Assembly: GCA_964366515.1 (NCBI GenBank)
Contig: CAYIUF010000001.1
Coordinates: forward strand, 51,388 to 115,387
DNA from: an uncultured Gammaproteobacteria bacterium
GTDB lineage: Bacteria > Patescibacteriota > Microgenomatia > UBA8517 > UBA10165
Direction: 5' to 3'
Length of the DNA stretch: 64,000 nucleotides
The notes below the pieces were generated by a model. It searched no databases. It saw only the letters and a program-made list of their open reading frames with translations, and was not told the origin of the DNA. The position numbers were made by a program, and so were the translations under genes. Shown here in pieces: positions 1 through 64,000 of this stretch. Positions within the stretch are counted from its first letter, which is position 1. Every line of letters begins with the position of its first letter.

Positions 1-188
1 TGGACCCCGAAAATTTTGAAATGTACCTTCAGGCATTTCGGTATGGAATGCCCCCGCATGGCGGATTTTCTTTTGGACTGGAAAGAACAACAATGAAGCT
101 CCTTAATCTGCAAAACATTCGCGAAGCCTCACTCTATCCAAGAGACATGGAAAGGGTTGATTTTTCGTTCTCAAAAAAAGGAAAGTGA
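1..188 (+). CDS. C-terminal fragment of a class II aminoacyl-tRNA synthetase (aspartyl/asparaginyl-type motif 3), 5' partial at window edge
   Basis: Frame 3 translates to ...DPENFEMYLQAFRYGMPPHGGFSFGLERTTMKLLNLQNIREASLYPRDMERV...* ending at the TGA at 186-188. RYGMPPHGG...GLER is the class II motif-3 region typical of archaeal/eukaryal-type AspRS/AsnRS. A class I LysRS is present elsewhere in the window, arguing against class II LysRS. Confidence 0.6.
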   Translation, partial: DPENFEMYLQAFRYGMPPHGGFSFGLERTTMKLLNLQNIREASLYPRDMERVDFSFSKKGK

Positions 189-1102
189 GTATGCCCCGCA
201 CACCCCAAAAACCCGACGGAAAATATAATCTCCTAATCTTGTCTGGCCTTTTAGTGGTGGTTGCGGCAGTTGTCGGCGGCCTCACAACTTCCAAACCCGT
301 CGAGGAGCCCAAAGTTTTGGCAGAAGCAATCCAAAAGCCAATTGAAATTGTAGAAAAAAATGTTCCCTTGCCCCAGCTTTCCTCAAAATCTATTTTTGCC
401 ATGGATCTTGAAACGAAAAAAGTACTTCTTGCAGTTAATGAAAAAGAGCCCTCGCTTCCTGCCTCAACAACAAAAATAGCAACTGCCATTGTTGCTATGG
501 CGCATTACAAACCGGAGGAAATTTTAACCGCAGGAAACGTTAAAGAAATTGATGGACACAAAATGGGATTATTTTTTGGAGAACAAATTACTGTCGAAAA
601 TCTCCTTTATGGACTTTTGGTTTTTTCAGGAAACGACGCAGCAGAAGTTTTGGCAGAAAACTACCCAGGGGGAAAGCAAAATTTTGTTGCAGTTATGAAC
701 CAAATTGCAAAAAACCAGGATCTTCAAAATACAAACTTCACAAATCCACAAGGATACGATGAGTACCTCCATTTTTCCTCATCAGAAGATATAGTAAAAC
801 TTAGTCTATATGCATTGGAAAACCCAGTATTTGCAAAAATGGTTGGAACCAAAAACTACAAAGTAACAAATATAGATGGCTCGGTAATCCATCAAGTTTC
901 CTCAACAAACAAACTGTTAGGAAATATGCCGGGCGTTTTAGGAGTTAAAACCGGATGGACTGAAAATTCAGGCGAAGATCTTGTAACGCTTTACGAAAAA
1001 GACGGACATCGTGTTCTCATGTCAGTTCTTGGAAGCCAAGACCGTTTCGGAGAAACAAAAAAGATTCTTGAATGGGTTTTTCAAAACTACGAGTGGAAAT
1101 GA
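185..1102 (+). CDS. D-alanyl-D-alanine carboxypeptidase (PBP5/6-type serine peptidase), N-terminal membrane anchor
   Basis: SxxK (ASTTK), SxN (FSGND) and KTG (KTGWT) active-site motifs are present in order. A hydrophobic N-terminal segment is present. GTG at 185 or ATG at 191 could be the start. Confidence 0.85.
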   Translation: MSMPRTPQKPDGKYNLLILSGLLVVVAAVVGGLTTSKPVEEPKVLAEAIQKPIEIVEKNVPLPQLSSKSIFAMDLETKKVLLAVNEKEPSLPASTTKIATAIVAMAHYKPEEILTAGNVKEIDGHKMGLFFGEQITVENLLYGLLVFSGNDAAEVLAENYPGGKQNFVAVMNQIAKNQDLQNTNFTNPQGYDEYLHFSSSEDIVKLSLYALENPVFAKMVGTKNYKVTNIDGSVIHQVSSTNKLLGNMPGVLGVKTGWTENSGEDLVTLYEKDGHRVLMSVLGSQDRFGETKKILEWVFQNYEWK

Positions 1103-1153
1103 AATTCCCACTCTCTGACGAACGCAGTGAGGAACATGAATGGAAGTAACGAA

Positions 1154-2245
1154 TTAATTCCCGTAATACTCCGGAGCTATCGCTGGAACAATTGCACGGA
1201 AGCCCGAATCATCTCCACCGTCAAAAACTACAACAGGCTGCAAAAATTGCTGTGGTTTCCCGGAATCATAGTAAGCCAAGTAAACTCGCCTTACTGTTGC
1301 CGCATTTCCGGTTGTGGGTGGAGCAATAACCAATCCCTTCCCAGCCTGCAATTCTTCCCAAGCAACTTTAGAAGTTTTGACTGGATACGTTGCCTTTTGC
1401 CCCTCATCAATTGGGAAATAATGGTATTCTCCGGCAATAACCTGCTTAGGCCCAGAAGTTTCCCCGGTTACCAAAAGCCAAACTGTGCTTCGGTCATTTC
1501 TTTGCGTGATAACCCGCATGCCGTCATAATTTCGCCTTAAAAAGTTTACCCTTACAAAATTTGCTTCAGACAAAGACCCAACCCTAGTTAAAGCCTCAGT
1601 CCCAGATGCTAAATACTCAACCTCTTGGTTGCCGTTTTGAAGATCCTCAGGATATAGCCCCCCGCGGGTCAAAAATGAGCGTGCCGTATTTATAGCTTCT
1701 GCCTCAGACCTTGGCTTCAGCGTCAAAAGCCCCGGATCGGCACTTAAGTTATAACTCAAAGATGTAGTTTTGTTTACAATATTTATGTCCAAGGTTGCGG
1801 GCACATCGCGGTGGGTGAAGCGATATATAACGTCGCTCAAAGGCGCACCAGTCGGAGAAAAGCTCAAAGACTGGGCAATCTTTTTGGATTCGGTCAAATC
1901 TGCAAACGACGCCTGTGGGGTAGGCATAAAGAACACATTTACTTGTCCGGGGAACGTTGGAAGCTCGCCTTCGGGAAGAGAAAGCGTAAAGCCCAGGGAA
2001 TTTGCAGAAAATCTGGAGTCAAATGTAACTGCCGGTAGTTTTCCAAAAGTTACCTCGGGTTTTGGCGGGGGCTTTGGGAAAACTTGCCTATACGCCCAAT
2101 AGCCGCCCATAAAAACAACTCTCGCAAATATCAAGACCACCAATAAAATTGATCCGTATTTTATGCCTCGTCTTGCCCAAAATGCAGTTTCAGTTAATGT
2201 CATTACCGTGAACTTCAGTATACGTTCCAAACGTGTTAGAATCAA
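1154..2245 (-). CDS. hypothetical membrane-anchored extracytoplasmic protein
   Basis: Long ORF of 363 aa with a single N-terminal TM helix (ILLVVLIFARVVFMGGYWAY). No recognisable catalytic motif. Divergent from gltX. Confidence 0.5.
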   Translation of the reverse strand: MILTRLERILKFTVMTLTETAFWARRGIKYGSILLVVLIFARVVFMGGYWAYRQVFPKPPPKPEVTFGKLPAVTFDSRFSANSLGFTLSLPEGELPTFPGQVNVFFMPTPQASFADLTESKKIAQSLSFSPTGAPLSDVIYRFTHRDVPATLDINIVNKTTSLSYNLSADPGLLTLKPRSEAEAINTARSFLTRGGLYPEDLQNGNQEVEYLASGTEALTRVGSLSEANFVRVNFLRRNYDGMRVITQRNDRSTVWLLVTGETSGPKQVIAGEYHYFPIDEGQKATYPVKTSKVAWEELQAGKGLVIAPPTTGNAATVRRVYLAYYDSGKPQQFLQPVVVFDGGDDSGFRAIVPAIAPEYYGN

Positions 2246-2253
2246 TCTGAAAT

Positions 2254-3540
2254 ATGGCTAAAATCAGAGTCAGAATTGCGCCCTCGCCAACAGGGTTTGC
2301 CCATGTAGGAACTGCATATACTGCGCTTTTTAACTACGCTTTCGCAAGAAAACTTGACGGAGATATAGTTCTCCGCCTTGAAGATACAGACACAAAAAGA
2401 GAAGTAGAAGGCGCAGAAGAGGCAATTTACTTAAATCTTGACTGGCTTGGAGTTTCTTGGGATGAGGGGCCCGACAAGGGCGGCGCGTTTGGGCCATACC
2501 GTCAATCCGAGCGTCTTGACTTGTACCAAAAGAAAGCAAAAGAGCTAGTCGATAAAGGCTTGGCCTACGAAGACGAAGGCGCAGTCCGCTTTAAGAATCC
2601 CGGGGAAGACATTTCATGGAACGACCTGATCCGGGGTGAAATCACGTTCCCGGGGCAAGAAGTCCAAGATTTTGTAATCCTAAAGTCCGATGGGTTTCCA
2701 ACATTCCATTTCGCAGTTGTGGTCGACGATATTGCAATGGAAATATCCCATGTAATTCGCGGCGAAGACCATATCTCAAACACGCCAAAACATTTGGCGC
2801 TCTTTAGGGCATTTAGCGCAGCCCCGCCTGAATTTGCCCATTTCCCAACTCTTAGGAGTCAAGATAAAACCAAACTCTCAAAACGCCGCGACCCAGTAGA
2901 TTTAGGGTTATACAGAAAAGAAGGATACCTCCCCGAAGCACTCGTAAATTTCTTGTGCCTTCTTGGGTGGTCGCATCCTGAAGAAAAAGAAATATTCTCA
3001 CTTTCTGAATTCGTAGAAAACTTCACGCTTGAAAGAGTTAGAAAATCCGGGCCAGTTTTTGATGTTAAAAAACTTGACTGGATAAATGGTATGTATATTC
3101 GCCAAATGGAAGATGAAGTACTGGCTAGATTATTAAATGACCACATCACGGCAGACACATCTGTAGAATTTCTAAAAACGGCAGTTCCTTTAATCAAAGA
3201 AAGAATAAATAAACTGGAAGATGCAGAGCCTCTCCTGTCTTTTTTTTGGAACCACCCAACCATAGGTCGAGAAACCTTTATAGACGAATCCTCAGCTGGT
3301 CATATCGCAGATGCATTGGTCACTTTAAGACGTACCCCCGAGTGGAATCTTGACGAAATAAATAGTTCGCTGTCAAAAACAATTGAAGAAAAAAGCTTCA
3401 AAACGGGAAACTTTTATATGACGCTAAGACTTGCCCTTGCAGGAACAAAAATCACTCCTCCAATAAATGAGTCTATGGTAATCTTAGGTAAAGACGAGGT
3501 ATTGCATCGCCTCGAAGAGGCGCAAAAAGTGCTTCTCTAG
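2254..3540 (+). CDS. gltX: glutamyl-tRNA synthetase (short form)
   Basis: N-terminal PSPTGFAHVGTA (HIGH-type motif) and KLSKR (KMSKS motif). 428 aa. Confidence 0.9.
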   Translation: MAKIRVRIAPSPTGFAHVGTAYTALFNYAFARKLDGDIVLRLEDTDTKREVEGAEEAIYLNLDWLGVSWDEGPDKGGAFGPYRQSERLDLYQKKAKELVDKGLAYEDEGAVRFKNPGEDISWNDLIRGEITFPGQEVQDFVILKSDGFPTFHFAVVVDDIAMEISHVIRGEDHISNTPKHLALFRAFSAAPPEFAHFPTLRSQDKTKLSKRRDPVDLGLYRKEGYLPEALVNFLCLLGWSHPEEKEIFSLSEFVENFTLERVRKSGPVFDVKKLDWINGMYIRQMEDEVLARLLNDHITADTSVEFLKTAVPLIKERINKLEDAEPLLSFFWNHPTIGRETFIDESSAGHIADALVTLRRTPEWNLDEINSSLSKTIEEKSFKTGNFYMTLRLALAGTKITPPINESMVILGKDEVLHRLEEAQKVLL

Positions 3541-3543
3541 AAA

Positions 3544-4578
3544 ATGAAACCTGCCCCCACATCAGACCAAATCAGAACTAGGCTTAAGGTAAGACATCTT
3601 CAAACAAAGGCCGCCTTAGCCCAAAAACACCCGCAAGCCCAAAATTTTCTTGAAGAAGCGGGGATTGATCTAGGGCAAATCAGACAACACTCAACAAAGC
3701 TCTTGACAGCTGGCGCTCTCGGCGGCGCCCTTCTTATTCCAGGCGCAGTGCAAACCGACGAGATAAAGCCGGAACCCTTGATCAAACGTCCCGAAGCAAC
3801 AAGCCCAGCAGCCCAAGTCCAAGAAGGGACTGTTGAGCTGGATTCGTCAAATGATCATAAAATCACCCTACCAACACCCATTGCTCAAGCCCTAGAAAGC
3901 GGCGGACAAATTCAAAAAACCGGCTCAAGAGAATTTATCGTTGCAAACTTTCAAAAATCTCTGCCCCAAATTGTGAATAAATTTAACCCACCATTTTTAA
4001 CTCGAGAAGATGAAAAAATTGTTGAAAAAATAATTACAAATGGTACTAAAGTACCAACAAAAGCAACGCTGGAAGGCGAACACTTAAATACAACTTATGG
4101 ATATATTGGCGCAGAACAGCATCTAAAGAGGTTCCCGGGAGACACAATAGACCGACATTCGTCAAAAGTTGAAGGAATGGCCCCTGGGCTTGGAGGGTTT
4201 GGATACTTTACTGAAAATGGGGTCTTAACACCGGATGCAATTGAAAGAGAAAAGTACTATGTTTGTGCCCAGCTTATGTATTTGCCAGATTGGAAAGAGC
4301 GAGTAAGGTACTTGGCCAAATGGTACAAATGGAGAAAAATGATAGTTGTAAATGCCGACAATGGAAACGCTGTTGTTGCTGTAATGGGCGATGCCGGCCC
4401 CGCCGCATGGACTGGAAAACACTTTGGAGGAAGCCCAGAAGTGATGACAGAGCTCGGGGGATCAAAATACAAAAAGGGGAGAGTAATTATGATGTTCGTC
4501 GACGATCCGAATAACGAAATTCCCCTTGGGCCAATAAAGTACAATGAGTTGCCCGATAAAATAGTGCAAGCTATATAA
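3544..4578 (+). CDS. membrane-anchored protein with C-terminal RlpA-like double-psi beta-barrel (DPBB) domain
   Basis: The C-terminus (MIVVNADNGNAVVAVMGDAGPA...GSPEV) resembles the RlpA DPBB core (rVrVtNlaNGrsvvVrvnDRGPf). TM-like segment near residues 55-70. Confidence 0.5.
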   Translation: MKPAPTSDQIRTRLKVRHLQTKAALAQKHPQAQNFLEEAGIDLGQIRQHSTKLLTAGALGGALLIPGAVQTDEIKPEPLIKRPEATSPAAQVQEGTVELDSSNDHKITLPTPIAQALESGGQIQKTGSREFIVANFQKSLPQIVNKFNPPFLTREDEKIVEKIITNGTKVPTKATLEGEHLNTTYGYIGAEQHLKRFPGDTIDRHSSKVEGMAPGLGGFGYFTENGVLTPDAIEREKYYVCAQLMYLPDWKERVRYLAKWYKWRKMIVVNADNGNAVVAVMGDAGPAAWTGKHFGGSPEVMTELGGSKYKKGRVIMMFVDDPNNEIPLGPIKYNELPDKIVQAI

Positions 4579-4667
4579 GAACCTGTGCTAGTCGCACAGA
4601 ACCTTGTCAGTAAAAAATAATGAGCAAGTTATTCTATATGAGCGAAGCGAATTGAAGAAATTTTTAT

Positions 4668-4991
4668 ATGTCAAAAGTTTTTTATGATCACTTAATAGTT
4701 CTAGAGGAGGTTGAAGTTGAACTAAATAAACTCGACCTAGATCGTGATGAAAGGCGAGAGCTTGAGCATTTAATTGAAGAAATGACCCATCACAGGGTTC
4801 TAGACCGTGTATTAACCCATCTTCCAAAACAACATCACGAAGAGTTTCTAAAAAGGTTTGCAAAAACGCCCCACGACCCCGGGCTAATAGAATACCTAGA
4901 CGACAAAATTGAAGAAAGCGTTGAAGAGCACGTCAAAGATGAGATGGGCAAGCTGAAACACGAAATATTAAGTGATTTGTCCAAAAAATGA
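4668..4991 (+). CDS. hypothetical small acidic protein
   Basis: 107-aa ORF that is highly charged (E/D/K/H rich). No motif recognised. Confidence 0.4.
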   Translation: MSKVFYDHLIVLEEVEVELNKLDLDRDERRELEHLIEEMTHHRVLDRVLTHLPKQHHEEFLKRFAKTPHDPGLIEYLDDKIEESVEEHVKDEMGKLKHEILSDLSKK

Positions 4992-5034
4992 GATTGCCAC
5001 GGTCACCGTGGGCGACCTCGCAATGACATTTGGC

Positions 5035-5241
5035 CTATTTCGCAACTCTTCCCCAAAGCAAATAAATTGCAGAAAGTCCTACAAGTACGTAAAAAAGATC
5101 TGAAGCGCCAGAAAATGACCCCAAAACCTTTTCAACCAAATTAAGGTTGCCTGCCCCTAAGAAATTTCCCAAACCAACCAATCCCCAGTTTACTCCCCCA
5201 ACTATGACTAGCCAAAAAGCAACTGTGTGTAAATTTTTCAA
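5035..5241 (-). CDS. DUF378-family small membrane protein
   Basis: 68 aa with VGGVNWGLVGL and two TM helices, characteristic of DUF378. TTG start preceded by GGGAGGTGA RBS at 6-7 nt. Confidence 0.7.
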   Translation of the reverse strand: MKNLHTVAFWLVIVGGVNWGLVGLGNFLGAGNLNLVEKVLGSFSGASDLFYVLVGLSAIYLLWGRVAK

Positions 5242-5335
5242 AGTGTATCACCTCCCTTGACCTTCTTTAATCAAACATCTTTGCTCTGAGTTTGCAAGAA
5301 GAAAAAAAGACGAAAGTTTCGATATACTAGAGAAA

Positions 5336-5668
5336 GTGGACAGAAACTTCGGAGGAATCATTTGGACAAACCATGCCTTACAAAGGCTTGGACAGCGCGG
5401 AATAAAGCAGGGGGATGCGTTTGCAACATGGCGCAATCCTGACCAGTCTCGCCGTGCAACAGCCACAAATTCCTGGATTTACTACAAAACATACGGCAAT
5501 CAAAAAATCGAAGTTGTTGCCGCAAAAAACAATAAAGGCGAATGGGTTGTTTTGTCTGTTTGGTCGCGCTCAATTTTCGACAAGCCATTCTTCGCAAAAT
5601 CAACAAACGTTTGGGACAACCTCCTCGAGAAGTTTCTTCAAGCAGTCTTCGGGCGGGTCAAAAAATAA
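5336..5668 (+). CDS. DUF4258-like small protein (possible toxin-like fold)
   Basis: IIWTNHALQRLGQRGI resembles the HAxxRMxERGI signature of DUF4258. Assignment made from memory only. Confidence 0.4.
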   Translation: MDRNFGGIIWTNHALQRLGQRGIKQGDAFATWRNPDQSRRATATNSWIYYKTYGNQKIEVVAAKNNKGEWVVLSVWSRSIFDKPFFAKSTNVWDNLLEKFLQAVFGRVKK

Positions 5669-5722
5669 TTCCCACGAAAAAGGGCTAGCAATCTTTTGAA
5701 AAAGAAATACTAGCCCTAGTGC

Positions 5723-6430
5723 TCAGGCTGTGACTGTGGCCTTTTGACGTGCTACGAACTCGCGGCCTTTGCCAATCGTGGTGTTGACGGGGACACCATT
5801 CTTGCACAGTGGACAATCCTCCTCGGCCCAGGCATCCAAGCTGACGTTTGCAAGGGCAAAGAGTTTTGGTACACCAATATCCTCTGCAGTCACGCCTCCT
5901 CGGTTCACCAAGACCCCAACTCCAATGACCTCGCCGCCAGCTTCCTGAACAGCCTTGACGACCATTTGGACTGACCCTCCGGTGGTCAAAATGTCATCAA
6001 CGACCAGGACACGCTTTCCTTTGAGACGTTCACCATACCCTCGATAAAAAGTAAAGTGCTGCGCGATGGTGCCATCAGAGTATCGAAACGGCTCTCCGAC
6101 CTTTTCTGCATAGACGCCGATGACCTCACCTCTGCTGTGGACGTTCTCGGCGAATTCTCGCAAGTGGAAAGCAGTAGCCCACTGCAAGATAACCCCACCA
6201 ACTACTGGCCCAACAACGACTTGCACCCGTTGATCTAAAAACTCGTATGCAGTGGCTTCGCATAGCTTGTAGGTTGCGTCGATGTCGGGGTAAATAGCGT
6301 CTTTGTTTACGTAGGCACTGCCATGTTTGCCCGACGTATAGACGAAGTGGTCATTTGCCAAAACCGCACCGGCTTTGGCGAGTATGTCCAACACCTCTTC
6401 TTCCGAGAGACGGTATTTCGCAAAGTTCAT
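5723..6430 (-). CDS. pyrE: orotate phosphoribosyltransferase
   Basis: PRPP-binding motif VLVVDDILTTGGS. Strong RBS AGAGGAG 8 nt upstream of ATG. GC-richer than flanks. Confidence 0.8.
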   Translation of the reverse strand: MNFAKYRLSEEEVLDILAKAGAVLANDHFVYTSGKHGSAYVNKDAIYPDIDATYKLCEATAYEFLDQRVQVVVGPVVGGVILQWATAFHLREFAENVHSRGEVIGVYAEKVGEPFRYSDGTIAQHFTFYRGYGERLKGKRVLVVDDILTTGGSVQMVVKAVQEAGGEVIGVGVLVNRGGVTAEDIGVPKLFALANVSLDAWAEEDCPLCKNGVPVNTTIGKGREFVARQKATVTA

Positions 6431-6479
6431 TTGGTACTCCTCTTTCTTAAGGCTCGTGCCTCACATGACTCTTGTCTCA

Positions 6480-7247
6480 TCATGCTGCTTTGCTTCTTGT
6501 TCCACCAGCTGCATAGATCTCGTCCCAGATCCTCTGCGCTGCGTCTCTTGGGGAACCAATCTCGGCAGGTGGCTGCGTGATCGGCCTTCCGATTACGAGA
6601 ACATCTGCGCCGGCAAGCATTGCATCTGCAGGTGAGAGGACACGACTCTGGTCACCTTTGACCGCCCACAATGAACGAATTCCTGGTGTCCATCTCTCCA
6701 ACTGAGCCACTTCGGGGTCGTCCCGCAAAGTCGAAGCCTCCTTTGGAGAGCAAATGATCGCATGCCCACCAAGATCAGCAAAGGTACGAGCAAACTGGAG
6801 CACCTTGGTTGGGGCATCTACTCCGTAGATTTCAACACACTCCTCGCTAGAAAGTGACGTTAGTACCGTGACGCCCTGAACCCTGCTGGTTCCGCGATAC
6901 TGAAATGCCCTCAAAATGGACTCATTGCCAGTTGAGACATGGAGGTTGAAGTAGGCGACGTTGTACTCAGAAATCGCCTGTACTGCCAAGGCTACAGTCT
7001 CTGAAATGTCCTTGAGTTTCCAGTCGAGCATTACGTCTATGACAGCTGAGTTCATAGCCCTCAGTACTTGCGGAGTACCCTGGCCATGCAAGAGTTGAAG
7101 CCCTACCTTAAAGTAGTCCACATACCCTCGCAACTGATCTACGAGCCTGAGTGCTTCAGGAATCGTAGGCACATCCAAAGCAACAGCTATTTTTGTCAAA
7201 AAACTTTCTCCTTTGTTAATGTCCTGGAGCTTTGCGCTCTTGAGCAA
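6480..7247 (-). CDS. pyrF: orotidine 5'-phosphate decarboxylase
   Basis: IAVALDVP, DWKLKDI (DxKxxDI) and VIGRPI motifs. TTG start as called by the ORF track, so start is uncertain. GC-rich. Confidence 0.85.
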   Translation of the reverse strand: MLKSAKLQDINKGESFLTKIAVALDVPTIPEALRLVDQLRGYVDYFKVGLQLLHGQGTPQVLRAMNSAVIDVMLDWKLKDISETVALAVQAISEYNVAYFNLHVSTGNESILRAFQYRGTSRVQGVTVLTSLSSEECVEIYGVDAPTKVLQFARTFADLGGHAIICSPKEASTLRDDPEVAQLERWTPGIRSLWAVKGDQSRVLSPADAMLAGADVLVIGRPITQPPAEIGSPRDAAQRIWDEIYAAGGTRSKAA

Positions 7248-7259
7248 TCCTAATCGTGA

Positions 7260-7742
7260 GTGTATGCTCTGTCAAGTCGAACAATGACTAAAGAAAGACT
7301 AAGTCTCAAAGAAACCCAAGAAAAAGATATTATTGTCAGAAATTCAGGAATTATAGAATTCCAGTTTGTTGAAGACCCGCCGGATGGGAATTTAGCAATC
7401 GCCCAAGGAGAAAAAGATATACCCTTCCCAATAAAAAGAACATATTGGATAAATAAACTTAATAGGCCCGAGGCGGTACGCGGAAAACATGCCCACATCG
7501 AACTTGAGCAGGTAATTGTTTGCCTAAACGGATCTTTTACGTTGCATTTGGACGATGGAGCAAAAAAACAAGATATTATTATGGACAGTCCTTACAGGGG
7601 GGTGATTTTAGGAAAAATGCTTTGGCATAAGATGACAGATTTTTCCAAAGACTGTGTAATTTTAGTTCTGGCCGGAGATGTTTACAAAGAAGCAGACTAT
7701 ATCAGAAACTATGAGGATTTTCTCGCTCGACTAGCTCAGTGA
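7260..7742 (+). CDS. WxcM/FdtA-like cupin (dTDP-4-dehydro-6-deoxyglucose 3,4-ketoisomerase family)
   Basis: The RGKHAHIELEQVIVCLNGS motif resembles the FdtA/QdtA His-pair active site. About 150 aa cupin size. Confidence 0.6.
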   Translation: MYALSSRTMTKERLSLKETQEKDIIVRNSGIIEFQFVEDPPDGNLAIAQGEKDIPFPIKRTYWINKLNRPEAVRGKHAHIELEQVIVCLNGSFTLHLDDGAKKQDIIMDSPYRGVILGKMLWHKMTDFSKDCVILVLAGDVYKEADYIRNYEDFLARLAQ

Positions 7743-8130
7743 TCTTTTCTTTGTTTGCCTGGAAGTATTTATTAAAAAATCCAGTATGTTCCATTTTTTC
7801 AGCCTCAGAGACTGTGAAAAATCCCAACTGTTGACCTTCGTCCCCAAGTTTTACAAGTTCTGCCTCTTCATCAGTCAGGTATGAAACATAGCGATAAGCA
7901 ATAGCTCCGCTTGGGTGCTTTTGTTCTTCAATAAATTCAATATGCTTTGGGGTTATACAAATTTCCTCCTGAAGCTCTCTTCTCATCGCTTCTTCCGGAA
8001 TCTCCCCTTCTTCAATTCCGCCGCCGGGTAAATTCCAAACATTAGGCCAAGGAATACTTGGCTTGTCATCCCGAAGAATCAAAATAAATTTCTTGTTATA
8101 AACTACAAATGCTTTGGAACCAGAAGTCAT
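7702..8130 (-). CDS. NUDIX hydrolase
   Basis: Nudix box GGGIEEGEIPEEAMRRELQEEICI (Gx5Ex7REUxEExGU). Confidence 0.85.
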   Translation of the reverse strand: MTSGSKAFVVYNKKFILILRDDKPSIPWPNVWNLPGGGIEEGEIPEEAMRRELQEEICITPKHIEFIEEQKHPSGAIAYRYVSYLTDEEAELVKLGDEGQQLGFFTVSEAEKMEHTGFFNKYFQANKEKITELVERENPHSF

Positions 8131-8387
8131 ATGGAATTGTACTCTGAAACGAGGGCTTCTTTTTGAGCTTTAGACAATTGCTTCAAAGCATATTCTCTTT
8201 TCATCGCCCCAGATCGTGTAGGGTGAGTTTCACTATACACAAGCTCACAAGTATCAAAATACTTTGTGTATTTTGCAGAACGGGGACTTTTAGTTTGATG
8301 TTCGGAAATTCGTTTCTCTAAATTATTAGTGTATCCAACATATAGTGTGTTTGAAGAAGTTCGGAGAATGTAAACGAAGTAATTCAT
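8127..8387 (-). CDS. GIY-YIG nuclease-domain protein (YhbQ/UPF0213-like)
   Basis: MNYFVYILRTSSNTLYVGYTNNLEKRISEHQ is a classic GIY-YIG motif. Start taken at the internal Met, because the tool ORF extends 60 aa upstream without domain content. ATGA overlap with the NUDIX start. Confidence 0.7.
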   Translation of the reverse strand: MNYFVYILRTSSNTLYVGYTNNLEKRISEHQTKSPRSAKYTKYFDTCELVYSETHPTRSGAMKREYALKQLSKAQKEALVSEYNSI

Positions 8388-8641
8388 TGAAAGTAAGAAG
8401 ACAGAAGTAATATTAACATCCAGGGGTATAATTAAGTAATGATCGTCAAAAGAAAAGCAGGCTATTTTGTTATCTCTAAAAAAACAAGAAGAAACCTCGG
8501 CGGGCCATACAAAAAACGCGAAGAGGCGCTTGTCAGGCTCCGTCAGGTGGAATTTTTCATACACAAGAAGAGGTGAAATTTTGCTGCGGGATTAAGAAAT
8601 TGAATACAATTTCTTGGTCTCCTCGCAAAATATGAATTTTG

Positions 8642-8713
8642 CTGCGGGACTAGGGGTCGAACCTAGATCTCCGGTTTCAGAGACCGGCGTCACTACCATT
8701 AGACTATCCCGCA
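8642..8713 (-). tRNA. tRNA-Gln (anticodon CUG)
   Basis: Minus strand folds as: acceptor TGCGGGA/TCCCGCA (7 bp), U8, D-arm with GG, anticodon stem CCGGT/ACCGG with loop CTCTGAA (anticodon CTG), T-arm CTAGG-TTCGACC-CCTAG. CCA is not encoded. Confidence 0.8.
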
Positions 8714-8723
8714 ATACACATGT

Positions 8724-8732
8724 ATTTTACCA
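8724..8732 (-). promoter_or_regulatory. extended -10 element (TGGTAAAAT) about 10 nt upstream of tRNA-Gln
   Basis: Minus strand reads CGTGGTAAAATACATGTGTAT immediately 5' of the tRNA. TGn plus TAAAAT. Confidence 0.45.
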
Positions 8733-8885
8733 CGAAACTTAGGTTCGGAGAAGATCTCTCTTAAAACATACACTCATACATAGGGGTGTATGTTGTTACT
8801 ATGTTCTAGAACGTGGAAACAAAAAAATTCTTCACCACAGTGCGTGGAGAATTACAAACAATAACAAACGTACTAGGGGGAGTCC

Positions 8886-9338
8886 TTACTTTTTTGCTTT
8901 GGAGAGTTTATAGCCGCCGAATGCTAGAGCTGAGAAAGCTGGAATAGCAAATACTATTGGAAATCCTGTCTCGGGAAGCTTTCCGCCTTTAGTCATCGCA
9001 GACGAAGTCGCACTTGACGTCGCAGATGGTGAGCCTGTCGAACCCATTGCACCCTTCGTATCGCTTGCCACTCCTCCAACTGGAGTTTGAGCAGGTGTAA
9101 CTCCCGCAGGAAGTGTAACCTCAGCCGGTGGCTGGCTCTCGCCTGGCGTAGGCTCGATATTCAAAGAAAGGTTATTATCTTGTACCTGAGGAGTTGAAGC
9201 CTTCTCGTCACGATTTGAGAGGATTCTGTAGCCCACAAAAAGAGCCAAAAGAACCAAAAGTGCGCCTAAAACTGGGGGACCATATGTTGGCCAGTAGTAA
9301 GCAAGGCGCTCGCGGGTTTGATTATATCGATTTTCCAT
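8886..9338 (-). CDS. LPXTG-motif cell-surface protein (sortase substrate) with Pro/Thr/Ser-rich linker
   Basis: N-terminal TM/signal segment, low-complexity P/T/S/A region, and a C-terminal LPETG followed by hydrophobic stretch FPIVFAIPAFSALAFGGY and basic tail KLSKAKK. Confidence 0.7.
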   Translation of the reverse strand: MENRYNQTRERLAYYWPTYGPPVLGALLVLLALFVGYRILSNRDEKASTPQVQDNNLSLNIEPTPGESQPPAEVTLPAGVTPAQTPVGGVASDTKGAMGSTGSPSATSSATSSAMTKGGKLPETGFPIVFAIPAFSALAFGGYKLSKAKK

Positions 9339-9383
9339 CTAGGTGTTGAGGCAGAGAATGAGGCAGATTGATATGTTGGTAAC

Positions 9384-9412
9384 ATTTTACTACGGGTTCA
9401 AGGGTGTGTCAA
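9384..9412 (-). promoter_or_regulatory. sigma70-type promoter (TTGACA-17-TAAAAT) for the LPXTG gene
   Basis: Minus strand: TTGACA (9412-9407), 17-nt spacer, TAAAAT (9389-9384), 45 nt upstream of ATG. Confidence 0.55.
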
Positions 9413-9448
9413 GTGCGGCAACCCCACTACGCTAAGGCTCCGCGGGGC

Positions 9449-9486
9449 AAAGGAAAAAGCACCGCAAAGAGGGATATTTGCGGTGC
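9449..9486 (-). terminator. rho-independent terminator downstream of the 9494-9865 gene
   Basis: Minus strand: GCACCGCAAA-TATCCCTC-TTTGCGGTGC (10-bp stem) followed by TTTTTCCTTT. Confidence 0.6.
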
Positions 9487-9493
9487 AAAAGGG

Positions 9494-9865
9494 CTAATCT
9501 TTGAACTCAACGATGAGCTTGTGCCTTCCAGCCGACAGATGCGCAAAACTCTGAGCAAACACACACCCCCCTGGAGTCAAGCGAGCGGAAACAACCGGAT
9601 GCCAAACATGCCCACCAACCCAACGATAGAGCTTAAGAATACACGCCTCGCAAGGCCCGGGCGCCGTCATGCGAAAATACAGTGTTCCTGAAACGCTTGT
9701 GCTTACGCTGACTCCCCAGAGATCCAACTTGCCAGACGTGTAGAGGAATTCACTTTGTTCCTCCGGATCGTAGCTAAGATCGATTAACAATCGACCTACA
9801 AACGCGATAACAGCTTCCTTCCAATCTGGTCGCGTGTGCGTGTCCACCAGCGCGGTTGCTATCAT
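9494..9865 (-). CDS. hypothetical protein, GC-rich orphan gene
   Basis: 123-aa ORF with strong RBS AAAGGAGAG 5 nt before ATG and its own terminator. Visibly higher GC than neighbours. No motif recognised. Confidence 0.5.
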   Translation of the reverse strand: MIATALVDTHTRPDWKEAVIAFVGRLLIDLSYDPEEQSEFLYTSGKLDLWGVSVSTSVSGTLYFRMTAPGPCEACILKLYRWVGGHVWHPVVSARLTPGGCVFAQSFAHLSAGRHKLIVEFKD

Positions 9866-9949
9866 GTACTCTCCTTTGTATATGTGCTTGTCCGAATAAT
9901 AGAAGCCTCATCTTGCAAAGTCAAACCGAAATCTAATATAGTGGATTAT

Positions 9950-9971
9950 GAACCTGTTTCAAAACAGGTTC
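9950..9971. promoter_or_regulatory. 22-bp near-perfect palindrome GAACCTGTTTCAAAACAGGTTC in a divergent intergenic region
   Basis: Halves GAACCTGTTT / AAACAGGTTC are exact reverse complements. Located between divergent genes (9865 minus, 10037 plus). Confidence 0.35.
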
Positions 9972-10036
9972 TCACGACTCACATTAAACAAGTTAGCGAA
10001 GCTAACGCGTGAGTTTTTGAAACGAGTTATATCCCT

Positions 10037-10723
10037 GTGGCCAAAGTACATATTCAATTTACAAGATACCCGCTTCTTCTAGTTCCTGTCCTGCTCATCG
10101 TCGCCCTCGGAGTACTATTCTTTACTACCTCCAAAAAAACCACAAAAGCCGCCTCAAGCTGTGGGGCAACTTCAGTCTCAGGTCTGTTCGATCCCGAAGA
10201 ATTTGCCTATTTTGGCGGTGAGAAGTTTAAAGTCCCCCTAGAGGATCAGACCTCCCTAGCCCAAGTTCTCGGCGCAGAAGCAGAAGATGGCGAGCGCTGG
10301 ATTGAAGTTGACCTATCAGACCAAAAACTAACAGCAAGAGAAGGCGACGCAGTTTTCTTGGAAACCTCAATTGCAACAGGCCTTCCCTGGACCCCAACCC
10401 CAACTGGGGAATTTAGAGTCTGGGGCAAATTTAGATATACAAAAATGGAAGGCGGCCGGGGCAAGTACTATTATTACCTGCCCAACGTCCCATACGTTAT
10501 GTTTTTTGAAAACTCCGACATCCCGGGATTCCGCGGCTACGGCCTTCACGGCACCTATTGGCACAACAGCTTTGGGACTCCAAGAAGCCATGGATGTGTC
10601 AATCTCCCAACCCCAGTTGCAAAGGAACTATTTTATTGGACAGGCCCGGCCTTGCCGGAAGGCAAAGGTACAGCCCGCGCCTCAAGCGAAAATCCCGGGA
10701 CAAGGATTGTGATCCACGAATAA
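10037..10723 (+). CDS. L,D-transpeptidase (YkuD domain), membrane anchored
   Basis: Catalytic signature HG...SHGCVNL. N-terminal TM helix. Confidence 0.85.
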   Translation: MAKVHIQFTRYPLLLVPVLLIVALGVLFFTTSKKTTKAASSCGATSVSGLFDPEEFAYFGGEKFKVPLEDQTSLAQVLGAEAEDGERWIEVDLSDQKLTAREGDAVFLETSIATGLPWTPTPTGEFRVWGKFRYTKMEGGRGKYYYYLPNVPYVMFFENSDIPGFRGYGLHGTYWHNSFGTPRSHGCVNLPTPVAKELFYWTGPALPEGKGTARASSENPGTRIVIHE

Positions 10724-10731
10724 CACCCTCG

Positions 10732-10785
10732 TGGTATACTACCAAACACACTTGACGACTATCACTCGGTGTGTTAGACTGCTAA
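10732..10785 (+). promoter_or_regulatory. lon upstream region: extended -10 TGGTATACT, a second TTGACG-17-TAGACT promoter, and an overlapping CIRCE-like inverted repeat
   Basis: TGGTATACT at 10732-10740. TTGACG 10752-10757, 17-nt spacer, TAGACT 10775-10780. CTATCACTC-N9-GACTGCTAA at 10759-10785 matches the CIRCE consensus TTAGCACTC-N9-GAGTGCTAA at 15 of 18 positions. Confidence 0.4.
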
Positions 10786-10800
10786 ATACAGTAAATCTGC

Positions 10801-13281
10801 ATGGCTGATATCTCATCCCTAACAAACCTAACTCTACCGGTAGTTGCATTACGCGGGTCGGTAGTCTTTCCCCGAACTGAAAGCATCCTAACTTTCGGTC
10901 GTCCAAAAACAAAAGCAGCAGTCAACGCCGCTTATCAAAACGACAAGCTTTTGGCAATCTTTACCCAAAAAGATGCAAGAATCTCAGACCCAGTCCCCGA
11001 AGACCTCTTCCCAATAGGAACCCTTGTTGAAATCCAGCAAATAATGCCGGCAGATGAAGAAATCCATGTCTTAGTCTCAGGCCGCGCAAGAATAAAAATA
11101 AACGAAGTTGTAGCCCAAAATCCCTTCCCGGTATACAAAATTGAACAAGTAGAGGAGGAAATTATGAACTCAGGAGACGAAGAGGCAAGAGCAAAACATT
11201 TAGTCTCGCTTTTTGAAAAAGCAATTCGCCTTGGAAAACCAGCAGATGTCCAAACAGTAATGCGTCTTCTTTCTGCAAAAATAGAGCCAGCAGAATTGGT
11301 TGACCAAATTGCATATTTATTGGACGTTAAGACTCCGGTAAAACAAGAACTTTTAGAAACCTTAAATCTTGAAGAACGGGCAAAAAAGGTTGAAGACCTC
11401 CTGGGGCGTGAAGTTGGGATTCTAGAACTTGAAAAATCAATCTCTTCAAAAACCCAAAAGAGATTTGAGGAACAAATGAAGAGAGCAATGCTTAAAGAAC
11501 ATCAAAAAACAATTCAACAGGAATTAAAAAGCCTGGATGGGGAAGAAACCGGAGATGACGAAGTAGACGATCTTAGAAAAAGAATTAAAGAAGCAGGAAT
11601 GCCCGAAGATGTCAGAAAAAAGGCAGAAAAGGAACTAAAGCGCTTGGTTCAAATGTCCCCAAACCATCCGGAATCTGGATATGTCAGAAATTATCTTGAG
11701 TGGTTATGCGAAATGCCCTGGAGTACAAAGTCCCCGGACAATGTCTCAATAAAAAATGCAGGGATAATATTAGACAAGGACCATTACGCGCTAAAAAAAA
11801 CAAAAGAGAGAATTTTGGAATTTTTGGCCGTCATGCAACTTAAAAATGAGGCAAAGAAAAAAGAAATAGAGTCTCAAGTTGGGCAAGAGGGTAGTGCCAA
11901 TGGTGAAATTGTAGAAACCATGGAAGGCTCGCCAACAATTCTTTGCTTTATCGGCCCTCCGGGAGTTGGTAAAACATCAATTGGGCGATCAATTGCAAGG
12001 GCTTTGGGGAGAAAATTTGTCAGAATTTCTTTAGGTGGAGTTCGGGATGAAGCAGAGATTCGTGGCCACAGAAGAACATATGTTGGAGCGCTTCCCGGAA
12101 GAATTATCCAGGGAATGAAAAATGCGGCAACCAAAAACCCAGTATTTATGCTTGACGAGATAGACAAGCTGGGGATGGACTTTAGGGGCGATCCCTCAAG
12201 TGCGCTTTTGGAAGTCTTAGACCCGGAACAAAATAAAGAGTTCTCAGACCACTACCTGGAAGTCCCCTTCGATTTATCGGAAGTTATGTTTATCTGTACG
12301 GGAAACATCTTGGAAACAATCCCTCCGGCTCTGAAAGACAGAATGGAAATCATCCGCTTTGCGGGCTATACAGAGGATGAAAAATTCAACATAGCAAAAG
12401 ATTATCTTTGGCCAAAACAGCTAAAAAACCACGGTCTGTCTGCCCAAATCCTGCTAAACTCCAAGGCTCTGCGGGAAATTATCAGCAAATACACAAGAGA
12501 AGCAGGAGTAAGAAACCTTGAAAGAAATCTTGCAACAATCTCAAGAAAAATCGCAAGAGATCTGGCAGAAGGGAAAAAAGAGACAGCAAACATACAAAAA
12601 GAAGACTTAAGAAAACTCCTGGGCCCTGCGCAATATTCTTCGCTTATTGCTGAGAAAAAAGATGAAATCGGAATTTCAACCGGGCTTGCAGTTACCGCCT
12701 CAGGCGGCGAAATAATCTTTGTTGAAACGGCGCTCATGCCAGGAAAAGGAAAACTAACCCTAACAGGCCAGCTTGGAGAGGTAATGCGCGAATCGGCTTT
12801 GGCGGCATTCTCCTATGCCCGTTCCCATTCTGAGGAACTTGGGATAAGAGACGAAGTTGCAAGAAAAATTGATGTTCACATCCATGTACCAGAAGGCGCA
12901 GTTCCCAAAGACGGACCCTCAGCAGGAGTTGCTATGGCAACCTCTCTAATTTCAGCATTAACTGGAGTTAAAACTAAAAAAGATGTTGCAATGACTGGCG
13001 AGATAACATTGCGCGGAAGAGTTATGGAAATAGGCGGAGTTAAAGAAAAAGTAATTGCAGCCCACAGGGCAGGAATAAAAACCGTAATCCTTCCCAAAGA
13101 CAACGAAAAAGATATGGATGATGTTCCAGACAAGGTCAAAAAAGACATCAAGTTTGTCTTTGCAGACCATCTAGACCAAGTTTTGGAAACTGCAGTTGAT
13201 GGCTTCAAGAAAACCAACGGCCATCCCAAAGCTCCAGAAGCTCTCCCAGCCCCAATAGTCCCCGCCTTCCTGGCTGGATAA
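10801..13281 (+). CDS. lon: ATP-dependent protease La
   Basis: Lon N-domain, AAA+ Walker A GPPGVGKTS, and catalytic PKDGPSAG serine motif. 826 aa. Confidence 0.95.
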   Translation: MADISSLTNLTLPVVALRGSVVFPRTESILTFGRPKTKAAVNAAYQNDKLLAIFTQKDARISDPVPEDLFPIGTLVEIQQIMPADEEIHVLVSGRARIKINEVVAQNPFPVYKIEQVEEEIMNSGDEEARAKHLVSLFEKAIRLGKPADVQTVMRLLSAKIEPAELVDQIAYLLDVKTPVKQELLETLNLEERAKKVEDLLGREVGILELEKSISSKTQKRFEEQMKRAMLKEHQKTIQQELKSLDGEETGDDEVDDLRKRIKEAGMPEDVRKKAEKELKRLVQMSPNHPESGYVRNYLEWLCEMPWSTKSPDNVSIKNAGIILDKDHYALKKTKERILEFLAVMQLKNEAKKKEIESQVGQEGSANGEIVETMEGSPTILCFIGPPGVGKTSIGRSIARALGRKFVRISLGGVRDEAEIRGHRRTYVGALPGRIIQGMKNAATKNPVFMLDEIDKLGMDFRGDPSSALLEVLDPEQNKEFSDHYLEVPFDLSEVMFICTGNILETIPPALKDRMEIIRFAGYTEDEKFNIAKDYLWPKQLKNHGLSAQILLNSKALREIISKYTREAGVRNLERNLATISRKIARDLAEGKKETANIQKEDLRKLLGPAQYSSLIAEKKDEIGISTGLAVTASGGEIIFVETALMPGKGKLTLTGQLGEVMRESALAAFSYARSHSEELGIRDEVARKIDVHIHVPEGAVPKDGPSAGVAMATSLISALTGVKTKKDVAMTGEITLRGRVMEIGGVKEKVIAAHRAGIKTVILPKDNEKDMDDVPDKVKKDIKFVFADHLDQVLETAVDGFKKTNGHPKAPEALPAPIVPAFLAG

Positions 13282-13300
13282 AACTGTGGTAAAGTAAACC

Positions 13301-13777
13301 ATGGACAAGAAAGCGCTTCTGATAGGTGGGACCATCATCTTTGCATCAGTAGGTGCGTTTTATGTTGCAACACAGAGAGAAAAATCAACAACCACCTCTA
13401 CAGAAACTCAACAAGCGCCAGAAGCTCAAAAATCTCAAGACGAGCTTTCGAGCAATGGCAGATATGTGGAATATACAAAAGCCGTACTTGAGCAAAATGC
13501 AGACAAGCGTAGAGTTTTGTACTTCTATGCCTCTTGGTGTCCAACCTGCCAGCCGGCAGACGATAAATTCAAAGAAAACTCAGACAAAATTCCAGAGGAC
13601 ACAAGAGTGATAAGAGTCAACTACAATGACCCCAATACAGACCAGGAAGAAAAAGACTTAGCAAAAAAATACAACGTTACATACCAACACACATTTGTCC
13701 AAATAGACAAAGAGGCAAATGTGGTAGCAAAATGGAATGGTGGGGGAATTGAGGAACTTCTGAAAAACATTAAATGA
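13301..13777 (+). CDS. membrane-anchored thioredoxin-fold protein (CxxC = WCPTC)
   Basis: N-terminal TM helix. YFYASWCPTCQ thioredoxin-like active site. Confidence 0.7.
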   Translation: MDKKALLIGGTIIFASVGAFYVATQREKSTTTSTETQQAPEAQKSQDELSSNGRYVEYTKAVLEQNADKRRVLYFYASWCPTCQPADDKFKENSDKIPEDTRVIRVNYNDPNTDQEEKDLAKKYNVTYQHTFVQIDKEANVVAKWNGGGIEELLKNIK

Positions 13778-14517
13778 TTCTTCTTGTCCTTTTTGCTTTT
13801 TTGGGCGGAATTGTAACAATTCTCTCTCCCTGCATCTTGCCAATCTTGCCAATTGTTTTATCTGGCGGTGTAACTTCCGGAAAAAGAAAACCCCTTGGAA
13901 TAGTTTTAGGTTTTGTTTTAAGCTTTACTTTCTTTACACTGTTTCTTTCGGCCATTGTTAAAGCCTTTGGAATTTCTGCTGACAACCTAAGATCTGCTTC
14001 TGTGGTTATTATTTTATTCTTTGGCATTAGCCTACTTATTCCTCAAGTACAACAATTTTTAGAAAAGTTGTTTTCTGGGCTAACCGGGAACCTTAGGATT
14101 AGCACTAAGGATGGCTTCTGGGGAGGAATTTTGATTGGCCTATCTTTAGGTCTTCTTTGGACCCCTTGCGTCGGGCCAATTATTGCCTCGGTTATAACTT
14201 TAGCAGCAACAAGTACTATTAACTTATCTGCATTTTTTATAACACTTGCTTACTCGTTGGGAACTGCTTTGCCCATGCTTGCTGTTATGTATGGCGGGAG
14301 GAGTCTTTTAGAAAAAACGGGACTAGCAAAAAACGCAGGATATATCCAAAAATGGTTCGGACTATTAATGATTTTAACAGCAATTGGAATATTCTTCCAA
14401 GTAGACAGAAGATTCCAAACGTATATTCTTAATACTTTCCCAAATTACAGTGAGAACCTAACAAAGCTTGAAGACAACAAAATGATTGAAGAAGGGCTTG
14501 AGAGAATAAATAAGTGA
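13774..14517 (+). CDS. ccdA: cytochrome c-type biogenesis/thiol-disulfide electron transfer membrane protein CcdA (DsbD core)
   Basis: Two conserved Cys in TM regions (LSPCILP, WTPCVGP) and six TM helices. ATGA overlap with the upstream thioredoxin gene. Confidence 0.8.
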   Translation: MILLVLFAFLGGIVTILSPCILPILPIVLSGGVTSGKRKPLGIVLGFVLSFTFFTLFLSAIVKAFGISADNLRSASVVIILFFGISLLIPQVQQFLEKLFSGLTGNLRISTKDGFWGGILIGLSLGLLWTPCVGPIIASVITLAATSTINLSAFFITLAYSLGTALPMLAVMYGGRSLLEKTGLAKNAGYIQKWFGLLMILTAIGIFFQVDRRFQTYILNTFPNYSENLTKLEDNKMIEEGLERINK

Positions 14518-14587
14518 CCCCACCGGGAGTCGAACCCGGGTTCCCAGAATGAGAATCTGGTGTCCTTGGCCTCTAGACGATGGGGCC
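14515..14587 (-). tRNA. tRNA-Glu (anticodon CUC)
   Basis: Minus strand GGCCCCATCGTCTAGAGGCCAAGGACACCAGATTCTCATTCTGGGAACCCGGGTTCGACTCCCGGTGGGGTCA. Closely matches the canonical tRNA-Glu D-arm (TCGTCTAGAGGCC). Anticodon loop TTCTCAT. 3' end overlaps the ccdA stop codon. Confidence 0.85.
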
Positions 14588-14600
14588 GCCTGAGACACTG

Positions 14601-14606
14601 ATTATA
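14601..14606 (-). promoter_or_regulatory. TATAAT -10 box 13 nt upstream of tRNA-Glu
   Basis: Minus strand GAGGTATAATCAGTGTCTCAGGC precedes the tRNA 5' end. Confidence 0.4.
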
Positions 14607-14620
14607 CCTCATTCCAGGCT

Positions 14621-14651
14621 CCACAAAAAGCCCGGGCGCAAGAACCCAGGC
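14621..14651 (-). terminator. rho-independent terminator (GCCTGGG-loop-CCCGGGC + TTTTTGTGG)
   Basis: Minus strand 7-bp GC-rich stem followed by a T-run. Lies between the small KGG gene and tRNA-Glu. Confidence 0.5.
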
Positions 14652-14687
14652 TTCTCTCAAACCACACTCATAACAAATTCAAGGAAA

Positions 14688-14769
14688 CCGCGAATTCTTA
14701 ATTCGCGGAGGAATTGAACTTGATATGTCGTTCTCTCTCAGGAGTGAAACCGCGGACTAAAGTCCGCGG
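14688..14769 (-). terminator. two perfect palindromic hairpins (CCGCGAATT-ctt-AATTCGCGG and CCGCGGACT-aa-AGTCCGCGG) downstream of the KGG gene
   Basis: Perfect 9-bp stems at 14688-14708 and 14750-14769. The second is 10 nt after the stop of the 14779-14946 gene. Confidence 0.45.
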
Positions 14770-14778
14770 AGAACGTCA

Positions 14779-14946
14779 TCAGTACGTATCGTCCATATCC
14801 CTTTCTAGAATAAATCCATCCCCGAATTCCTCTTCCTTTTCTCTGGCTCTGCTCCTTGCACGAGCTTCCCCGCCAAGCCTTGCAATCTCAGTCCTTTCTC
14901 GTTTTGATAAAGCCGCAAACCCTTGTTTTTTCTTTTTCCTAGCCAT
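14779..14946 (-). CDS. small KGG-repeat stress-induced protein (YciG-like)
   Basis: 55 aa, MARKKKKQGFAALSKRERTEIARLGGEARARS, resembling the KGG stress-protein repeat (GFAAM..E..REIASKGGKA). RBS GGGGGTGAGAAAG immediately upstream. The tool ORF is longer (to 15123) but without support. Confidence 0.55.
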   Translation of the reverse strand: MARKKKKQGFAALSKRERTEIARLGGEARARSRAREKEEEFGDGFILERDMDDTY

Positions 14947-15345
14947 GTACTTTCTCACCCCCTTTTCTTGTGTGTGCACTTTACCAATAGCAGACCAGAA
15001 ACTAATTTCATGAGGGCAAGAAACAGAAAAGAGCGTCACTACGGGACTGCGGCCTGAAGACAGGCCTTGACTTCGGCTATTCTTCGGGTGTTTAATGAGG
15101 TGTGACTCAAAAAATAAACTCAAAAGTAACAGTCTACGCAGTGTTTGACCACATAACTTTAAGTGTTAGGCCAAAGGTTATTTTGTGGAACGGCAGAATC
15201 CACAATATCGTTAAAGTCGGCCTCCATCACGTTTACAGGCGCGGCAGGACTGCTTTCCATGTTTTCTCCGTTGCATCAGAAACTTTATTCTTTCGCCTGG
15301 TTCTTGATACCGACAAGCTTTATTGGACTCTAGAGGAAGTACAAG

Positions 15346-16629
15346 ATGCAGAATCCAATTGAAAACTCGAGGTTTAAAAACCTCGTGGATTTGGGATTCA
15401 ACCAGAAAAGTGCCACAGTAATGCACCTAGACCTCAATTCGTGTTTTGCAACCATTGAACAGCAAGCAAACCCGCACCTCCGTGGCCGGCCTATTGCAGT
15501 CGCAGCATACGCCTCAAACAATGGCTGTATTTTGGCCCCATCTGTGGAAGCAAAACGTTTCGGTGTAAAAACCGGAATGAGAGTCAAAGACGGAAAAGTT
15601 CTATGCCCCAATTTACTTGTACTTCCCCCAGACCCCGACAAATACAGAAATGTTCATGTTAAGTTCAGAAAATTATTAAGAAGGTATACAGACAACGTCT
15701 TGCCAAAATCCATAGACGAGTTTGTTTTGGATTTAGAGGGGTTTCCCTCGCTCAAAAGTGGAATCGAAAATATAGCCCAAGAAATAAAAGACAAAATCAA
15801 AAAAGAAATAGGTGATTGGCTAACAATCTCAGTTGGAATTGCCCCGAACAAGTATTTAGCAAAAATCGGAGCAGGTTTGCATAAACCAGACGGTCTGGAC
15901 GTTGTGGATTCGCAAACCTTCCGTGGTATTTACCAAAACCTAAAACTAACAGACCTCTGTGGAATCAAAAAGGCAAACAGCAAACGTCTTGAAAGTATGG
16001 ACATTTTTTCTGTCGAAGACTTTTACAATGCACCCGTTTGGAAATTAAAAGCGGCATTTCATAGCATAGCCGGCTACTACTGGTATCTTCGCCTCAGAGG
16101 TTTTGAAATAGACGACGTGGAATATGCAAGAAGAAGCTATGGAAACTCCTACGCATTGCCAAAGCCGTATACAAACCCCAAAGACCTTGCCCCAATTTTA
16201 CAGAAACTTTGTGAGAAGGCCGGATCCCGAATGAGAAGAGCTGGCTACATGGCCCGCGGAGTTCACCTATCTATAACATTTCGAGATTGGAACGGCTGGC
16301 ACCACGGCCAAACGCAAAACAGTTTAATTTTCGACTCCAGAGATATTTATAAAACCGCTTTTCAAATCCTTCTTTCTTGCCCCGATATAAAACCAGTCCG
16401 CAATTTAGCAGTATCTTGTTTCAATATTGAAAAACCAGAAAGCCACCAAACATCTTTTTGGGAGGAATACGACAAAAAGAGGAGACTTGTTCGCGCCGTG
16501 GACCAGGTAAACAATCGCTGGGGAGGTTTTGTAATTACCCCCGCGAGAATGGCAGGGACAGGAGGGGTTGTGCATGACCGAATTGCCTTCGGGGGAGTCA
16601 AGGAGCTTGAGGAAATCATCACATCCTAG
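15346..16629 (+). CDS. dinB: Y-family DNA polymerase (DinB/Pol IV-like)
   Basis: HLDLNSCFATIEQ (DxD-FFA-VE region), SIDEFVLDL (catalytic D/E), and SVGIAPNKYLAKIGAGLHKPDG motifs. Confidence 0.85.
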   Translation: MQNPIENSRFKNLVDLGFNQKSATVMHLDLNSCFATIEQQANPHLRGRPIAVAAYASNNGCILAPSVEAKRFGVKTGMRVKDGKVLCPNLLVLPPDPDKYRNVHVKFRKLLRRYTDNVLPKSIDEFVLDLEGFPSLKSGIENIAQEIKDKIKKEIGDWLTISVGIAPNKYLAKIGAGLHKPDGLDVVDSQTFRGIYQNLKLTDLCGIKKANSKRLESMDIFSVEDFYNAPVWKLKAAFHSIAGYYWYLRLRGFEIDDVEYARRSYGNSYALPKPYTNPKDLAPILQKLCEKAGSRMRRAGYMARGVHLSITFRDWNGWHHGQTQNSLIFDSRDIYKTAFQILLSCPDIKPVRNLAVSCFNIEKPESHQTSFWEEYDKKRRLVRAVDQVNNRWGGFVITPARMAGTGGVVHDRIAFGGVKELEEIITS

Positions 16630-16635
16630 CAGGGT

Positions 16636-16664
16636 TTGACTTCCATCTTTGGGCATCCTACAAT
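16636..16664 (+). promoter_or_regulatory. sigma70-type promoter TTGACT-17-TACAAT upstream of greA
   Basis: TTGACT 16636-16641, 17-nt spacer, TACAAT 16659-16664. About 65 nt before greA ATG. Confidence 0.55.
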
Positions 16665-16730
16665 ACACTGCGTAGAGATCACAGGACCCCAAGCGGCCGG
16701 AAGCCCAAGTCCCAAAAACCAAAATCTAAA

Positions 16731-17198
16731 ATGTCAAAAGGCAATGTAATCCAGCTCACAGAGGCTGGTTTTTCTAAATTAAAGAACGAGCTCGAGGATC
16801 TTGTTAAGAACAAGAGACCTCAGGCTGTGGATCGATTGTCCCAAGCTCGATCCATGGGCGACCTATCGGAAAACTCAGACTACCACCAAGCCAAAGAAGC
16901 CCTAGAGTTTATTGATGGTAGATTATCAGAGCTTGAGATGGTCATAAACCAAGCGAAGGTTGTGGGAAACCTTCATTCAACAAAAGAAGTAGGAGTCGGA
17001 GCAAAAGTTAAAGTCACAATTGGAAAATCAGAACAGGTCTTCAATATTGTCGGAGAATGGGAAGCAGATCCAAAAGAAAAGAAAATTTCCCATGAATCTC
17101 CTCTCGGAAAAGCCTTAATTGGAAGAAAAGTTGGAGAAACTGTTGAAGTCCAAGCCCCAGCTGGAAAAGTAGAATATACAATAGTCGGCATAGAGTAA
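16731..17198 (+). CDS. greA: transcription elongation factor GreA
   Basis: Full-length similarity pattern (N-terminal coiled coil, C-terminal FKBP-like domain, ...PLGKALIGRKVGE...). Confidence 0.95.
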   Translation: MSKGNVIQLTEAGFSKLKNELEDLVKNKRPQAVDRLSQARSMGDLSENSDYHQAKEALEFIDGRLSELEMVINQAKVVGNLHSTKEVGVGAKVKVTIGKSEQVFNIVGEWEADPKEKKISHESPLGKALIGRKVGETVEVQAPAGKVEYTIVGIE

Positions 17199-17219
17199 GA
17201 ATCCTGCTACAATAGCTTC

Positions 17220-18800
17220 ATGTATTGGGCCGATAAAATCGCAAAAGAAATAATCGCCAAAAACATAATAGATTCTGGAAAATTCAAGCCATATCTTGTG
17301 GACGATATGTTCACTCCGTCAGGCTTTCCTCATGTTGGCTCACTCCGCGGCCCTTTAGTCCATGATGCAATATACCGTGCCCTTAAAGATGCAGGAGTAG
17401 ATGTCCGTTTCACATATGTCTTCAACGACTTTGATCCAATTGACGGATTGCCAGAATTCCTCCAAGAAAAATTTTCAGAATATCTTGGGTTTCCGTTAAG
17501 AGAAGCACCTTCCCCAGAAGAAGGGTTTAATAGTTTCGCAGAATACTTTACAGAAGACTTAAAAAAAGTTCTTGGAAACCTTGGTGTCAAAGCAGAATTT
17601 TTATCCTCCTATGATATGTACAAAGAAGGAAAGTTTGATGAACAAATAAGAACAGCCCTTGATAATTCCCGAGTGATTCAAGATATTTATCTGGAAGTTT
17701 CAGGGAGCAAAAAGAAAGAAACAGGATGGCTTCCACTTCAGGTAGTTTGCGAAAACTGCGGCAAACTCGGAACAACAAAAGTCATAGAGTGGGACGGAAA
17801 AAAAGTGAAGTACACATGCGAACCCGAATTAGTTAAGTGGGCAAAAGGATGTGGACACAGTGGCGAGATTTCTCCGTTCGGTGGAAACGCAAAACTTCCA
17901 TGGAAAGTCGACTGGCCAGCACATTGGCAAGTTTTGGAAGTAACAATAGAAGGTGCCGGAAAAGACCATTCAGTCCCGGGAAGTTCTCGCGACGTTGCGC
18001 GTGCTTTGTGCGAAAAAGTTTTTCATTATCCTGAACCCTACAATCTTCCCTACGAATTTTTCTTACTGCGCGGTGGGAAAATGTCCTCATCAAAAGGCTT
18101 GGGCCTGAAGGCGCGTGAACTAACTAGTTTGCTTCCACCTTCCGTAGGTCGATTCCTATTCACAAGAACTGACTACCGCCAAACTGTAGAATTTGAACCA
18201 TTTGGTACTCTTGCTATCCCAGATCTTTTTGATGAATACGATGAATGTTGGCAGAAATACATAAATGGCGGAAACGAAAACTTAATTCGTGCTTTCGAGA
18301 TAGCGCAAGCCGGTGAACTACCAGAGAAAAAAGAAACCTTTCTTCCAAGATTTCGAGATGTTGTGAACTATCTCCAAATGCCGAATGTAAATCTGTCTGA
18401 AAAACTTGAGGAGGTAAAAGGTGCCCCTCTCACACAAGAAGAACAAGATATCCTAAAGGAACGAGAAGAGTATGCAAGAGTTTGGATGGGCAGCTATGCT
18501 CCCGAAGAATTTAGACTCCAAATGTCTGACAAGTTACCCCCTGAGGCAAGTGATTTAACGCAGGAACAAAAAGAGTTCTTGGAAAAATCTGTAAATTTGG
18601 TGGAAAGCATCGAATCTGCGGAAGAGCTCCAGGGAGCACTCTATAATCTTTCAAAAGAGTTAAGCATAAACACAAAAGACGCCTTTGCCGCAATCTACCT
18701 AAGTTTTATTGGAAAAACCCATGGCCCAAGGGCCGCTTGGTTTTTATTGCAATATCCTAAAGAGCAAGTGATTGAGAGATTAAAGGAGGCTTCAAAATGA
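17220..18800 (+). CDS. lysK: class I lysyl-tRNA synthetase
   Basis: MYWADKIA N-terminus, PSGFPHVGSLRG (HIGH-region equivalent), and KMSSSKG (KMSKS). Confidence 0.9.
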   Translation: MYWADKIAKEIIAKNIIDSGKFKPYLVDDMFTPSGFPHVGSLRGPLVHDAIYRALKDAGVDVRFTYVFNDFDPIDGLPEFLQEKFSEYLGFPLREAPSPEEGFNSFAEYFTEDLKKVLGNLGVKAEFLSSYDMYKEGKFDEQIRTALDNSRVIQDIYLEVSGSKKKETGWLPLQVVCENCGKLGTTKVIEWDGKKVKYTCEPELVKWAKGCGHSGEISPFGGNAKLPWKVDWPAHWQVLEVTIEGAGKDHSVPGSSRDVARALCEKVFHYPEPYNLPYEFFLLRGGKMSSSKGLGLKARELTSLLPPSVGRFLFTRTDYRQTVEFEPFGTLAIPDLFDEYDECWQKYINGGNENLIRAFEIAQAGELPEKKETFLPRFRDVVNYLQMPNVNLSEKLEEVKGAPLTQEEQDILKEREEYARVWMGSYAPEEFRLQMSDKLPPEASDLTQEQKEFLEKSVNLVESIESAEELQGALYNLSKELSINTKDAFAAIYLSFIGKTHGPRAAWFLLQYPKEQVIERLKEASK

Positions 18801-19360
18801 CAAAACAACAAGCTCTTGAACTACTCCATGAAAAACTGCAGTCCCCAAACTTAAGAAAACATTGCTACGCCGTCGGAGCCGTTATGAAAGCTTTAGCAAT
18901 GAGGCTTGATGGCGACCCGGAAAAATGGGAAGTGGTTGGGCTACTACATGACGGGGATTATGAAATGACAAAGTCAGATCCCAACAAACATACCTTGCTA
19001 ATGCATGAGTGGCTTAAAGAAAAAGGAGAAACAGACGAAGAACTTCTTGCCGCAATTCTCTCACACAACTATGTCCACACCGGCCAAAATCCACCGGCAA
19101 ATAAAATGGAATGGGCACTTTATTGTTGCGATGAGCTAACTGGCTTTATAATAGCAGTAACACTTGTTCGCCCGGAGAAACGGCTTTCATCTGTAACTTT
19201 GGAAAACGTTTTGAAAAAATGGGGAGAGAAAGATTTTGCAGCGGCTGTAAAACGAGAGCAAATTGAGGAATGTGATGCACGGCTCGGAATTCCTAAAAAC
19301 GAATTTATAGAGATAGCGCTCGGAGCCATGCAATCAATAAGTGAGGAGTTAGGATTGTAA
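18797..19360 (+). CDS. HD-domain phosphohydrolase
   Basis: H...HD...D metal-binding pattern (RKHCYAVG, LLHDGDY, CCDELTG). ATGA overlap with lysK. Confidence 0.65.
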   Translation: MTKQQALELLHEKLQSPNLRKHCYAVGAVMKALAMRLDGDPEKWEVVGLLHDGDYEMTKSDPNKHTLLMHEWLKEKGETDEELLAAILSHNYVHTGQNPPANKMEWALYCCDELTGFIIAVTLVRPEKRLSSVTLENVLKKWGEKDFAAAVKREQIEECDARLGIPKNEFIEIALGAMQSISEELGL

Positions 19361-19363
19361 GTA

Positions 19364-19379
19364 GCGCACTTCAGTGCGC
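19364..19379 (+). terminator. perfect palindromic hairpin GCGCAC-ttca-GTGCGC between HD gene and serS
   Basis: 6-bp GC-rich stem immediately after the HD gene stop. No T-run. Confidence 0.3.
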
Positions 19380-19401
19380 GCAATGAATTACGCTAGTACA
19401 C

Positions 19402-20634
19402 ATGATAAACATAAACTTAATCAGAGAAGACATAGAAAAAGTAAAAACTGGCGTTGCTAAAAAAGGATACGATGCCGGAAACATCGACCGCGTCTTTGAG
19501 TTAGATGAGAAGCGCCTCGCCTTACTAAAACAAGTAGAAGAACTTCGCCATGAACGAAATGTTGTTTCAAAAAAGCAAAACGTAGAACGAGGCCGCGCAA
19601 TCAAGGATGAGCTAAAAGAACTCGAACCCCAACTTGAAAGTGCAGAATCTGAAGTGAACACACTTCTAAACGAAATCCCCAATTTGCCTCAAGAAAGTGT
19701 CCCAGAAGGAGATGGAGAAAAAGACAACAAAGTCTTAAACGAATGGGGAAATATAAAAGAGTTTGGGTTTACACCGTTGGATCATGTGGAGTTAGGAAAA
19801 AGGCTAAATATTCTTGATTTTGAGACAGGAAGCAAGGTTTCCGGATCTGACTTTTATTATCTGAAAAATGACGGGGTCCTATTAGAACTAGCTCTTGCTC
19901 AATACGGAATAAAGTTTTTAACAGACCGCGGATTTACCCCTTTTCTTACCCCAGACCTTGCTCGTGAGCGTTTTTACTTAGGGACAGGATATTCTCCAAA
20001 AGGCGATGAAGCCCAAACATACAAAGTTGAAGGAACGGACCTTGGACTTATCGCAACAGCAGAAGTGACTCTAGCTGGCTACCATGCAGACGAAGTTTTA
20101 GGAGAAAAAGATCTCCCAAAAATGTACGCTGGCTACTCACATTGTTTCCGCATGGAATCTGGAGCATATGGGAAATATTCAAAGGGGCTTTACAGGGTTC
20201 ATCAATTCTCAAAAGTAGAAATGTTTGTTTACGCTTTGCCTAAAGAGTCTGAAAAAATCCATGAAGAGCTATTAAAAATTGAAGAAGAGTTTTGGCAGTC
20301 TCTAGAAATTCCTTATCGCGTTGTTGAAATGTGTACTGGAGATCTTGGGGCACAAGCTAGCCGAAAAATTGACCTTGAAGCCTGGATGCCAGGGCGGGGA
20401 GATTACGGAGAAGTAACTTCTACATCCAACACAACAGACTACCAAGCAAGAAACTTGAATATCAGATTCCGCCGCGGATCCGAGAGTGACTACGTGCACA
20501 CTCTCAACGGCACTCTAATAGCATCATCTCGAGGGATAATATCCATTCTTGAAAACAACCAACAAGAAGATGGATCAGTAATAATCCCTGAAGTCCTCCG
20601 CCCCCACATGGGCAAAGATAAGATCATAAAATGA
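19402..20634 (+). CDS. serS: seryl-tRNA synthetase
   Basis: N-terminal coiled-coil arm and class II motifs (FRMESGAYG, HQFSKVEMF). Confidence 0.95.
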   Translation: MININLIREDIEKVKTGVAKKGYDAGNIDRVFELDEKRLALLKQVEELRHERNVVSKKQNVERGRAIKDELKELEPQLESAESEVNTLLNEIPNLPQESVPEGDGEKDNKVLNEWGNIKEFGFTPLDHVELGKRLNILDFETGSKVSGSDFYYLKNDGVLLELALAQYGIKFLTDRGFTPFLTPDLARERFYLGTGYSPKGDEAQTYKVEGTDLGLIATAEVTLAGYHADEVLGEKDLPKMYAGYSHCFRMESGAYGKYSKGLYRVHQFSKVEMFVYALPKESEKIHEELLKIEEEFWQSLEIPYRVVEMCTGDLGAQASRKIDLEAWMPGRGDYGEVTSTSNTTDYQARNLNIRFRRGSESDYVHTLNGTLIASSRGIISILENNQQEDGSVIIPEVLRPHMGKDKIIK

Positions 20635-21425
20635 CGCGAGAGGAAAAATTTCAACAGCTTCTTGGAATCCACGAGAAATGGGGAAACAAACTTATCTTTA
20701 GCGAGATTATCGAAAGCGACCAGGCAAAAATATATCTAAGCGAAGAAGACCCAAGCTGTTACTACAACTACGCGACCCCCAAAACCGAGCCAGAAGAATT
20801 CAATTGGAATGAGTTTGATAAAGTCTTTTCTGAAAAAGGCAAAAACCCAGCACTCTACTTATCAGAAGAAAACCAGGCCAACGGATTTCTTGAAAGCGCA
20901 GTAAGACATAACTTCAAGATTGCTGCAGCCGACACTTGGTTATTGCTGGACACAGACTACTACAAGACAGCCGCCTCAGAAGTGGACGTTACCAATGTTA
21001 CACAAGAATCATTTGATGACTATAAAAACATTATGAACGAGGTCTTTGCAGACTATCCCGGAAACGAGGGTTACCTGGAAATGTGTAGGAAAGTCCAGAG
21101 TGGCGAAGCAAGAAGTGGAGTTTCCGATTTTGTTGCCGAATTTTATTTAATCAATGACGGGGCAATTCCAGTATCGGGGGCCGGTATGTTTTATTCAAAA
21201 AGAGGAGGTTTTGCTTATCTTCACAATACTGGAACACTTAAAGCCTTTCGCGGCAGGGGGTACCAGACCTCGCTTGTAAGGCACAGGATAGACAAGGCCC
21301 TATCGCTTGGAGTAACTAACATCTATTCGCTGGTTGAACATGGTGAACAGTCGTGGAGAAACTTAATAAAGGTGGGTTTCAAAGAAGCCCAAGTCGTCGA
21401 TCTAATGTCTAAGGCAGCTTCTTAG
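20631..21425 (+). CDS. GNAT-family N-acetyltransferase
   Basis: C-terminal acetyl-CoA binding motif (FRGRGYQTSLV). ATGA overlap with serS. Confidence 0.6.
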   Translation: MTREEKFQQLLGIHEKWGNKLIFSEIIESDQAKIYLSEEDPSCYYNYATPKTEPEEFNWNEFDKVFSEKGKNPALYLSEENQANGFLESAVRHNFKIAAADTWLLLDTDYYKTAASEVDVTNVTQESFDDYKNIMNEVFADYPGNEGYLEMCRKVQSGEARSGVSDFVAEFYLINDGAIPVSGAGMFYSKRGGFAYLHNTGTLKAFRGRGYQTSLVRHRIDKALSLGVTNIYSLVEHGEQSWRNLIKVGFKEAQVVDLMSKAAS

Positions 21426-22605
21426 AAGATATATATCTTTTGTTTTTCAACTTTTCCGGCAAGTAATCCACACCTGCTTTTTTCTCTCCGGCTTCTGAGT
21501 GGTGGTAGTCATATCCCTTCCCATACCCAATCTCTTTCATTAACTTTGTCGGTGCATTTCTTATATGCATTGGAACAGGTAAATTCCCGTACTTTCCCAC
21601 GTCTTCCCTTGCTTCTGCATACCCTGTATAAAGCGCGTTGGATTTAGGAGCTTTGGCCAAATACACAACTGCTTCTGCCAAGACAACATTACATTCTGGC
21701 ATTCCAATTTTGTCACAGGCTTCAAATGCTGCGTTTGTTACTAATAGTGCTCTCGGATCTGCCATCCCGATATCTTCTGCTGCGGCGCGAATAAGCCTTC
21801 TTGCAATGTACAAAGGATCTTGTCCTGCCTCCAACATTCTCGCAAGCCAATAAAGAGCTGCATCTGGATCCGACCCACGAATACTCTTGTGCAGAGCAGA
21901 AATAACGTTGTAGTATTCCTCTCCCCGAAGATCAAAATTGAGTTGTCTTCTTTGAAGCGCACTCTCCAAAGTGGAAAGTGAAATCTTCTTACTCCCAAGT
22001 TGCGCAGCAATCTCGAGAACATTCAGGAGTACCCGCGCATCTCCATTGGAAGATTCCACAAGAAATTGATGTGCATCTTCGTCGAGCTTCACACCAAGGT
22101 GTTTTACTGCCCGTGTTAAAATCTCCTCTAGCTCCCCTGTGGAATGCTGATTCAATACAAGTACACGGGTTCTTGATAAAAGAGGACCAATAACTTCAAA
22201 CGAGGGATTCTCAGTCGTCGCCCCAATAAAAATCAAATCTCCGCGCTCAACATGTGGAAGCAGTTTGTCTTGCTGGGCTTTATTGAATCTGTGGATCTCA
22301 TCAATAAAAACAACCGGAGTTAACAAAGCTTGGTTTTGAGGTATAACTGCTTGGATTTCTTTTGTTGAAGCATTGACAGCTGAAAACTCATGAAATGTTG
22401 ATCCAAGTTCCGTTGCAATAATCCTTGCCAAAGTTGTCTTCCCGGTTCCCGGAGCCCCCCAGAGGATCAAAGAAGGGAACCTGCCGCCATTTCCGGCATT
22501 GGCCAAAAGCTTTCTTAAAATTGAATCTTTGCCGACCAAATGCTCTTGCCCAACGAATTCATCTAAAGTGTTTGGGCGAAGAGTTTCCGCAAGCGGCTGT
22601 GACAT
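21409..22605 (-). CDS. rarA: replication-associated recombination protein A (AAA+ ATPase)
   Basis: Walker A GAPGTGKTT, AAA+ core, and C-terminal MgsA-type helical domain. Confidence 0.9.
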   Translation of the reverse strand: MSQPLAETLRPNTLDEFVGQEHLVGKDSILRKLLANAGNGGRFPSLILWGAPGTGKTTLARIIATELGSTFHEFSAVNASTKEIQAVIPQNQALLTPVVFIDEIHRFNKAQQDKLLPHVERGDLIFIGATTENPSFEVIGPLLSRTRVLVLNQHSTGELEEILTRAVKHLGVKLDEDAHQFLVESSNGDARVLLNVLEIAAQLGSKKISLSTLESALQRRQLNFDLRGEEYYNVISALHKSIRGSDPDAALYWLARMLEAGQDPLYIARRLIRAAAEDIGMADPRALLVTNAAFEACDKIGMPECNVVLAEAVVYLAKAPKSNALYTGYAEAREDVGKYGNLPVPMHIRNAPTKLMKEIGYGKGYDYHHSEAGEKKAGVDYLPEKLKNKRYISSKKLP

Positions 22606-22646
22606 AGTTAGATTCTACTCCCTAACAAAACCCAAAACAATATTCT

Positions 22647-22690
22647 TTTGATACTTGTGGTACCTTTGGTACTTTTGGTACCTTTCCCAT
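22647..22690 (+). repeat. three tandem copies of TTTGGTAC(C) immediately upstream of the 22691 start codon
   Basis: CTTGTGGTACC TTTGGTAC TTTTGGTACC TTTCCC, seen directly. The tool ORF translates it as MWYLWYFWYLSH. Confidence 0.4.
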
Positions 22691-23317
22691 ATGTGGAAAC
22701 TTGCAGAAACCGTAGAAGAAAGAACCAGCCCCTATAACGGCAATATAAAAGTTATCAAAGGGCTGGAAGGAACGAGAATAATCGTTGGGGGTCTTTCCCA
22801 GTCTGGCTGGCTAGTTAAAAAAGTTTGGAAGGACGCCCTAAAAAAGATCAAAAAGCTAAAACCTGACGCAAAAGATATTTTGATTTTAGGTTTAGGCGGC
22901 GGTTCAATTGCCGAACTCTTACAAGAGTACTGGCCGACCTCTCGCAAAGTTGGTGTAGACATAGATACCGAGATGGTAGATCTCGGGCGAAAATACCTGG
23001 GGCTTGACTATGTTGAAAACCTCGAGGTAGTAATTGAGGAGGCAAACTCATGGATTAGAAAAAACAAACAAAAGTTCGACCTAATCTTAGTCGACCTTTA
23101 TCAAGGCGGTAGCATCCCAAAGGAATTCACCGAAGAGAAATTTATGTTGTCAGTTAAAAAAACTCTGAAGCCGGATTCTGTCGCCGCCTTCAACCATCTC
23201 TATTCTTATGTCGAGAAAAAAGATGCGGATGAATTCAGAAGTAAGTTGGGGAAAATTTTTCATGCAATGACGGTTGTTACCCCCGAAGCAAATATTATTT
23301 ACATTTGCCACCACTGA
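22691..23317 (+). CDS. spermidine-synthase-like (PABS/class I methyltransferase fold) protein
   Basis: ILILGLGGGSIAELL nucleotide-binding motif. Pattern VGVDID...FDLILVDLY resembles spermidine synthase. Start taken at the Met after the repeat tract. Confidence 0.5.
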   Translation: MWKLAETVEERTSPYNGNIKVIKGLEGTRIIVGGLSQSGWLVKKVWKDALKKIKKLKPDAKDILILGLGGGSIAELLQEYWPTSRKVGVDIDTEMVDLGRKYLGLDYVENLEVVIEEANSWIRKNKQKFDLILVDLYQGGSIPKEFTEEKFMLSVKKTLKPDSVAAFNHLYSYVEKKDADEFRSKLGKIFHAMTVVTPEANIIYICHH

Positions 23318-23439
23318 TACGATCTGGATCAGAAGTGAACAAAAGTTGTCAAACCAGTCTCAAGAGTGCTAACGAAAATTCGGAATCTGACCGGCACGAT
23401 ATATCGAGCCAATCTTAGCCTCTTTGCCTCAGCCAAACA

Positions 23440-23448
23440 TGGTATACT
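23440..23448 (+). promoter_or_regulatory. extended -10 TGGTATACT upstream of secA
   Basis: 23 nt before the secA ATG. GGTGAG RBS lies in between. Confidence 0.45.
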
Positions 23449-23471
23449 AATGGGCTTGTAATGGTGAGAAT

Positions 23472-26237
23472 ATGCTCAAAAATTTATTCAGCTTTTTAGA
23501 TTCCAACAAAAAAGAGACGGACAGACTAGGGAAAATTACTGAAAAAGTAAACAGTCTTGCCCCCGTCGCTCAAAAATTGAAGCTGCAAGAATTCTCAAAA
23601 AAAACTGAAGACTTCAAAAAGAAAATATCAAAAGGAGAATCTTTAGAATCAATCTTGCCCGAAGTTTTTGCAACGGGTAGGGAGGCAATTTGGAAAACTC
23701 TTGCAAAGCGTCCCTATGACGTTCAGATAATGGCAGGGATTGCGCTTTCCGAAGGAAAGATTGCAGAACAAAAAACTGGAGAGGGAAAAACTCTTTCAGC
23801 AATCTTGCCTTTGTATCTTCATTCATTAACCGGCAAGGGAGTCCATGCAGTTACAGTCAACGATTATCTCGCAAGACGCGATGCCGGATGGAATGGACCC
23901 GCATTCCATGCCCTTGGTTTAACAGTTGGAATAATTGTTCAAGAAGGAAAGTCATTTGTCTTTGATCCGGCGTTTCGCGATGACACACATGGCGACGAAC
24001 GCCTCGCCCATCTTCGCCCCGAGACCCGTAAAGTCGCTTATAAATCAGACGTTGTCTACGGGACAAACAACGAATTTGGTTTCGACTATCTAAGAGACAA
24101 CATGGTCTCTGATGTTTCAGAAATGGCCCAACGCGGCCACTATTTTGCAATCGTCGACGAGGTGGACTCAGTATTAATCGATGAAGCAAGAACACCCCTT
24201 ATTATCTCGGCTCCTGACATGGAACCAACGGACAAGTATTATAAATTCGCTCAATACATAGACCGCCTTGACCCAGAAAAAGATTATGTTATCGACGAAA
24301 AACTAAAAGCAGCAACCCTAACTGAGGCTGGAATCGGGACTGTTGAGAAAATATTGGGAGTTGAAAACCTTTACGAAAAAGATTTTGAGGTGATCCATCA
24401 CGTCGAAAACGCACTCCGCGCAAGAACGCTATTTTTGAAGGATAGGGACTATGTTGTAAAAGATGACGCCACAGGCGAGCCCGCAGTAACAATAGTTGAT
24501 GAATTCACAGGACGCCTAATGTTCGGAAGACGTTGGAGTGATGGGCTTCATCAAGCAATAGAAGCAAAAGAAGACGTCAAAATCCAACAAGAATCAAAAA
24601 CGCTAGCTACTATTTCTTTCCAGAATTATTTCAGAATGTATGAAAAACTTTCGGGAATGACAGGAACTGCAGCAACAGAAGCAGAAGAATTCCACAAAAT
24701 ATATGGACTAGACGTTGTCTCAATCCCAACATACAAACAAACAATTAGAGAAGACCAGCCGGACATTATTTACAAAACCGTAAAGGCAAAATATGAAGCA
24801 ATCGCCCAAGAAATCGACGACGTTAGAAAAACGGGAAGACCAGTTTTGGTTGGTACAACATCAATCGAAAAAAACGAATTGGTCTCACAACTTTTAACAA
24901 AAAAGAAAATTCCACACAACCTGCTTAATGCAAAAAACCATGAAAAAGAAGCGTCAATTATCGCAGAAGCTGGCAAACCAGGAGGGGTAACCGTTGCAAC
25001 AAACATGGCCGGCCGCGGAGTCGATATTATTTTAGGAGGTGCACTCCCGGAATTAGTAGGCGGGTCAGATCCGGAAAAATATAAAACTACAAAAGAGTAT
25101 AAGGAATGGGAAAAGCACCACAACCAAGTTTTAGAGTCCGGAGGACTTCATGTTATTGGAACGGAGCGCCATGAATCTCGAAGAATCGACAACCAGCTAA
25201 GAGGGAGAGCCGGCCGTCTTGGAGACCCTGGGGTTACCCGATTTTTTCTATCTTTAGAAGACGATTTAATGAGAATTTTCGGAGGAGAAAAAATAGCAAA
25301 TCTAATGACCTCCCTACAAATCCCGGAAGACCAGCCCATTGAAAATGGGTTGATATCCAGGGCAATTGAACAAGCTCAGGGAAAGGTTGAAGCGTTCCAT
25401 TTTGACAACAGAAAAAGAGTTGTTGAATACGACGACGTTGCAAATCAGCAACGAACAATTATTTACAAATTGAGAAAGCAAGTTTTAGAAAGCAAAAACC
25501 TAAAAAGTGAAATCCTTGAACGATTGGAAGGTCAGGTAGATGGTATGGTTTCTATTATTTTCGACTCAGGAAATGACCCGGATTTCGAACAGCTTTTGGT
25601 AATGTTTTTAGATATTGTTCCTTTCGAAGATTCGTCCCACAAAGATTTACTCGAGCAATTGAAAAAGGCGGGGGCAAGAGAAAGTGTTCGCGAGTTCTTA
25701 ATACATCTAGTAAAGACCTCATACGATACTCGCGAAAAGCAATTAGGCCAGGTAATGCGCCAAGCAGAAAAATATGCATACCTTTCATCAATTGATCAGC
25801 TTTGGATTGAACATCTAACAAATCTTGATGACCTAAGAGAAGGTGTGGGGCTTAGAGCCTACGGACAAAAAGAACCGATTACGGAATTCAAAAATGAAGC
25901 ATTTCAACTCTTTGATAAGTTGATGGTCGACGTTAATGCAAACCTTGCAAGAAGACTGTTCAGAACCGTTCCAGTTGGCGCGCCAACGATCAATGTGGAT
26001 CAAGCAACAACAAACGAAGATACAACAGACCAAGAGGGATTAATAGACAAAAGCGTTGCAAGCAACCTAACAGAAACCGCAGTAACCCGCGCCGCAAAGG
26101 CCATATCTGGCGGTGGGCAATCCAAACCTAAAGCCCAAATCGGCCGCAATGACCCTTGCTGGTGCGGGAAAGTTGACGCAAATGGCAAGCCTGTTAAATG
26201 GAAGAAATGCCACTATCCTCAACTACCCCGCAACTAA
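23472..26237 (+). CDS. secA: preprotein translocase ATPase SecA
   Basis: DEAD-like motor motifs and a C-terminal zinc-binding CWCGK...CH tail. 921 aa. Confidence 0.97.
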   Translation: MLKNLFSFLDSNKKETDRLGKITEKVNSLAPVAQKLKLQEFSKKTEDFKKKISKGESLESILPEVFATGREAIWKTLAKRPYDVQIMAGIALSEGKIAEQKTGEGKTLSAILPLYLHSLTGKGVHAVTVNDYLARRDAGWNGPAFHALGLTVGIIVQEGKSFVFDPAFRDDTHGDERLAHLRPETRKVAYKSDVVYGTNNEFGFDYLRDNMVSDVSEMAQRGHYFAIVDEVDSVLIDEARTPLIISAPDMEPTDKYYKFAQYIDRLDPEKDYVIDEKLKAATLTEAGIGTVEKILGVENLYEKDFEVIHHVENALRARTLFLKDRDYVVKDDATGEPAVTIVDEFTGRLMFGRRWSDGLHQAIEAKEDVKIQQESKTLATISFQNYFRMYEKLSGMTGTAATEAEEFHKIYGLDVVSIPTYKQTIREDQPDIIYKTVKAKYEAIAQEIDDVRKTGRPVLVGTTSIEKNELVSQLLTKKKIPHNLLNAKNHEKEASIIAEAGKPGGVTVATNMAGRGVDIILGGALPELVGGSDPEKYKTTKEYKEWEKHHNQVLESGGLHVIGTERHESRRIDNQLRGRAGRLGDPGVTRFFLSLEDDLMRIFGGEKIANLMTSLQIPEDQPIENGLISRAIEQAQGKVEAFHFDNRKRVVEYDDVANQQRTIIYKLRKQVLESKNLKSEILERLEGQVDGMVSIIFDSGNDPDFEQLLVMFLDIVPFEDSSHKDLLEQLKKAGARESVREFLIHLVKTSYDTREKQLGQVMRQAEKYAYLSSIDQLWIEHLTNLDDLREGVGLRAYGQKEPITEFKNEAFQLFDKLMVDVNANLARRLFRTVPVGAPTINVDQATTNEDTTDQEGLIDKSVASNLTETAVTRAAKAISGGGQSKPKAQIGRNDPCWCGKVDANGKPVKWKKCHYPQLPRN

Positions 26238-26247
26238 ATATCAATGC

Positions 26248-26306
26248 CCCGTGAGGATTTATCCTGAGTTTATCGAAGGAATCAAATCCAACATCGGGGC
26301 TTTTCA
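26248..26306 (+). terminator. structured hairpin region after secA (GCCCCG...CGGGGC + TTTTCATT with a nested AGGAT-tt-ATCCT hairpin)
   Basis: Long-range GC stem closing a 45-nt loop with internal palindromes, followed by a T-run. Confidence 0.4.
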
Positions 26307-26384
26307 TTGGTGAACACTACACCCCTACATAGGAGTGTAGTACTAAAGATTGCAACTGCTTTTGTTTTTCGTTAACGTGTTCTC

Positions 26385-27116
26385 ATGGGAATTATCAAGC
26401 CTCCATGGATATCCGATGAATGGTTTAAGCAATGTCCATTCAACTATTGCGACCATTTCGGAGACAAAGAAAAGCTCTCACTTGTTTGCAGAATTTGCAG
26501 GGAGGAAGAAGCGCACATTCAAAGGTGCAAAGAACAAGGAATCGACCCTTATGACCCCCGTGTAGTACTAAAGGTCGTAGATCAAAACTTCAAGAAAGCA
26601 ATGAGGTTAATTGAAAATGATGCTAAGCGTCTAGGTATTGACCTAACGGACATGCCGGAAGAACCCGAAAGAAAAGAAAAAGACATAATGTCACTTAAGA
26701 TCTACAAATTGGCTGAAAAATATGGCAACCACGTTCATCAAATCATTAATTACATTGGGAAACACGCATTTTCTCTGAACGACGATATTATGGTGAAAAC
26801 TATTGATGCACTATCTCACTCTCGTTTTTATGTAAACGCAAAAATATACCGTGCCCTCTGTAGTGCTCAAGAAGAATTAGACGATCCAGATGATGACCTG
26901 TTTGACTCAAAGACATCAGCTTTTTTGGCCTATATCGCCGTCGAACGAAACGTCCGTGCAATTTTATTCTTAACAAGAAGCATGAAAGCAAGTCCATTAA
27001 AACGCAGATTGCTTGAATTTGCAGATATTAGTGTGGAGTTCGCAGAACTTATAAGGCACGGATTTTTTGCACTTGACGATTTGGTATACGAAGAATTCGG
27101 GGCAGAAGAGTATTAA
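26385..27116 (+). CDS. hypothetical protein with N-terminal Cys-rich (zinc-ribbon-like) region
   Basis: CPFNYCDH...CRICREEEAH gives 4 Cys/His ligands within 30 residues. The remainder is helical and charged. No family recognised. Confidence 0.45.
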   Translation: MGIIKPPWISDEWFKQCPFNYCDHFGDKEKLSLVCRICREEEAHIQRCKEQGIDPYDPRVVLKVVDQNFKKAMRLIENDAKRLGIDLTDMPEEPERKEKDIMSLKIYKLAEKYGNHVHQIINYIGKHAFSLNDDIMVKTIDALSHSRFYVNAKIYRALCSAQEELDDPDDDLFDSKTSAFLAYIAVERNVRAILFLTRSMKASPLKRRLLEFADISVEFAELIRHGFFALDDLVYEEFGAEEY

Positions 27117-27158
27117 CTAGGGTTTGATATCAACCCCATCTTGCCTTAACCTGAAAGA

Positions 27159-28196
27159 ATGGATATCGGCGATACGATAAAAAACCACTCAGGCGGAAAA
27201 AACCTTAAATATATAAACGACACGATCCCTGGCATTACCAGGCTAAGAACAAAAAACGGCTTCACATTCTACGACCCCAATGGAGTCAAAATCTCAAACG
27301 AGAATATCCTCCTAAGAGTTAAAAATCTGGGAATCCCCCCAGCATGGGAAGAAGTTTGGATTTGCCCATATACCCACGGACATATCCAAGCAACTGGCAT
27401 AGATTCCAAAAAAAGAAAACAATATATCTATCATGAAGTTTGGGAGGAGATGCAGAAGCAAAATAAGTTTGACAAGGTAACCTTTTTTGGAAGATCCTTG
27501 CCTAAGATAAGAAGGAGAATAAGACAAGACATAAACAGCCGCGGCTTGGGAAAAAACAAAGTAGTTGCAACTGTTGTTTGGCTATTGGAACACACATTTG
27601 TCAGAGTTGGGAATGACGAATACGCCAAAGACAACAACTCGTTTGGGCTAACCACACTAAGAAACAAACATGTAAAAGTAAAAGGATCGCAAGTAAGATT
27701 TGAATTTGCAGGCAAAAGCGGAGTCCATCATTTGGTAGATATTAGCCACCCAAAGATAAGAAGAGTGATAAAACGCTGTATTGAACTCCCGGGATACGAA
27801 TTATTTCAGTGTGTTGACGATGAAACAGGAAAACATGCAGTAGATTCCTCAGATGTAAACGGCTACCTTCAAGATACAACAGGGGAAGATATCAGCGCAA
27901 AAGATTTTAGGACTTGGGGAGGGACATTTTTATCAGCAGTCACATTAAACAAGATGGGCGATCAAGAAAGCAAAAACAGACTTAAGCAAAACATCTCAGA
28001 AACCATAAAAGAAGTAGCAAAACATTTAAGAAATACCCCCGCTATCTGCAAAAACTATTACATCCATCCGGAAGTTTTACGAAAGTACGAAGAGAAAGAA
28101 CTAATTGCACATTTTGCAAATTCGCAAGCTATAAAAAGAGATTTATCAAGAAACGAACTCGGATTAATCAGGCTTCTTGAAAAATATGCAGGCTGA
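27159..28196 (+). CDS. DNA topoisomerase IB (poxvirus/bacterial TopIB type)
   Basis: RFEFAGKSGVHH, AKDFRTWGGT, and C-terminal active-site region CKNYYIHPEV (catalytic Tyr). Resembles Deinococcus/vaccinia TopIB motifs. Confidence 0.75.
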   Translation: MDIGDTIKNHSGGKNLKYINDTIPGITRLRTKNGFTFYDPNGVKISNENILLRVKNLGIPPAWEEVWICPYTHGHIQATGIDSKKRKQYIYHEVWEEMQKQNKFDKVTFFGRSLPKIRRRIRQDINSRGLGKNKVVATVVWLLEHTFVRVGNDEYAKDNNSFGLTTLRNKHVKVKGSQVRFEFAGKSGVHHLVDISHPKIRRVIKRCIELPGYELFQCVDDETGKHAVDSSDVNGYLQDTTGEDISAKDFRTWGGTFLSAVTLNKMGDQESKNRLKQNISETIKEVAKHLRNTPAICKNYYIHPEVLRKYEEKELIAHFANSQAIKRDLSRNELGLIRLLEKYAG

Positions 28197-29883
28197 CTCC
28201 TTCTCAAGCAAAAAGGCAGCAGCCATTCTTTGCATTGTGGGGATTATAGTGTGGGCCAACATGCTTGGCAATTCATTTGTTTGGGACGACGAAGAGATGG
28301 TTGTAAACAATAGTGGAATATTTCATTTTGGAAATATTCCAAATCTTTTTTCTTCAGCAACTTTCAATTCAGGCGGGTCGGCATTAGGCGGTTGGTTCTA
28401 TCGACCCCTGGTGATGCTCACATTTTTGTTAATCCACACAGTGTTCGGCTTATGGACCCCTGCATACCACCTTATACAACTTTGCTTCCACCTAACAGCA
28501 AGTGCTCTGCTCTTTCTAGTGCTAAGCACAACATTTGGTAAAATTGACTCGAAACGCGACCGTCTTGTAGCCCTCGTTTTGTCGCTGATTTTTCTGGTTC
28601 ACCCAGCCCACACTGACTCAGTAGGCTACATATCATCAATCGGCGAGCCACTATATACACTATTTGTGTTAAGTGCTTTTTGGCTAATCCTCAAACGTCA
28701 ATTTACCCGAAAAACACTCATACTAATAGGTGTTTTATTTACTCTTGGATTACTAACAAAAGAGGGAGCAGTAATTTTACTTCCATTAGGTATTCTTTGG
28801 AGTTGGCCTTTTCAAAAAACGCGAGAATTATTCCGTGTCGCAGTTTCTCTAATCTCAGGACTAAGCGTCTATTTGTTTATCAGACTTTCATTTTTTGGAA
28901 TTCAATTAGAGCGCCCTGATTTTATTGCACCAATTTCTGACGCATCTCTCAGTGAGCGAACACTGACAGGTGTCGCAAACTTTTTCACTTTTCTCAAAGT
29001 ATTCGCTTCCCCAAAAACCCTAGCAATAGCAAACCATGAAGTAATAAAAAGTCCCACAGACTATCGCTTCATTGTGGGAGGTGTTTTGCTTATCTTATTT
29101 CTCGGCGCAGCACTTTTCTTGTTTCTAAAAAAACAAAAACTAGTACTCTTCTTTCTCGTGTGGTTTCTGCTTTCTTACATCCCTGTATCCAATATTCTGT
29201 TTCCACTAGACATGTCCTTTGCAGACCGTTGGTTATACTTCCCAATGATAGGATTGTTGGGATTAATTGGATGCATGGTGTTAAAACTTAAAAACCAGCA
29301 TCTGATTACCACATGTTACTTATTGCTTGTTGTTGTGGGGCTGCTCTCTATTCGCACTATTATTAGAAATCGCGATTGGAAAAATGGTCTAACGCTTTAT
29401 TCACATGACGGAAAAATTAACGACAATTTTGATTTAAACAATAACCTAGGAGTTGAGTTATTTAGAAACGGGGACATACAAAATTCAAAAACACATTTTG
29501 AAAAATCAATTACCCAAAAAGATGATTGGAACATCCCACACAACAATCTTGGCGCAATATACGAAAGAGAAGGAAATTTAGAAGGGGCAAAAAGGGAGTA
29601 CGAAAGATCAGTCGAACTTGGGGACTATTACCTTTCTTTTGAAAACCTTTCAAATCTTTACGTCAAAACAAAAGACCCAAAAGCTCTTGAGTTTATTAAA
29701 TTCGCCTTTGGAAAATTCCCCAATAGCCCAGGTATCAATCGCTCAGCCGCTATTGCTTATTACCTGATAGGCGACCAAACCCAGGCTCTCTATTACGCAA
29801 GGCGTCTAACAGCTCTCCAGCCAGCCCAAGAAAACATAAGGCTGTACAACATCATCTTCAACAAACAACAGCTAGATTTTTGA
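28177..29883 (+). CDS. TMTC-like polytopic membrane protein with C-terminal TPR repeats (GT-C/DUF1736-type, putative protein O-glycosyltransferase)
   Basis: N-terminal FVWDDEEMVVNN motif typical of TMTC/bacterial homologues. At least 10 TM helices. C-terminal TPR-like repeats. Confidence 0.55.
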   Translation: MKNMQADSFSSKKAAAILCIVGIIVWANMLGNSFVWDDEEMVVNNSGIFHFGNIPNLFSSATFNSGGSALGGWFYRPLVMLTFLLIHTVFGLWTPAYHLIQLCFHLTASALLFLVLSTTFGKIDSKRDRLVALVLSLIFLVHPAHTDSVGYISSIGEPLYTLFVLSAFWLILKRQFTRKTLILIGVLFTLGLLTKEGAVILLPLGILWSWPFQKTRELFRVAVSLISGLSVYLFIRLSFFGIQLERPDFIAPISDASLSERTLTGVANFFTFLKVFASPKTLAIANHEVIKSPTDYRFIVGGVLLILFLGAALFLFLKKQKLVLFFLVWFLLSYIPVSNILFPLDMSFADRWLYFPMIGLLGLIGCMVLKLKNQHLITTCYLLLVVVGLLSIRTIIRNRDWKNGLTLYSHDGKINDNFDLNNNLGVELFRNGDIQNSKTHFEKSITQKDDWNIPHNNLGAIYEREGNLEGAKREYERSVELGDYYLSFENLSNLYVKTKDPKALEFIKFAFGKFPNSPGINRSAAIAYYLIGDQTQALYYARRLTALQPAQENIRLYNIIFNKQQLDF

Positions 29884-29889
29884 GCCCAT

Positions 29890-31137
29890 TTGAAGTACCA
29901 TTTGAAAACAATGAGGTATTCTCAAGTTTTCCCAAAAACTCAAAAAGACGCCCCAAAAGACGCAGAGTCAATAAACCATCAACTATTGGTTAGGGGTGGT
30001 TTTGTTGACCAATTGATGAGCGGGTCATGGACTTTTCTTCCTTTGGGTCTTCGTGTACTTCAAAAAGTAGTCCAAATAATCAGAGAGGAAATGAATGCAA
30101 TTGGCGGACAGGAATTAGTAATGCCGCTCCTGCACCCCAAAGAAATATGGAACGAAACGGGACGTTGGGATACTGCAAAAGAAGTGATGTATCAGTTCAA
30201 AGATTCCCGAGACAAAGAATATGCGCTTTCTTTCACACATGAAGAAATTGTAATTGATTTATGCCGAAAACATGTCCAATCCTACAAAGACTTACCCCTA
30301 AAGATTTATCAGTTCTCGACCAAATTTAGAAATGAACCTCGTGCAAAATCAGGAGTATTAAGAGGACGAGAATTCTTGATGAAAGATTTATATAGCATTC
30401 ATACAACTGAAGAAGACATGTATGAGTACTACTGGCAAGTCAAAGACGCATACCTCAGAGCGTTCAAAAGAATGGGATTTGAAAATGTACGAGTTATAGA
30501 AGCATCTGGCGGAGTATTCACAGACAACCACACTCATGAATTCCAGGTTTTGTCAGAAACCGGAGAGGATACTATATATTATTGCGACGAATGTGATTGG
30601 GGAGAAAACAAAGAAATTTTTAATGAAACTGTGGGAGGCAAATGCCCCAAATGCGGCAATGGAGAAATCAAAGAAACAAAATCCATAGAGGTTGGAAACA
30701 TTTTCCCGTTAGGAACAAGATACTCTGAGAAAATGAACTTTACATTTACAGACGAAAACGGAGAAAAGAAAAATCCCCATTTCGCAAGCTACGGAATTGG
30801 GCCCTCAAGAGTTGTTGGAACAATTGTTGAAACAAACCATGATGATCGAGGAATAATTTGGCCCGAGAATGTGGCGCCATACGATGTGCACCTGGTAAAT
30901 ATTGGGGTAGATGCAGACAGCATTTATGCAAAACTCCGGCAAGCAGGGGTTGAGGTTATATATGACGACCGTGATTTGTCAGCTGGAGAAAAATTTGCAG
31001 ATGCAGATTTGATAGGCATACCGGTTCGCCTTGTCGTATCCGAAAAAACCGGGGATAAGATTGAGTGGAAGAACAGAACAGACAACCAAACAGAACTCCT
31101 TAGTGTTGACGAGATCTTAAGCAGACTGAAGAAGTAA
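29890..31137 (+). CDS. proS: prolyl-tRNA synthetase, bacterial-type core lacking INS editing domain (Cys4 zinc ribbon in its place)
   Basis: Aligns along its length to the bacterial ProRS catalytic and anticodon-binding domains, but is only 415 aa. CDECDW...CPKCGNG sits between motifs 2 and 3. Confidence 0.9.
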   Translation: MKYHLKTMRYSQVFPKTQKDAPKDAESINHQLLVRGGFVDQLMSGSWTFLPLGLRVLQKVVQIIREEMNAIGGQELVMPLLHPKEIWNETGRWDTAKEVMYQFKDSRDKEYALSFTHEEIVIDLCRKHVQSYKDLPLKIYQFSTKFRNEPRAKSGVLRGREFLMKDLYSIHTTEEDMYEYYWQVKDAYLRAFKRMGFENVRVIEASGGVFTDNHTHEFQVLSETGEDTIYYCDECDWGENKEIFNETVGGKCPKCGNGEIKETKSIEVGNIFPLGTRYSEKMNFTFTDENGEKKNPHFASYGIGPSRVVGTIVETNHDDRGIIWPENVAPYDVHLVNIGVDADSIYAKLRQAGVEVIYDDRDLSAGEKFADADLIGIPVRLVVSEKTGDKIEWKNRTDNQTELLSVDEILSRLKK

Positions 31138-31141
31138 TTTA

Positions 31142-32320
31142 ATGGACTTCTCATTCAAGGTTGTCAAAAAAGACAAAACCACAAATGCCCGCGCAGGAAT
31201 AATATCGACCCCACACGGAGAAATCCTAACCCCTGCATTTTCTCCAGTTGCAACACGCGCAACCGTCAAAGCGCTAAGTGTTGAGGATTTAAAAAGTGCA
31301 AATTCCCAAGTCGTTCTTGCAAATACATATCATCTATATCTCCGCCCCGGGATAAGAATCCTAAAAGATTTCGGTGGTTTTGCACCATTTATGAAATGGG
31401 ATGGGCCAACGATAACTGATTCAGGCGGCTACCAAGTTTCATTTCTTTGGACTCCAAAAGAAAAAGTAGAACAAGAAGATAATGGGCGAGTTGCAAAAAT
31501 TACTGACGAAGGTGCTTTGTTTGTTTCCCACATAGACGGCAAAAGACACTTATTAACTCCAGAAAACTCTATGGAAATTCAAGCCGTACTCGGTGCAGAT
31601 ATCATAATGGCCTTTGATCAGCCATTAGGATCCGATTACACAGAGAAGAAAAAGATGGAGGCGTTCAAGCACACAATGCTTTGGGAGCAAAGGTCGTTTG
31701 ATGTGTGGCTCGCACTTCAAAGGAAAAGGAGAAACAAACAAGCACTATATGGAATAGTGCAAGGGGATATAGACAAGAATCTTAGACGAGAGTCTTTGAA
31801 ATTTGTACTCAGCACTGGGTTCCCAGGGGTAGCGATGGGCGGCCAATCGATAGGCGCTGACCCCAAGGTAACTGCCGATACTCTCGATACCGTACAAGAC
31901 CTGTGGCCGGTAGACCTGCCAGTACACGCCCTAGGCCTTGGCGGTGGGCCCGAAGGAGTTTTTGAAGCAGTCGAACGAGGTGTTGATACTTTCGACAACA
32001 CTTCAATTACGCGGATGGCACGCTCTGGGCTTTTATTCATTTACCCCGAAGACGGAGGAAATGTCAAAAACAAATTCAGAATCGAAATTCAAAAGGCAAA
32101 ATTTAAAAGTCAAAAATCCCCGTTCAGCAAAATATGCAAATGCTATGCCTGTACAAACTACCCGGCAGCCTATCTCCACCACTTAACTGTATCTCAAGAA
32201 ATTCTAGGGCTAAGGCTCACAACAATACATAATGTACATTTTATAAACGACTTGATGTCGAAAATCAGGGACTCAATTGTGTCGGGCGACTTTTCAGACC
32301 TGAAAAAAGTGTGGCTCTAA
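31142..32320 (+). CDS. tgt: queuine/archaeosine-type tRNA-guanine transglycosylase
   Basis: N-terminal TGT fold motifs (LTPAFSPVAT, VLANTYHL) and zinc subdomain CKCYACTNY...H. Confidence 0.85.
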   Translation: MDFSFKVVKKDKTTNARAGIISTPHGEILTPAFSPVATRATVKALSVEDLKSANSQVVLANTYHLYLRPGIRILKDFGGFAPFMKWDGPTITDSGGYQVSFLWTPKEKVEQEDNGRVAKITDEGALFVSHIDGKRHLLTPENSMEIQAVLGADIIMAFDQPLGSDYTEKKKMEAFKHTMLWEQRSFDVWLALQRKRRNKQALYGIVQGDIDKNLRRESLKFVLSTGFPGVAMGGQSIGADPKVTADTLDTVQDLWPVDLPVHALGLGGGPEGVFEAVERGVDTFDNTSITRMARSGLLFIYPEDGGNVKNKFRIEIQKAKFKSQKSPFSKICKCYACTNYPAAYLHHLTVSQEILGLRLTTIHNVHFINDLMSKIRDSIVSGDFSDLKKVWL

Positions 32321-32341
32321 CATTTTTGGTACAATTAAGCT

Positions 32342-32782
32342 GTGTTAAACGACCTACTTGCCCGACAGCTGCCAGGTATTTCTATCCCCTCGTTGGGTTC
32401 TCTTGATCCGGGAGTTTTAAAAATCGTAATTATTGCTTCCCTAGTGTTTTTATTTTTAATGCTTCTTGCTTTTACCCGGCACCACATAATCTCCCATTCG
32501 ATGAAAGGATTATGGGCAGGCATATTTTTGGGTGTTGTTTTGGTTTTAGGTCTTGAAGGCGGCGCATACTATTTATATTCAAACTACATTCTTGGGAATA
32601 AGGCTGCCGACCTTCCGGCTAATTTTCAGTTAGTTCTACAAGATAGCACAAAAAACTTAACACCAGTCTTGGGGAAAGCTGTCGAGAGAAGACGACCGAC
32701 ACAAAAAGAAGTCTTAACTGATTTTGAGTCTTTGTCGGTTGCAGAATCTAAAAACCTAAAAAAAGCTATTTGCGAAGAATGA
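32342..32782 (+). CDS. hypothetical membrane protein
   Basis: Two or three TM helices. C-terminus KKAICEE resembles the C-terminus of the next ORF. Confidence 0.35.
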   Translation: MLNDLLARQLPGISIPSLGSLDPGVLKIVIIASLVFLFLMLLAFTRHHIISHSMKGLWAGIFLGVVLVLGLEGGAYYLYSNYILGNKAADLPANFQLVLQDSTKNLTPVLGKAVERRRPTQKEVLTDFESLSVAESKNLKKAICEE

Positions 32783-33129
32783 ATATACTAACTTTTTTAA
32801 AATCGGGGCTAATCTTTGTAGGAGGAGCATTTTGCGCAATGTTTATATTAAATCTCGCATACCAGTCTCATCAAACAAAAGTTTTAGGGACAAGCACTCA
32901 AAGCCTGCAAATCCACGAGCAAGTGCAAAACATAGTTGGCGAAAAAGAAAAAGAACAACTGAGCATTCTTTCAAGAATATTGGGGAACATCGGACAATCG
33001 ATTGCCCAAAGTCCAATTCTCGCGCCATTGTTTACAACGAGCCAAGAAGTAACAACTGCAGTTGATTCGGTAAAAAGTCTTCCAAATGACCAAAAAAGCG
33101 CAATCTGCACCCAAATTTGCGGGCAGTAA
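32770..33129 (+). CDS. hypothetical membrane protein (possible paralogue of preceding ORF)
   Basis: N-terminal TM helix. C-terminal KSAICTQICGQ. Confidence 0.35.
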   Translation: MRRMNILTFLKSGLIFVGGAFCAMFILNLAYQSHQTKVLGTSTQSLQIHEQVQNIVGEKEKEQLSILSRILGNIGQSIAQSPILAPLFTTSQEVTTAVDSVKSLPNDQKSAICTQICGQ

Positions 33130-33147
33130 ACCTCCAGAGCTCTCGTT

Positions 33148-34239
33148 TTGGTACAATTCCCTCATGTTATGGAAACTTTACGAGACGAGTTAAAAGAATT
33201 AAAAGAACGCCTTTCTGTGCTTTTGGCAAAGCTTGATCTGGATGAAAAAAGAAAACAATTGAGAGAACTTGAGGCAAAATCTATAAAACCTGATTTTTGG
33301 CGTACAGATGAAAATCCCAAAAAAGTCATGCAGGAAGCAGATTCTATAAAAAGCGAACTCTCTACCGTGGAATCTTTGCAAACCCAAATCGACGACAGCA
33401 CTTCTGTGGCAGGCGAAGAATTGCTTCATGATGAAGTAGAAGCCGCAGTCAGAGCGATAAAAAAAGGCATTGACCAGCTTGAGACAAAAACATACCTTTC
33501 TGGTCGGTTTGACCAAAACGATGCAATTCTTTCAATCCATGCTGGCCAAGGCGGAACAGAAGCAATGGATTGGTCAGAGATGCTAAAACGAATGTACCTA
33601 AGGTATGCAGAAAGGCAGGATTGGAAAACAAGCGTTATCGAAGAAACAAGAGGAGAAGAGGCGGGGATAAAATCCGCAACAATTCTGATAAACGGAAAGT
33701 ATGCGTATGGATACCTAAAAAACGAAGCAGGAACACACAGGTTGGTTCGCCAATCTCCTTTTAACGCAGACAAGCTTCGTCAAACCTCCTTTGCAAGAGT
33801 TGAAGTTTTGCCTCAAATTGACCAGGCACCTGAAGTTGAAGTCAGAGACGAAGATTTGGAATGGCAGTTTTATCGCTCTGGAGGGGCAGGGGGACAAAAC
33901 GTTAACAAAGTTTCAACTGCAGTTCGTTTAATTCATAACCCAACGGGTATTGTAGTTACGGCCCAAGAAGAGCGTTTCCAAGAAAAAAATCGCGAAATTG
34001 CACTAAATCTTTTGCGCTCCAAACTTTGGGCAAGGCAAGAGGCTGAGGCAGAAGCCCAAGTAAAACAGCTTAAAGGCGAATACAGACCAGCAGCTTGGGG
34101 AACTCAAATAAGATCGTATGTACTACACCCATACAAAATGGTAAAAGATCTTCGTACAAACGTAGAAACAGGAAACGCAGACGCGATCTTAGATGGAGAA
34201 CTAGATGAATTCATTGAAGCAGAGCTCCGCAACCTTTAA
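33148..34239 (+). CDS. prfB: peptide chain release factor 2
   Basis: SPF tripeptide (RQSPFNADK) and GGQ motif. Continuous ORF with no +1 frameshift site. Confidence 0.9.
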
Positions 34240-34300
34240 CTACTTTTCTCTACCCCTTCTACCTTTTCTACTTTTTTGTCTTGTGGTATAGTGTGTGAGC

Positions 34301-34750
34301 ATGGAAAAACCTACACCTGCCAACATCCCTCAAAACATCTCCGGCCAGACTAACGTCGTAAAAGACATAGTTCTCCCCTCATTAATAATCCTCGCAGTTA
34401 TCTTAGTTGGTGTGGCAACGGGCTGGAAATTAAGTGGTTCTAAGGGAATGTCAACCAAGGGCACAGAAGGTTCAATAACTGACGCGAAAAAAGGAGAGGA
34501 AGTAGGCTCAACAGATACCAAGACCTTTAAGGATGAGGCAGAGGGAACAATCGAAGACGGCGGAGTAAACGGAGAAGGAACACACAAGCTAATAAGAACT
34601 GGCGGCGCTTCCCAAACGGCCGCTCTAACTTCCTCAGTTATTGATCTTGATGAATTTGTCGGCCAAAAAGTCCATATATGGGGAGAGTCCTTTGGTTCAA
34701 CAAAAGCAGCATGGCTGATGGATGTTGGAAGAATCAAGGTCATTGAATAA
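34301..34750 (+). CDS. hypothetical membrane-anchored protein
   Basis: N-terminal TM helix, Gly/Glu/Thr-rich extracytoplasmic part. ATG 9 nt downstream of an extended -10 TGGTATAGT (34283-34291). Confidence 0.45.
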   Translation: MEKPTPANIPQNISGQTNVVKDIVLPSLIILAVILVGVATGWKLSGSKGMSTKGTEGSITDAKKGEEVGSTDTKTFKDEAEGTIEDGGVNGEGTHKLIRTGGASQTAALTSSVIDLDEFVGQKVHIWGESFGSTKAAWLMDVGRIKVIE

Positions 34751-34767
34751 AAAGTCCCATTGCCCAA

Positions 34768-35451
34768 ATGATTAAGTTTGACTCAGCCACAAAAAAATAT
34801 GGTTCGACCTTAGCACTCGACGATGTAAGTTTTGAAATAGGTGAGGGGGAATTCGTTTTTATAACCGGACACTCAGGAGCCGGTAAAACGACCCTAATAA
34901 GGCTTTTACTTCGCGAAGTTTCCCCAACTTCCGGAAAAGTTCTAATTGAAGGCCGAGATATAAAAAGCCTCAAAAGTTCAGACATCCCCCAATATAGGAG
35001 AAAATTAGGCGTAATCTTCCAAGACTTTAAGCTTTTGCATGACAGAACTGTTTATGAGAATGTGAAAATTGCAACAGAGATTGATGGAAGAACGACTCAA
35101 GAGGAGGAAAAAAAAGTCAAAAAGGCATTAGACGAGGTCGGGATGATAAGCAAAAGCAATCTTTTTCCACGCCAGCTTTCAGGAGGCGAGGTGCAAAGGA
35201 CTGTTATCGCAAGAGTATTAGTCCAAGAGCCGAAAATAATTCTAGCAGACGAACCAACCGGGAATCTTGATCCCCAGACGGCAAGACAAATTGTTGACCT
35301 TTTGGACAATGCCGCAAAGGAGGGGGTTACGGTTCTTATGGCAACACATAATGCAGATATTGTTGATGCCCTAAAACACAGGGTAATACACCTCAAGGAG
35401 GGCAAGGTAGAAAGCGACAAGGCAAAAGGAAAGTACGAAAAAAATGATTAA
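34768..35451 (+). CDS. ftsE: cell division ATP-binding protein FtsE
   Basis: ABC ATPase Walker A GHSGAGKTT, signature LSGGEVQR, Walker B ILADEPTGNLD. Followed by ftsX. Confidence 0.9.
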   Translation: MIKFDSATKKYGSTLALDDVSFEIGEGEFVFITGHSGAGKTTLIRLLLREVSPTSGKVLIEGRDIKSLKSSDIPQYRRKLGVIFQDFKLLHDRTVYENVKIATEIDGRTTQEEEKKVKKALDEVGMISKSNLFPRQLSGGEVQRTVIARVLVQEPKIILADEPTGNLDPQTARQIVDLLDNAAKEGVTVLMATHNADIVDALKHRVIHLKEGKVESDKAKGKYEKND

Positions 35452-36346
35452 CACAGCAATAAAACATATAAGACGCGCACCATACCAAGCACTAACAGCA
35501 ATCTTGATAATGACAATCACATTTTTTGTTGCAACGTTGATGATTGTTATTGCATACGCTTCTTCAACGACACTGAAATATTACGAAACCAAGCCCCAAC
35601 TCATTGCATATTTTAAAAGAGATTTTAAGGCCGAAGATGTCGCTTTAGTTAAGTCCAAACTTGAGGCAGACTCTCGGGTCGAAAACGTTAGGTTTGTCTC
35701 GCAAGATGAGGCCCTTGAGATATACAAACAATTAGAGGTAAACAACCCCCAGGTCACAGAGTTTGTCAGCTCAAAAATTCTCCCCCCAAGCTATGAATTT
35801 TCGGCCAAAGACTTAAATTTTACACAAGATTTGATAAATGAGATCGAAGAATTGCCTTCGATTGAGGAAGTGCGATTTACTGCAAGTCTTGGGGGAAAAG
35901 AGAACCTAAAAGAAGTAGTTTCCCGCCTAACCAGTATTTCAAAAAACATAAGAGTAGGAGGAGCAGTTACCTTAACCATCCTTTTGCTGTCATCTCTTCT
36001 TGTACTTTTAGTAATTATCGGTATGCGAATTTCAACAAGACGTGATGAAATAGAAATTCTCCAACTAATCGGAGCAACCCCAGGCTTTATAAGGGGGCCA
36101 TTTATTCTAGAAGGGGTATTTTACGCGGTAGTCGGCGCTTTGCTGGGATGGCTCCTGGCTCTGCTTACTACAGTTTATCTCTCTCCATCGCTAGTTCGCT
36201 TCTTTCAGACAGTTCCATTTCTTCCAAGAGACATCCTAGCCCTTCTTTCATTATTTGGAATAATCTTGGCAGGAGAGGTGCTTTTGGCAATAATACTTGG
36301 AACCGCAGGAAGCTTCGTCGCAATAAAACGATACCTCAAAATTTGA
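35444..36346 (+). CDS. ftsX: cell division permease FtsX
   Basis: N-terminal TM, periplasmic domain, and three C-terminal TM helices. Adjacent to ftsE. Confidence 0.9.
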   Translation: MINTAIKHIRRAPYQALTAILIMTITFFVATLMIVIAYASSTTLKYYETKPQLIAYFKRDFKAEDVALVKSKLEADSRVENVRFVSQDEALEIYKQLEVNNPQVTEFVSSKILPPSYEFSAKDLNFTQDLINEIEELPSIEEVRFTASLGGKENLKEVVSRLTSISKNIRVGGAVTLTILLLSSLLVLLVIIGMRISTRRDEIEILQLIGATPGFIRGPFILEGVFYAVVGALLGWLLALLTTVYLSPSLVRFFQTVPFLPRDILALLSLFGIILAGEVLLAIILGTAGSFVAIKRYLKI

Positions 36347-37497
36347 GAAACTTAATACTCTTTCTGACCAGTCTTTTTATTTTGCTTGGCGTTGGCGCAA
36401 GTTTTACTGTGCCGTATGTGCATGCCGATTGCGATCAGCTGTGTGAAATCCAAAAGAAAATAGCAGAAACAGAAAAACTAATTACAGATACCCAAAAGCG
36501 AGCATCCACGCTTCAAAACGAAATTTTATATCAAGACAAGCAAATTGAATTAACAATTCTAAAAATTTCGCAAACCGAGACCGAGATTGAATCACTATCA
36601 GGCCAAATAAATAGTCTTGAGATGTCCTTGGCAGGGCTTTCCGAAGTGTTTGCCCAAAGGGTTGTTGCAAGCTACAAAATTAAAAGGCTTGGCGAGCCTG
36701 TAACACTCCTTCTTTCTGCAAGCAATGTCTCCGACTTTATTTCTCGCCTCCATTACCTTCAAAAAATTCAAGCAAATGACAGGGAAACTCTCGTCCAAAT
36801 GCAAACAACCCAATCAAATTACGAGGGACAAAGAGAAAAGCGAGAGGAATTAAAAACAAAACTTGAGTCTCAAAGTGCAAAGCTCGCAGCCCAAAAAGCA
36901 CAAAAACAATATCTTCTACAAGTAACAAGAAACGACGAGAAAAAGTACCAACAACTACTTTCTGCAGCAAAGGCCGAGTTGGAAGCAATCCAAGCCATTA
37001 TTGCGGGAAAAGGATCAGAAACCGAGGTTGGATCAATATCCCAGGGTTCGCGCATAGCTTCAATTATCCAAGGGTCATCGTGTAATTCAAGCGGTGGACA
37101 TGTCCATTTCATTGTTAGCAAAAATGGTATTACGGAAAATCCTTTTAGCTATCTTAAAAGTGTAGATTACGAGAATTGCTCGGGCTCATCCTGCGGATCC
37201 GGCGATGGAGATCCATTTAATCCACAGGGCCAGTGGGATTGGCCAATCTCACCAAAAATAAAGTATAGCCAGGGGTATGGAACAACGTGGGCTGTAAACA
37301 ACTCCTGGGTTGGGAAAATCTACAATTTCCATAATGGAATCGATATAAACAGCGATAACTCAGAAGTCAGGGCCGTAAGGAGCGGCATCTTGTTTCGCGG
37401 AAGCTACTCCGGATCAAGCGGATGCAGTTTAAGATATGTCAGAGTCGACCACGCCGACTCGGATCTGGATACATTTTACCTCCACATAAATTACTGA
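36343..37497 (+). CDS. EnvC/PcsB-like murein hydrolase activator (coiled coil + M23/LytM peptidase domain)
   Basis: Signal/TM segment, long coiled coil (LQNEILYQDKQIELT...), and C-terminal M23 motif FHNGIDIN...VRAVRSGIL. The TTG start overlapping the ftsX stop is preferred over the longer tool ORF (36148). Confidence 0.7.
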   Translation: MRNLILFLTSLFILLGVGASFTVPYVHADCDQLCEIQKKIAETEKLITDTQKRASTLQNEILYQDKQIELTILKISQTETEIESLSGQINSLEMSLAGLSEVFAQRVVASYKIKRLGEPVTLLLSASNVSDFISRLHYLQKIQANDRETLVQMQTTQSNYEGQREKREELKTKLESQSAKLAAQKAQKQYLLQVTRNDEKKYQQLLSAAKAELEAIQAIIAGKGSETEVGSISQGSRIASIIQGSSCNSSGGHVHFIVSKNGITENPFSYLKSVDYENCSGSSCGSGDGDPFNPQGQWDWPISPKIKYSQGYGTTWAVNNSWVGKIYNFHNGIDINSDNSEVRAVRSGILFRGSYSGSSGCSLRYVRVDHADSDLDTFYLHINY

Positions 37498-37509
37498 TAA
37501 TATGGGTTA

Positions 37510-38379
37510 GTGTTAAAAGCACTAATAGTCTTCGTTTCTACGCTCACCTTTGTGGCATTTCCTGCATCTGTTTCCGCTTCAATGTACATCAATGAATTTG
37601 CGTCTGATACTTCTGGAAATACGGGCGACGAAGATTGGGCGGAAATTTACAATAGTGGCCCGGACACAGTAGATCTTTCTCTGTACAGATTAAGGGATAG
37701 CACTCCCACAAACAAAAAAGACCTCTCGGGAAGCCTCCCCGCCGGTGGTTTTGCGGCTTTTGATTGGACAGACCGATTGAACAAGACTGGAGATACTATA
37801 AAGTTGTTGCTAATTGCAGACGAGACCACACCCGTTGATCAAGTGGCATACGGAGACAACTCAGGGAGTGTAATCTCAGCACCAAGCGCTGGCCAATCAG
37901 GCGGGCGCCAATCGGATGGCAACTCTACGTGGGTTTTATTCTCTACTACAAGTAAGGAACACTCAAACAACTCCTCAATTCCAGCCCCCACATCTCCACC
38001 AGCTACCCCAACAACCGTAACTCCTACCCCGGCTCCAGCAACTCCTACTTCCGTACCCCCAACATCAACCCCAACATCAAAACCCACAAGCACACCTACT
38101 CCAAAACCAACAACGTCAAATGCTTCGCCAACTCCAACAACAACCAATATCAATCAAGGCCAAGAAGAGACCGTGCTCGGAATACAAAATGAAAATACTT
38201 TAACAAGCGATGGCCCAACAGAAGCAACCCCAACTCCAAAAACCGCTGGATGGAAAACTCCAGCAATTGCGGCAGTATTAATATTCCCAGGCCTAGGAAT
38301 GATTGGTTATAGCATTTATTCATATTTGAAAAAGGCCAAGGATGGTACTATTGAAGGTAGTGATTTTGAAGATTCTTAA
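37510..38379 (+). CDS. secreted lamin-tail-domain (LTD) protein with Pro/Thr-rich linker and C-terminal membrane anchor
   Basis: Signal peptide. LTD pattern YINEFASD...DWAEIYNSGPDTVDLSLYRL. About 60-residue PT-rich low-complexity tract. C-terminal PKTAG + hydrophobic helix + KKAK. Confidence 0.55.
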   Translation: MLKALIVFVSTLTFVAFPASVSASMYINEFASDTSGNTGDEDWAEIYNSGPDTVDLSLYRLRDSTPTNKKDLSGSLPAGGFAAFDWTDRLNKTGDTIKLLLIADETTPVDQVAYGDNSGSVISAPSAGQSGGRQSDGNSTWVLFSTTSKEHSNNSSIPAPTSPPATPTTVTPTPAPATPTSVPPTSTPTSKPTSTPTPKPTTSNASPTPTTTNINQGQEETVLGIQNENTLTSDGPTEATPTPKTAGWKTPAIAAVLIFPGLGMIGYSIYSYLKKAKDGTIEGSDFEDS

Positions 38380-38749
38380 GCTCTGGCTGCCTCCCGCCCT
38401 TTGGGCCGGATTAATTTTCTACCTTTCCTCTACTGTTCCCGGCTCAGTTTCAGGCCCTCCGTGGATTGATTTTATTATCAAAAAATCAGGACACATGCTC
38501 TTATATGCGGTTTTGTGGATTCTCCTATATCGTGCCACCCACCGGCCTTATCTCTCCTTGCTATTCGCGATAAGCTATTCGCTATCCGATGAATACCACC
38601 AGTCATTCGTTCCTGGAAGACACCCAGCAGTAATGGATGTGGGTTTTGACGCGCTCGGTGGTACAATCGCTCTGTGGGCACAAAAGAGCTTCTTACCAAA
38701 AGCGCCGAAGAAACTAAAAAAGCTGGCCGAGAATTTGGAAATTCTCTAA
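38342..38749 (+). CDS. VanZ-like family membrane protein
   Basis: SDEYHQSFVPGR...DVGFDALGG is a VanZ signature. Start uncertain, since it overlaps upstream and downstream genes. Confidence 0.6.
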   Translation: MVLLKVVILKILKLWLPPALWAGLIFYLSSTVPGSVSGPPWIDFIIKKSGHMLLYAVLWILLYRATHRPYLSLLFAISYSLSDEYHQSFVPGRHPAVMDVGFDALGGTIALWAQKSFLPKAPKKLKKLAENLEIL

Positions 38750-39135
38750 AGGGCGGGGAGGTAATTGGTTTAGTTGGAGATCTTGGAGGAGGCAAAACCA
38801 CATTTGTTCAAGGGATTGCAGAAGCACTCGGAGTTGAAACCAGAACAATTAGCCCCACATTTATAATCGTCCGGGAGTATAAGATAAATAAGAATTTTTC
38901 TTCAACTTCGTATAAAAACAAATTTGGTGGAAATTTATATCATGTTGATTTATATCGGCTTGAGGGGAATCTCAAAAACGAACTCGAAAGTCTTGGAATA
39001 TTAAATTTCGCAAAAGACCCTAAAAACGTGGTCGTTATTGAGTGGGCAGATAAAGCAAGAGAATACCTGCCAGAAAATACAAAGTGGATTACTTTTGAGA
39101 ATTTAGGGAAAAACGAAAGGAAGATTACACTATGA
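38674..39135 (+). CDS. tsaE: tRNA threonylcarbamoyladenosine biosynthesis protein TsaE
   Basis: GDLGGGKTTF P-loop, SPTF, and HVDLYRL motifs. Confidence 0.8.
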   Translation: MGTKELLTKSAEETKKAGREFGNSLKGGEVIGLVGDLGGGKTTFVQGIAEALGVETRTISPTFIIVREYKINKNFSSTSYKNKFGGNLYHVDLYRLEGNLKNELESLGILNFAKDPKNVVVIEWADKAREYLPENTKWITFENLGKNERKITL

Positions 39136-39434
39136 AATTAAGAATAGACACTTCAGATTCTGAAAATATCACAGTCGAAGTAGGGAGTACAAAAATACTC
39201 GCAAGTTCCCGCGAAAAAAAGTCGCAAATGCTTCTTCAATCAATTAAAGAGGCCATTGATAAAGAAAAGGTCTCACTTAGCGACTTAACGCAAATTGAAG
39301 TTAATACGGGCCCCGGGTCGTTTACGGGACTTCGTATGGGGGTGTCCGTTGCAAACGCCCTTGGGTGGTCGCGAAATATACCCGTGAACGGTAAAGATGT
39401 GGGAAAAGACGGCCCCGTGGAACCGCAATATTAA
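39132..39434 (+). CDS. tsaB: TsaB-like protein, N-terminal half only (100 aa)
   Basis: MKLRIDTS... and GPGSFTGLRMGVSVANALG motifs of the YeaZ/TsaB N-terminal domain. ATGA overlap with tsaE. Confidence 0.65.
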   Translation: MKLRIDTSDSENITVEVGSTKILASSREKKSQMLLQSIKEAIDKEKVSLSDLTQIEVNTGPGSFTGLRMGVSVANALGWSRNIPVNGKDVGKDGPVEPQY

Positions 39435-39453
39435 GTGTTATATACTGTTACCA

Positions 39454-40305
39454 ATGCTCACACACCTCACTCACTTTCTCTTTCCGCGAGAAAAAAACAA
39501 TCATAGAGCACACATACTCCACCCGTTCTCTCTGTTTCTGTTTGTAGGAGTCTTCTCAATCCTTCAAATCCTTGTTTCATTCAATCCAAGTTTTATCCCA
39601 AGGGCACTTGGCACAACGATAATAAGTCCCCAAAATATAATCGAACTGGCCAACAAAAAAAGGGCAGAGCTTGGTCTAACGGAGTTAAGAATCGACCCGA
39701 CTTTAAGTAAGTCCGCAGAAACCAAAGGAGCAGACATGATTGCTAGAAATTACTGGGCGCACAATGCACCAGATGGAACAGAACCCTGGCATTTTTTCAA
39801 AGAAGCGGGATATTCCTATAGATTCGCAGGCGAAAACCTTGCTCGTGATTTTACAAACCCGCAAGACGTGATCGACGCATGGATTGCCTCACCCACACAT
39901 AAAGAAAACTTGTTTTCAACCAAATACCAAGAAATTGGAGTTGCAGTTATTGAAGGAAATCTGAAGGGTAAAGACACAGTTCTGGTTATTCAACATTTCG
40001 GGACGAAATTAACAGAAAGCCCAATTGCACAATCACCGCCAATAACCCTTGCGGCAGAAGGATCAATCGAAGGAACATCGTTAGGAAGCGTAAAAGGCTT
40101 CTCACAAGTTGCAAGTTGGTTCTCGCTGACGCGCGGGTTGGGGATCTTCTTGCTTTCCATATTTGTTGTAATTCTGGGAGTTGATATGATTGTAATAAGA
40201 GCAGGCAATATAAATAGATCTGCGTCAAAAAGCCATGCCCATATAATCTTTTTGGTTGCAATAATCCTTGGCGCGCTAGCCCTTAAATCCGGCCTAGTTA
40301 TATAA
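39454..40305 (+). CDS. CAP/SCP (PR-1-like, YkwD-type) domain protein with N- and C-terminal TM segments
   Basis: YWAHNAPDGTEPW...GENLARDF...WIASPTHKENL CAP motifs. Start chosen at the Met 9 nt after a TATACT box. Confidence 0.65.
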   Translation: MLTHLTHFLFPREKNNHRAHILHPFSLFLFVGVFSILQILVSFNPSFIPRALGTTIISPQNIIELANKKRAELGLTELRIDPTLSKSAETKGADMIARNYWAHNAPDGTEPWHFFKEAGYSYRFAGENLARDFTNPQDVIDAWIASPTHKENLFSTKYQEIGVAVIEGNLKGKDTVLVIQHFGTKLTESPIAQSPPITLAAEGSIEGTSLGSVKGFSQVASWFSLTRGLGIFLLSIFVVILGVDMIVIRAGNINRSASKSHAHIIFLVAIILGALALKSGLVI

Positions 40306-40339
40306 TCGCTAAAGCTCATATGTCGAATACGCCATAAAA

Positions 40340-40600
40340 ATGAAACATACACTAAAATATCTTTCCCACCACATGAGCCTAATTGGAATTGCCGCCTTGG
40401 GCCTATGGGGAATAGTCGGGTTTTCTTACGACCCTGCTTTCCAGTCAGCGGTAGTTTTAGCCCTAAGCGTTGCATTTGTTTGGTGGGGCATTGTCCATCA
40501 TTGGCTTCATGAAGGCATGAGGTTTCAGATTATTTTTGAATATGTAGCCGTTGCAGTTTTGGGAGCGGTTGTACTTCTCTCGATTATTTGGAGCAGGTGA
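40340..40600 (+). CDS. hypothetical small membrane protein
   Basis: 86 aa, three hydrophobic helices. Confidence 0.4.
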   Translation: MKHTLKYLSHHMSLIGIAALGLWGIVGFSYDPAFQSAVVLALSVAFVWWGIVHHWLHEGMRFQIIFEYVAVAVLGAVVLLSIIWSR

Positions 40601-41135
40601 GTTCGTGCCTGGCAAGTGGTATACTTCTTGGATGATAATTGGAACAGGCGATGTGTTTACAAGCCCTACAAAAGGCCCACTCGCGCTTGAAGGTGTCATT
40701 GACGAAATAGCCTTATTTGTCGGAGAATCTGCAGAACATTCATATAGAATCGTTATCGGGACAGATTCTCAAGCAAAAAGAACAAATGGCGAGGCTGAAA
40801 TCGACTTTGTAACGGCAGTCGTTGTCCACAGAATTGGCTACGGAGCAAGATATTTTTGGAAAAGAGAGAAACAGAAAAGAAAATACGTTTTGCGCGAAAA
40901 AATCTACACAGAAACCATAAAATCTCTTGAATTTGCAGAAAGCTTTGTTCCAAAAATTAGGGACAGAATAACCTCAGCAAAATATGACTTGGAAATCCAC
41001 ATAGACGTAGGCCCAATTGGCCCTACCCGGGACATGATCAAAGAAATTGTTGGAATGGTCCGAGGCTCGGGCTATACCCCAAAAACCAAGCCCGAATCGT
41101 ATGGCGCCTCTTCAGTCGCCGACCGCCACACCTGA
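40551..41135 (+). CDS. YkuK/DUF458-like (RNase H-like fold) protein
   Basis: RIVIGTDSQ motif characteristic of DUF458. Start uncertain. Confidence 0.45.
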   Translation: MQFWERLYFSRLFGAGEFVPGKWYTSWMIIGTGDVFTSPTKGPLALEGVIDEIALFVGESAEHSYRIVIGTDSQAKRTNGEAEIDFVTAVVVHRIGYGARYFWKREKQKRKYVLREKIYTETIKSLEFAESFVPKIRDRITSAKYDLEIHIDVGPIGPTRDMIKEIVGMVRGSGYTPKTKPESYGASSVADRHT

Positions 41136-41145
41136 ACCTTATAGG

Positions 41146-41174
41146 TTGACAAACTATCGGTTTTGTGGTACAAT
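41146..41174 (+). promoter_or_regulatory. consensus sigma70 promoter TTGACA-17-(TGG)TACAAT
   Basis: TTGACA 41146-41151, exactly 17-nt spacer, extended -10 TGGTACAAT 41166-41174. Drives the 41448 gene through a roughly 265-nt leader. Confidence 0.6.
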
Positions 41175-41447
41175 ATACCGTTCACAAATTGAGGCTATTT
41201 AGCCTCACAAAGTACCTTAATTTAGCCTTAAAGGCAGCATTTCTGGAGTATCTGGAGCGTTGCGTCTAGGTAGCCAGAGAGTTGACTTTAAGACAAGAAA
41301 AAAACATTTGAACAATCCCATAAAACATCCGATCGGATAGTTTTTGTCCACGACTGGCACCCTCAGTACCCATAAACTTTGTGAGTATTGAGAGGGAACG
41401 AAACCGTTTCGTTTCACAAGCACATTTCAGCAAGAAGGAGCACGAAA

Positions 41448-41912
41448 GTGGGAACAGTTCGCGGACAAGTCGCAATCTGCATCCCCGAGGATTTGGCAGC
41501 AATGCGCAAGTCTCTTGGGTTGCCTGACCAGCCTCCCGAGCCATCGTTTGATCTCTCGAGTTTCAACCTCGAAGCCGACAACTGGAGGACTTCGCTTCCC
41601 TTGGAAGAGGAAGACTTCGAGTCCGGCGCGGGTATGATGCATCAGGGCAAGTTGGTCGTCGCAGTCAGAAGTGGCGGCACAAGGCACAGGCACCGGATGC
41701 ACGACGATGAACTGGCATGTGTTGCCTTCATCGCCGCCCGCCGAGCCTACGCAGACACGCGTTTTGAAGATATGCATCTTTTCGATGCTATCCTTGACCG
41801 GCGAATCGAAGCTCGGTTCGGCGCGTCAGAGGAAACCAAAAAGCAGATTCGCCAGCAAATGTCGGACACCTTCGACAAGCTCGACGATCTCTGCGGCCCG
41901 CTCGGCTACTAG
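41448..41912 (+). CDS. hypothetical protein, GC-rich
   Basis: GTG start 7 nt after AAGGAG. 154 aa, no family recognised. Composition visibly GC-richer than flanks. Confidence 0.5.
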   Translation: MGTVRGQVAICIPEDLAAMRKSLGLPDQPPEPSFDLSSFNLEADNWRTSLPLEEEDFESGAGMMHQGKLVVAVRSGGTRHRHRMHDDELACVAFIAARRAYADTRFEDMHLFDAILDRRIEARFGASEETKKQIRQQMSDTFDKLDDLCGPLGY

Positions 41913-41921
41913 GAGGATTTC

Positions 41922-42104
41922 GTGACTAAAGACAGATCGCCGCCCAGAAACAAAGTGAAGCCCGAAGTGAGAAATCAGATTATCAAGGAGCTCAAAAGGG
42001 TTGCCAAGACTGACCCAAGCCCAAGAAACCGCCAGGAGGCACAAAAAAGGCTAGACGCAATTCTCTTAACTGCACCAAAAGACGAAAAGCCCCGTGAGGA
42101 CTAA
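41922..42104 (+). CDS. hypothetical small basic protein
   Basis: 60 aa, K/R/P rich. AGGAGG 6 nt upstream of GTG. Co-oriented with 41448. Confidence 0.45.
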   Translation: MTKDRSPPRNKVKPEVRNQIIKELKRVAKTDPSPRNRQEAQKRLDAILLTAPKDEKPRED

Positions 42105-42125
42105 AATCCAATACCGGGGCTTTAT
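42089..42125 (+). terminator. possible terminator hairpin GCCCCG...CGGGGC + TTTAT
   Basis: 6-bp GC stem with a 20-nt loop followed by a T-rich stretch, overlapping the stop of the small basic ORF. Confidence 0.3.
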
Positions 42126-42157
42126 AATGCTTAAAATACTTGTGGTATATTAGTAAC

Positions 42158-42697
42158 ATGTCTGAAGCAGGCGTTCATCAAGAAGCTCCAACCATTCCAA
42201 CGACAGACGATCCAAAGGAATTTTTCGACCGTTTTCGAGAAAGCAAGTTTTACAAAGACGCCTCAGATGGGTTTTATACAGGCAAGACACTAGCATCAGA
42301 TGTCACCGAAGAAGAAAAAGACCTAGCGTTCTTAGAAAGTGATATCGCAAAAATCGCGCTTATCGACTTCACTCAACAAGAATTAGGATTTCACTACAAC
42401 TATACTAACTACACTCCCGAATCGAGAAAAGCGATTGGAGAATATGTTGCAACAGTTGAAGACCAAGCGGAAATGATTCGCGAAGGAGCAACTCAGCATG
42501 AGATTGCAACTGTAGACGGGATGCGGTTTTTAAACCATGTCGCCGCAGCAAAACAGCTAGTCAAAGACGGAACTGCACCAACAGAGAAAATGGGCAGAGC
42601 CTTGGCGAGACTCATCCTGGTTGATAAAAAACTGGATACATTAAACTCAGCAAGAGAACCAGACGTAAAACGACTCGAAAGAAAACTTGGTGTGTAG
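42158..42697 (+). CDS. hypothetical protein
   Basis: 180-aa ORF. ATG 6 nt after the extended -10 TGGTATATT (42143-42151). No motif recognised. Confidence 0.5.
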   Translation: MSEAGVHQEAPTIPTTDDPKEFFDRFRESKFYKDASDGFYTGKTLASDVTEEEKDLAFLESDIAKIALIDFTQQELGFHYNYTNYTPESRKAIGEYVATVEDQAEMIREGATQHEIATVDGMRFLNHVAAAKQLVKDGTAPTEKMGRALARLILVDKKLDTLNSAREPDVKRLERKLGV

Positions 42698-43372
42698 TTA
42701 ATCCCTCTCCAATAAATCAGGTCGGGTCTTTTTAGTTCGTTCTAATGAAGCGGTTTTTTTCCAAGCCTCTATTTTTTTGTGATTTCCAGACAACAATACT
42801 TCTGGAACTTTCCAACCTCGATACTCTTCAGGCCTTGTGTACTGAGGGTATTCCAGAAGACCATCCTCAAATGACTCATGTATCGTTGCATCCTCTTTTG
42901 TTAAAACACCTGGCAGAAGCCGTACCACCGTGTCAACAACTGCCATTGCAGGAATTTCTCCTCCGGTTAATACATAATCTCCGATTGAAATCTCCTCATC
43001 AATCAAATGCTCCCTTACCCTGTGGTCAACAGTTTCATAATGCGCCGCAATAAGAATCAAATGGTCACACTTCGAAAGTGACCGTGCACTCTTCTGTGTA
43101 AAGGGTTTCCCCCCGGGGTCCAGCAAAATCGTGTGGGAGGTTGGGGATCTTAGGGCTGTTAAGGCTTTGTCGAGAGCCTCCACCATTAAGACCATTCCGG
43201 TTCCACCCCCGTATGGTTTATCATCCACGATCTGGTGCCGACCTTCGGCCCAACCTCTTAGTTGATGAATATGGATTTCTACTAATAACTTGTCCTGAGC
43301 TCGCCGAAGGATGCTCTCAGAAAATGGCCCTTCAAACATCTCCGGAAAAAGAGTTAGTATATCGATTCTCAT
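42698..43372 (-). CDS. trmD: tRNA (guanine37-N1)-methyltransferase
   Basis: SPOUT/TrmD motifs (DILTLFPEM, PYGGGTGMV, GGEIPAM). Confidence 0.95.
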   Translation of the reverse strand: MRIDILTLFPEMFEGPFSESILRRAQDKLLVEIHIHQLRGWAEGRHQIVDDKPYGGGTGMVLMVEALDKALTALRSPTSHTILLDPGGKPFTQKSARSLSKCDHLILIAAHYETVDHRVREHLIDEEISIGDYVLTGGEIPAMAVVDTVVRLLPGVLTKEDATIHESFEDGLLEYPQYTRPEEYRGWKVPEVLLSGNHKKIEAWKKTASLERTKKTRPDLLERD

Positions 43373-43395
43373 ATTTGCATATTGTACACTACCTT

Positions 43396-44142
43396 GTGGC
43401 TAAATTTGTCGTAGTTGTCCCTACCTACAACGAGCGGGAAAATATAAAAAGTTTAATTGACAAAATATGTCTCGTGCTTAAAAACACAAAAGGATGGAAA
43501 ATACTCATAGTTGACGACAACTCCCCAGACGGCACAAGCATGGTTGTACGAAACCACAAATTGTACAAAAAGGAAGTGCACATTCTAATAAAAGAAAAAA
43601 AGGAAGGATTGGGAAATGCCTATCTTGCAGGGATGGGACGAGCGTTTGAAAAAATGGATGCAGATTTTGTAATAACAATGGACGCAGACCATTCCCACAA
43701 ACCGGAATATCTGCCAGTGTTTCTAACGAAAATGTCGGAAGGAAAAGACTTCGTTGTGGGCTCCCGATACATTGGCGAGGGTGCAATCCCCAAAGAGTGG
43801 CCGCTTTATAGAAAAGTATTATCAATTGGTGGAAACTTAATAGTCCCCCTCTTCGTGGGGTCCCGAAAGCTAACTGACTGGACATCCGGTTTCCGTGCCA
43901 TAAGAAAAAACGTCTACCACAAAGTGAGGCCATTAATCTTAAAAGACCATGCGCAAAACAAAGGATATACATTCAACATTTCTTTTGCGTATCACACAGT
44001 GGATTCTAAATTTATGACAGGGGAAGTGCCGATCAAATTCCCAGACAGAAAGCACGGGCAGTCCAAGCTCGGGTTGGAATATCTAATTCATACTCCAATC
44101 TTTTTGATTTCCACTCGACTTGGGAAACTCTTCTCGGTATAG
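43396..44142 (+). CDS. GT2 polyprenyl-phosphate sugar synthase (Dpm1/PpgS-like)
   Basis: GTG start gives VAKFVVVVPTYNERENI. DDNSPDGT, DADHSH (DxD) motifs. The tool ORF 43141 is N-extended into trmD and was rejected. Confidence 0.8.
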   Translation: MAKFVVVVPTYNERENIKSLIDKICLVLKNTKGWKILIVDDNSPDGTSMVVRNHKLYKKEVHILIKEKKEGLGNAYLAGMGRAFEKMDADFVITMDADHSHKPEYLPVFLTKMSEGKDFVVGSRYIGEGAIPKEWPLYRKVLSIGGNLIVPLFVGSRKLTDWTSGFRAIRKNVYHKVRPLILKDHAQNKGYTFNISFAYHTVDSKFMTGEVPIKFPDRKHGQSKLGLEYLIHTPIFLISTRLGKLFSV

Positions 44143-44183
44143 TGAAAACACAATGAAAATAGTAATAATGGCGTAACCGACAT

Positions 44184-45413
44184 ATGAACGTAGTGATTAT
44201 AATCCCCACATACAACGAAGCCGAAAACATCGGCCGAATGCTCGACATCTTAGTAACAGAAGAGCTGCCCAAGATTAAAGACAATAAAGTCGAAATCCTT
44301 GTAGTCGACTCAAAATCCCCAGACGGAACTGCAAATATCGTCCGCGAGAAAATGAAAAAGTACAAACAGGTGAACATTCTCGAAACTGACAAAGGGGGAC
44401 TAGGAGCAGACTATGTAAAAGGAATGCGATATGCAATGCAAACCCTAAAAGCAGATGCTGTCATGGAGTTTGATGCTGACTTCCAACATGATCCTCGGGA
44501 TATAAAGAGGTTGATTGCCGCAATGGACGGCGGAGCAGATCATGTAATCGGGTCGCGTTACATAAAGGGCGGGGCAATACCTAAAGAATGGGGAATCCAC
44601 AGAAAAGCAATGAGTTTTTTTGGAAGTCAATTTGCACGCCTTGTTTTATTTTTGTTCGGCGTCCATGACATGACATCCGGGTTTAAACTTACAAAGTCTG
44701 AATTTCTGGGAAAAGTTGATCTTGAACATCTTTACTCGAAATACTATGCCTATAAAATCCAGATTACATATGAATTGGCAAAACTTGGAGCAGGTATTGT
44801 AGAGGTACCGATAATTTTCTACGAAAGAAAAGAGGGGACGTCAAAAATCTCTCGAAAAGATCTGATAGATTCTTTTTTGGTTGTAGTAAAGCTTCGCATT
44901 AGAGACTCAAAAAGATTTTTGAAATTTGGTGTTGTGGGGCTTTTGGGTTTTACAATAAACGCAATAGCCTTGGAGGTTTTTGCAAGAATGGCATTTACTG
45001 CAAGCCTTGCAAGCTGGTATGGGATAGTAACACCGGTTCCCTCTTTCCATGTACTATCCCAACCATCTGCCTGGGCTGCTGCAGCCGCAGCAGAAGTTGC
45101 CATAATCTCAAACTTTTTCCTCAATAATTATTGGACGTTCGCGGGGAAAAGCATCACTTCACCGGTAAGGTTTGTATGGAAATTTGCCCAATTTAATTTA
45201 ACTTCAATTGGGGCCGTTGTTATACAGGCAGTCGTAATCGGATTTGCAGTATTTTTATTCGGGGACAAAACTGTCGTTCGCCAGCTGGCACTAGTTTTAG
45301 CAGTCGGAGCCTTTATTGTCCCCTACAACTATACAATGTATAACGTATTCATTTGGAAGACCTGGAAAGTTCCCGGGCTAGGTTGGATTCAAAACAGAAA
45401 AGGCACTTCCTAA
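44184..45413 (+). CDS. GT2 polyprenyl-phosphate sugar synthase fused to C-terminal GtrA-like membrane domain
   Basis: IIIPTYNEAENI, VDSKSPDGT, DADFQHD motifs. C-terminal 4-TM GtrA-like segment (KFGVVGLLGFTIN...NNYWTF). Confidence 0.8.
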   Translation: MNVVIIIPTYNEAENIGRMLDILVTEELPKIKDNKVEILVVDSKSPDGTANIVREKMKKYKQVNILETDKGGLGADYVKGMRYAMQTLKADAVMEFDADFQHDPRDIKRLIAAMDGGADHVIGSRYIKGGAIPKEWGIHRKAMSFFGSQFARLVLFLFGVHDMTSGFKLTKSEFLGKVDLEHLYSKYYAYKIQITYELAKLGAGIVEVPIIFYERKEGTSKISRKDLIDSFLVVVKLRIRDSKRFLKFGVVGLLGFTINAIALEVFARMAFTASLASWYGIVTPVPSFHVLSQPSAWAAAAAAEVAIISNFFLNNYWTFAGKSITSPVRFVWKFAQFNLTSIGAVVIQAVVIGFAVFLFGDKTVVRQLALVLAVGAFIVPYNYTMYNVFIWKTWKVPGLGWIQNRKGTS

Positions 45414-46570
45414 AGCAACGGAGTCCAATCAGGAATTGGCGTTGTATTGTTTTGAATAAATACAATTGCAAAAAGGTAGATAGGAATAATCAAAAGAAGC
45501 ATTATCCATCTAAAGTCTCTTGCCGCGATAACTTTACTGAATGCTATAAATGCAAACGGAACCAGAGGCAAACTGTACCTTGCAAGATCTCTGTGAGAGA
45601 CAAACAAGAGAGACAAGAAAAATAGACCAGCAAAAGACGCAAGAAGCGCAAATTTTTGACGAATTAAATAAAGAACAGTTAAAGCTCCAAATAAGTAAAT
45701 CCAAACAACTTCCTCAAGCCAAAAAGTCCCAACCCACGTTTGTCCGGGGTTAAAAATCTGGAATGGAGGAAACATAAGGTGAATGTTGTCCCCCGAATTA
45801 AAGTAAGCAAAAAAGCTTCCGTATTGCTTTCCATACCAATACCAAAGTCCAACCAAGCTCAAGGGAATCAGAGAAATTGGGTATATTTGCCAAGGAAGTC
45901 TTTTGATCCATTTCGAAAAACTTACATGAGCAAGCTGTCCAAAAGTCGGAACAGCAATAGCAATTATGTATGAAAAAAACAATAGAATTCCGGGCGGCTT
46001 AGTAAGTTGGGCCATGGCCCCAAAAAGTGCCGCCAGCCAATATGACTTTTTGTTAAAGAAATAAATTGAAGTCAAAATTGTAAGTATGAATAGCGGCTCC
46101 GGCGACCCTACGGAGCGTGTAATCAAATACCTTGCAGGAAGAACCAGAAAGAGTATTGATAGCCATAGCGCATCTTTCTCGAGTCCGATCTGCCTTAGCA
46201 ACAAATAAAACACAAACGAAGCTAAGATACTAGAGATGCATGTGACCATCATCATTGCATAGGGGTAAGTTAAAAACGGCAAAACTGTGGCAACTCCGCG
46301 TATCAGCAGGGGGAACAAGGGATAATGCGCTGTGTAGTATATCGGAGGCAAAGGGAAGGAAAAATTTTGGGCAATTTTCTCTGGATTATAAAGGGTCTTG
46401 GCGGCAACTATGTAATACGGGCCGTCAAAATTTGAAACAACCGTCGCCATCCCATCCCTTTTTAATGGAATTCCCCATATTTCAGGCAATCTTAATGCAA
46501 AAGGAAGCCAAAGAATAATAGTTGTCGCAAGCGACGCAAGGGCAATAAAAAGAAAACTTCTGACCTTCAT
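45410..46570 (-). CDS. polytopic GT-C-fold membrane protein (putative glycosyltransferase)
   Basis: About 11 TM helices. ATG 9 nt after a TATACT box. The tool start (TTG at 46606) is possible. Confidence 0.45.
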   Translation of the reverse strand: MKVRSFLFIALASLATTIILWLPFALRLPEIWGIPLKRDGMATVVSNFDGPYYIVAAKTLYNPEKIAQNFSFPLPPIYYTAHYPLFPLLIRGVATVLPFLTYPYAMMMVTCISSILASFVFYLLLRQIGLEKDALWLSILFLVLPARYLITRSVGSPEPLFILTILTSIYFFNKKSYWLAALFGAMAQLTKPPGILLFFSYIIAIAVPTFGQLAHVSFSKWIKRLPWQIYPISLIPLSLVGLWYWYGKQYGSFFAYFNSGDNIHLMFPPFQIFNPGQTWVGTFWLEEVVWIYLFGALTVLYLIRQKFALLASFAGLFFLSLLFVSHRDLARYSLPLVPFAFIAFSKVIAARDFRWIMLLLIIPIYLFAIVFIQNNTTPIPDWTPLL

Positions 46571-46624
46571 CAAATCAATAGTATATGTCGCAGGCGACGC
46601 GCGCAATATGATATCCTTGGGACG

Positions 46625-47353
46625 ATGCGTACCTTGACCGTGGTGGTTCCGGTTTACAACGAAGAAAAAGATATCCCAAGAAACATGCCCGTTTTGTATA
46701 GGTTTCTTGCAAATAACTTCAAAAACTACACTTGGCGACTGATCATTGCAGACAACGGACCCTCAAAAGATAGAACCCCGGAAGTTTCAAAGATACTTGC
46801 AAGAAAATATAAAAACCTCGTTTATGTGAGAATTCCTCGCCCGGCGCGCGGGAACGCGTTGAAAGAAATTTGGCTCAAAGAAAACGCGGATTTACTTGTT
46901 TATATGGATGTAGATTTATCCTCAGACCTAAACTTCCTCCCCCAACTTGTACGAGCTCTTGAAGAAGGAGCAGATATCACAATTGGCTCAAGACTCAAAA
47001 AAGGCGCGAAGGTTTACGGGAGAACTTTCCTTCGAGAAGTAATGTCGAGAGGATACAACATAATGATTAAGATTTTCTTCTGGACGAAATTTTCAGACGC
47101 CCAATGCGGCTTCAAGGGGATTCGACGCGAGGCGGCTCTGAAATTACTGCCGCACGTAAAAGATAGAGCTTGGTTTTTTGACTCTGAACTTTTGATAATT
47201 GCGGAAAAATCAGGATATAAAGTCCGGGAAATACCAATTGTTTGGCGCGATGACCCGGCCTCAACTGTGAAGGTGGCAAAGACCGCCTGGGGAGATATTA
47301 AAGGATTATACAGACTTTTCACCACACGTCCTTGGAAAAAAGTTGCCAAATGA
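46625..47353 (+). CDS. GT2 polyprenyl-phosphate sugar synthase
   Basis: VVVPVYNEEKDI, ADNGPSKDRT, MDVDLSSD (DxD) motifs. Confidence 0.85.
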   Translation: MRTLTVVVPVYNEEKDIPRNMPVLYRFLANNFKNYTWRLIIADNGPSKDRTPEVSKILARKYKNLVYVRIPRPARGNALKEIWLKENADLLVYMDVDLSSDLNFLPQLVRALEEGADITIGSRLKKGAKVYGRTFLREVMSRGYNIMIKIFFWTKFSDAQCGFKGIRREAALKLLPHVKDRAWFFDSELLIIAEKSGYKVREIPIVWRDDPASTVKVAKTAWGDIKGLYRLFTTRPWKKVAK

Positions 47354-48834
47354 AGAAAGACCACATTCTCCTTATCCTAATACTTCTTTTCGCAGCATTT
47401 TTTCGCCTTTGGCGGATTGATGAATATCTTCCTTTTTTGGGGGACGAGGGTCGCGATGTTCGAGTTGTGTACCGCTTTATTACCCAGTTTGATCTGATGT
47501 TCATTGGCCCCAGAACCTCAATTGGGGATATGTATCTTGGGCCGCTTTACTACTACTTTATATTCCCCTGGCTTGCGCTATTTCATTTTTCTCCAACAGG
47601 CCCCGCAGTTGCCGTAGCCTTAACCGGAATCGCAACGGTCGCATTTATTTATCATGTTGCCCGGGAATGGTTTGGGAAAACAGCAGCAATTGTTAGCGCA
47701 TTTTTATATGCAATATCGCCTAAAGTAATTGAACTTTCAAAGCATTCATGGAACCCTAACATAATGCCATTCTTTGCGCTCCTCTGCGTGTACGGTATGT
47801 GGAGAGTGTGGGCAAAAAAACAAATGTGGTGGCTTCCAATCGTCGGAGTGTCATTCGCGTTTGTCCTGCAGTCACACTACCTTGGGCTGCTACTCCTCCC
47901 AATACTTGGGTTGTTGTGGGTGCTAGGGTGGCTGGAAGCAAGACGCACACACAGCACTAAACGTTTCTTCGTTCTTTCGTTCCTCAGTCTCTCCATTTTC
48001 GTGCTGCTTATGTCTCCCTTGTTTTTATTCGACTATAAACATGGTTGGCATAACATGCAGTCAATGAAGCTGTTTTTTACACACAGACAAGAAACGGTTT
48101 CCGCGCGCCCCTGGAATGCAATCCCCACTGTGTGGGTATTGTGGAATGCGAAAGTCGTGCAGGAGATTATAGGGGTCGCACAAAAAAGTGTAGGTGCCGC
48201 AGTCGCTTTGATTCTGGCAGTATTAACCGGAATCTTGCTGTGGACTGAAAGAAAGCGGCTAACAACCTCCCGGGCTTCGTTTCTTCTATTGGTTGTATGG
48301 ATCACAGTCGGCTTAATCGGTATCGGTTCCATCAAACAAAACATCTTCGCCCATTATTTTGGCTTTATGTTTCCTGCGCCTTTTCTATTGGTGGGTGCAC
48401 TTTCTGAAAAGTGGTGGGACAATAAAAAGTGGGCAGTCTTGTGTGTTTTGGGCACAGTAGCGGTGTTTAGTCTAATAAACAACCCTCTAAAAAATCCGCC
48501 CCAGCGCCAAATGCAGAGAGTCCAAGAGATTGATAAAAAAATTATTGAAGAATCAGGGGGCCGCGCATTTAATTTTGGGTTAGTTGCAGAAAGAAACTAT
48601 GACGAAGGATATTTATACTTCTTTGAATTGTGGAAGGCCCCAGTACGCCAAGCCGATCCACAGCACCTGGCTGAAACAGTAACAGACCAACTATTTGTTG
48701 TCTGCGAAAATTTACCCTGCAATCCAACAACCAGCTCAAAAGCAGAAATTGCACATTTTGGACCAACAAAAATTGAAAAGGAATGGGACACAGGCGGAGT
48801 TAAACTTTACAAACTGTCACACCACCAATTGTGA
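47350..48834 (+). CDS. ArnT/PMT-family GT-C glycosyltransferase (paralogue 1)
   Basis: N-terminal LPFLGDEGRDV...GPLYYY motif region and more than 10 TM helices. ATGA overlap with the preceding GT2. Confidence 0.7.
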   Translation: MKKDHILLILILLFAAFFRLWRIDEYLPFLGDEGRDVRVVYRFITQFDLMFIGPRTSIGDMYLGPLYYYFIFPWLALFHFSPTGPAVAVALTGIATVAFIYHVAREWFGKTAAIVSAFLYAISPKVIELSKHSWNPNIMPFFALLCVYGMWRVWAKKQMWWLPIVGVSFAFVLQSHYLGLLLLPILGLLWVLGWLEARRTHSTKRFFVLSFLSLSIFVLLMSPLFLFDYKHGWHNMQSMKLFFTHRQETVSARPWNAIPTVWVLWNAKVVQEIIGVAQKSVGAAVALILAVLTGILLWTERKRLTTSRASFLLLVVWITVGLIGIGSIKQNIFAHYFGFMFPAPFLLVGALSEKWWDNKKWAVLCVLGTVAVFSLINNPLKNPPQRQMQRVQEIDKKIIEESGGRAFNFGLVAERNYDEGYLYFFELWKAPVRQADPQHLAETVTDQLFVVCENLPCNPTTSSKAEIAHFGPTKIEKEWDTGGVKLYKLSHHQL

Positions 48835-49814
48835 AAATATATAAAGAAGCACAAGCAATTTTAGATAAAATTAATGTTGCCAAAAATATACTCCTGTTTT
48901 TGCATGTTAACCCAGACGGGGACAGCATAGGATCAAACCTGGCTCTCGCTCGAGTTTTAGAGGGCATGGGGAAAAATGCCGCAATTTATTCTGCTGACGA
49001 ACCCCAGGAGAATCTAGATTTTTTACCCGGTCTTGAAAAAGTAATTCGCGAAGATCCCAATAAAGCAGATTTCGAAAAATATGATCTTTTAATTTTTTTA
49101 GATAGTGCCGAGGGCCTTCGCGTAACAAGACACGATCATTTGCCAGTCCCGGAAAAACTACCAACAATTGTAATAGATCACCATAGTACAAATGAAGGTT
49201 ACGGACAGGTAAACCTTATCGATTCAACAGCATCGTCAACTTCAGAAATTCTCTATAGCTTGTTTGAATCATGGAAAACAAAAATAGACCCAGGGACTGC
49301 CAACTGTTTGCTTGCGGCAATTTTCTCTGACACCGGAACCCTTAGGTGGGCAACAAACGAAAACACACTGGAAGCCGCAAGTCAGTTAATAAAAAACGGC
49401 GCAAACCTTGAAAAAATAAACTTTAACCTTTACTCAAGAACTCCACTTAATATGGTAAAGTACCAAGCCGAAGTAGTCAGAAGAATGAAAAAGGAAGCAG
49501 CCGGCAAAAAAAAGTTTCTCTGGGCGGCAACGTCATTTGAGGATATCGAAAAGCTGGGGGGAACAAAAATTGCAGTTGGAGGGTCAGACATTGGAAAAAC
49601 TGTGGAAGGAGTTGATTTTGCCCTTGTGATAAGAGAGGAAGAAAAAGGGGTAATAACGGGGTCCTTGCGCGCAAGAACGAATGTTGACGTTTCAAAAATT
49701 GCATCTTCTTTAGGCGGCGGGGGTCATAAAGCGGCAGCAGGCTTCTCCATAAAGTTCGAAGGATCATTTAACGACAAAGTCGGTGAAATCATTGAAAAGA
49801 TCAAATCATCATGA
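48831..49814 (+). CDS. nrnA: DHH-DHHA1 phosphoesterase (NrnA-like nanoRNase/pAp phosphatase)
   Basis: HVNPDGDSIGS, DHH (VIDHHS), and GGGGHKAAAGF motifs. Confidence 0.8.
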   Translation: MKIYKEAQAILDKINVAKNILLFLHVNPDGDSIGSNLALARVLEGMGKNAAIYSADEPQENLDFLPGLEKVIREDPNKADFEKYDLLIFLDSAEGLRVTRHDHLPVPEKLPTIVIDHHSTNEGYGQVNLIDSTASSTSEILYSLFESWKTKIDPGTANCLLAAIFSDTGTLRWATNENTLEAASQLIKNGANLEKINFNLYSRTPLNMVKYQAEVVRRMKKEAAGKKKFLWAATSFEDIEKLGGTKIAVGGSDIGKTVEGVDFALVIREEEKGVITGSLRARTNVDVSKIASSLGGGGHKAAAGFSIKFEGSFNDKVGEIIEKIKSS

Positions 49815-51301
49815 TGAAAAACAAGCTCATTTCCTTCTTCCTGAGTATTATTCTGGTACTTGCCGCATTCGTCAGGGTTTATAGAACAAACGAAATCTTG
49901 GGCCTTTATTTCGACCAAGGTCGAGACGCGCAAGTAATTTGGGATTTTGTCCATAGTGGACGCTTATTTCTAATTGGCCCAACTACCGGAATCGAAGGAA
50001 TTTTTCGCGGCCCCTGGTACTACTGGCTGATTACTCCATTTTATTGGTTAGGAGGAGGCAACCCCGTTTGGCCTGCTGTGTTTCTAGCATTAACCACAGT
50101 GGCGGCACTTTTTATCATGTTCCATCTTTCATATGTGATTGCAGGTAAAACTGCAGGATTTCTTGCTTTGATAATCGGATCATTTTCATTCTTCTTTATG
50201 TTGGCCGCTCGCTGGCTTTCAAACCCCACGCCAATGTTTTTGATAAGTATGCTTCTTCTATACTCGCTGTTTTTAATACTAAACGGCAAAAAATGGGCAT
50301 GGATTGGTGTTTCATTCCTGGTCGGTTTGTCTATGCAGTTTGGGAGTGCAACGGAGGTATTTCTTTTTCCGGCTATTGCCGTATTTGCAATTTGGCAAAG
50401 GAAGATGTTGCCAAGCAAAAAAATTCTACTTTTATCAGTTGCTGCGCTTGGTGTAACGGTACTTCCTCAAATTGTGTTCGATATAAAACATGAAGGAATA
50501 TTACAAATTGGAATAAAAAGATTTCTTTTTGCGGAAGATAGTTTCAAGGCCTCGCTCTGGGAAGTAGCAAAACAAAGGGCAGATTTTTACTTGGGGGTTT
50601 TTGGATCAAAATTGTTTCCTTCATCGGGAGAATACCGAAACTGGTTTATATACGGTGGAATTGTGGCACTGTTGGGAACGTTCAAATATTGGAAGGTAAA
50701 CAAATATTTTCTGACCACACTCCTAATATTTTCTGCGCCACTTATTGGAATGCTATTTTTCCAGGGCAATAGCGGAAATGTTTACGATTACTACTTTACC
50801 GGATACTATTTTGTGTTTGTGATTTTGTTTTCGAGCGTTTTCTCTTACATTGCAAAGAGTCTGTTGGGCAAAGTGATTTTAGGAATATTTATCTACCTAT
50901 TTTTGATGGACAACATTGTAATTACAAGAAATTATATAAATGATCGCGGGGAAGGTGAGAACACAATAAATTTTGGCAACCAAATGCGAGCCCTCAATTG
51001 GGTATACGCGGATCTGGGTGAGTGCGACAAATTTAATCAAGACGCGTACGTACCGCCAGTTATCCCACACGCATACAACTATTTGTTTACATGGTATGGA
51101 GCCGAAATTGATTGTTCTCCTGTGGAGGAGCAAGTAAGTCTCTTATATACTATTTATGAAGTTGATCCGCCGCACCCCGAAAGGCTTAAGGCATGGCTTG
51201 ATAGGCAAAAGGGAATAGGCATTATTGAGAAGTCAGATCGCTTTGGAGGAATTACCGTAGAAAGAAGGATGAGAATCTCAGATGGTGAAAAACACGAGTG
51301 A
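49811..51301 (+). CDS. ArnT/PMT-family GT-C glycosyltransferase (paralogue 2)
   Basis: LYFDQGRDAQV...GPWYYWL N-terminal region similar to the 47350 protein. Polytopic. Confidence 0.7.
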   Translation: MMKNKLISFFLSIILVLAAFVRVYRTNEILGLYFDQGRDAQVIWDFVHSGRLFLIGPTTGIEGIFRGPWYYWLITPFYWLGGGNPVWPAVFLALTTVAALFIMFHLSYVIAGKTAGFLALIIGSFSFFFMLAARWLSNPTPMFLISMLLLYSLFLILNGKKWAWIGVSFLVGLSMQFGSATEVFLFPAIAVFAIWQRKMLPSKKILLLSVAALGVTVLPQIVFDIKHEGILQIGIKRFLFAEDSFKASLWEVAKQRADFYLGVFGSKLFPSSGEYRNWFIYGGIVALLGTFKYWKVNKYFLTTLLIFSAPLIGMLFFQGNSGNVYDYYFTGYYFVFVILFSSVFSYIAKSLLGKVILGIFIYLFLMDNIVITRNYINDRGEGENTINFGNQMRALNWVYADLGECDKFNQDAYVPPVIPHAYNYLFTWYGAEIDCSPVEEQVSLLYTIYEVDPPHPERLKAWLDRQKGIGIIEKSDRFGGITVERRMRISDGEKHE

Positions 51302-52064
51302 ACTACCATATTTGTCTGTAGTTGTCCCTGCTTACAACGAAGAAGTAAATATAAAAAGGGGCGCAACGGATCGTCTGCTTTCGTATATGAAAAAGCAAGA
51401 CTATACCTGGGAGGTTTTGTTTGTTGACGATGGCTCTCAAGACAATACTGCAAGCTTACTTTCCGAACTTACAAAAAAAGAAACAAGAGTGCATTTGATT
51501 AAAAACCCTCATCAGGGCAAAGCGGCAACTGTAACAACCGGAGTAATGCAATCAAAAGGAGAAATAATTCTTTTTACAGACACAGATCAAGCAACTCCAA
51601 TGAAAGAAGTTGAAAAATTTTTGCCATACTTTCAAGAAGGCTACGACGTCGTGATCGGCTCCCGGAGCGGGAGGGCTGGAATGCCGGTATTTAGAAAAGT
51701 TATGGCATATGGTTTTGTTATTTTAAGAACAATCGTGCTCCGCCTCCCATTCAAGGATACCCAAACTGGATTCAAAGCATTTACTAGGGATTCAGCGCAC
51801 AGAATTTTTGCAACATTAAAAATCTTTGGAACAAGCGGGGTAATGGGCCAGACAAGAGTCATTAAAGGTGCCGCTGTAAAAGCAGGTTTTGACATAGAAA
51901 TACTGTTCGTGGCCCGAAAATTAGGCTACAAAATCAAGGAGGTCCCGGTTGAATGGCACCATCCAGGGACAACACGCGTCAATCCCTTAAAAGACTCAAT
52001 TGAGGCTCTAAGCGACATGATTAGGATTAGATGGTATGCCTTGCGGGGAGAATACAAAGGTTAA
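51282..52064 (+). CDS. GT2 polyprenyl-phosphate sugar synthase
   Basis: VVVPAYNEEVNI, VDDGSQDNT, TDTDQATP motifs. Confidence 0.85.
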   Translation: MVKNTSELPYLSVVVPAYNEEVNIKRGATDRLLSYMKKQDYTWEVLFVDDGSQDNTASLLSELTKKETRVHLIKNPHQGKAATVTTGVMQSKGEIILFTDTDQATPMKEVEKFLPYFQEGYDVVIGSRSGRAGMPVFRKVMAYGFVILRTIVLRLPFKDTQTGFKAFTRDSAHRIFATLKIFGTSGVMGQTRVIKGAAVKAGFDIEILFVARKLGYKIKEVPVEWHHPGTTRVNPLKDSIEALSDMIRIRWYALRGEYKG

Positions 52065-52140
52065 TTATCAATTTCCAATTTTTAATTTTCAATGAATGTT
52101 CAAAACATTTAAATTTTCAAATTCATTTCAAATTTCGAAT
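52065..52140 (+). repeat. A/T-rich degenerate tandem repeat tract (TTTCAAAT/AATTTTCAA units) spanning the start of the next ORF
   Basis: caatttccaatttttaattttcaatgaatgttcaaaacatttaaattttcaaattcatttcaaatttcgaatttcaaatttaaaattcc, seen directly. Confidence 0.4.
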
Positions 52141-53646
52141 TTCAAATTTAAAATTCCCCTGCTGTTTTTGGGAATATTCTTACTAGCTTTGTTCCTCCGT
52201 ACGTACAATATCTTCTCAATTCCCATCTTTGCAGATGAGGCAATTTATATAAGATGGGCGCAGGTTATGCGCGCTGTCGCCTCCCTAAGATTTCTTCCAT
52301 TATCAGATGGCAAACAGCCCTTGTTTATGTGGATGATGATTCCGCTTCTCAAGGTGGTCACAGACCCTCTTGTGGCAGGCCGGATACTATCTGTGCTTTC
52401 GGGTCTTGGCGCTTTGGTGGGTGTATTTTTATTAACCAACAAACTGTTTGGCAAAAAACCTGCGTTGTTTGCGTCTTTTTTATATGCAATTTCCCCGTTT
52501 ACTGTTTTTTTCGACAGAATGGCACTAGTTGATAGCATGTTGGCAATGTTTGGGATCTGGTCACTCTACCTTGGTGTGCTAACTGCACAAACCTTAAGAC
52601 TGGACTACGCAATGTTAACCGGATTTGCCTTAGGCGGAGCATACCTAACAAAGTCCCCTGGAATATTCTTTCTTGCACTCCTTCCGACAACAATCTTGGC
52701 TGCCAAATGGAAAGACAACAAACATTCAAACTTAAATCAAGTTGGGAAACTCATCGGTTTGTGGAGTGTTTCATGGATTATCGGTCTCGGCTTGTATAAC
52801 ATCCTAAGGCTTGGCCCAGAATTTCATATGTTGGCAATAAGAAACAAAGATTATGTTTATAGCTTTGCAGATTTTTTCAAGCACCCCTTCGACCCGCTTA
52901 GGCCCCACATGGGGGATATACAATCATGGTTTTGGAATTTGCTGCCGGCTACAACTCTGGGCGCGGCGGTTTTCGGAATCGTAGCCAGTTTTAAAAAATC
53001 ATGGAAAATGGTACTACTTCTTCTTGCATGGTGCCTTGGCCCTCTGTTTGTCGAAGCCGCTTTAGCAAAAGTCTTTACAGCAAGATATGTCCTTTTTACT
53101 GCAACCCCCATGTTTATACTGGCTGGCGCAGGCGCCGCATTTGCGGCAAAGAAAATTAAAACTTTAACTGTTGTTGGACTACTTGGAGCAATGCCCCTCA
53201 CCATAAACTATCTACTTCTAACTGCTCCTGAAAAAGCCCCCCTCCACAAAAACGAAAGGGCAGGGTATCTGGAGGAGTGGACATCAGGAACAGGAATCAG
53301 AGAAATTGCAAAATATATAAAAGCTGAGAAGATAAAAAATCCTGAACAAAATATAGTTGTTGGGACAGAAGGTTATTTTGGAACCCTCCCGGACGGTTTA
53401 CAGATTTATTTATCAGATATTCCGGGAATTGTTGTAAGAGGGGTTGGGGTTACAATCTTTGATGTGGATTCTTCTCTTATTGACGCAAAAAAAGCAGGCA
53501 ACAGAGTATTTCTTGTAGTTAACTCAACGAGATTCAAGATTGAGAATCCAGAACTTAAGGGATTGGTTTTGGTAAATCAATATCTCAAAGCAAAAAGATC
53601 AAATGGCACTCAAGAAGCATTAACGCTTTGGGAGCTTGCCAAGTAA
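52096..53646 (+). CDS. ArnT/PMT-family GT-C glycosyltransferase (paralogue 3)
   Basis: IFADEAIYIRWAQ...ALFASFLYAISPF resembles the other two paralogues. The first 20 codons lie in the repeat tract, so the true start may be internal. Confidence 0.65.
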   Translation: MFKTFKFSNSFQISNFKFKIPLLFLGIFLLALFLRTYNIFSIPIFADEAIYIRWAQVMRAVASLRFLPLSDGKQPLFMWMMIPLLKVVTDPLVAGRILSVLSGLGALVGVFLLTNKLFGKKPALFASFLYAISPFTVFFDRMALVDSMLAMFGIWSLYLGVLTAQTLRLDYAMLTGFALGGAYLTKSPGIFFLALLPTTILAAKWKDNKHSNLNQVGKLIGLWSVSWIIGLGLYNILRLGPEFHMLAIRNKDYVYSFADFFKHPFDPLRPHMGDIQSWFWNLLPATTLGAAVFGIVASFKKSWKMVLLLLAWCLGPLFVEAALAKVFTARYVLFTATPMFILAGAGAAFAAKKIKTLTVVGLLGAMPLTINYLLLTAPEKAPLHKNERAGYLEEWTSGTGIREIAKYIKAEKIKNPEQNIVVGTEGYFGTLPDGLQIYLSDIPGIVVRGVGVTIFDVDSSLIDAKKAGNRVFLVVNSTRFKIENPELKGLVLVNQYLKAKRSNGTQEALTLWELAK

Positions 53647-54259
53647 GATCACCTTGAATAAAGCCGCAAGAGAACACTTCAAAAAAACCGACCCAATTTT
53701 ATATAAAGCACTAGAAAAAGTTGGTAAAGTGGAAATGGACAAGCCAAGAAGTCCGAAAGTATATTTTGAACATCTTGTTCGCTCAATTGTTTTCCAACAG
53801 TTGTCCGGGAAAGCTGCAAATACAATATATAGTAGATTCATGGCGTTGCTTCCAAAAGGAAAGGTGACCCCAGAAACTATCTTAAAACTAAGCGATGAAG
53901 AGATTCGTGGAGCAGGAATTTCAGGCCAGAAGATGGGCTATATCCGAGATTTATCGCAAAAGGTAAAAGATAAAGAAGTAGACCTTAACAATCTCCAAAA
54001 TTTAAGTGACGAGGAAGTAATAAGTGAGCTAACTAAAGTTAAAGGGATAGGCCGCTGGACAGCCGAAATGTTCCTCATGTTCACACTAACCCGCCCCGAC
54101 ATTTTCTCCCATGGCGACCTTGGCTTAAGGAATGCAATTAAAATGCTATACAAACTTGAAAACCCGACCCAAGAGCAAGTAGAACTCATTTGTGCAAAGT
54201 GGTCGCCACACAGAACATACGCTTGCAGAATCTTGTGGGAAAGCCTGGATAATCGCTGA
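53636..54259 (+). CDS. HhH-GPD DNA glycosylase (AlkA / 3-methyladenine glycosylase II-like)
   Basis: LTKVKGIGRWTAEMFLMF...D.GLRNAI helix-hairpin-helix GPD motif with catalytic Asp. Confidence 0.8.
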   Translation: MPSKITLNKAAREHFKKTDPILYKALEKVGKVEMDKPRSPKVYFEHLVRSIVFQQLSGKAANTIYSRFMALLPKGKVTPETILKLSDEEIRGAGISGQKMGYIRDLSQKVKDKEVDLNNLQNLSDEEVISELTKVKGIGRWTAEMFLMFTLTRPDIFSHGDLGLRNAIKMLYKLENPTQEQVELICAKWSPHRTYACRILWESLDNR

Positions 54260-54291
54260 AGCTCATATATCGAGTACGCTATAACAGATGA

Positions 54292-55149
54292 TCACTTCAA
54301 TATATAAATATCCTGGTTAGTCTCAGAAGTCCCCACAAGCTCGCCCGAGCCTCGGAGTATTGCCTCGTAGGGAAGGCAGTTGTTGCACCCGTTAGTGGAG
54401 CAGTTCAAAAGATTCAATTGCCTTGCAAGCTTAATTCGCTTTGCAACCTCCATCACCCTGTCAATTGCGTCTTTTTCTTCAGGTAAGACAGCCTCCTGTG
54501 GGGTGTCGCTTTTATCTATATACCAATAACTTGCTTTCGAAACTGGATACTTTTGAGTATTTTTAGTCAAAAGATAGTATATCGGAAGCTGTAAAGAGCC
54601 CTCAGACTCCTCATTTTTACCGGTCTTGAAGTCAACAATATGAACTGATCCATCGTCCATATATTCCAACCAATCAATCTTCCCACACAAAATTATGTTG
54701 TCTTCTTTGGAAAATAAATATCGCGGCAGTTCAAAATTAGATTTTGACCCGTCCTCTTCTCTTGGGGTGATTTTTATGGCCTTGTTTAGAAGTATTCCCG
54801 GATTTTTCTCTACTCGCGCAAGCATTGCCAAACCCCGCTCTTTGTATTCTGCTTCTTGCTCAGGAGTTCTAAACCCCCCCATTTTCCCTGAAACTTTTGC
54901 CCATGCTTCCTCAAACTTTTTAGATAAAGGCTCCTTAAATCTTTCGGCTGCAGGAAACGCAGACAAGGCCTCCAAAGTCTCATGAACCGCCTGCCCCAAA
55001 GCCAAAGGGGGAGACATAATGGTCATCTTCCTGTTTGTCGCCTTGCTCTTATACATATTTCGAAGATAATAAGACCGGGCACACTTCAAAAAATCTCCAA
55101 TTGAAGAATGAGATACCCAAACCGGCTGGCTTTCTCTGGGCTTGATCAC
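54292..55149 (-). CDS. PD-(D/E)XK nuclease with Cas4-like 4-Cys iron-sulfur module (RecB-family, stand-alone)
   Basis: N-terminal Cys (DFLKCARSYY), a VHIVDFKTGK core (DxK) consistent with a PD-(D/E)XK nuclease fold, C-terminal CSTNGCNNC triad. No cas genes or CRISPR nearby. Confidence 0.65.
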   Translation of the reverse strand: MIKPRESQPVWVSHSSIGDFLKCARSYYLRNMYKSKATNRKMTIMSPPLALGQAVHETLEALSAFPAAERFKEPLSKKFEEAWAKVSGKMGGFRTPEQEAEYKERGLAMLARVEKNPGILLNKAIKITPREEDGSKSNFELPRYLFSKEDNIILCGKIDWLEYMDDGSVHIVDFKTGKNEESEGSLQLPIYYLLTKNTQKYPVSKASYWYIDKSDTPQEAVLPEEKDAIDRVMEVAKRIKLARQLNLLNCSTNGCNNCLPYEAILRGSGELVGTSETNQDIYILK

Positions 55150-55259
55150 AAATACAATCTAGTGCAAATGAGGGAAGCGAGTCAATAAGAAATTGCAGAA
55201 TCTCAAATTAAGGGAATATACTATTAATAAACCGCCACTGATACTACGGCGGGTCAAAG

Positions 55260-55535
55260 GTGGTGAGAAATTTGAAACTTAATCCTCACAAAGTAGGTCT
55301 AACAGTAGGGACAATGTTTGTTATTGTCCATACCATCTGGGGTGTTGGCATAGCCCTTGGCTTTGCCCAAACACTTCTTGATTGGATGATGTCCTTGCAC
55401 TTTGTACAAGTGACCCATTCCTATTCAAGCTTTAACTTAACAAGCTTGCTTACTCTCTTAGTAGTTGCAGCAGTAAGGGGGTACGTAGGAGGCTACATCC
55501 TAGCCAGTGTATGGAACTACTGGAATAAAAAGTAA
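55260..55535 (+). CDS. hypothetical small membrane protein
   Basis: 91 aa, three TM helices, GTG start. Confidence 0.35.
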   Translation: MVRNLKLNPHKVGLTVGTMFVIVHTIWGVGIALGFAQTLLDWMMSLHFVQVTHSYSSFNLTSLLTLLVVAAVRGYVGGYILASVWNYWNKK

Positions 55536-55538
55536 AGG

Positions 55539-55808
55539 TTAGTATTGTCGGTACTTGTCGTGCGTACCGATATCAAGAAGAATTGCAGTTGTTTTATCAA
55601 TCCACATAAAAAATATCCTGCTCCCTTTATCAATTCTTATTGTCCAATAACGGGAGCCTTTAAGCTTTTCTAAATTCAAGCTAGGATGCTTCGGGTTGCT
55701 TACAAACACACGGAGAGCTTTTGTAGTTCTATTAAGAAGTTCGAAGTTGTTTCTCAAAAACTTTCTCCTCTCATGCAAGTATTTTTGAGAATATTTTAAT
55801 TCGATCAC
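55539..55808 (-). CDS. RelE/ParE-family type II toxin
   Basis: 89 aa. KLKGSRYWTIRIDKGSRIFF...DIGTHDKY matches the RelE/ParE core. Immediately downstream of the antitoxin. Confidence 0.7.
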   Translation of the reverse strand: MIELKYSQKYLHERRKFLRNNFELLNRTTKALRVFVSNPKHPSLNLEKLKGSRYWTIRIDKGSRIFFMWIDKTTAILLDIGTHDKYRQY

Positions 55809-55811
55809 GCC

Positions 55812-56081
55812 TTAGAAGCCCGCTTCTTTTCTCATTTCCTCAAAATCAGCCTCTAGCTCTTCTGGTGTAGAAATCGACTTTATTTTCCCAGACCTATATT
55901 CCTTTAAGGCCTCATCCGCGACCGCGTCTAATTGAAGCTTTTCCAAAAGATTAAGGCCAATAATTGCCCCCTGGGGCCTATTATTAGACATAACAACAAT
56001 GGGTTCTTTGGATTTATTTGCCTGCTCCAAAACCTTTTTATACCCTCTTTGAATTTGTCTTGCTGAAATCGTTGCTAACAT
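55812..56081 (-). CDS. Phd/YefM-family type II antitoxin
   Basis: 89 aa. RQIQRGYKKVLEQA...EPIVVMSNNRPQGAIIGL is typical of the Phd/YefM N-domain. 3-nt gap to the toxin gene. Confidence 0.7.
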   Translation of the reverse strand: MLATISARQIQRGYKKVLEQANKSKEPIVVMSNNRPQGAIIGLNLLEKLQLDAVADEALKEYRSGKIKSISTPEELEADFEEMRKEAGF

Positions 56082-56128
56082 ATGTAATCATATTATCACA
56101 TATGTTAATGTATGTCAAGTTGACATAC
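56078..56128 (-). promoter_or_regulatory. TA operon promoter TTGACA-17-TAATAT with operator palindromes
   Basis: Minus strand: TTGACA (56118-56113), 17 nt, TAATAT (56095-56090), 8 nt, ATG. A perfect 19-bp palindrome GTATGTCAAgTTGACATAC (56110-56128) overlaps the -35. Two copies of the self-complementary ACATATGT (56078-56085, 56098-56105) flank the -10. Confidence 0.6.
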
Positions 56129-56140
56129 AACAAGAGAACT

Positions 56141-56548
56141 TCATAAGTTCAAAATTAAGATAGAAAGTTGAAGTAGTGTGGCCAAAATGACCCAAGCCAA
56201 ATAAGGAACCTGTGCCCATGCAACAAAAGGTGAGTATTTATATATTGCCCGAATGCCCCAGACTATAGTCCCAAGGGCGACCAAAATGTCAATTGAAGCC
56301 AGAGGGACATTTTTTAAGCCAAAAAGAAGAGGAGTAAAAAGAAAATTGGCAATTAGATTTATAACAAACGGAGCCAAAACTTTCTTTGGAAACTTGCGAA
56401 TATAAACCTTGTAAAAGACATACCCAAAAGATAGAAAAATAACAGGATAAAGAACTCCCCAAATAGCTCCAATTGTTTCACCCGTTGGAGTCCAAGCAGG
56501 CTTTTCTAAAGCAGAGTACCATTCTTCCCAATTCCAAGAATCAAACAT
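56141..56548 (-). CDS. TspO/MBR tryptophan-rich sensory protein family
   Basis: W-rich 5-TM protein. LEKPAWTP, VLYPVIFLS, and NLIANFLFTPLLFG motifs. Confidence 0.75.
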   Translation of the reverse strand: MFDSWNWEEWYSALEKPAWTPTGETIGAIWGVLYPVIFLSFGYVFYKVYIRKFPKKVLAPFVINLIANFLFTPLLFGLKNVPLASIDILVALGTIVWGIRAIYKYSPFVAWAQVPYLAWVILATLLQLSILILNL

Positions 56549-56644
56549 AATTCGTCACCATTCTATATATTTAACTGAAACACAAACAGTAGATAAGTTC
56601 AATGGATCAAAGTCGAACGCGGACTAAGGATATCAAGCGGCGCT

Positions 56645-57469
56645 TTGGTGTGTTATTATACCTCGCCTCGCCAGACTTGGATGTTCAAAGAAAGATTTAC
56701 AAGAAGACAAGGTTTTGAAAGGGTGGCTGGCGTTGCAGGTGCAGCAGTCCTTGCCCCCGAACTTATCCCCGTAAGAATAAAAATCTTAACTTACCACGCT
56801 TTATCCTCTCCTGACCAAATCTACAACGATGTAATTGCCTTGATGAGATACGATGCAAATCGCACTCCAAAAACAGGTTACTTTCCGACTGATTTAGATA
56901 CTGCCGTTAAACTAATATCCCACGAGGAATCAGCAGACCAACATTTTCTTGTAGTGACATGCGACGATGGCCTTAGCTCACAAATGGATAATGCAAGAGC
57001 TGCGGCAGAAAGAATCGAGAAAGAGACAGGCAGCCCTTGCCCTGTGGAGTTCTTTGTTTTAACAAAGCTTGAAAATTCCCCAGACCCTGTTGAGGAAATG
57101 CCTGATGAAACCCTCTCCTACTTTGATGGAAATGAGGGCAAGCATGCAAACCTGGGGCAGTTAAAGACTATTGCCCGCGCAGGTATTCACAAAATTAGAA
57201 ACCATACGGTAAACCACGCTACGCTGCCTAATTTAACAATAGACGCAAGAAATGGAGAAGTTGAAGATGGGGAGAAGAAAGTGTTGGCAATCTATAGATC
57301 TGTAAAGGCAAAAACTCCGAGGAAAAAAGTGTTCGCATATCCAAGAGGGGCATATGCAGGACAAATTGATTATATATTAAGCCATTACGATATGGCGGTA
57401 AGCACAGAAGCAAAGGAAGTACATTTTATTTCCGATATGGGGCATATAGGAAGAGAAGGAAAAAGTTAA
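56645..57469 (+). CDS. polysaccharide deacetylase (NodB homology domain) family protein
   Basis: VVTCDDGLSS (TFDDG-type motif 1) and NHTVNHATL (His motif). Start uncertain. Confidence 0.5.
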   Translation: MVCYYTSPRQTWMFKERFTRRQGFERVAGVAGAAVLAPELIPVRIKILTYHALSSPDQIYNDVIALMRYDANRTPKTGYFPTDLDTAVKLISHEESADQHFLVVTCDDGLSSQMDNARAAAERIEKETGSPCPVEFFVLTKLENSPDPVEEMPDETLSYFDGNEGKHANLGQLKTIARAGIHKIRNHTVNHATLPNLTIDARNGEVEDGEKKVLAIYRSVKAKTPRKKVFAYPRGAYAGQIDYILSHYDMAVSTEAKEVHFISDMGHIGREGKS

Positions 57470-57654
57470 ATAAGGGCGAGAAGAAACTTTAAAGCAACGA
57501 GTACTAAAAACGCGAGGACAAACAAACGAGCATAATATGGAAGTGTTTTAACTACTGGAATTGAATCAACCAAAGCAACTGATTTTCGGGTGTGATGAAC
57601 TACTCTCCTAGAAGTTCTTCTCTTTGCAACTTTTCTTTTCTTTCGGGCAGCCAT
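57466..57654 (-). CDS. hypothetical small protein with basic N-terminus and C-terminal TM helix
   Basis: 62 aa. MAARKKRKVAKRRTSRR... then LFVLAFLVLVALKFLLALI. SecE-like architecture, but context does not support that call. Confidence 0.3.
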   Translation of the reverse strand: MAARKKRKVAKRRTSRRVVHHTRKSVALVDSIPVVKTLPYYARLFVLAFLVLVALKFLLALI

Positions 57655-57725
57655 GTGTAACTAACTATCTCTTAAAGGAGACATAAATGTCAAGTGGTTA
57701 TTTAAAAAACTGATAGAATAATAAT

Positions 57726-58151
57726 ATGGGGAAAAAACACAAAAGACGCAGGAAAAAGATTTTGATACTCACAAAACCTGTGGTGCCTGAAAAACTAATC
57801 ACCCTCTCAAGAAGCATACCGTTGAATGCAGCCCAGCAGGATAGGATATCTTTCTCAGTTTTGAGAAATGTAAAAAATAAACTAAGAAAAATTGAAAACA
57901 TCTCTTATGAAATTAACATCGATGGTAATTGGGAGTGGGTTGTTCGGTATGACGACCACGGAGGCAAGGGGTCGCTACATAAGCACTATCGAGTTTCGCT
58001 AAAAGACAATAGTGAAGTTGAATCCTCTACAGGAATAAAAAAGTATAAAAACAAAGATTACGAATTGACTTGGGTATGCAAAGACATTAAGCACAATCAT
58101 CAGACATATCGTTCAAAGTTTCTAAAAGCACAGGGACTTGACTTGTATTAA
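57726..58151 (+). CDS. hypothetical protein
   Basis: 141 aa with basic N-terminus. ATG 6 nt after the extended -10 TGATAGAAT (57711-57719). No family recognised. Confidence 0.45.
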   Translation: MGKKHKRRRKKILILTKPVVPEKLITLSRSIPLNAAQQDRISFSVLRNVKNKLRKIENISYEINIDGNWEWVVRYDDHGGKGSLHKHYRVSLKDNSEVESSTGIKKYKNKDYELTWVCKDIKHNHQTYRSKFLKAQGLDLY

Positions 58152-58206
58152 TCAAAAAACTACAGTATTATTACGATCCTCCCACACATAGACTGTAAAA
58201 GAAAAT

Positions 58207-58461
58207 ATGGGCACAAAGCTTCAAACTGAAAAGAATATAGATTTAACACACAAACTGATTGACTACTTGGTGAACGGCAAAGCTGTTCCTGAGCTACCAC
58301 AGGATGTGTCATTTGTCCCCTTTTCCAAAACTGACAAAAAACTTAATAAGGTAAATAACGAGCTGCTTGTAGCTATTTCCAAACAGGAGAAACCAGTCGC
58401 AATCGCTGAAGAACCGAAGTCTAGCGCAGAACCTTGGAAAATAACCCCGGTAAATTTTTAA
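58207..58461 (+). CDS. hypothetical protein
   Basis: 84-aa ORF convergent with, and overlapping by 4 nt, the restriction enzyme gene. Confidence 0.35.
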   Translation: MGTKLQTEKNIDLTHKLIDYLVNGKAVPELPQDVSFVPFSKTDKKLNKVNNELLVAISKQEKPVAIAEEPKSSAEPWKITPVNF

Positions 58462-61127
58462 CCCCCATTCTCAATGATTTCGATCTCCGATGGAGTAAGG
58501 CCGTAGAGTTTATAAACTTCTTGGTCAATTTTTTTATCAGCCTTTTCAATTTCCGAATTTACCAAATTCCACCTCTCAGAATTTCTTTCTAATGATTCCA
58601 GTTGCTTATTTAAGGACAGTATTTTTTCTGAAAGCTGCATAATCGCTTTGCTATCACCTGAAGAGGGTTCAATAATAGGAAATTTATCTAGATGCAGGTT
58701 TTTAAGTTGTGGCGTACTATTTCGATTAGTTACAGCAAAATTTTTGTAATAAATGTTAATGAGTTTTGAATTTAGAATAGCCAACAATAATAGTAGCTTA
58801 TCTCTCTCTACCCCATAAATAAAATACAAAGATTGTTCAGGATAAATACCAGAATCATCAAAAGTCGCTATAATATCGGATCCTGTCTTTCTAAGCAAAA
58901 TTTTATTTTTTACAGATAGTTTACTTTCATCTCGAGTTCTTCCGGTCAAATTTTTATCTGTGAAATTAAACCAATAAAATCCCTTAACCAAGTATCGTCC
59001 AATATTTTCACCCTTTATTATTCTAATTTCTTTTTCACTTTGTTTATTCAAGTGAATTTCAGTTGTCTTTGCACCGCAGCCTGAAGTAGATTCGGCAACC
59101 TGCGATAACAATTTTATCGATGGTTTTGCAAAGATTCTTTCAAATAGATTTTGTATCTTTTGATCGATATAGAAGAAGCTTTTATCATCTTGCTGATCAA
59201 ATACCTTCTGTACGATTTTTGAGTATCCTTGATTTTTATAGTCCCCAATCTCAATTATTTCTCGCAGCCCTGGTTTACTTTTTTGCAATACAAAAATCAT
59301 CGTGTCGGCAATAACGCCAGGAAAGTCAACATTAAAAAGTAGGTGTTTCAGTGTGAAGTTTTGTAAAATATGCTTTCTGAGTTCGACAAATTGCTGGTTA
59401 GAAGCGAGTCTGTCTGGAATAATAAAGCTAAAATACCCATCTTTTTTTAGTAACTCTAGACTCTTGTATATAAACATTTCGTACAAATTTGGCGCATATG
59501 TGTTGGACTTATATTTTTGCGTTAGAAACTCAATTTCTTTTTTAATGAAGTCATCACTTCTAAACTTTCCGCTCATTGATACCCATGGCGGATTCCCAAT
59601 CACAACATCAAAGCCTCCTTGTTTAAAAACCTCTGGGAACTCTTCCTCCCAAATGAAAGGCCTCTTTTCTCGATAATTTATCCCATAAACCGACCTTAGC
59701 TCAGTATCAGTTCCTGAGATCAAAGAGTTTCCGTTCTTAATATTTTTATCTAGGTTTGGTAACTTAAGTTTGCTGTCTAGAGCAAACAAGAGTAGGTTAA
59801 GTCGAGCAATTTCAATAGCTTGTGTGTCAAGGTCGACTCCGTAAATATTCTCCATAAGAATGGTTAGTTTTGTGAAAGTTCCCATAGGGCTTCCGAAGTC
59901 TAAGTGTTTCTGGTAAATAAAATTTGCTGCTTTAATCAAGAATGAACCCGAACCACAGGCAGGATCCAACACTTTTATTTTCTTTAGATCATTTATACTT
60001 TCACATTTATCCAAAACTGGTCCCAAGGTGTTTTTAACGATATAATCCACGACATAGTCGGGCGTGTAATAGATGCCCTGATCTTTTCTTTTCTTTGCAT
60101 CTTTATTAAGTGTGAGCCCTTTTTTTGATTTAAACAGTCTATAACCTAAATAGTTTTCATAAACACCACCAAGAACATCTGAGGGAATAACTTTAAAATC
60201 ATATTCGTAATACCCTTGTTTTCCCTGAAGTATTCGGAAAACCCTCTCAGTTGTGTTGTTCCAGTCTTCCCAGTCCTCAAGGGGATGCTCTGAAAATAAG
60301 TTTGAATCGTATATTTCATCCAACTCTCTAAACTTTGCAATCATAGATTTATATAATGGTATTTCATTACGAGTTTTACTGTTCTCCCAGTCTCGTATAA
60401 GCGGTATTAACGTTGGTGGTTCAATGCCTCGATCTTCTGCCACACGAATAAAAATTAGCCTATCTAAAAGTTTCTGTACACCTTCATCTAGCAGTTCATC
60501 GTCCACGTCGGGATTCATTTGTCCCAGTTTTTCTATTAATAGTTCTCGACACAAGGTAAGGTCTTTATACAAGGAAGAAGTAACAGAAACACGTTGAAGC
60601 TTTTTACCTATTTTTTCGGCTTCTTTATCAATTAGATTTTTTACAAACGCTTCTTTAGACAACAGCCATAGTTGGTCAAAGCGTTCTAGGTAATCGGTAT
60701 ATGGAATTTCGAAGTATAACTTGTCTGATAAATGGCTATCTATTACTTGAGCATTGAATACCTTTAGGCTTTCAAAGTCAGTGAGCACAGCCCATGTTGC
60801 GCCCTTATTCCAGGAGTATTTGATTGCTTGATTTGCATATTCTTCCCTGTGAAGGTCGCTCTTTAGGGGTTTAGCCTCCAAGTAGAATTTAAGTCTATTG
60901 CTTACATAAAACCCGAAATCAACACGACCATTTGATTGATGCTCCTCGGCAGTAACCTCACTCCTATCCGCAGTGTCCCAGCCAAGTGCATCGAATAAGG
61001 GACGGATGAAGCCATTCTTTGTGTCTTCCTCGGTGTATTTGTTTATATCCCCCGACTTCTTAACCAATTCATACTTTTCTATTAACTGCCTCACTTTCTC
61101 TCGCGCAGAGTGCATTGAATCATTCAT
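58458..61127 (-). CDS. Type IIG/IIL restriction-modification fusion enzyme (N-terminal PD-ExK endonuclease + gamma-class N6-adenine methyltransferase + target recognition domain; Eco57I/MmeI-like)
   Basis: N-terminal VDFGFYVSNRLKFYLEAKPL (D...ExK), MTase motif I LDPACGSGSFL, motif IV VIGNPPW. 889 aa. Confidence 0.85.
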   Translation of the reverse strand: MNDSMHSAREKVRQLIEKYELVKKSGDINKYTEEDTKNGFIRPLFDALGWDTADRSEVTAEEHQSNGRVDFGFYVSNRLKFYLEAKPLKSDLHREEYANQAIKYSWNKGATWAVLTDFESLKVFNAQVIDSHLSDKLYFEIPYTDYLERFDQLWLLSKEAFVKNLIDKEAEKIGKKLQRVSVTSSLYKDLTLCRELLIEKLGQMNPDVDDELLDEGVQKLLDRLIFIRVAEDRGIEPPTLIPLIRDWENSKTRNEIPLYKSMIAKFRELDEIYDSNLFSEHPLEDWEDWNNTTERVFRILQGKQGYYEYDFKVIPSDVLGGVYENYLGYRLFKSKKGLTLNKDAKKRKDQGIYYTPDYVVDYIVKNTLGPVLDKCESINDLKKIKVLDPACGSGSFLIKAANFIYQKHLDFGSPMGTFTKLTILMENIYGVDLDTQAIEIARLNLLLFALDSKLKLPNLDKNIKNGNSLISGTDTELRSVYGINYREKRPFIWEEEFPEVFKQGGFDVVIGNPPWVSMSGKFRSDDFIKKEIEFLTQKYKSNTYAPNLYEMFIYKSLELLKKDGYFSFIIPDRLASNQQFVELRKHILQNFTLKHLLFNVDFPGVIADTMIFVLQKSKPGLREIIEIGDYKNQGYSKIVQKVFDQQDDKSFFYIDQKIQNLFERIFAKPSIKLLSQVAESTSGCGAKTTEIHLNKQSEKEIRIIKGENIGRYLVKGFYWFNFTDKNLTGRTRDESKLSVKNKILLRKTGSDIIATFDDSGIYPEQSLYFIYGVERDKLLLLLAILNSKLINIYYKNFAVTNRNSTPQLKNLHLDKFPIIEPSSGDSKAIMQLSEKILSLNKQLESLERNSERWNLVNSEIEKADKKIDQEVYKLYGLTPSEIEIIENGG

Positions 61128-61171
61128 AATGAGTTAGAGAATTTTAGCAGAAAACCAGCCTTAAATATATC

Positions 61172-61978
61172 TTATAGATAGGAGGTCTGAGCAGCGACCC
61201 TTTTTAATTCGGTAAACCGACTTTGAGCCATCTCCAAGTATTTCGGATCAGAATCAATCCCCACAAAACTTCTGCCATACAAACTAGCAACAACCCCAGT
61301 TGTCCCACTCCCACAAAACGGATCTAAAATCGAATCACCTTTTCTTGTGCAAGACAAAATAATTCTCTTTAACAACTCTTGGGGTTTTTGGGTTGGATGC
61401 TTTCCAAACTTTCTTTCAATTAAACCTGGTGCATGTATTGCCCAGACAGAACCCATTTGTTCTCCCTGTTTTTTCAAAAAATCCTGCCCCCAGTCAGTCT
61501 TTTTTAAATACTCGTATGAAAACTTATGTTTCGCAATCTTTTCTTTCTTTGCCCAAATTAGGGACTCATGTTGGGCTTTAAACATTCTGCCCGAAATGTT
61601 ATCCGCAGATTTTGGTTTATACCAAGCAATCTCGTTTAATATGTGGAAACCTTCCAGTTCAAGTGCATACCCGCATTTGTAGATATTATGGTATGTTCCG
61701 GACAGCCATATTGTGCCGTCTGGCTTTAATAACCTTCGGCACTCACTTATCCACTTTTTGTGGAACTTAAAATCTTCCTCTACTCCTTCGGACTTATCCC
61801 ACCCTCCTTTGTTTACAGAAACTAACCTCCCAGACTCACTTGTAAATCCGCCATTCGACAATCTGTAGGGAGGATCAGCATAAATCATGTCAAAACTGTC
61901 TGCGGGAAGTTGAGGGAGAATTTCTAAACTATTACCGTGATATAACGTAAATCTGTCCTTTTGAAAATAGGGGTTCAT
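61172..61978 (-). CDS. beta-class DNA methyltransferase (N6-adenine or N4-cytosine), stand-alone
   Basis: Motif IV IYADPPY precedes motif I ILDPFCGSGTT (beta-class order). 268 aa. Immediately upstream of, and co-oriented with, the IIG enzyme. Confidence 0.9.
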   Translation of the reverse strand: MNPYFQKDRFTLYHGNSLEILPQLPADSFDMIYADPPYRLSNGGFTSESGRLVSVNKGGWDKSEGVEEDFKFHKKWISECRRLLKPDGTIWLSGTYHNIYKCGYALELEGFHILNEIAWYKPKSADNISGRMFKAQHESLIWAKKEKIAKHKFSYEYLKKTDWGQDFLKKQGEQMGSVWAIHAPGLIERKFGKHPTQKPQELLKRIILSCTRKGDSILDPFCGSGTTGVVASLYGRSFVGIDSDPKYLEMAQSRFTELKRVAAQTSYL

Positions 61979-62017
61979 CTTGGTCGGGACAGATTACCCA
62001 GATGATATACTCGGGCA

Positions 62018-62650
62018 ATGGAGAAGACAATCAGGGATTTTGTAGATAAACTCGCAAAAACAAAAGCCCCAGAAAACGCAGTGAATATGTTCTCATTTGA
62101 CGTTGCCCAAAACGAAACGCGCAGAAACAATTTGTATTTGTATCTTTCTCAAATGGCCGAAAAGAAGCCTGAGGTACTATTAGTAGGAGAAGCCCCGGGA
62201 TATCAGGGCATGCGTTGGACCGGCATGCCGTTTGGATCTGAATACCACATTCTCCGTGGCATTCCCGAAATTGGAATGTTCGGAGAAGAAAGAGGATACA
62301 AAAAAACTGACGAATGGGACAAGGTTTGGAAAGAACCCTCCTCAACAATCGTCTGGGGGACCATGAAAAGTATTACGAACGTTCCGCTAATTTGGGCTTC
62401 TTACCCATATCACCCACACCAGAGTGGAAAACCCCTAACAAACCGTGCCCCCTCAAATATCGAGCTAGAAATAGGCCGACCATTTTTGGCGGACTTGATA
62501 GAAATCTACAAAATCAAGAAAGTTTTAGCAGTTGGCTATAAAGCAGTTACAACTTTGGGTAAAATGGGAATTGAAGCTCCATATATAAGGCACCCATCCC
62601 ATGGCGGAGCAAAACTATTTGCCGAAGGGATCAGATTTCATTTGGACTAA
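62018..62650 (+). CDS. uracil-DNA glycosylase superfamily protein (GEAPG / HPS motifs, no Fe-S cysteines)
   Basis: Motif A LLVGEAPGYQG...GMPF and motif B IRHPSHGG. No Cys in the whole protein. ATG 6 nt after the extended -10 TGATATACT (62003-62011). Confidence 0.55.
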   Translation: MEKTIRDFVDKLAKTKAPENAVNMFSFDVAQNETRRNNLYLYLSQMAEKKPEVLLVGEAPGYQGMRWTGMPFGSEYHILRGIPEIGMFGEERGYKKTDEWDKVWKEPSSTIVWGTMKSITNVPLIWASYPYHPHQSGKPLTNRAPSNIELEIGRPFLADLIEIYKIKKVLAVGYKAVTTLGKMGIEAPYIRHPSHGGAKLFAEGIRFHLD

Positions 62651-64000
62651 GGAAGTTTTTCCAAGGGGTTTGTTCTCCACCCACGAAATACGATGTAGTT
62701 TATTGGATCTCTAATCTCAAAAACTAATTCTAAATTGTGTTCTTTCGCTTGCCCAGGAGAAATTGCAAGTTCATCTCCTACAATAATCTGTGCCCTTAAT
62801 GGATCTTTTCCCCAATCAAGGTTTCTGGTCTCAATGTTTGCGAATTTATAATAGTCATCAAAAAACAAATCTGTGTAATATCTATCCTTTATTCCTTTGT
62901 CGGTTTCCATTTGAAATTTATCTGGAGGATATTGGAGATGGAATGCTAACATTACGTATGCAGGTTTTATTCTTGAACGCTCAATTAAAAAATGAGCATT
63001 CGGCCTTTTTTTGATTTCTTCGGCAAGCTGTTGGAAACCATAACCCCAAACCTTTGCCCTTTCTGCAGGCAGGAAAACAAAATATGATCTCCAAAGAAGA
63101 ACTAAAGACCCAAGTATTAATAGAATTGCCAAAGAAAGCCAAAGTTTAATCTGCCTTCCTGCAATTAGCTTATCTATTCCAAGTGTTGTAATTGCGATTA
63201 TGGGCAAAACAAGTGGAAACGCTCTATGCGAGGCAAACGGGTCACGGGTTAATGCAGCAGGCAGGGGAGAAATCAGCATAAGCATTATCAAAACCCGATA
63301 AATCATCTCTTTTCTTCTCTTCCATAAAAAATACAACCCAACTAAATATGGAATAGCCATCCACGGGTAAAAAACAGCCAGTTCAGGCATAGATCTTTGG
63401 AGATCAGGGTCCGGAATAAAAAACAGAGGCCCTGGGGAAAAATATTGAATATAATTTGCCAGAAATTCACGCAGAAAACCTAAAAGTATAGAAACCTGCA
63501 TAGGCAGAAAATGTGCTATCTTTTCTGCCTGGGATGCAACTGTTGCTGAAAAGAGACTCTTCTTTGGGAAGAAAGCCGGAGTAAACAAAATAGTAAGATG
63601 TGGAATTTGTGTGATGAGGCCCACCGCAAAGGCCGGGATTAATTCAAATTTTTTTATCTTTGAAAATAAATCTTTTCTAAAGAGGAGTGTGAAACCAATT
63701 ACGTACAGCGGCGCCAGGAAGCGCTCAGTATATGCTGTATAGGAAGAAGCAGAAAGAAAAAAAATACTTAGAGCAAAAAGTGCCGGCCTTTTTAAACCCC
63801 AGATAGAAAACAAAACCCCCAAGCAAAAAAACAAGAAGGCCAAGCCAACCTCATCTCCAAGGCGGCTATACAAAACTACCCATGGAGATATTGTAAAGAG
63901 TAAAGTTCCAAGAAGAACTGAAGTTTTGTTTATTTTTAAAAGCCTCAGGAACAAAAAAGTAGTGACAATCAAAAGAAGTCCCGTCAAAGCCGCAACAAAC
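62647..64000 (-). CDS. polytopic GT-C-type membrane protein (putative glycosyltransferase), probably 5' partial at window edge
   Basis: At least 12 TM helices. The reading frame stays open upstream of the TTG called by the tool to the end of the window. Confidence 0.45.
   Translation of the reverse strand, partial: FVAALTGLLLIVTTFLFLRLLKINKTSVLLGTLLFTISPWVVLYSRLGDEVGLAFLFFCLGVLFSIWGLKRPALFALSIFFLSASSYTAYTERFLAPLYVIGFTLLFRKDLFSKIKKFELIPAFAVGLITQIPHLTILFTPAFFPKKSLFSATVASQAEKIAHFLPMQVSILLGFLREFLANYIQYFSPGPLFFIPDPDLQRSMPELAVFYPWMAIPYLVGLYFLWKRRKEMIYRVLIMLMLISPLPAALTRDPFASHRAFPLVLPIIAITTLGIDKLIAGRQIKLWLSLAILLILGSLVLLWRSYFVFLPAERAKVWGYGFQQLAEEIKKRPNAHFLIERSRIKPAYVMLAFHLQYPPDKFQMETDKGIKDRYYTDLFFDDYYKFANIETRNLDWGKDPLRAQIIVGDELAISPGQAKEHNLELVFEIRDPINYIVFRGWRTNPLEKLP

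Follow-up and report, generated by a model that had tools for sequence, protein, structure and literature searches.

The window, by which we mean the whole 64,000-nucleotide stretch that was analysed, comes from the groundwater genome of a Microgenomates-type member of the Patescibacteria (CPR), and the cassette discussed here forms a small accessory islet flanked by the core genes DUF458 and trmD. The left flank (40551-41135, + strand) encodes a DUF458/RNase H-like protein (Pfam PF04308, E = 6.7e-47), a gene present in 74 Patescibacteria loci, while the right flank (42698-43372, - strand) is trmD (PF01746, E = 7.8e-62), which is syntenic in relatives. The wider neighbourhood, from 36 to 45 kb, reads M23 peptidase, LTD, TsaE, TsaB-like, CAP, DUF458, TrmD and two GT2 genes. 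Positions 41136-42697 are an insertion between the two flanking genes, which abut in relatives; in L003, in particular, the DUF458 stop abuts the trmD stop with zero spacer, and the whole cassette region is absent. Just one other lineage, L002, carries the cassette, which makes two independent lineages, both from Hainich. Metagenome, viral, phage and plasmid searches yielded no further cassette lineage: a metagenome scan with a degenerate ORF2 motif gave true matches in the two Hainich lineages and in no others, and blastn against INPHARED and PLSDB gave no match.

The cassette begins with a sigma-70 promoter at 41146-41174 (+ strand), composed of a -35 TTGACA (41146-41151), a 17-nt spacer and an extended -10 TGgTACAAT (41166-41174, with the TG at 41166-41167). 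A preliminary description of this DNA had called it a textbook promoter, and rightly so. Namely, with a score of 11/12 plus the TG, it outscores every other sigma-70 match in the window, and no second match of at least 11/12 with TG turns up when both strands of the 64 kb are scanned (a Markov null gives 0.11 per window). Host promoters share its form, a T-tract plus TGGTAYAAT. What is more, 27 of its 29 positions are identical in L002 (7415-7443), and ATCGGTTTTGTGGTAyAAT is invariant across the window, L001 and L002. The same 19-mer stands in promoter position on L079, a GC-rich phage contig from a promoter-motif scan of IMG/VR, and this we judge coincidental, since about three chance matches are expected in that scan. 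Going by the promoter, transcription would start near 41181. From the end of the -10 to the GTG of ORF1 (41448) there are 273 nt, corresponding to a 5' UTR of ~266 nt if the start lies near 41181. Such a leader is as unusual for this genome as had been claimed: ORFs are separated by a median of 21 nt, the leader gap of 312 nt falls in the top ~5%, and at least nine long ORFs begin 5-8 nt past a TGnTAnnAT extended -10, which is a leaderless-type layout. A promoter scan found no second promoter ahead of ORF1.

In composition the leader is host-like, as first described (GC 0.41), and its 273 nt contain zero ATG; in full, it folds with a minimum free energy of -77 kcal/mol (z = -4.5). The structural features on which the preliminary description had laid stress lie in the 5' half (41181-41307, + strand), which is lineage-specific: nothing in it is alignable in L002, where a 238-nt GC-rich (0.58) segment takes its place. 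This half holds a TSS-proximal hairpin (41190-41207), CUCACAAAGU at 41204-41213 and the small hairpin GCCUUAAAGGC at 41227-41237. The TSS-proximal hairpin is real, with 7 bp and a 4-nt loop ~10 nt from the predicted 5' end, and L002 has an analogous, weaker hairpin, but the sequence that forms it is not conserved. The 10-nt complement between 41204-41213 and 41376-41385, proposed to close a long-range domain, can likewise be found, and the leader has no longer one, but it is unusual only by a small margin, as 3% of dinucleotide shuffles contain a complement of 10 nt. Forcing this pairing costs 10.7 kcal/mol, the ensemble gives it a probability of 0, and the 5' partner has no conserved counterpart in L002. 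6S RNA is a ~180-nt rod with paired 5' and 3' ends and a central bubble, a housekeeping molecule conserved across relatives. We rejected it as an identity for the leader, given that there is no match to RF00013, that the closing stem 41204-13/41376-85 is disfavoured, that the 5' half is absent in L002 and that the whole region is absent from L003.

The 3' part of the leader behaves differently. A conserved element at 41308-41441 (+ strand) aligns to L002 7684-7852 with 106 of 130 aligned columns identical (81.5%), which is a higher nucleotide identity than that of DUF458 (74%) or ORF2 (71%). Its local alignment score is 91, as compared with 29.5 +/- 5.5 in shuffles, and nhmmer gives E = 2.5e-5. 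Synonymous sites have reached saturation between the two lineages (dS = 1.77 and dN/dS = 0.025 for DUF458 of the window versus L002), so that unconstrained DNA should not align. Indels of 1 and 32 nt, neither of which would keep a reading frame, show the element to be non-coding. It consists of four helices on the + strand, P1 (41322-41330/41335-41344), P2 (41345-41348/41356-41359), P3 (41362-41369/41385-41392) and P4 (41395-41402/41408-41415), and of two conserved unpaired blocks, AAACUUUGU at 41374-41382 and AAGCACAU at 41419-41426, with conservation running on through the latter up to the Shine-Dalgarno sequence (SD). The hairpin noted earlier just before the SD is real and corresponds to P4 (41395-41415), with three G-C pairs and a U-rich 3' arm, followed by ACAAGC in the window or UAAUAA in L002. 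An in-frame TTG at 41388 was rejected as the start of ORF1, because its frame crosses the conserved non-coding P4 and the N-termini of the homologues fit the GTG at 41448.

A comparison of homologous leaders, one of the checks proposed in the preliminary description, supports this structure. RNAalifold gives 31 consensus pairs with three double compensatory and four single wobble-preserving changes, the covariation coming from a single sequence pair, with 447 of 500 column shuffles below the observed score and with the consensus structure derived from the very alignment used to score it. As aligned, the structure is 96.7% paired, in comparison with 33-52% (at most 52.5%) when the partners are slid. 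All four single changes keep G-U/A-U/G-C pairing on the + strand and give C-A mismatches on the other strand, which argues for RNA. The L002 copy folds well beyond expectation (MFE -68.5, z = -9.3), whereas the window copy is just moderately better than shuffles (z = -2.8). A pairing that involves the SD and start codon is predicted in the window and absent in L002, and the comparison of the two reveals no conserved SD-sequestering helix. A covariance model, R1, made from the leaders of the window, L001 and L002 and run with filters off, found no extra copy in 64 sources (~731 kb) plus the ORF1-family loci; a weak match in L013 is due to chance because it lies inside the rfbB coding sequence, as are the seven matches of an IMG/VR leader-motif scan, all of which are in coding sequence. 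These comparisons support the view that selection maintains a structured and strand-specific element in one part of the leader, and for this reason the cis-regulation through the leader proposed earlier is plausible.

Behind the leader lie two genes with the SDs that had been described. ORF1 (41448-41912, + strand; 154 aa, acidic, pI 5.1) starts 7 nt past AAGGAG (41435-41440, + strand, read from the sequence). ORF2 (41922-42104, + strand; 60 aa, basic, pI 10.3) has the SD AGGAGG (41911-41916, + strand), which overlaps the ORF1 stop, and the two ORFs are 9 nt apart. Both had been credited with a GC content above 55%; this is true of ORF1 (0.572, GC3 0.658) and not of ORF2 (0.486). A windowed GC profile confirms the compositional shift, the value at ORF1 being the maximum among all 465-nt windows of the 64 kb (+3.9 sd), so ORF1 is compositionally foreign. 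It belongs to a rare family: an exhaustive search of 1.84 billion representatives gave just five matches, and querying 5.8 billion proteins with the family profile in a word-indexed search added no members. Other family members, in or beside Patescibacteria DNA, likewise have long noncoding stretches upstream. In L097, the one such locus that was folded, the leader is 352 nt long (z = -6.3), and the ORF1 homologue in L078 lies in an array whose small ORFs are GC-rich and are separated by repeated structured leaders or spacers. That said, blastn-short and nhmmer detect no homology among the leaders of different ORF1-family loci.

ORF2 is, from its pattern of substitutions, coding and under constraint: it is 72% identical to L002 8246-8413, and the differences fall 8/9/29 by codon position, with dN = 0.17 and dS saturated. 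It is predicted to form a two-helix hairpin, the AF2 model having helices H14-30 and H34-49 (pLDDT 69) behind a basic N-terminal tail. A homologue search recovered ORF2 itself alone, and its best Foldseek match, a chain of a HigA complex, is not significant (E = 5.3). More generally, the statement that neither protein belongs to a recognisable family holds well. ORF1, ORF2, ORF3 and the gene in the L002 slot match nothing in Pfam, PHROGs, PADLOC, NCBIfam or PDB sequences (PHROGs gave noise at E >= 0.013 only); structure searches found no fold match for ORF1 and ORF2, IMG/VR scans with profiles of both were negative, and so were INPHARED tblastn and blastn. Across the 3' end of ORF2 runs a terminator-like hairpin (42086-42123, + strand; -17.4 kcal/mol, z = -3.8), the sole GCCCCG...CGGGGC in the window. 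The terminator claimed at this place is thus present as a hairpin, but its loop is long, its U tract is weak and a terminator scan did not flag it. It has a homologue at L002 9484-9517 and a degenerate copy after the L002 ORF2. The rest of the islet (42143-42697, + strand) consists of an extended -10 TGGTATATT (42143-42151) and, 6 nt further, the ATG of ORF3 (42158-42697, + strand; 179 aa), which has host-like GC (0.435), shares just its first ~14 nt with L002 and has no phage match.

In L002, the conserved leader element and ORF2 enclose an unrelated 124-aa gene with GC3 of 0.60, so that these two features bound a variable ORF1 slot. The L002 islet has additionally received an AbiEii toxin gene, around which the 3' end of DUF458 is duplicated, and terminator copies are shuffled, making the islet a mosaic. 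Horizontal acquisition, as originally suggested, therefore holds in part: the cassette is an insertion relative to related genomes and ORF1 is foreign, but taken as a whole the cassette was not acquired recently, because its promoter is of host type and because promoter, 3' leader and ORF2 were kept across saturated divergence. In other words, the earlier observation is confirmed and its interpretation is partly supported. With promoter, part of the leader and ORF2 conserved in a sister lineage around a different middle gene, we are dealing with a real, unclassified regulatory cassette.

How might such a cassette work? The explanation to which we give an even chance is that it is an old, host-adapted expression platform, made of a promoter, a cis-acting leader RNA and a small basic protein, with an exchangeable foreign gene. 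Namely, the strong host-type promoter would drive a bicistronic mRNA comprising the ~266-nt 5' UTR, ORF1 and a translationally coupled ORF2, and ending at the hairpin. To the platform proper would belong, besides the promoter and ORF2, a four-helix domain formed by the last ~130 nt of the UTR and ending ~20 nt before the SD; all three would be old and under purifying selection, while a GC-richer donor would have supplied the cargo gene in the ORF1 slot. Most probably, the RNA domain works in cis and would set the stability, processing or translation of the mRNA to which it belongs, in the service of a cargo that depends on an SD, within a host that leaves most of its genes leaderless. One candidate for a partner is the ORF2 protein, which could bind the RNA and exert feedback control. 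As just two lineages carry the cassette, this mechanism is something that we infer.

Among the alternatives, one could first argue that ORF1 and ORF2 are a toxin-antitoxin (TA) or other defence or conflict pair, with ORF1 as a variable effector, ORF2 as a conserved neutraliser or regulator and the leader tuning expression. The pair is compact, translationally coupled and of opposite charge, its cargo is foreign, rare and exchangeable, its islet is variable and in L002 also houses the AbiEii toxin gene, and the modelled ORF2 hairpin with its basic tail would be compatible with a small nucleic-acid binder. Yet the lack of any PADLOC, Pfam, NCBIfam or fold match, a gene order and a 266-nt UTR that are atypical of type II TA, and the occurrence of ORF1-family members without an ORF2 homologue make this reading unlikely. 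Two specific forms of it were rejected, type II TA because the pair has no toxin or antitoxin domains recognisable by Pfam, NCBIfam or PADLOC, and type III because the leader has no tandem or direct repeats and PADLOC gives no match; ToxIN-like systems of that type have tandem direct RNA repeats 5' of the toxin gene, with a terminator between.

It is also conceivable, if rather unlikely, that the conserved element acts as DNA, be it as an attI-like landing or recombination site or, in the case of P1, as an operator for ORF2. The boundaries of the ORF1 slot do coincide with the element and ORF2, the islet is a mosaic, and two 99%-identical strains differ almost solely within 41117-41190. Furthermore, the L002 version of P1 forms a perfect palindrome of 22 nt (AAAATGTTCGATCGAACATTTT), and the changes in P1 are symmetric. 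The single-sided helix changes, compatible with wobble pairing on the + strand only, speak against action as DNA, as do the absence of a recombinase within about 5 kb and of an attC-type R''...R' pair in the window cassette, the L002 cassette and the L078 array, and the palindrome lies ~+145 from the predicted TSS, an odd place for an operator.

We hold it to be quite unlikely that the leader is an independent trans-acting small RNA of ~235 nt, running from ~41181 to P4, with ORF1-ORF2 expressed by read-through or processing. An RNA better conserved than either protein gene and kept despite replacement of the gene downstream, a P4 hairpin that could be a processing or stop site, and a 9-nt single-stranded AAACUUUGU that could be a seed are all in keeping with this; nonetheless, no canonical terminator follows P4, conservation continues via AAGCACAU to the SD as expected of a UTR, the promoter scan shows no second promoter before ORF1, and model R1 found no further copy. 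Finally, it is very unlikely that the leader gates ORF1-ORF2 via alternative folds, either as a riboswitch that senses a ligand or as a transcription attenuator, since the UTR, although long, structured and conserved, with both unpaired blocks kept and a U-rich P4 arm close to the SD, matches no Rfam family (two tRNAs only in the whole window at the gathering threshold, zero matches for 41100-41500 even at E <= 10, nothing relevant in related loci at E <= 1), its four-helix domain is conserved but the sole alternative pairing found, which excludes P3 in the window, is lineage-specific and lies 10.7 kcal/mol higher, no U tract follows P4 and a terminator scan of the + strand of the leader flagged neither it nor any other intrinsic terminator or canonical terminator/antiterminator, the downstream genes hint at no ligand, and a two-lineage distribution is far narrower than that of any known riboswitch class.

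It is instructive to compare the cassette with known systems. Cis-acting structured 5' UTR leaders include the autoregulatory leaders of ribosomal proteins and, in organisms with RNase J, 5' stem-loop or SD-like stabilisers. The cassette resembles them in that a strong promoter and an SD are separated by a long, conserved UTR with several helices, that a stable hairpin lies close to the predicted 5' end, and that the same predicted transcript carries the gene of a small basic protein, co-conserved with the RNA. Unlike in curated leaders, its RNA has no sequence or covariance match and its protein partner is a candidate; unlike in known UTR leaders, its genes are orphans and not housekeeping genes, and the element occurs in two lineages only. 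CPR retain RNase J, RNase III and PNPase (PMC12641178).

The cassette also has traits of an integron or CALIN, namely a strong promoter that stays fixed, together with a conserved element, directly 5' of a slot filled with unrelated foreign small ORFs from lineage to lineage, as well as the L078 array, in which the spacers are repeated and structured. The integron platform comprises a Pc promoter, attI and exchangeable promoterless cassettes, with the tyrosine recombinase IntI adjoining the array. Here, in contrast, there is no integrase within about 5 kb, no attC follows ORF1 (only 9 nt to ORF2), and the wobble-pair pattern points to RNA and not to folded single-stranded DNA. A regex search for attC cores (R'' RYYYAAC ... 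R' GTTRRRY), run over both strands, gave 0 matches (shuffle mean 0.35) in the L078 array and in the islets of the window and of L002, and without integrase and attC cores the integron/CALIN reading was rejected. Lastly, as in phage morons or mosaic modules, the cassette is an autonomous promoter-to-terminator unit of atypical GC between core genes, with mosaic exchange at conserved linkers, and in L076 small genes each carry a repeated promoter. Unlike morons, it has no prophage context and no PHROG, IMG/VR, INPHARED or PLSDB match, its promoter is of host type and its backbone is anciently resident. Taking the expression-platform explanation further, promoter, leader and ORF2 could be a dedicated CPR platform for gene capture and expression, into which unrelated GC-rich ORFs are swapped with no integron integrase, the RNA domain being an adaptor through which a largely leaderless host could express, or control, foreign genes that depend on an SD; this extension, which would relate the cassette in principle to L078-type arrays beside other Patescibacteria core genes, is speculative and, as we see it, quite improbable.

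The genomes of CPR/Patescibacteria are tiny and contain very little non-coding DNA, and, to our knowledge, almost nothing has been established about RNA-based regulation in these organisms or about the ways in which they acquire foreign genes and express them. Against this background, we find a non-coding element that is better conserved than the surrounding proteins and that stays in place while the gene behind it gets replaced. Both ORF1 and ORF2 are orphans with confident or plausible folds and, having no relatives of known family, are candidates for new biology. Should the element prove to be a functional RNA, this lineage would have a new cis-regulatory motif of its own, and there would be a handle on the expression of accessory genes in organisms that use mostly leaderless transcripts.

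The source genome belongs to the Patescibacteria (CPR), of Microgenomates type. Relatives of the DUF458/RNase H-like protein encoded just upstream of the cassette (40551-41135, +) number 74 and come from Woesebacteria, Blackburnbacteria and similar MAGs, and contigs that match the region at 100% or 99% identity (L094 and L001) originate from Hainich groundwater 0.1-um filtrates. The window has a mean GC of 0.423, and its long ORFs are separated by a median gap of 21 nt, which marks a compact genome. At least nine long ORFs start 5-8 nt 3' of an extended -10 box, TGnTAnnAT (often TTTTGGTACAAT; 17205, 22676, 32327, 37495, 38659, 42143, 52530 and 57711 on the forward strand, and others), a leaderless-type arrangement implying that leaderless transcripts are widespread in this CPR genome. 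The longest stretch of the window free of ORFs of 80 aa or more, 35452-36147 (696 nt), has no Rfam match, and within an ORF bearing a lamin-tail-domain match the stretch 37800-38250 has a GC of 0.49-0.52 and a GC skew that is strongly negative (-0.36 to -0.55).

The preliminary description had called the long leader of the cassette unusual, and it is: the GTG start codon of ORF1 (41448-41912, +) lies 273 nt 3' of the -10, and the 312-nt non-coding gap falls in the top ~5% of gaps. The sequence features listed there are all present. Namely, the promoter TTGACA-17-TGgTACAAT (41146-41174) is the top match of the local scan and, over 64 kb on both strands, the sole match of at least 11/12 with the TG (0.11 under the null). 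The leader is host-like in composition (GC 0.41), contains no ATG and folds at -77 kcal/mol (z = -4.5), beating 200 of 200 shuffles; folding recovers both the hairpin at 41190-41207 and the SD-proximal one at 41395-41415. The 10-nt complement between 41204-41213 and 41376-41385 exists, and the leader has none longer, but 3% of dinucleotide-shuffled sequences match it, and the long-range closure proposed for it is disfavoured, as the forced pairing costs 10.7 kcal/mol and has an ensemble probability of zero. Of the two ORFs said to be GC-rich, ORF1 is so (GC 0.572, GC3 0.658), and at +3.9 sd it exceeds every other 465-nt stretch of the window, while ORF2 (41922-42104, +) reaches just 0.486. As anticipated, neither matches a family in Pfam, PHROGs, PADLOC or NCBIfam. 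ORF2 is followed by a stable hairpin (42086-42123; z = -3.8) whose loop, however, is long and whose U tract is poor.

In a Blackburnbacteria relative lacking the cassette (L003), the DUF458 stop codon directly adjoins the stop of the convergent trmD (42698-43372, -, in the window), and in several other relatives the two genes lie near each other or are split by unrelated genes, such as the rfb genes in L013. Hence 41136-42697, with the leader, ORF1, ORF2 and ORF3 (42158-42697, +), is an islet. In another relative (L004, 6483-6697) the DUF458-trmD spacer of ~215 nt has a promoter-like TTGCAA...TGATAATAT and small hairpins, and no ORF. The sole other genome with the cassette is that of a sister lineage (L002/L093; Hainich well H51, JBBTXW010000019), and a metagenome collection scanned with a degenerate ORF2 motif returned these two lineages only. 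Viral, phage and plasmid collections gave no match to the cassette, and no recombinase or phage genes were found within about 5 kb of it. In the sister lineage, an AbiEii-family toxin gene (Pfam E = 1.3e-16) with a small upstream ORF is inserted between DUF458 and the cassette promoter (L002 6502-7514, -), between repeats (6455-6485 and 7385-7415) that duplicate the 3' end of DUF458 in degenerate form.

Between the two lineages, DUF458 is 94% identical in protein and 74% in DNA (dS = 1.77, dN/dS = 0.025), and with such a dS unconstrained DNA is expected to be unalignable. Nevertheless, the promoter including its spacer is identical at 27 of 29 positions, and its core ATCGGTTTTGTGGTAyAAT is kept in the strain L001 too; the T-tract with TGGTAYAAT is the promoter type of the host itself. 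The 3' part of the leader (41308-41441; L002 7684-7852) is identical in 106 of 130 aligned columns, with a local alignment score of 91 against 29.5 +/- 5.5 in shuffles (nhmmer E = 2.5e-5), and is more strongly conserved than the coding sequence on either side; indels of 1 nt and an insertion of 32 nt mark it as non-coding. ORF2 (72% identical in protein) differs at 8, 9 and 29 first, second and third codon positions, a pattern which, with dN = 0.17 against a saturated dS, indicates a real, constrained gene. Other parts differ: the ORF1 slot of L002 holds an unrelated 124-aa ORF, GC-rich as well (0.536, GC3 0.60), the non-conserved 5' half of the leader has as its counterpart a 238-nt GC-rich (0.58) segment, and the terminator-type hairpin recurs with its positions shuffled. 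The islet is thus a mosaic. The earlier proposal of a horizontally acquired module consequently applies to a part of it: the ORF1 cargo alone looks recently foreign, while the backbone of promoter, 3' leader and ORF2 is old and selected. Within the window's own lineage, 41117-41190 and L001 752-820 show about 18 differences and a 5-nt indel in ~70 nt around the promoter (in the -35 flank, the 5' half of the spacer, a C/T in the -10 and the TSS region), the rest of the 2.5 kb being ~99.9% identical; this is a local hypervariable or recombined patch.

ORF1 is rare, with five hits among 1.84 billion representatives, yet by its full-length homologues (39-41% identity, E about 1e-21 to 1e-22), located in or beside Patescibacteria DNA, it is a genuine gene. 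Long non-coding upstream regions recur around the family, highly structured in the one leader folded (L097) and repeated in the spacers of L078, with no homology among the leaders of the different loci. In particular, P0004, annotated from a Patescibacteria MAG, stands at a synteny break behind a non-coding region of 395-576 nt; P0003 is part of an array of high GC (0.5-0.6), in which at least six small ORFs have repeated structured leaders between them and which adjoins an AT-rich valS; and P0002 sits among small genes each with a repeated promoter, preceded by a zinc-ribbon mini-ORF. Some details of these loci may be recorded. The region upstream of P0004, the most distant member (L097 3518-3911 and its ENA contig), lies at a synteny breakpoint between strains; it contains an extended -10 of sequence TGGTACGAT, and its predicted fold is very stable (-130.7 kcal/mol, z = -6.3). 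The P0003 array (L078 480-3250) consists of orphan ORFs and 110-240-nt spacers with repeated motifs such as AAGCTGGTTTTCTTAAGGAA and GAACC...GTTCGTGA hairpins before each SD; attC cores were not found in it. At the P0002 locus (L076), near-identical promoters (TTGACAAGCCTGTAGT...GATAyAAT; 2440-2475, 3298-3328, 3808-3838) precede each of three small genes, and the zinc-ribbon ORF (CxxC...CxxC) has 63 aa. ORF2, in turn, is basic (pI 10.3), is predicted to fold into a hairpin of two helices flanked by disordered basic tails (pLDDT 69) and has no significant match in family and structure collections. Translational coupling of the two ORFs is suggested by the SD of ORF2, which overlaps the stop codon of ORF1. 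The two could form a toxin-antitoxin or defence-type pair that the leader merely tunes; we find this unlikely, but it is compatible with a cis-acting leader.

The consensus fold of the conserved 3' element, computed with RNAalifold from three copies (window, L001 and L002; two distinct sequences), comprises four helices, P1-P4, with 31 predicted pairs. Three pairs have changed on both sides and still pair (two in P1, one in P3), four have changed on one side via G-U intermediates, and an indel disturbs two pairs of P4; 96.7% of cells are paired, against 33-52% with partners slid by 1-3 columns. That said, 53 of 500 column shuffles equal the consensus pairing score, a weak control with two distinct sequences. 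The L002 copy is very stable (-68.5 kcal/mol, z = -9.3), the window copy less so (z = -2.8). The wobble changes fit the + strand only, which speaks for an RNA rather than for a cruciform in DNA or an antisense transcript. A recombination site or operator acting as DNA, to which the coincidence of slot boundaries with conserved blocks and the perfect P1 palindrome of L002 would point, is for this strand-specific pattern, and for the absence of integrase and attC cores, quite improbable. A separate trans-acting sRNA, with read-through into the ORFs, seems similarly improbable. Least probable is a ligand riboswitch or attenuator, since the leader matches no Rfam family at E <= 10, contains no terminator (P4 has no following U tract and is not flagged by the terminator scan) and has a disfavoured alternative fold.

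Two unpaired blocks are conserved, AAACUUUGU in the loop of P3 and AAGCACAU after P4, and suggest a binding surface. The ACUUUGU block of L002 pairs locally with an ACAAA in a lineage-specific insert, which also has a CACCUUAAAGGUG hairpin; the window has the complementary CACAAAGU 170 nt upstream, together with a GCCUUAAAGGC hairpin. The pairing parts are the same and their order differs, which allows no confident interpretation. No SD-sequestering helix is common to both, the window ensemble pairing the SD/start region and that of L002 not, and a covariance model of the element, run over about 760 kb of related loci, found no further copy.

Our core reading, in which a conserved expression platform bears a cis-acting RNA leader, is in our judgement an even bet, and any particular sub-mechanism is much less likely. 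A strong host-type promoter would produce a bicistronic mRNA whose 5' UTR is some 266 nt long, and the conserved 3' domain of this UTR would influence in cis how stable the mRNA is or how it is processed or translated; the co-conserved ORF2 protein could be a feedback partner, and the ORF1 slot would carry exchangeable foreign cargo. RNase J, RNase III and PNPase are reported as retained in CPR (PMC12641178), so mRNA protection through 5' structure, and processing at long helices, would at least be available mechanisms. In its working, the cassette most resembles an accessory 'moron-like' module headed by a structured 5' leader of the autoregulatory or stabilising sort, and the layout of fixed promoter, conserved element and exchangeable cargo recalls an integron platform. 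In the membership tests run, the cassette fell outside Rfam families, attenuators, 6S RNA, type II and III TA, integrons and prophage modules alike. It is best described, on evidence from two lineages, as an unclassified candidate cis-regulatory RNA with orphan genes, whose pattern of conservation is remarkable for a CPR genome and whose swappable ORF1 slot is intriguing.

Follow-up and report, generated by a model that had tools for sequence, protein, structure and literature searches.

TumE is a validated toxin of the TumE-TumA superfamily (Pfam TumE PF20126, formerly DUF6516; Durairaj et al. 2023, PMC10584680). Members of the Pfam family DUF7718 resemble it in being small alpha+beta proteins (about 100-140 aa), in which a beta-sheet is followed by a C-terminal helix, and in having an H-x-H motif after a central R-Y-D-[DNST] strand. 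Each is also encoded in a two-gene cassette with a small unrelated partner, and each is found on plasmids and at patchy genomic locations. The partner of DUF7718 belongs to the family DUF5647, and a literature search found no paper naming either family. A pair is present on plasmid pTT8 of Thermus thermophilus HB8, where TTH_RS11305/TTH_RS11310, together with TTHC002 (PDB 2dbs), correspond to Pfam DUF7718 and DUF5647, with DUF7718 (3.5e-20) preceding DUF5647 (7.8e-22).

A related pair lies in the window, the whole 64,000-nucleotide stretch of DNA analysed here. All of the ORFs that the first-pass annotation had listed between 54292 and 58461 are present, and of the three it described as unknown small genes, two prove to be this catalogued DUF pair; the third, of 62 aa, lacks evidence of being a gene. 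The 141-aa product of 57726-58151 (forward strand) matches Pfam DUF7718 with an E value of 3e-10 (40.3 bits, cut-off 25), and an 84-aa DUF5647-like protein is encoded on the same strand at 58207-58461. The DUF7718 protein has a K/R-rich N-terminal tail and a conserved core containing the motif W69..RYD76..H85xH87. It has 163 close homologues (59-74% identity), nearly all of them 141 aa in length, in which H87 is invariant and W69, D76, H85, W116 and F132 are nearly so; within the family, identity is 59-79% and protein lengths are constant. Its pI is 10.0, against 7.95 for the DUF5647-like protein. The latter has no recognisable DNA-binding domain, and its candidate motif E69-x-K71 is not conserved, as K71 varies. 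Neither protein is matched by PADLOC or NCBIfam models. Housekeeping homology of the small ORFs had been put forward as grounds for doubting a link with defence, and as the searches revealed none for either the 141-aa or the 84-aa gene, that doubt does not apply to them.

We consider the chances to be about even that the two genes form one bicistronic type II toxin-antitoxin-like (TA-like) cassette. The basic DUF7718 protein would be its growth-inhibiting component, and the near-neutral DUF5647 protein would neutralise it by direct binding. The D76...H85-x-H87 centre on the beta-sheet and the K/R-rich N-terminal tail suggest that the target of DUF7718 may be a nucleic acid, with an action on RNA or translation, as in TumE, being the likeliest. 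When the two families were compared using hhalign, the RYD...HxH segments were aligned (P 0.0017-0.0033, probability 10-15%, 19-22 columns). The score of 24.3 was higher than that of all 200 column shuffles (maximum 18.9), and was reached by 10 of 200 shuffles of 6-column blocks. The TumE Pfam model does not match DUF7718, nor does the DUF7718 model match TumE. The systems differ in that DUF5647 is not among the described TumA types and in the extra K/R-rich N-terminal tail of the DUF7718 proteins from CPR bacteria; of the two, only TumE is a demonstrated toxin.

The proposed order, with the toxin gene first, is that of the haloarchaeal TumE loci read here, and toxin-first order is also known from HigBA, HicAB and MqsRA. 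These precedents bear on the reading in which the roles are reversed, with DUF5647 as the toxin and DUF7718 as an antitoxin or DNA-binding regulator in the usual antitoxin-first order. DUF7718 is indeed the upstream gene, which is the position of most type II antitoxins, and its K/R-rich tail could bind DNA. However, DUF7718 is broken and DUF5647 intact in six loci. These are the second copy on pTT8, in which DUF7718 has decayed; pHB5018e and pAA2-2d, in which it carries an IS3 and an IS982 insertion, respectively; L011, with a stop codon at W71; L021, with an in-frame deletion of 25 aa that removes YDDHGG..LHxH; and L061, with a frameshift that may be a sequencing error, as the sister contig L063 does not have it. 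Were DUF5647 an active toxin, these six loci would be lethal or strongly counter-selected; its E69-x-K71 motif is, moreover, too variable to favour such a role, and we regard the reversed assignment as very improbable. The reverse case was seen once, in L055, whose DUF5647 has a stop codon 15 nt before its 1.2-kb contig ends. Allowing for the gene-length ratio of 1.5:1, this 6:1 asymmetry is not statistically significant (one-sided binomial about 0.16).

Linkage between the two genes is strict. In all 33 Daviesbacteria/Levybacteria-type CPR lineages with enough sequence, DUF5647 lies directly downstream of DUF7718 in the same orientation, usually 26-64 nt away. Distribution is patchy, with 11 loci in 185,579 species genomes and 113 DUF7718 clusters among 1.84 billion representatives, and no copy of the pair was found in phage and viral collections. 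The pair is also carried by 14 small Thermus plasmids, beside DUF2283, DUF2442 and DUF6290-RelE/ParE genes. The Thermus pair shares both Pfam families, the gene order and the orientation with that of the CPR bacteria, and hhalign aligned the two sets of DUF7718 proteins over 82 columns (probability 85%, E 5.8e-6); the pairing is common to two distant phyla. Sequence identity between the two is nonetheless very low, and the comparison of the DUF5647 profiles is not significant (E 0.13). Further, the Thermus genes are plasmid-borne and overlap by 4-10 nt, whereas those of the CPR bacteria are chromosomal and spaced apart, and the Thermus DUF7718 protein is acidic (pI 6.1), has no basic N-terminal tail and carries H-R-D in place of the H-x-H of the CPR proteins.

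The genes immediately next to the pair are different in almost every lineage. Among relatives they include restriction-modification (R-M) systems, RhuM, other TA pairs, PD-(D/E)XK nucleases and nucleotide-metabolism genes, with the small TA-type neighbours including HicA, DUF2283, DUF5678 and DUF433/DUF5615. In other relatives the neighbours are dCTP deaminase, ThyA, DHFR, Tmk, dNK, MazG, a Y-family polymerase and RadC. The claim that the small unknown genes are defence-associated accessories stands only in part: the pair recurs beside R-M genes but elsewhere has these nucleotide-metabolism and repair neighbours.

A nuclease gene of this kind is present in the window at 54292-55149 on the reverse strand, and encodes a 285-aa protein whose best family is the generic PDDEXK_1 (Pfam, E 1.9e-22). 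It had been described as a stand-alone Cas4-type nuclease with no CRISPR-cas. Like Cas4/AddB-type Fe-S nucleases, it has one N-terminal and three C-terminal cysteines (Cys23 and C250/C255/C258) and the D, DxK and QxxxY motifs (D173-x-K175, Q187xxxY191), and neither a CRISPR array nor cas genes were seen near it, nor cas genes in any locus read. PADLOC Cas4 models match it with scores down to 5e-13, but it falls below the cut-offs of Pfam Cas_Cas4 (21.4 against 22.7) and TIGR00372 (40.3 against 65), and identity as a bona fide Cas4 was rejected on these grounds. It also differs from Cas4 in its longer N-terminal part. It is a Cas4-like repair or recombination nuclease.

Homologues of this nuclease lie within 4 kb of the pair in seven lineages, and in L007 and L021 directly upstream and divergent, which favours a reading in which the two proteins form a non-toxic module of different function, for example a nucleic-acid-binding or regulatory one that accompanies DNA repair and nucleotide metabolism, and perhaps the PD-(D/E)XK nuclease. 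The nucleotide-metabolism and repair neighbours seen elsewhere, the AlkA and UDG genes that flank the region within the window, the unusually high sequence conservation with constant protein lengths, and the lack of significance of the disruption asymmetry are all consistent with it. Against this, the Thermus plasmids carry the pair amid TA-type genes with neither the nuclease nor nucleotide-metabolism genes, it occurs in so few of the species genomes, its adjoining genes keep changing, and DUF7718 has repeatedly been inactivated while its partner was kept. We consider a non-toxic module somewhat unlikely, though it is the likeliest alternative to the toxin-antitoxin-like cassette.

The other prominent neighbour in the window is an 889-aa Type IIG R-M enzyme (58458-61127, reverse strand) with Eco57I (Pfam, 7.3e-36), N6_Mtase, TaqI_C and HSDR_N domains, matched by the PADLOC model REase_MTase_IIG (1.4e-92). 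Its gene is convergent with the pair and, as had been noted, its stop overlaps the last small ORF, by 4 nt (58458-58461). The GC content of the gene is 0.34-0.35 compared with about 0.42 for the window, and the enzyme is horizontally acquired. Adjacent to it at 61172-61978, also on the reverse strand, a 268-aa CcrM-like N6/N4 DNA methyltransferase is encoded (Pfam N6_N4_Mtase 1.9e-56; NCBIfam CcrM-type 9.8e-66, under its equivalog cut-off). In the L020 group, a homologue of this methyltransferase with 52% identity is encoded 2.6 kb downstream of the pair.

This arrangement could mean that the pair is part of, or accessory to, anti-phage defence with the R-M enzyme and/or the Cas4-like nuclease, for instance as an abortive-infection back-up or a restriction regulator. 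In the L004 group and L013 the same R-M family occupies the same position after the pair, L007 retains a remnant of 26 aa, a Type I system follows the pair in L008 and L009, and RhuM/PDC-S05 is nearby in four lineages. Of the 18 lineages whose downstream flank extends for at least 3 kb, 5 or more have an R-M system beside the pair, and one further lineage has the Type IIG remnant. In at least 12 of 18 with adequate flank, however, there is no R-M gene within 6 kb, the R-M types vary by locus, in L004-6 an insertion of HicAB separates the pair from the R-M gene, no R-M gene adjoins the pair on the Thermus plasmids, and no PADLOC model recognises either protein. A role as part of, or accessory to, a defence system is judged improbable. 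The PADLOC run that had been proposed for the region recovered the R-M enzyme and the Cas4-like nuclease and nothing else.

Between the nuclease and the pair, the first gene is that of a 91-aa hydrophobic protein (55260-55535, forward strand), which was called as a gene and forms a singleton cluster in the protein collection; family scans gave no significant match and the related loci no counterpart. For the RelE/ParE-Phd/YefM pair that had been described next, the Phd/YefM-family antitoxin (55812-56081, reverse strand) holds up, exceeding the cut-offs of Pfam PhdYeFM_antitox (1.3e-7; 31.7 bits, cut-off 29.8) and TIGR01552 (22.4 bits, cut-off 20.8). The gene 3 nt downstream (55539-55808, reverse strand) encodes an 89-aa basic protein (pI 10.3), a probable RelE/ParE-like toxin partner; the RelE label depends on one match, to PHROG 3066 'toxin of TA system' (E 7.8e-4), as Pfam, NCBIfam and PDB sequence searches gave none. 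Both genes are kept in L007/L066 with 69-75% identity. The TspO/MBR membrane protein (56141-56548, reverse strand; Pfam TspO_MBR 2.8e-26) and the polysaccharide deacetylase-domain protein (56645-57469, forward strand; Polysacc_deac_1 1.6e-7) were both confirmed. Phd and its partner, the nuclease, TspO, the deacetylase and the R-M enzyme are independent of the DUF7718-DUF5647 pair.

The 62-aa ORF (57466-57654, reverse strand), with a basic N-terminus and a hydrophobic C-terminus, found no support as a gene: it matches no family, the protein collection does not contain it, JGI metagenomes yielded no relatives, and it was not called in L030/L031, two assemblies of the same strain. The promoter-like site 9 nt upstream of it (TTGACA-18-GATAGT) is a consensus match only. 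It belongs to an intergenic region (57655-57725) with divergent promoter-like elements, in which an 8-codon mini-ORF with a Shine-Dalgarno sequence had been reported. The mini-ORF exists at 57687-57713, but its ATG is at 57687 and not 57685, alignment shows it to be missing from all 11 related upstream regions, and its ATGTCAA reverse-complements a -35-like hexamer, TTGACA, on the opposite strand. The extended -10 promoter attributed to the 141-aa ORF is real as an element (TGaTAGAAT, pattern TGnTAnAAT, at 57711-57719), 6 nt before the DUF7718 ATG, and TGATA(G/A)AAT recurs 6-7 nt before the start codon in 3 of 11 related loci (L011, L015 and L020). Promoter-like matches in the region as a whole are at chance level (4 found, 3.1 +/- 1.6 expected). 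Transcription would probably start at or next to the ATG from this element. A search upstream of DUF7718 found only an AT-rich palindrome and no clear operator, and an Rfam scan of the window found two tRNAs only.

In weighing the cassette, linkage, occurrence in two phyla, patchiness together with conservation, the R-M, RhuM and TA neighbours, asymmetric decay, the charge pattern and the TumE motif were counted in its favour. Counted against a TA reading were an identity of 60-79% across many lineages, which is high for a TA pair, a DUF5647 protein without a DNA-binding domain, and the lack of an operator palindrome and of phage or viral copies.

The suggestion of a defence island holds for the Type IIG R-M enzyme with its adjacent methyltransferase, the Phd-family pair and the second, TA-like pair, but none of TspO, the deacetylase, AlkA and UDG is a defence gene. 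The DUF7718-DUF5647 pair lies where a variable, defence-rich region begins or ends in the genome of a groundwater CPR bacterium of the Daviesbacteria/Levybacteria type, and both in such bacteria and on small Thermus plasmids it recurs beside R-M and TA genes.

Adjoining the restriction-modification (R-M) gene, and convergent with it, lies a cassette of two small genes, encoding a DUF7718 protein of 141 aa (57726-58151, plus strand) and a DUF5647-like protein of 84 aa (58207-58461, plus strand). All ORFs of the first-pass annotation are present where it had placed them, but its grouping of three unknown small genes as one set does not stand, as two of them are a DUF7718 member and a DUF5647 match that falls just short of the cut-off, and the third, a 62-aa ORF, is without support. 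The cassette is conserved, mobile-looking and uncharacterised; both of its families are already catalogued and it is not categorically new.

The 141-aa protein scores 40.3 bits in the DUF7718 model (PF24839; cut-off 25, E 3e-10), and the same model is also matched by all 42 of its diverse relatives. Its pI is 10.0, and its K/R-rich N-terminal tail varies in length; H87 is invariant in the family, and W69, D76, H85, W116 and F132 are also conserved. Sequence and profile searches of the PDB for DUF7718, with the Thermus protein among the queries, gave no match, and the predicted structure model of DUF7718 was of too poor a quality to be informative. Separately, in the representative library, a 3634-aa protein (P0278) has six stretches that match the DUF7718 profile over positions 32-96 (E 4.8e-8); this could be a repeat protein whose units derive from the beta-sheet part of DUF7718, or a compositional artefact.

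The 84-aa protein scores 23.5 bits against the DUF5647 model (PF18882; cut-off 27, E 4.7e-5), and roughly one in three of its close homologues has a precomputed PF18882 match. It fits the fold of the solved DUF5647 member, TTHC002 of Thermus thermophilus HB8 plasmid pTT8 (PDB 2dbs). A literature search found no paper that names DUF7718 or DUF5647, and TTHC002 receives passing mentions only, in two papers.

Close homologues of both cassette proteins are numerous, with identities of 59-79% and near-constant lengths (141 aa and 84 aa); their sources are groundwater metagenomes and genomes of Candidatus Daviesbacteria and Levybacteria (here CPR). When the fetched loci were grouped at 97% nucleotide identity, 40 lineages were obtained. 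DUF5647 is directly downstream of DUF7718 on the same strand in all 33 CPR lineages with enough downstream sequence, usually at a spacing of 26-64 nt. The sole spacing exception is locus L037, where an IS element lies between the two genes; this element (L037:959-1843) encodes a 294-aa transposase, has altered the last residues of DUF7718 and leaves a gap of about 980 nt with both ORFs open.

The same arrangement is found on pTT8, where a 109-aa DUF7718 gene (3.5e-20) overlaps a 90-aa DUF5647 gene (7.8e-22). In all, the pair occurs on 14 small plasmids of Thermus, adjoining DUF2283, DUF2442 and DUF6290-RelE/ParE genes. With hhalign, 82 columns of the CPR and Thermus DUF7718 profiles were matched to each other at a probability of 85% (E 5.8e-6), and the pairing therefore holds across two distant phyla; the corresponding comparison of the CPR and Thermus DUF5647 families was not significant (hhalign E 0.13). 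A word-indexed search with the Thermus DUF7718 protein as query returned relatives in Thermus only. Two small, adjacent, co-oriented genes are thus inherited together in both CPR and Thermus, as is general for type II toxin-antitoxin (TA) systems.

In both groups the stop codon of DUF5647 can also be seen to overlap that of a convergent downstream gene by 4 nt. This is the case at 58458-58461 of the window and in related loci at L007:6740-6743, L009:6735-6738, L010:7925-7928, L022:2158-2161 and L026:1731-1734, and the convergent gene differs per locus, being a Type IIG R-M gene, a remnant of it, HsdS, DUF2283 or a hypothetical protein.

Disrupted copies of the cassette were found in which DUF7718 is broken and DUF5647 is intact (six loci). 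These are a stop codon at the invariant W71 (L011), an in-frame deletion that takes out precisely the conserved YDDHGG..LHxH segment (L021), a frameshift that is absent from the sister contig L063 (L061), the decayed second copy of pTT8, in which the intact DUF5647 is TTHC002, and insertions of IS3 and IS982 in plasmids pHB5018e and pAA2-2d, respectively. The reverse was seen once, in L055, and is doubtful because the stop lies so close to a contig end (15 nt, in a contig of 1.2 kb). This asymmetry is the pattern expected were DUF7718 the toxic partner, but it is suggestive only, as the 6:1 ratio is not significant given the 1.5:1 ratio of gene lengths (binomial ~0.16). A 46-aa C-terminal remnant of DUF5647 in Thermus plasmid pTthSNM1-7e (L076:1540-1680), with no DUF7718 upstream and adjoining a DUF2283/DUF4258 pair, looks like an end stage of cassette decay.

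The RYD...HxH motif of DUF7718 resembles that of the toxin TumE (DUF6516). TumE has been shown to cause growth arrest and translation inhibition, and a variety of TumA partners neutralise it (PMC10584680). As controls, eight genuine TumE proteins were taken from plasmids; their identity was confirmed by annotation and Pfam. All eight match the TumE model (PF20126), with E down to 5e-25, and none matches DUF7718, and the TumE model had no match at E up to 0.1 in either the window protein or 41 relatives. The tested TumE is absent from the M. alcaliphilum plasmid. When profiles were compared with hhalign, DUF7718 aligned to TumE with a probability of 9.8-15.4% (P 0.0017-0.0033) over only 19-22 columns, those of the RYD...HxH motif. 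None of 200 column shuffles (mean 10.6, maximum 18.9) attained the alignment score of 24.3, nor did the reversed alignment (13.1); of 200 six-column block shuffles, 10 did. Since the PF20126 model is without a match and the alignment is confined to the motif, membership of DUF7718 in the TumE family was rejected. A distant superfamily kinship is possible but unproven, as judged from these profile comparisons.

Classical type II TA modules have a DNA-binding antitoxin and an operator, whereas DUF5647 has no recognisable DNA-binding domain and the upstream region has no operator-like palindrome. Pfam and NCBIfam scans of the two cassette proteins gave no match to HTH, RHH, AbrB or Phd domains, and the only inverted repeat upstream of the cassette is an AT-rich 10-nt palindrome.

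The same upstream region had been described as holding a leaderless extended -10 promoter preceded by a mini-ORF with a Shine-Dalgarno (SD) sequence. The extended -10 element (TGaTAGAAT, 57711-57719) is present 6 nt before the ATG at 57726, and the arrangement is shared with the related loci L011, L015 and L020, which lends modest support to a transcript of the 141-aa gene that would be leaderless or near-leaderless; promoter-like matches in the region are, however, at chance level overall. The 8-codon mini-ORF also exists, at 57687-57713 and so 2 nt from the position first assigned to it, but a mini-ORF with an SD occurs in none of 11 related upstream regions. It was rejected as a conserved leader peptide on account of this absence from relatives. 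The mini-ORF begins with the reverse complement of the TTGACA hexamer of an opposite-strand promoter-like site (TTGACA-18-GATAGT, 57664-57693, minus strand, 10/12 matches), which ends 9 nt upstream of the 62-aa ORF.

That ORF (57466-57654, minus strand) has no family match and was not found in a collection of 15 billion proteins. It is not called as a gene in two assemblies of the same strain, and no relatives were detected in JGI metagenomes or in any related locus. It is probably not a real gene.

The surrounding genes are for the most part ordinary and already annotatable, and the cassette is the one interesting item of the stretch. The PD-(D/E)XK nuclease at 54292-55149 (minus strand; PDDEXK_1, 1.9e-22) has a four-Cys Fe-S signature (C23, C250, C255 and C258) and RecB-type motifs (D173xK175 and Q187xxxY191). 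The earlier label of Cas4-like is borne out by these motifs alone, since neither Cas4 model reaches its cut-off (TIGR00372, 40.3 against 65; PF01930, 21.4 against 22.7). Its reported isolation from CRISPR-cas was confirmed, as no cas family occurs among the genes of the region or in the 25 families found most often in a set of 140 neighbour proteins, and an Rfam scan of the window detected no CRISPR family. The proposed RelE/Phd TA pair is secure on the antitoxin side, where the Phd/YefM gene (55812-56081, minus strand) exceeds both the Pfam and the TIGRFAM cut-off (PF02604, 31.7 against 29.8; TIGR01552, 22.4 against 20.8). The abutting 'RelE' gene (55539-55808, minus strand; pI 10.3) is less so, its sole match being PHROG 3066 'toxin of TA system' (7.8e-4), with none in Pfam, NCBIfam or the PDB; the Phd pair was found again in a related genome, with 69-75% identity. 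Family scans identified TspO at 56141-56548 (minus strand) and a polysaccharide deacetylase domain at 56645-57469 (plus strand).

The R-M gene (58458-61127, minus strand) encodes a Type IIG enzyme (Eco57I, TaqI_C; PADLOC REase_MTase_IIG, 1.4e-92), in which one polypeptide combines an N-terminal nuclease region with an N6-adenine methyltransferase of the gamma class and a specificity domain of TaqI_C type (Pfam: HSDR_N at 30-64; Eco57I, N6_Mtase and MmeI_Mtase at 343-647; TaqI_C at 703-818). It is followed by an N6/N4 methyltransferase gene (61172-61978). The GC content over 58458-61000 is 0.34-0.35, against ~0.42 for the window, which fits horizontal acquisition and suggests that the R-M gene was acquired recently. 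The Type IIG genes that follow the pair in the window (58458-61127) and in two related loci (L013:4084-6647 and L004:7873-10554) were also compared; they have the N-terminal nuclease/methylase part in common (62% identity between the window and L013), but diverge sharply in the C-terminal specificity domain (33%), which looks like swapping of target-recognition domains between close relatives.

The CPR subfamily is narrow and patchy, with 113 clusters among 1.84 billion representatives and 11 loci among 185,579 species genomes. A phage origin of the pair was rejected, as neither of the viral and phage collections searched (IMG/VR and INPHARED) holds a copy. Six of the contigs with a CPR-type pair (L016-L021; pair 52-67% identical to that of the window) are labelled Nanoarchaeota, Gammaproteobacteria or Lysobacterales in the MAG records, and these labels look like binning or labelling errors and not the true hosts.

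The immediate neighbours of the pair vary from lineage to lineage. In the set of 140 neighbour proteins, drawn from 13 loci, the families seen most often are RhuM (five; also the PADLOC candidate PDC-S05) and PDDEXK_1 (four), followed by N6_Mtase/Eco57I and dCTP deaminase at three each, and by ThyA, DHFR, Tmk, dNK, MazG, RadC, a Schlafen-type helicase, Y-family polymerase, Methylase_S, DUF2283 and DUF5678 at two each. With a limited query set, an R-M gene was found within about 6 kb downstream in five of the 18 lineages with at least 3 kb of flank; in L007 the pair is immediately followed by a remnant, 26 aa long, of the same Type IIG gene. A PD-(D/E)XK nuclease is near the pair in seven lineages. 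In lineages without R-M genes (L011, L015, L020 and others) the pair lies among genes of deoxynucleotide metabolism, namely dCTP deaminase, thymidylate synthase, DHFR, thymidylate kinase, deoxynucleoside kinase and a MazG-like gene; this may be a core neighbourhood kept by these lineages, or a phage-like cluster for nucleotide modification that was brought in from elsewhere. Near the cassette a second small pair also recurs, in two different lineages (L004:5145-5756 and L007:3375-3997), a DUF5678 gene (65-68 aa) followed by an unannotated one (136-139 aa), which looks like another TA-type module.

Given these mixed neighbour families and an R-M association that is not universal, the reading of this region as a defence island is partly right. 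R-M, RhuM and TA genes do turn over at the site of the pair, but repair and nucleotide-metabolism neighbours are equally frequent; the flanks of the region in the window are AlkA-type and UDG-type glycosylase and glycosyltransferase genes, which are not defence genes.

A patchy distribution, a location on plasmids or in islands and variable neighbours are also general for type II TA systems. Two small linked genes, plasmid copies, patchy distribution and variable neighbours together give the cassette a type II TA-like anatomy, and the likeliest reading, to which we give about even chances, is that it is a TA-type module, perhaps one that is distantly TumE-like. A fuller reading is advanced only tentatively, and is in our estimate somewhat improbable: that this is a new TA family of CPR bacteria and Thermus plasmids, with a toxin from a very distant branch of the translation-targeting TumE superfamily that is neutralised by an antitoxin of new structure (the 2dbs fold) without a DNA-binding domain, and that it marks a hot spot of R-M, RhuM and TA gene exchange in Daviesbacteria and Levybacteria, perhaps stabilising it or backing it up.

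If the pair is a real TA system, a function would be given to two Pfam DUFs and to an orphan structural-genomics structure (2dbs), and the recently defined TumE superfamily would be extended by a toxin branch and an antitoxin fold that are both new. The genomes of CPR bacteria are tiny, and their mobile and defence gene content is poorly charted; the pair would then be among the few modules from these organisms that are conserved, amenable to experiment and either selfish or linked to defence. In genomes of Daviesbacteria and Levybacteria it would also serve as a practical marker of a variable defence region.

What the first reader, a model, noticed from the sequence alone, without database searches (positions are those of the whole stretch)
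58458..61978. Eco57I-like restriction-modification arrangement: Type IIG fusion enzyme plus separate beta-class methyltransferase
The 889-aa ORF has the full MmeI/Eco57I architecture: N-terminal D...ExK endonuclease, gamma-class MTase motifs I and IV (DPACGSGSFL, NPPW), and a C-terminal TRD. It is preceded by a co-oriented stand-alone beta-class MTase (DPPY before FCGSG). MmeI-type enzymes modify one strand and need no partner. A companion MTase is the Eco57I-type solution and implies an asymmetric recognition site. The TRD (roughly residues 600-889) is unrecognisable, so the specificity is probably new.
Basis: partly seen in the sequence, partly recalled or inferred. Interest (0 to 1): 0.5.

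Follow-up and report, generated by a model that had tools for sequence, protein, structure and literature searches.

The report
Solitary restriction-methylase fusion beside unrelated methylase
The window holds an intact single-protein restriction-modification enzyme (Type IIG) on a roughly 6-kb inserted island, and the small methylase next to it is a resident gene of this lineage rather than its partner, so the locus is an ordinary member of a common family.

Summary
Both ORFs and all quoted motifs are real. They are an 889-aa ORF (58458-61127, minus strand) and a 268-aa beta-class N6-adenine methyltransferase (MTase; 61172-61978, minus strand), 44 bp apart.

The large protein is a bona fide Type IIG enzyme:
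- A gamma-class MTase domain.
- A C-terminal target recognition domain (TRD).

The "Eco57I-like pair" reading is not supported:
- Of 80 genome loci with homologs of the large protein, one has a beta-MTase hit, weak and over 4 kb away.
- Of 80 metagenome loci sharing this TRD, two have weak, distant hits.
- The 125 immediate neighbours show no recurrent DNA methylase family.
- In related Patescibacteria the MTase (77-84% identical) keeps the same flanking genes without the Type IIG gene. The Type IIG gene lies in a low-GC insertion of about 6 kb (about 55.2-61.2 kb).
- The closest MTase relative (87%) is the first methylase of an AlwI-family Type IIS system.

Best reading: a solitary enzyme organised like MmeI, from a TRD-shuffling family, sitting beside an orphan methylase. 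It is a new member of a known kind, of low to moderate interest.

The parts
58458..61127 (-). Type IIG restriction-modification fusion gene (889 aa), intact
   Evidence: ORF. PADLOC REase_MTase_IIG E 1.4e-92. Pfam Eco57I, N6_Mtase and TaqI_C. AF2 model pLDDT 86.6, with full-length Foldseek matches to BrxX, BpuSI, MmeI and DrdV.
60738..61127 (-). N-terminal PD-(D/E)XK endonuclease domain (about aa 1-130; core E33, D70, E84, K86)
60108..60737 (-). Helical connector (about aa 131-340), conserved in the family
   Evidence: Median 66% identity to the homologs. The model is mostly helical here.
59583..60107 (-). Gamma-class N6-adenine MTase core (about aa 341-515): YYTP 353-356, DPACGSGSFL 388-397, NPPW 512-515
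   Evidence: Median 70% identity to the homologs.
58623..59582 (-). Hypervariable region with the TaqI_C-type TRD (about aa 516-835; Pfam match 703-818)
   Evidence: TaqI_C E 5e-21. Median 25% identity to the homologs, but 55-64% to a 17-member subgroup. 254 metagenome relatives.
58458..58622 (-). Conserved C-terminal helices (aa 836-889)
   Evidence: Family-wide conserved ...EIEKxDKKIDxEVYKLYGLTxxEI... tail.
61128..61171 (-). 44-bp spacer between the MTase stop and the Type IIG start; no promoter-like or terminator-like site, so read-through transcription is plausible
   Evidence: The only promoter-like site nearby is at 62030-62002 (-), upstream of the MTase.
61172..61978 (-). Beta-class N6-adenine DNA MTase (268 aa), resident and syntenic, probably an orphan
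   Evidence: PF01555 E 1.9e-56. CcrM 6PBD E 2e-55 over the catalytic domain only. Orthologs at 77-84% identity keep the same flanks without the Type IIG gene. It is 87% identical to M1 of an AlwI-family Type IIS system in L101.
55216..61205 (.). Segment of about 6 kb absent from syntenic relatives (inserted or variable island). It holds the Type IIG gene, DUF5647-like, DUF7718, a deacetylase-like gene, TspO and a Phd antitoxin with a small partner ORF
   Evidence: tblastx and blastn colinearity breaks at about 55215 and about 61205-61214 against L086, L092 and L093. GC is 0.31-0.37 over the Type IIG gene versus about 0.40-0.45 in the flanks.
54292..55149 (-). Cas4-like PDDEXK_1 nuclease. In relatives it lies directly downstream of the MTase, which marks the far edge of the insertion
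   Evidence: PF12705 E 1.9e-22. Synteny.
62018..62650 (+). UDG-superfamily gene, divergent from the MTase; a syntenic flank
   Evidence: Pfam UDG E 4.4e-06. Syntenic with L086.

Best explanation
The 889-aa gene encodes a self-contained Type IIG restriction-modification enzyme.

Inferred mechanism, by analogy with Eco57I, BpuSI, MmeI and DrdV:
- The TaqI_C-type TRD reads a short asymmetric site.
- The gamma-class MTase domain methylates one adenine in that site to mark self DNA.
- The N-terminal PD-(D/E)XK domain (D70, E84, K86) cuts unmodified DNA at a fixed distance from the site.

Shown here:
- The enzyme belongs to a very large family, mostly in Patescibacteria. The first ~515 residues and last ~50 residues are conserved and the middle ~320 residues are swapped as a cassette.
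- Members of the family normally occur without any companion methylase, which is the MmeI-like gene organisation.
- In this genome the gene arrived on, or as part of, a low-GC variable segment of about 6 kb. That segment is inserted between a resident beta-class adenine MTase and a Cas4-like nuclease gene.
- The adjacent MTase is therefore a neighbour by insertion. It is a lineage-conserved, probably orphan, methylase of a subfamily whose closest member is M1 of an AlwI/BspD6I-type Type IIS system.

The two genes are probably co-transcribed, but nothing indicates they recognise the same site.

Solitary organisation of the family:
- The beta-MTase is found by tblastn in 1 of 80 genome loci (24% identity, over 4 kb away).
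- No recurrent DNA-MTase Pfam family appears among 125 immediate neighbours.
- Close same-TRD relatives P0002, P0014 and P0051 lack a PF01555 neighbour.
- Of 80 same-TRD metagenome loci, 43 have at least 1 kb upstream and 40 have at least 1 kb downstream. They give only two weak, distant beta-MTase hits.

Resident MTase and insertion:
- P0123 and P0122 loci show UDG ... MTase > PDDEXK_1 > HhH-GPD > PMT > GT2 with no Type IIG gene.
- The window is colinear with them on both sides, with about 55.2-61.2 kb extra.
- GC dips over the Type IIG gene.

TRD cassette shuffling:
- Median identity is 62/66/70% in the nuclease, linker and MTase regions against 25% in the variable region.
- The TRD-sharing subgroup is less similar to the window protein in its N-terminal regions.

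Literature: solitary Type IIG enzymes are free to change specificity, whereas Eco57I needs a second MTase (PMC2582602).
Against: - The two genes are co-oriented, only 44 bp apart, with no terminator-like site between them. That is what an operon would look like.
- A partner MTase encoded elsewhere in the genomes of the solitary homologs cannot be excluded from contig-level data.
- The MTase's closest relative belongs to a system for an asymmetric site. Strand-specific methylation by it is therefore conceivable.
- No recognition sequence is known for either protein.
- Whether the 6 kb arrived in one event or several is unknown, and no flanking repeats or integrase were found.
Confidence: 0.75

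Rival explanations
1. One reading: an Eco57I-like two-gene system. The Type IIG enzyme methylates one strand of an asymmetric site and the upstream beta-class MTase methylates the other (or both). The MTase would then be required for host protection.
For: - The genes are co-oriented with a 44-bp gap and no terminator between them.
- Eco57I-type systems do need a second MTase (PMC2582602).
- The closest MTase relative is M1 of a Type IIS system, which by definition handles an asymmetric site.
Against: - Linkage is not conserved in 160 homologous loci or in three close relatives.
- MTase orthologs keep their position in genomes without the Type IIG gene.
- The Type IIG gene lies in an insertion with unrelated cargo.
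- From memory, not tested here: M.Eco57I is itself an Eco57I-family gamma-class enzyme, not a beta-class one.
Confidence: 0.1
2. Historical variant: the beta-MTase is the surviving M1 of an AlwI/BspD6I-type M1-R-M2 Type IIS system that once occupied this spot. R and M2 were lost in relatives, or replaced by the present island in this genome. This would make the site a defence-gene turnover hotspot.
For: - L101 carries an M1 that is 87% identical, followed by RE_AlwI (E 3e-81; N.BspD6I 2e-23) and a second PF01555 MTase.
- Different contents lie downstream of the MTase in the window, in L086, and in L092/L093.
Against: - L101 is not syntenic with the window on either side.
- No RE_AlwI or M2 remnant is detectable in the window by tblastn.
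- The direction of transfer, from an R-M system to the chromosome or the reverse, is unknown.
Confidence: 0.25
3. The Type IIG protein is nuclease-dead or otherwise acts only as a methylase, like CamA or BREX PglX, which its MTase-TRD module most resembles.
For: The best sequence and fold matches of the MTase-TRD part are methylase-only proteins: CamA at 4.7e-45, then BrxX and M.BseCI.
Against: - The N-terminal nuclease domain is present and confidently modelled.
- It carries E33, D70, E84 and K86, invariant across 85 homologs, which indicates purifying selection on catalysis.
- CamA and PglX lack this domain.
Confidence: 0.07

Closest known systems
Eco57I (Type IIG R-M enzyme plus separate M.Eco57I)
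   Same: It is a single chain with an N-terminal nuclease, a gamma-class N6A MTase of the Pfam Eco57I family (E 7e-36) and a C-terminal TRD. A methylase gene lies next door.
   Different: The neighbouring MTase is beta-class and is not conserved with the family. It is resident in relatives that lack the Type IIG gene. No evidence was found that a second MTase is required.
MmeI (Type IIG/IIL, solitary, one-strand modification)
   Same: The family is organised as a solitary gene. Specificity is decided within the one chain that both protects and restricts, so it can change quickly. The full-length fold matches 5HR4 (Foldseek E about 3e-20).
   Different: Sequence similarity is weak: Pfam MmeI_Mtase 50 bits against Eco57I 124 bits, and the PDB profile hit to MmeI is only 1.6e-7. 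The TRD is TaqI_C-type, and specificity seems to change by whole-cassette swapping. From memory, the MmeI family is instead known for point changes.
BpuSI and DrdV (structurally solved Type IIG/IIL enzymes)
   Different: Only about 15% sequence identity. From memory, BpuSI comes with accompanying cytosine MTases.
CamA, M.TaqI, M.BseCI and BREX PglX (gamma-class MTase plus TaqI_C-type TRD)
   Same: They are the best sequence and fold matches for residues ~340-840.
   Different: They have no nuclease domain. CamA is an orphan methylase and PglX is part of BREX.
CcrM (beta-class GANTC MTase)
   Same: The catalytic domain of the 268-aa MTase aligns at E 2e-55. DPPY, Tyr93-His94, Lys118, His134 and Glu135 are conserved.
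   Different: It lacks the CcrM C-terminal DNA-binding domain. Loop-2B Arg44-Pro45 and Loop-45 Arg129 are not conserved in the alignment. It scores 222 bits against the 830-bit cut-off of the NCBIfam CcrM model. GANTC specificity is therefore not established.
M1 of AlwI/PleI/BspD6I-type Type IIS systems
   Same: The closest relative of the window MTase (87% aa, same length) is the first gene of an M1-RE_AlwI-M2 cluster in L101.
   Different: The window has no RE_AlwI gene and no second beta-MTase.

Membership tests
Type IIG restriction-modification fusion enzymes | Endonuclease domain with catalytic PD-(D/E)XK residues in the same polypeptide | tested here: met
Type IIG restriction-modification fusion enzymes | N6-adenine MTase domain (gamma class: motif I before motif IV) fused to the nuclease | tested here: met
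   DPACGSGSFL at 388 and NPPW at 512. Pfam Eco57I 7e-36 and N6_Mtase 2e-23. PADLOC Type IIG profile 1.4e-92 over residues 8-680.
Type IIG restriction-modification fusion enzymes | Target recognition domain in the same chain | tested here: met
   TaqI_C 5e-21 at residues 703-818. Profile and fold matches to CamA, TaqI and BseCI cover the TRD.
Type IIG restriction-modification fusion enzymes | Site-specific cleavage at a fixed distance and AdoMet-dependent methylation | not testable with these tools
   Needs purified protein or a methylome.
Eco57I-type arrangement (Type IIG enzyme plus cognate separate MTase) | A companion MTase gene conserved next to the R-M gene across relatives | tested here: not met
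   1 of 80 genome loci, 2 of 80 same-TRD loci and 0 of 3 close relatives have any beta-MTase, and those hits are weak and distant. No recurrent MTase family among 125 neighbours.
Eco57I-type arrangement (Type IIG enzyme plus cognate separate MTase) | MTase and R-M gene inherited or transferred together | tested here: not met
   MTase orthologs (77-84% identity) lie in conserved synteny without the Type IIG gene. The Type IIG gene is inside a 6-kb insertion.
Eco57I-type arrangement (Type IIG enzyme plus cognate separate MTase) | Both enzymes recognise the same asymmetric site | not testable with these tools
   No recognition sequence can be derived. REBASE was not available.
MmeI family (sensu stricto) | Sequence membership (MmeI-specific domains) | tested here: not met
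   Only MmeI_Mtase at 50.5 bits, below the Eco57I score. No other MmeI domain appears in the window protein's Pfam list. The PDB profile hit to 5HR4 is 1.6e-7.
MmeI family (sensu stricto) | Solitary gene with no companion MTase | tested here: met
   True at the family level. In the window itself a neighbouring MTase exists, but it is explained by the insertion.
CcrM/HinfI-type GANTC methyltransferases (for the 268-aa MTase) | Beta-class motif order with DPPY | tested here: met
   DPPY at residue 35 precedes FCGSG at residue 221. PF01555 1.9e-56.
CcrM/HinfI-type GANTC methyltransferases (for the 268-aa MTase) | [quoted passage not shown] | tested here: not met
   The protein ends where the CcrM catalytic domain ends. 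Arg44 aligns to Ser, Pro45 to Glu and Arg129 to Met. The NCBIfam CcrM model scores 222 bits against a cut-off of 830.
AlwI/BspD6I-type Type IIS system (M1-R-M2) | RE_AlwI endonuclease and a second MTase adjacent to M1 | tested here: not met
   Both are present in L101. tblastn with the L101 R and M2 proteins finds no endonuclease and no second MTase gene in the window; the only M2 match is the resident MTase itself.

The most novel reading that the evidence does not exclude
The juxtaposition is a newly born functional pairing. An island carrying a normally solitary Type IIG gene landed directly behind a resident orphan methylase derived from a Type IIS system and is now read through from its promoter. 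The resident MTase would then supply second-strand or backup protection, or couple restriction expression to prior methylase expression. That would be an Eco57I-like system caught at its origin.
Probability: 0.07. Interest if true: 0.5.

Novelty: new member of a known kind. Interest (0 to 1): 0.25.

Why it matters
For annotation, the MTase next to the Type IIG gene should not be labelled its cognate partner. Adjacency alone misleads in small genomes with tightly packed genes.

The family is abundant in uncultivated Patescibacteria and other lineages: 7815 of the 8000 candidates scored had E <= 1e-10. It shows clear swapping of the TRD cassette between conserved N- and C-terminal scaffolds. That makes it a natural set for learning TaqI_C-type specificity rules and a possible source of new Type IIG specificities.

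Nothing here changes current understanding of restriction-modification biology.

Tried and rejected
- **Island boundary repeats or a mobility gene.** Only short chance-level repeats were found, and no integrase or transposase lies in 55-61.5 kb.
- **Promoter and terminator scan.** Promoter-like sites were fewer than in shuffles, and nothing lies between the two genes. The scan is not informative beyond making read-through plausible.
- **GANTC avoidance as a hint to MTase specificity or a lost cognate endonuclease.** Observed/expected is 0.93, which is unremarkable among 16 NNnNN palindromes.
- **Transferring CcrM's GANTC specificity by homology.** Rejected because the base-contact loops differ and the C-terminal domain is missing.
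- **Phase-variable repeats in the Type IIG gene.** None found.
- **Viral contigs.** Only distant relatives (33% identity or less), so there is no sign this subfamily is phage-borne.
- **tRNA and Rfam scans of the window.** Only two tRNAs, far from the locus.
- **The Cas4-like PDDEXK_1 gene as the MTase's cognate endonuclease.** Considered because it directly follows the MTase in relatives. It was not pursued: it matches the whole RecB/Cas4-type profile and sits among repair genes.
Full report
**Observation.** The region holds two co-oriented minus-strand ORFs, 889 aa at 58458-61127 and 268 aa at 61172-61978, separated by 44 bp.
DPACGSGSFL is at 388-397 and NPPW at 512-515 in the large protein. 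In the small protein DPPY (35) precedes FCGSG (221).
- Neither ORF is a chance reading frame. The large protein matches a PADLOC Type IIG profile over residues 8-680 at E 1.4e-92. It also matches Pfam Eco57I (7e-36), N6_Mtase (2e-23) and TaqI_C (5e-21, residues 703-818).
- The small protein matches Pfam N6_N4_Mtase at 1.9e-56.
- The statement that the TRD is unrecognisable is therefore wrong.

**The large protein.** A database search scored 8000 candidates and 7815 had E <= 1e-10. Those that carry a source name are from Patescibacteria (Levy-, Woese-, Jorgensen-, Azambacteria and others). An identical sequence sits on a 123-kb NCBI/ENA contig and on Hainich H43 groundwater contigs.
- In alignments of 26 and 85 homologs, E33, D70, E84, K86 and Q100 are invariant, as are the MTase motifs.
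- An AlphaFold model of the whole protein (pLDDT 86.6, pTM 0.79) matches BrxX/PglX, CamA, M.BseCI, BpuSI, MmeI and DrdV by Foldseek.
- The mechanism is inferred from these families, not shown: site reading by the TRD, methylation of one adenine, and cleavage at a distance.

**A mosaic family.** Median identity of 84 homologs to the window protein is 62% in the nuclease, 66% in the linker, 70% in the MTase core and 52% in the last 54 residues. It is only 25% in residues 516-835.
- Seventeen homologs share that middle region at 55-64% identity while being less similar in the N-terminal parts. P0102, for example, has 32% in the linker and 58% in the variable region.
- This is the signature of TRD cassette exchange between conserved scaffolds.
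- The window's TRD type is common. A metagenome scan with an alignment of it found 254 confirmed relatives.

**Is the beta-class MTase its partner?** Four independent tests say no.
1. In 80 genome loci encoding homologs from many phyla, tblastn with the window MTase finds one hit, at 24% identity and more than 4 kb away.
2. The 125 ORFs immediately flanking those 80 genes show no recurrent DNA-methylase Pfam family.
3. The close relatives with the same TRD type (P0002 at 62% identity, P0014, P0051) have no PF01555 neighbour. P0002 has an unrelated Dam-like gene two genes away.
4. Eighty metagenome loci share this TRD. Of these, 43 have at least 1 kb upstream and 40 have at least 1 kb downstream of a full-length gene. 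Only two have any beta-MTase-like hit, at 25-27% identity and about 2.9 kb or more away.

If a second-strand MTase were needed, it would have to co-vary with the TRD. It does not.

**The MTase's own history.**
- Its closest syntenic relatives are P0122 (84%) and P0123 (77%, Candidatus Blackburnbacteria, found on many contigs).
- In the P0123 loci the gene order is UDG-like, (NUDIX), MTase, Cas4-like PDDEXK_1, HhH-GPD, YfhO/PMT and GT2, with no Type IIG gene. The shorter P0122 contigs show MTase, PDDEXK_1 and PMT in the same order.
- tblastx and blastn show the window is colinear with these loci from 50.9 to about 55.2 kb and from about 61.2 to 63.9 kb. About 55.2-61.2 kb is extra.
- The extra segment holds:
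  - the Type IIG gene;
  - a convergent DUF5647-like/DUF7718 pair;
  - a deacetylase-like gene;
  - TspO;
  - a Phd antitoxin with a small partner ORF.
- GC falls to 0.31-0.37 over the Type IIG gene, against about 0.40-0.45 nearby.
- The Type IIG gene therefore lies in an insertion next to a resident MTase. No flanking repeats or mobility genes were found, so whether the insertion was one event or several is unknown.

**What the MTase is.** It resembles the CcrM catalytic domain (E 2e-55). It differs as follows:
- It lacks the CcrM C-terminal domain.
- The base-contact residues described for CcrM (PMC6787082) are not conserved. In the alignment Arg44 becomes Ser, Pro45 becomes Glu and Arg129 becomes Met.
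- Its own subfamily has an invariant and different Loop-2B, DPPYxLSNGGFT...VNKGxWDKS.
- It misses the NCBIfam CcrM cut-off (222 bits against 830).

GANTC specificity cannot be assumed, and GANTC is not avoided in the window (observed/expected 0.93).

Unexpectedly, the closest relative of all (87% aa, same 268-aa length) is the first gene of an M1 / RE_AlwI / M2 cluster on contig L101.
- That endonuclease matches Pfam RE_AlwI at 3e-81 and N.BspD6I at 2e-23.
- The window has neither that endonuclease nor a second MTase.
- Other subfamily members at about 60% identity occur alone in housekeeping contexts or inside other R-M-like clusters.
- The most economical reading is that the window MTase is an orphan, possibly descended from a Type IIS system.

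**Verdict.**
- The Type IIG call is right.
- The 'Eco57I-like arrangement' is a coincidence of insertion.
- The family behaves like MmeI in gene organisation. The MmeI paper (PMC2582602) argues that this organisation frees specificity to evolve, which fits the TRD shuffling seen here.
- The family is not an MmeI family member by sequence.
- Co-transcription with the MTase is plausible: the gap is 44 bp with no terminator-like site.
- A functional interaction is not strictly excluded, but no evidence supports it. I give it about 0.1.
- R-M genes on islands in Patescibacteria are already documented (PMC12455944).
- This is a new member of a known kind, of low to moderate interest.

Noticed in passing
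window 53636-55149 and 61172-62650; loci L086-L094: In three diverged Patescibacteria lineages the beta-class adenine MTase keeps company with DNA-repair-type genes. These are a UDG-superfamily protein, NUDIX (in L086), a Cas4-like PDDEXK_1 nuclease directly downstream, and an HhH-GPD glycosylase. Whether this orphan methylase has a role in repair or replication is open.
   Followed up: partly
L101:116-4859: A 5-hmdU DNA kinase-like gene (HMUDK_hel, E 2e-99) sits directly upstream of an M1 / RE_AlwI / M2 Type IIS system. Its M1 is 87% identical to the window MTase. This juxtaposes a thymidine-hypermodification gene with an R-M system on a 5.3-kb contig of unknown origin.
   Followed up: partly
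window 57726-58461: A DUF7718 gene (141 aa) and a DUF5647-like gene (84 aa) form a co-oriented pair, convergent with the Type IIG gene. The 84-aa ORF's stop overlaps the Type IIG stop by 4 bp. The pair travels with the Type IIG gene on the identical Hainich contigs, but was not found in the 80 loci sharing the TRD type.
   Followed up: partly
window 55539-56081: A Phd/YefM-type antitoxin (55812-56081, minus strand) is followed by an 89-aa ORF with no Pfam hit (55539-55808, minus strand). This is probably a toxin-antitoxin pair inside the same inserted segment. The closest Type IIG relative (L081) also has an RHH/YafQ-like pair beside it.
   Followed up: no
window 58623-59582 (aa 516-835 of the Type IIG protein) and alignment A3: Family-wide cassette swapping of the TRD between conserved N- and C-terminal scaffolds. 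TRD similarity is decoupled from similarity in the N-terminal regions, which implies recombination among Patescibacteria enzymes.
   Followed up: partly
L095:4001-6862: A 62%-identical MTase relative lies in a cluster of MTase / DUF6996-DUF6997 protein / second N6_N4 MTase, next to Mrr-like and GmrSD-like genes and an integrase. It may be another R-M arrangement that uses this MTase subfamily.
   Followed up: no
window 56141-56548: A TspO/MBR family membrane protein (E 2.8e-26) is encoded within the inserted segment. This is unusual cargo beside defence genes.
   Followed up: no
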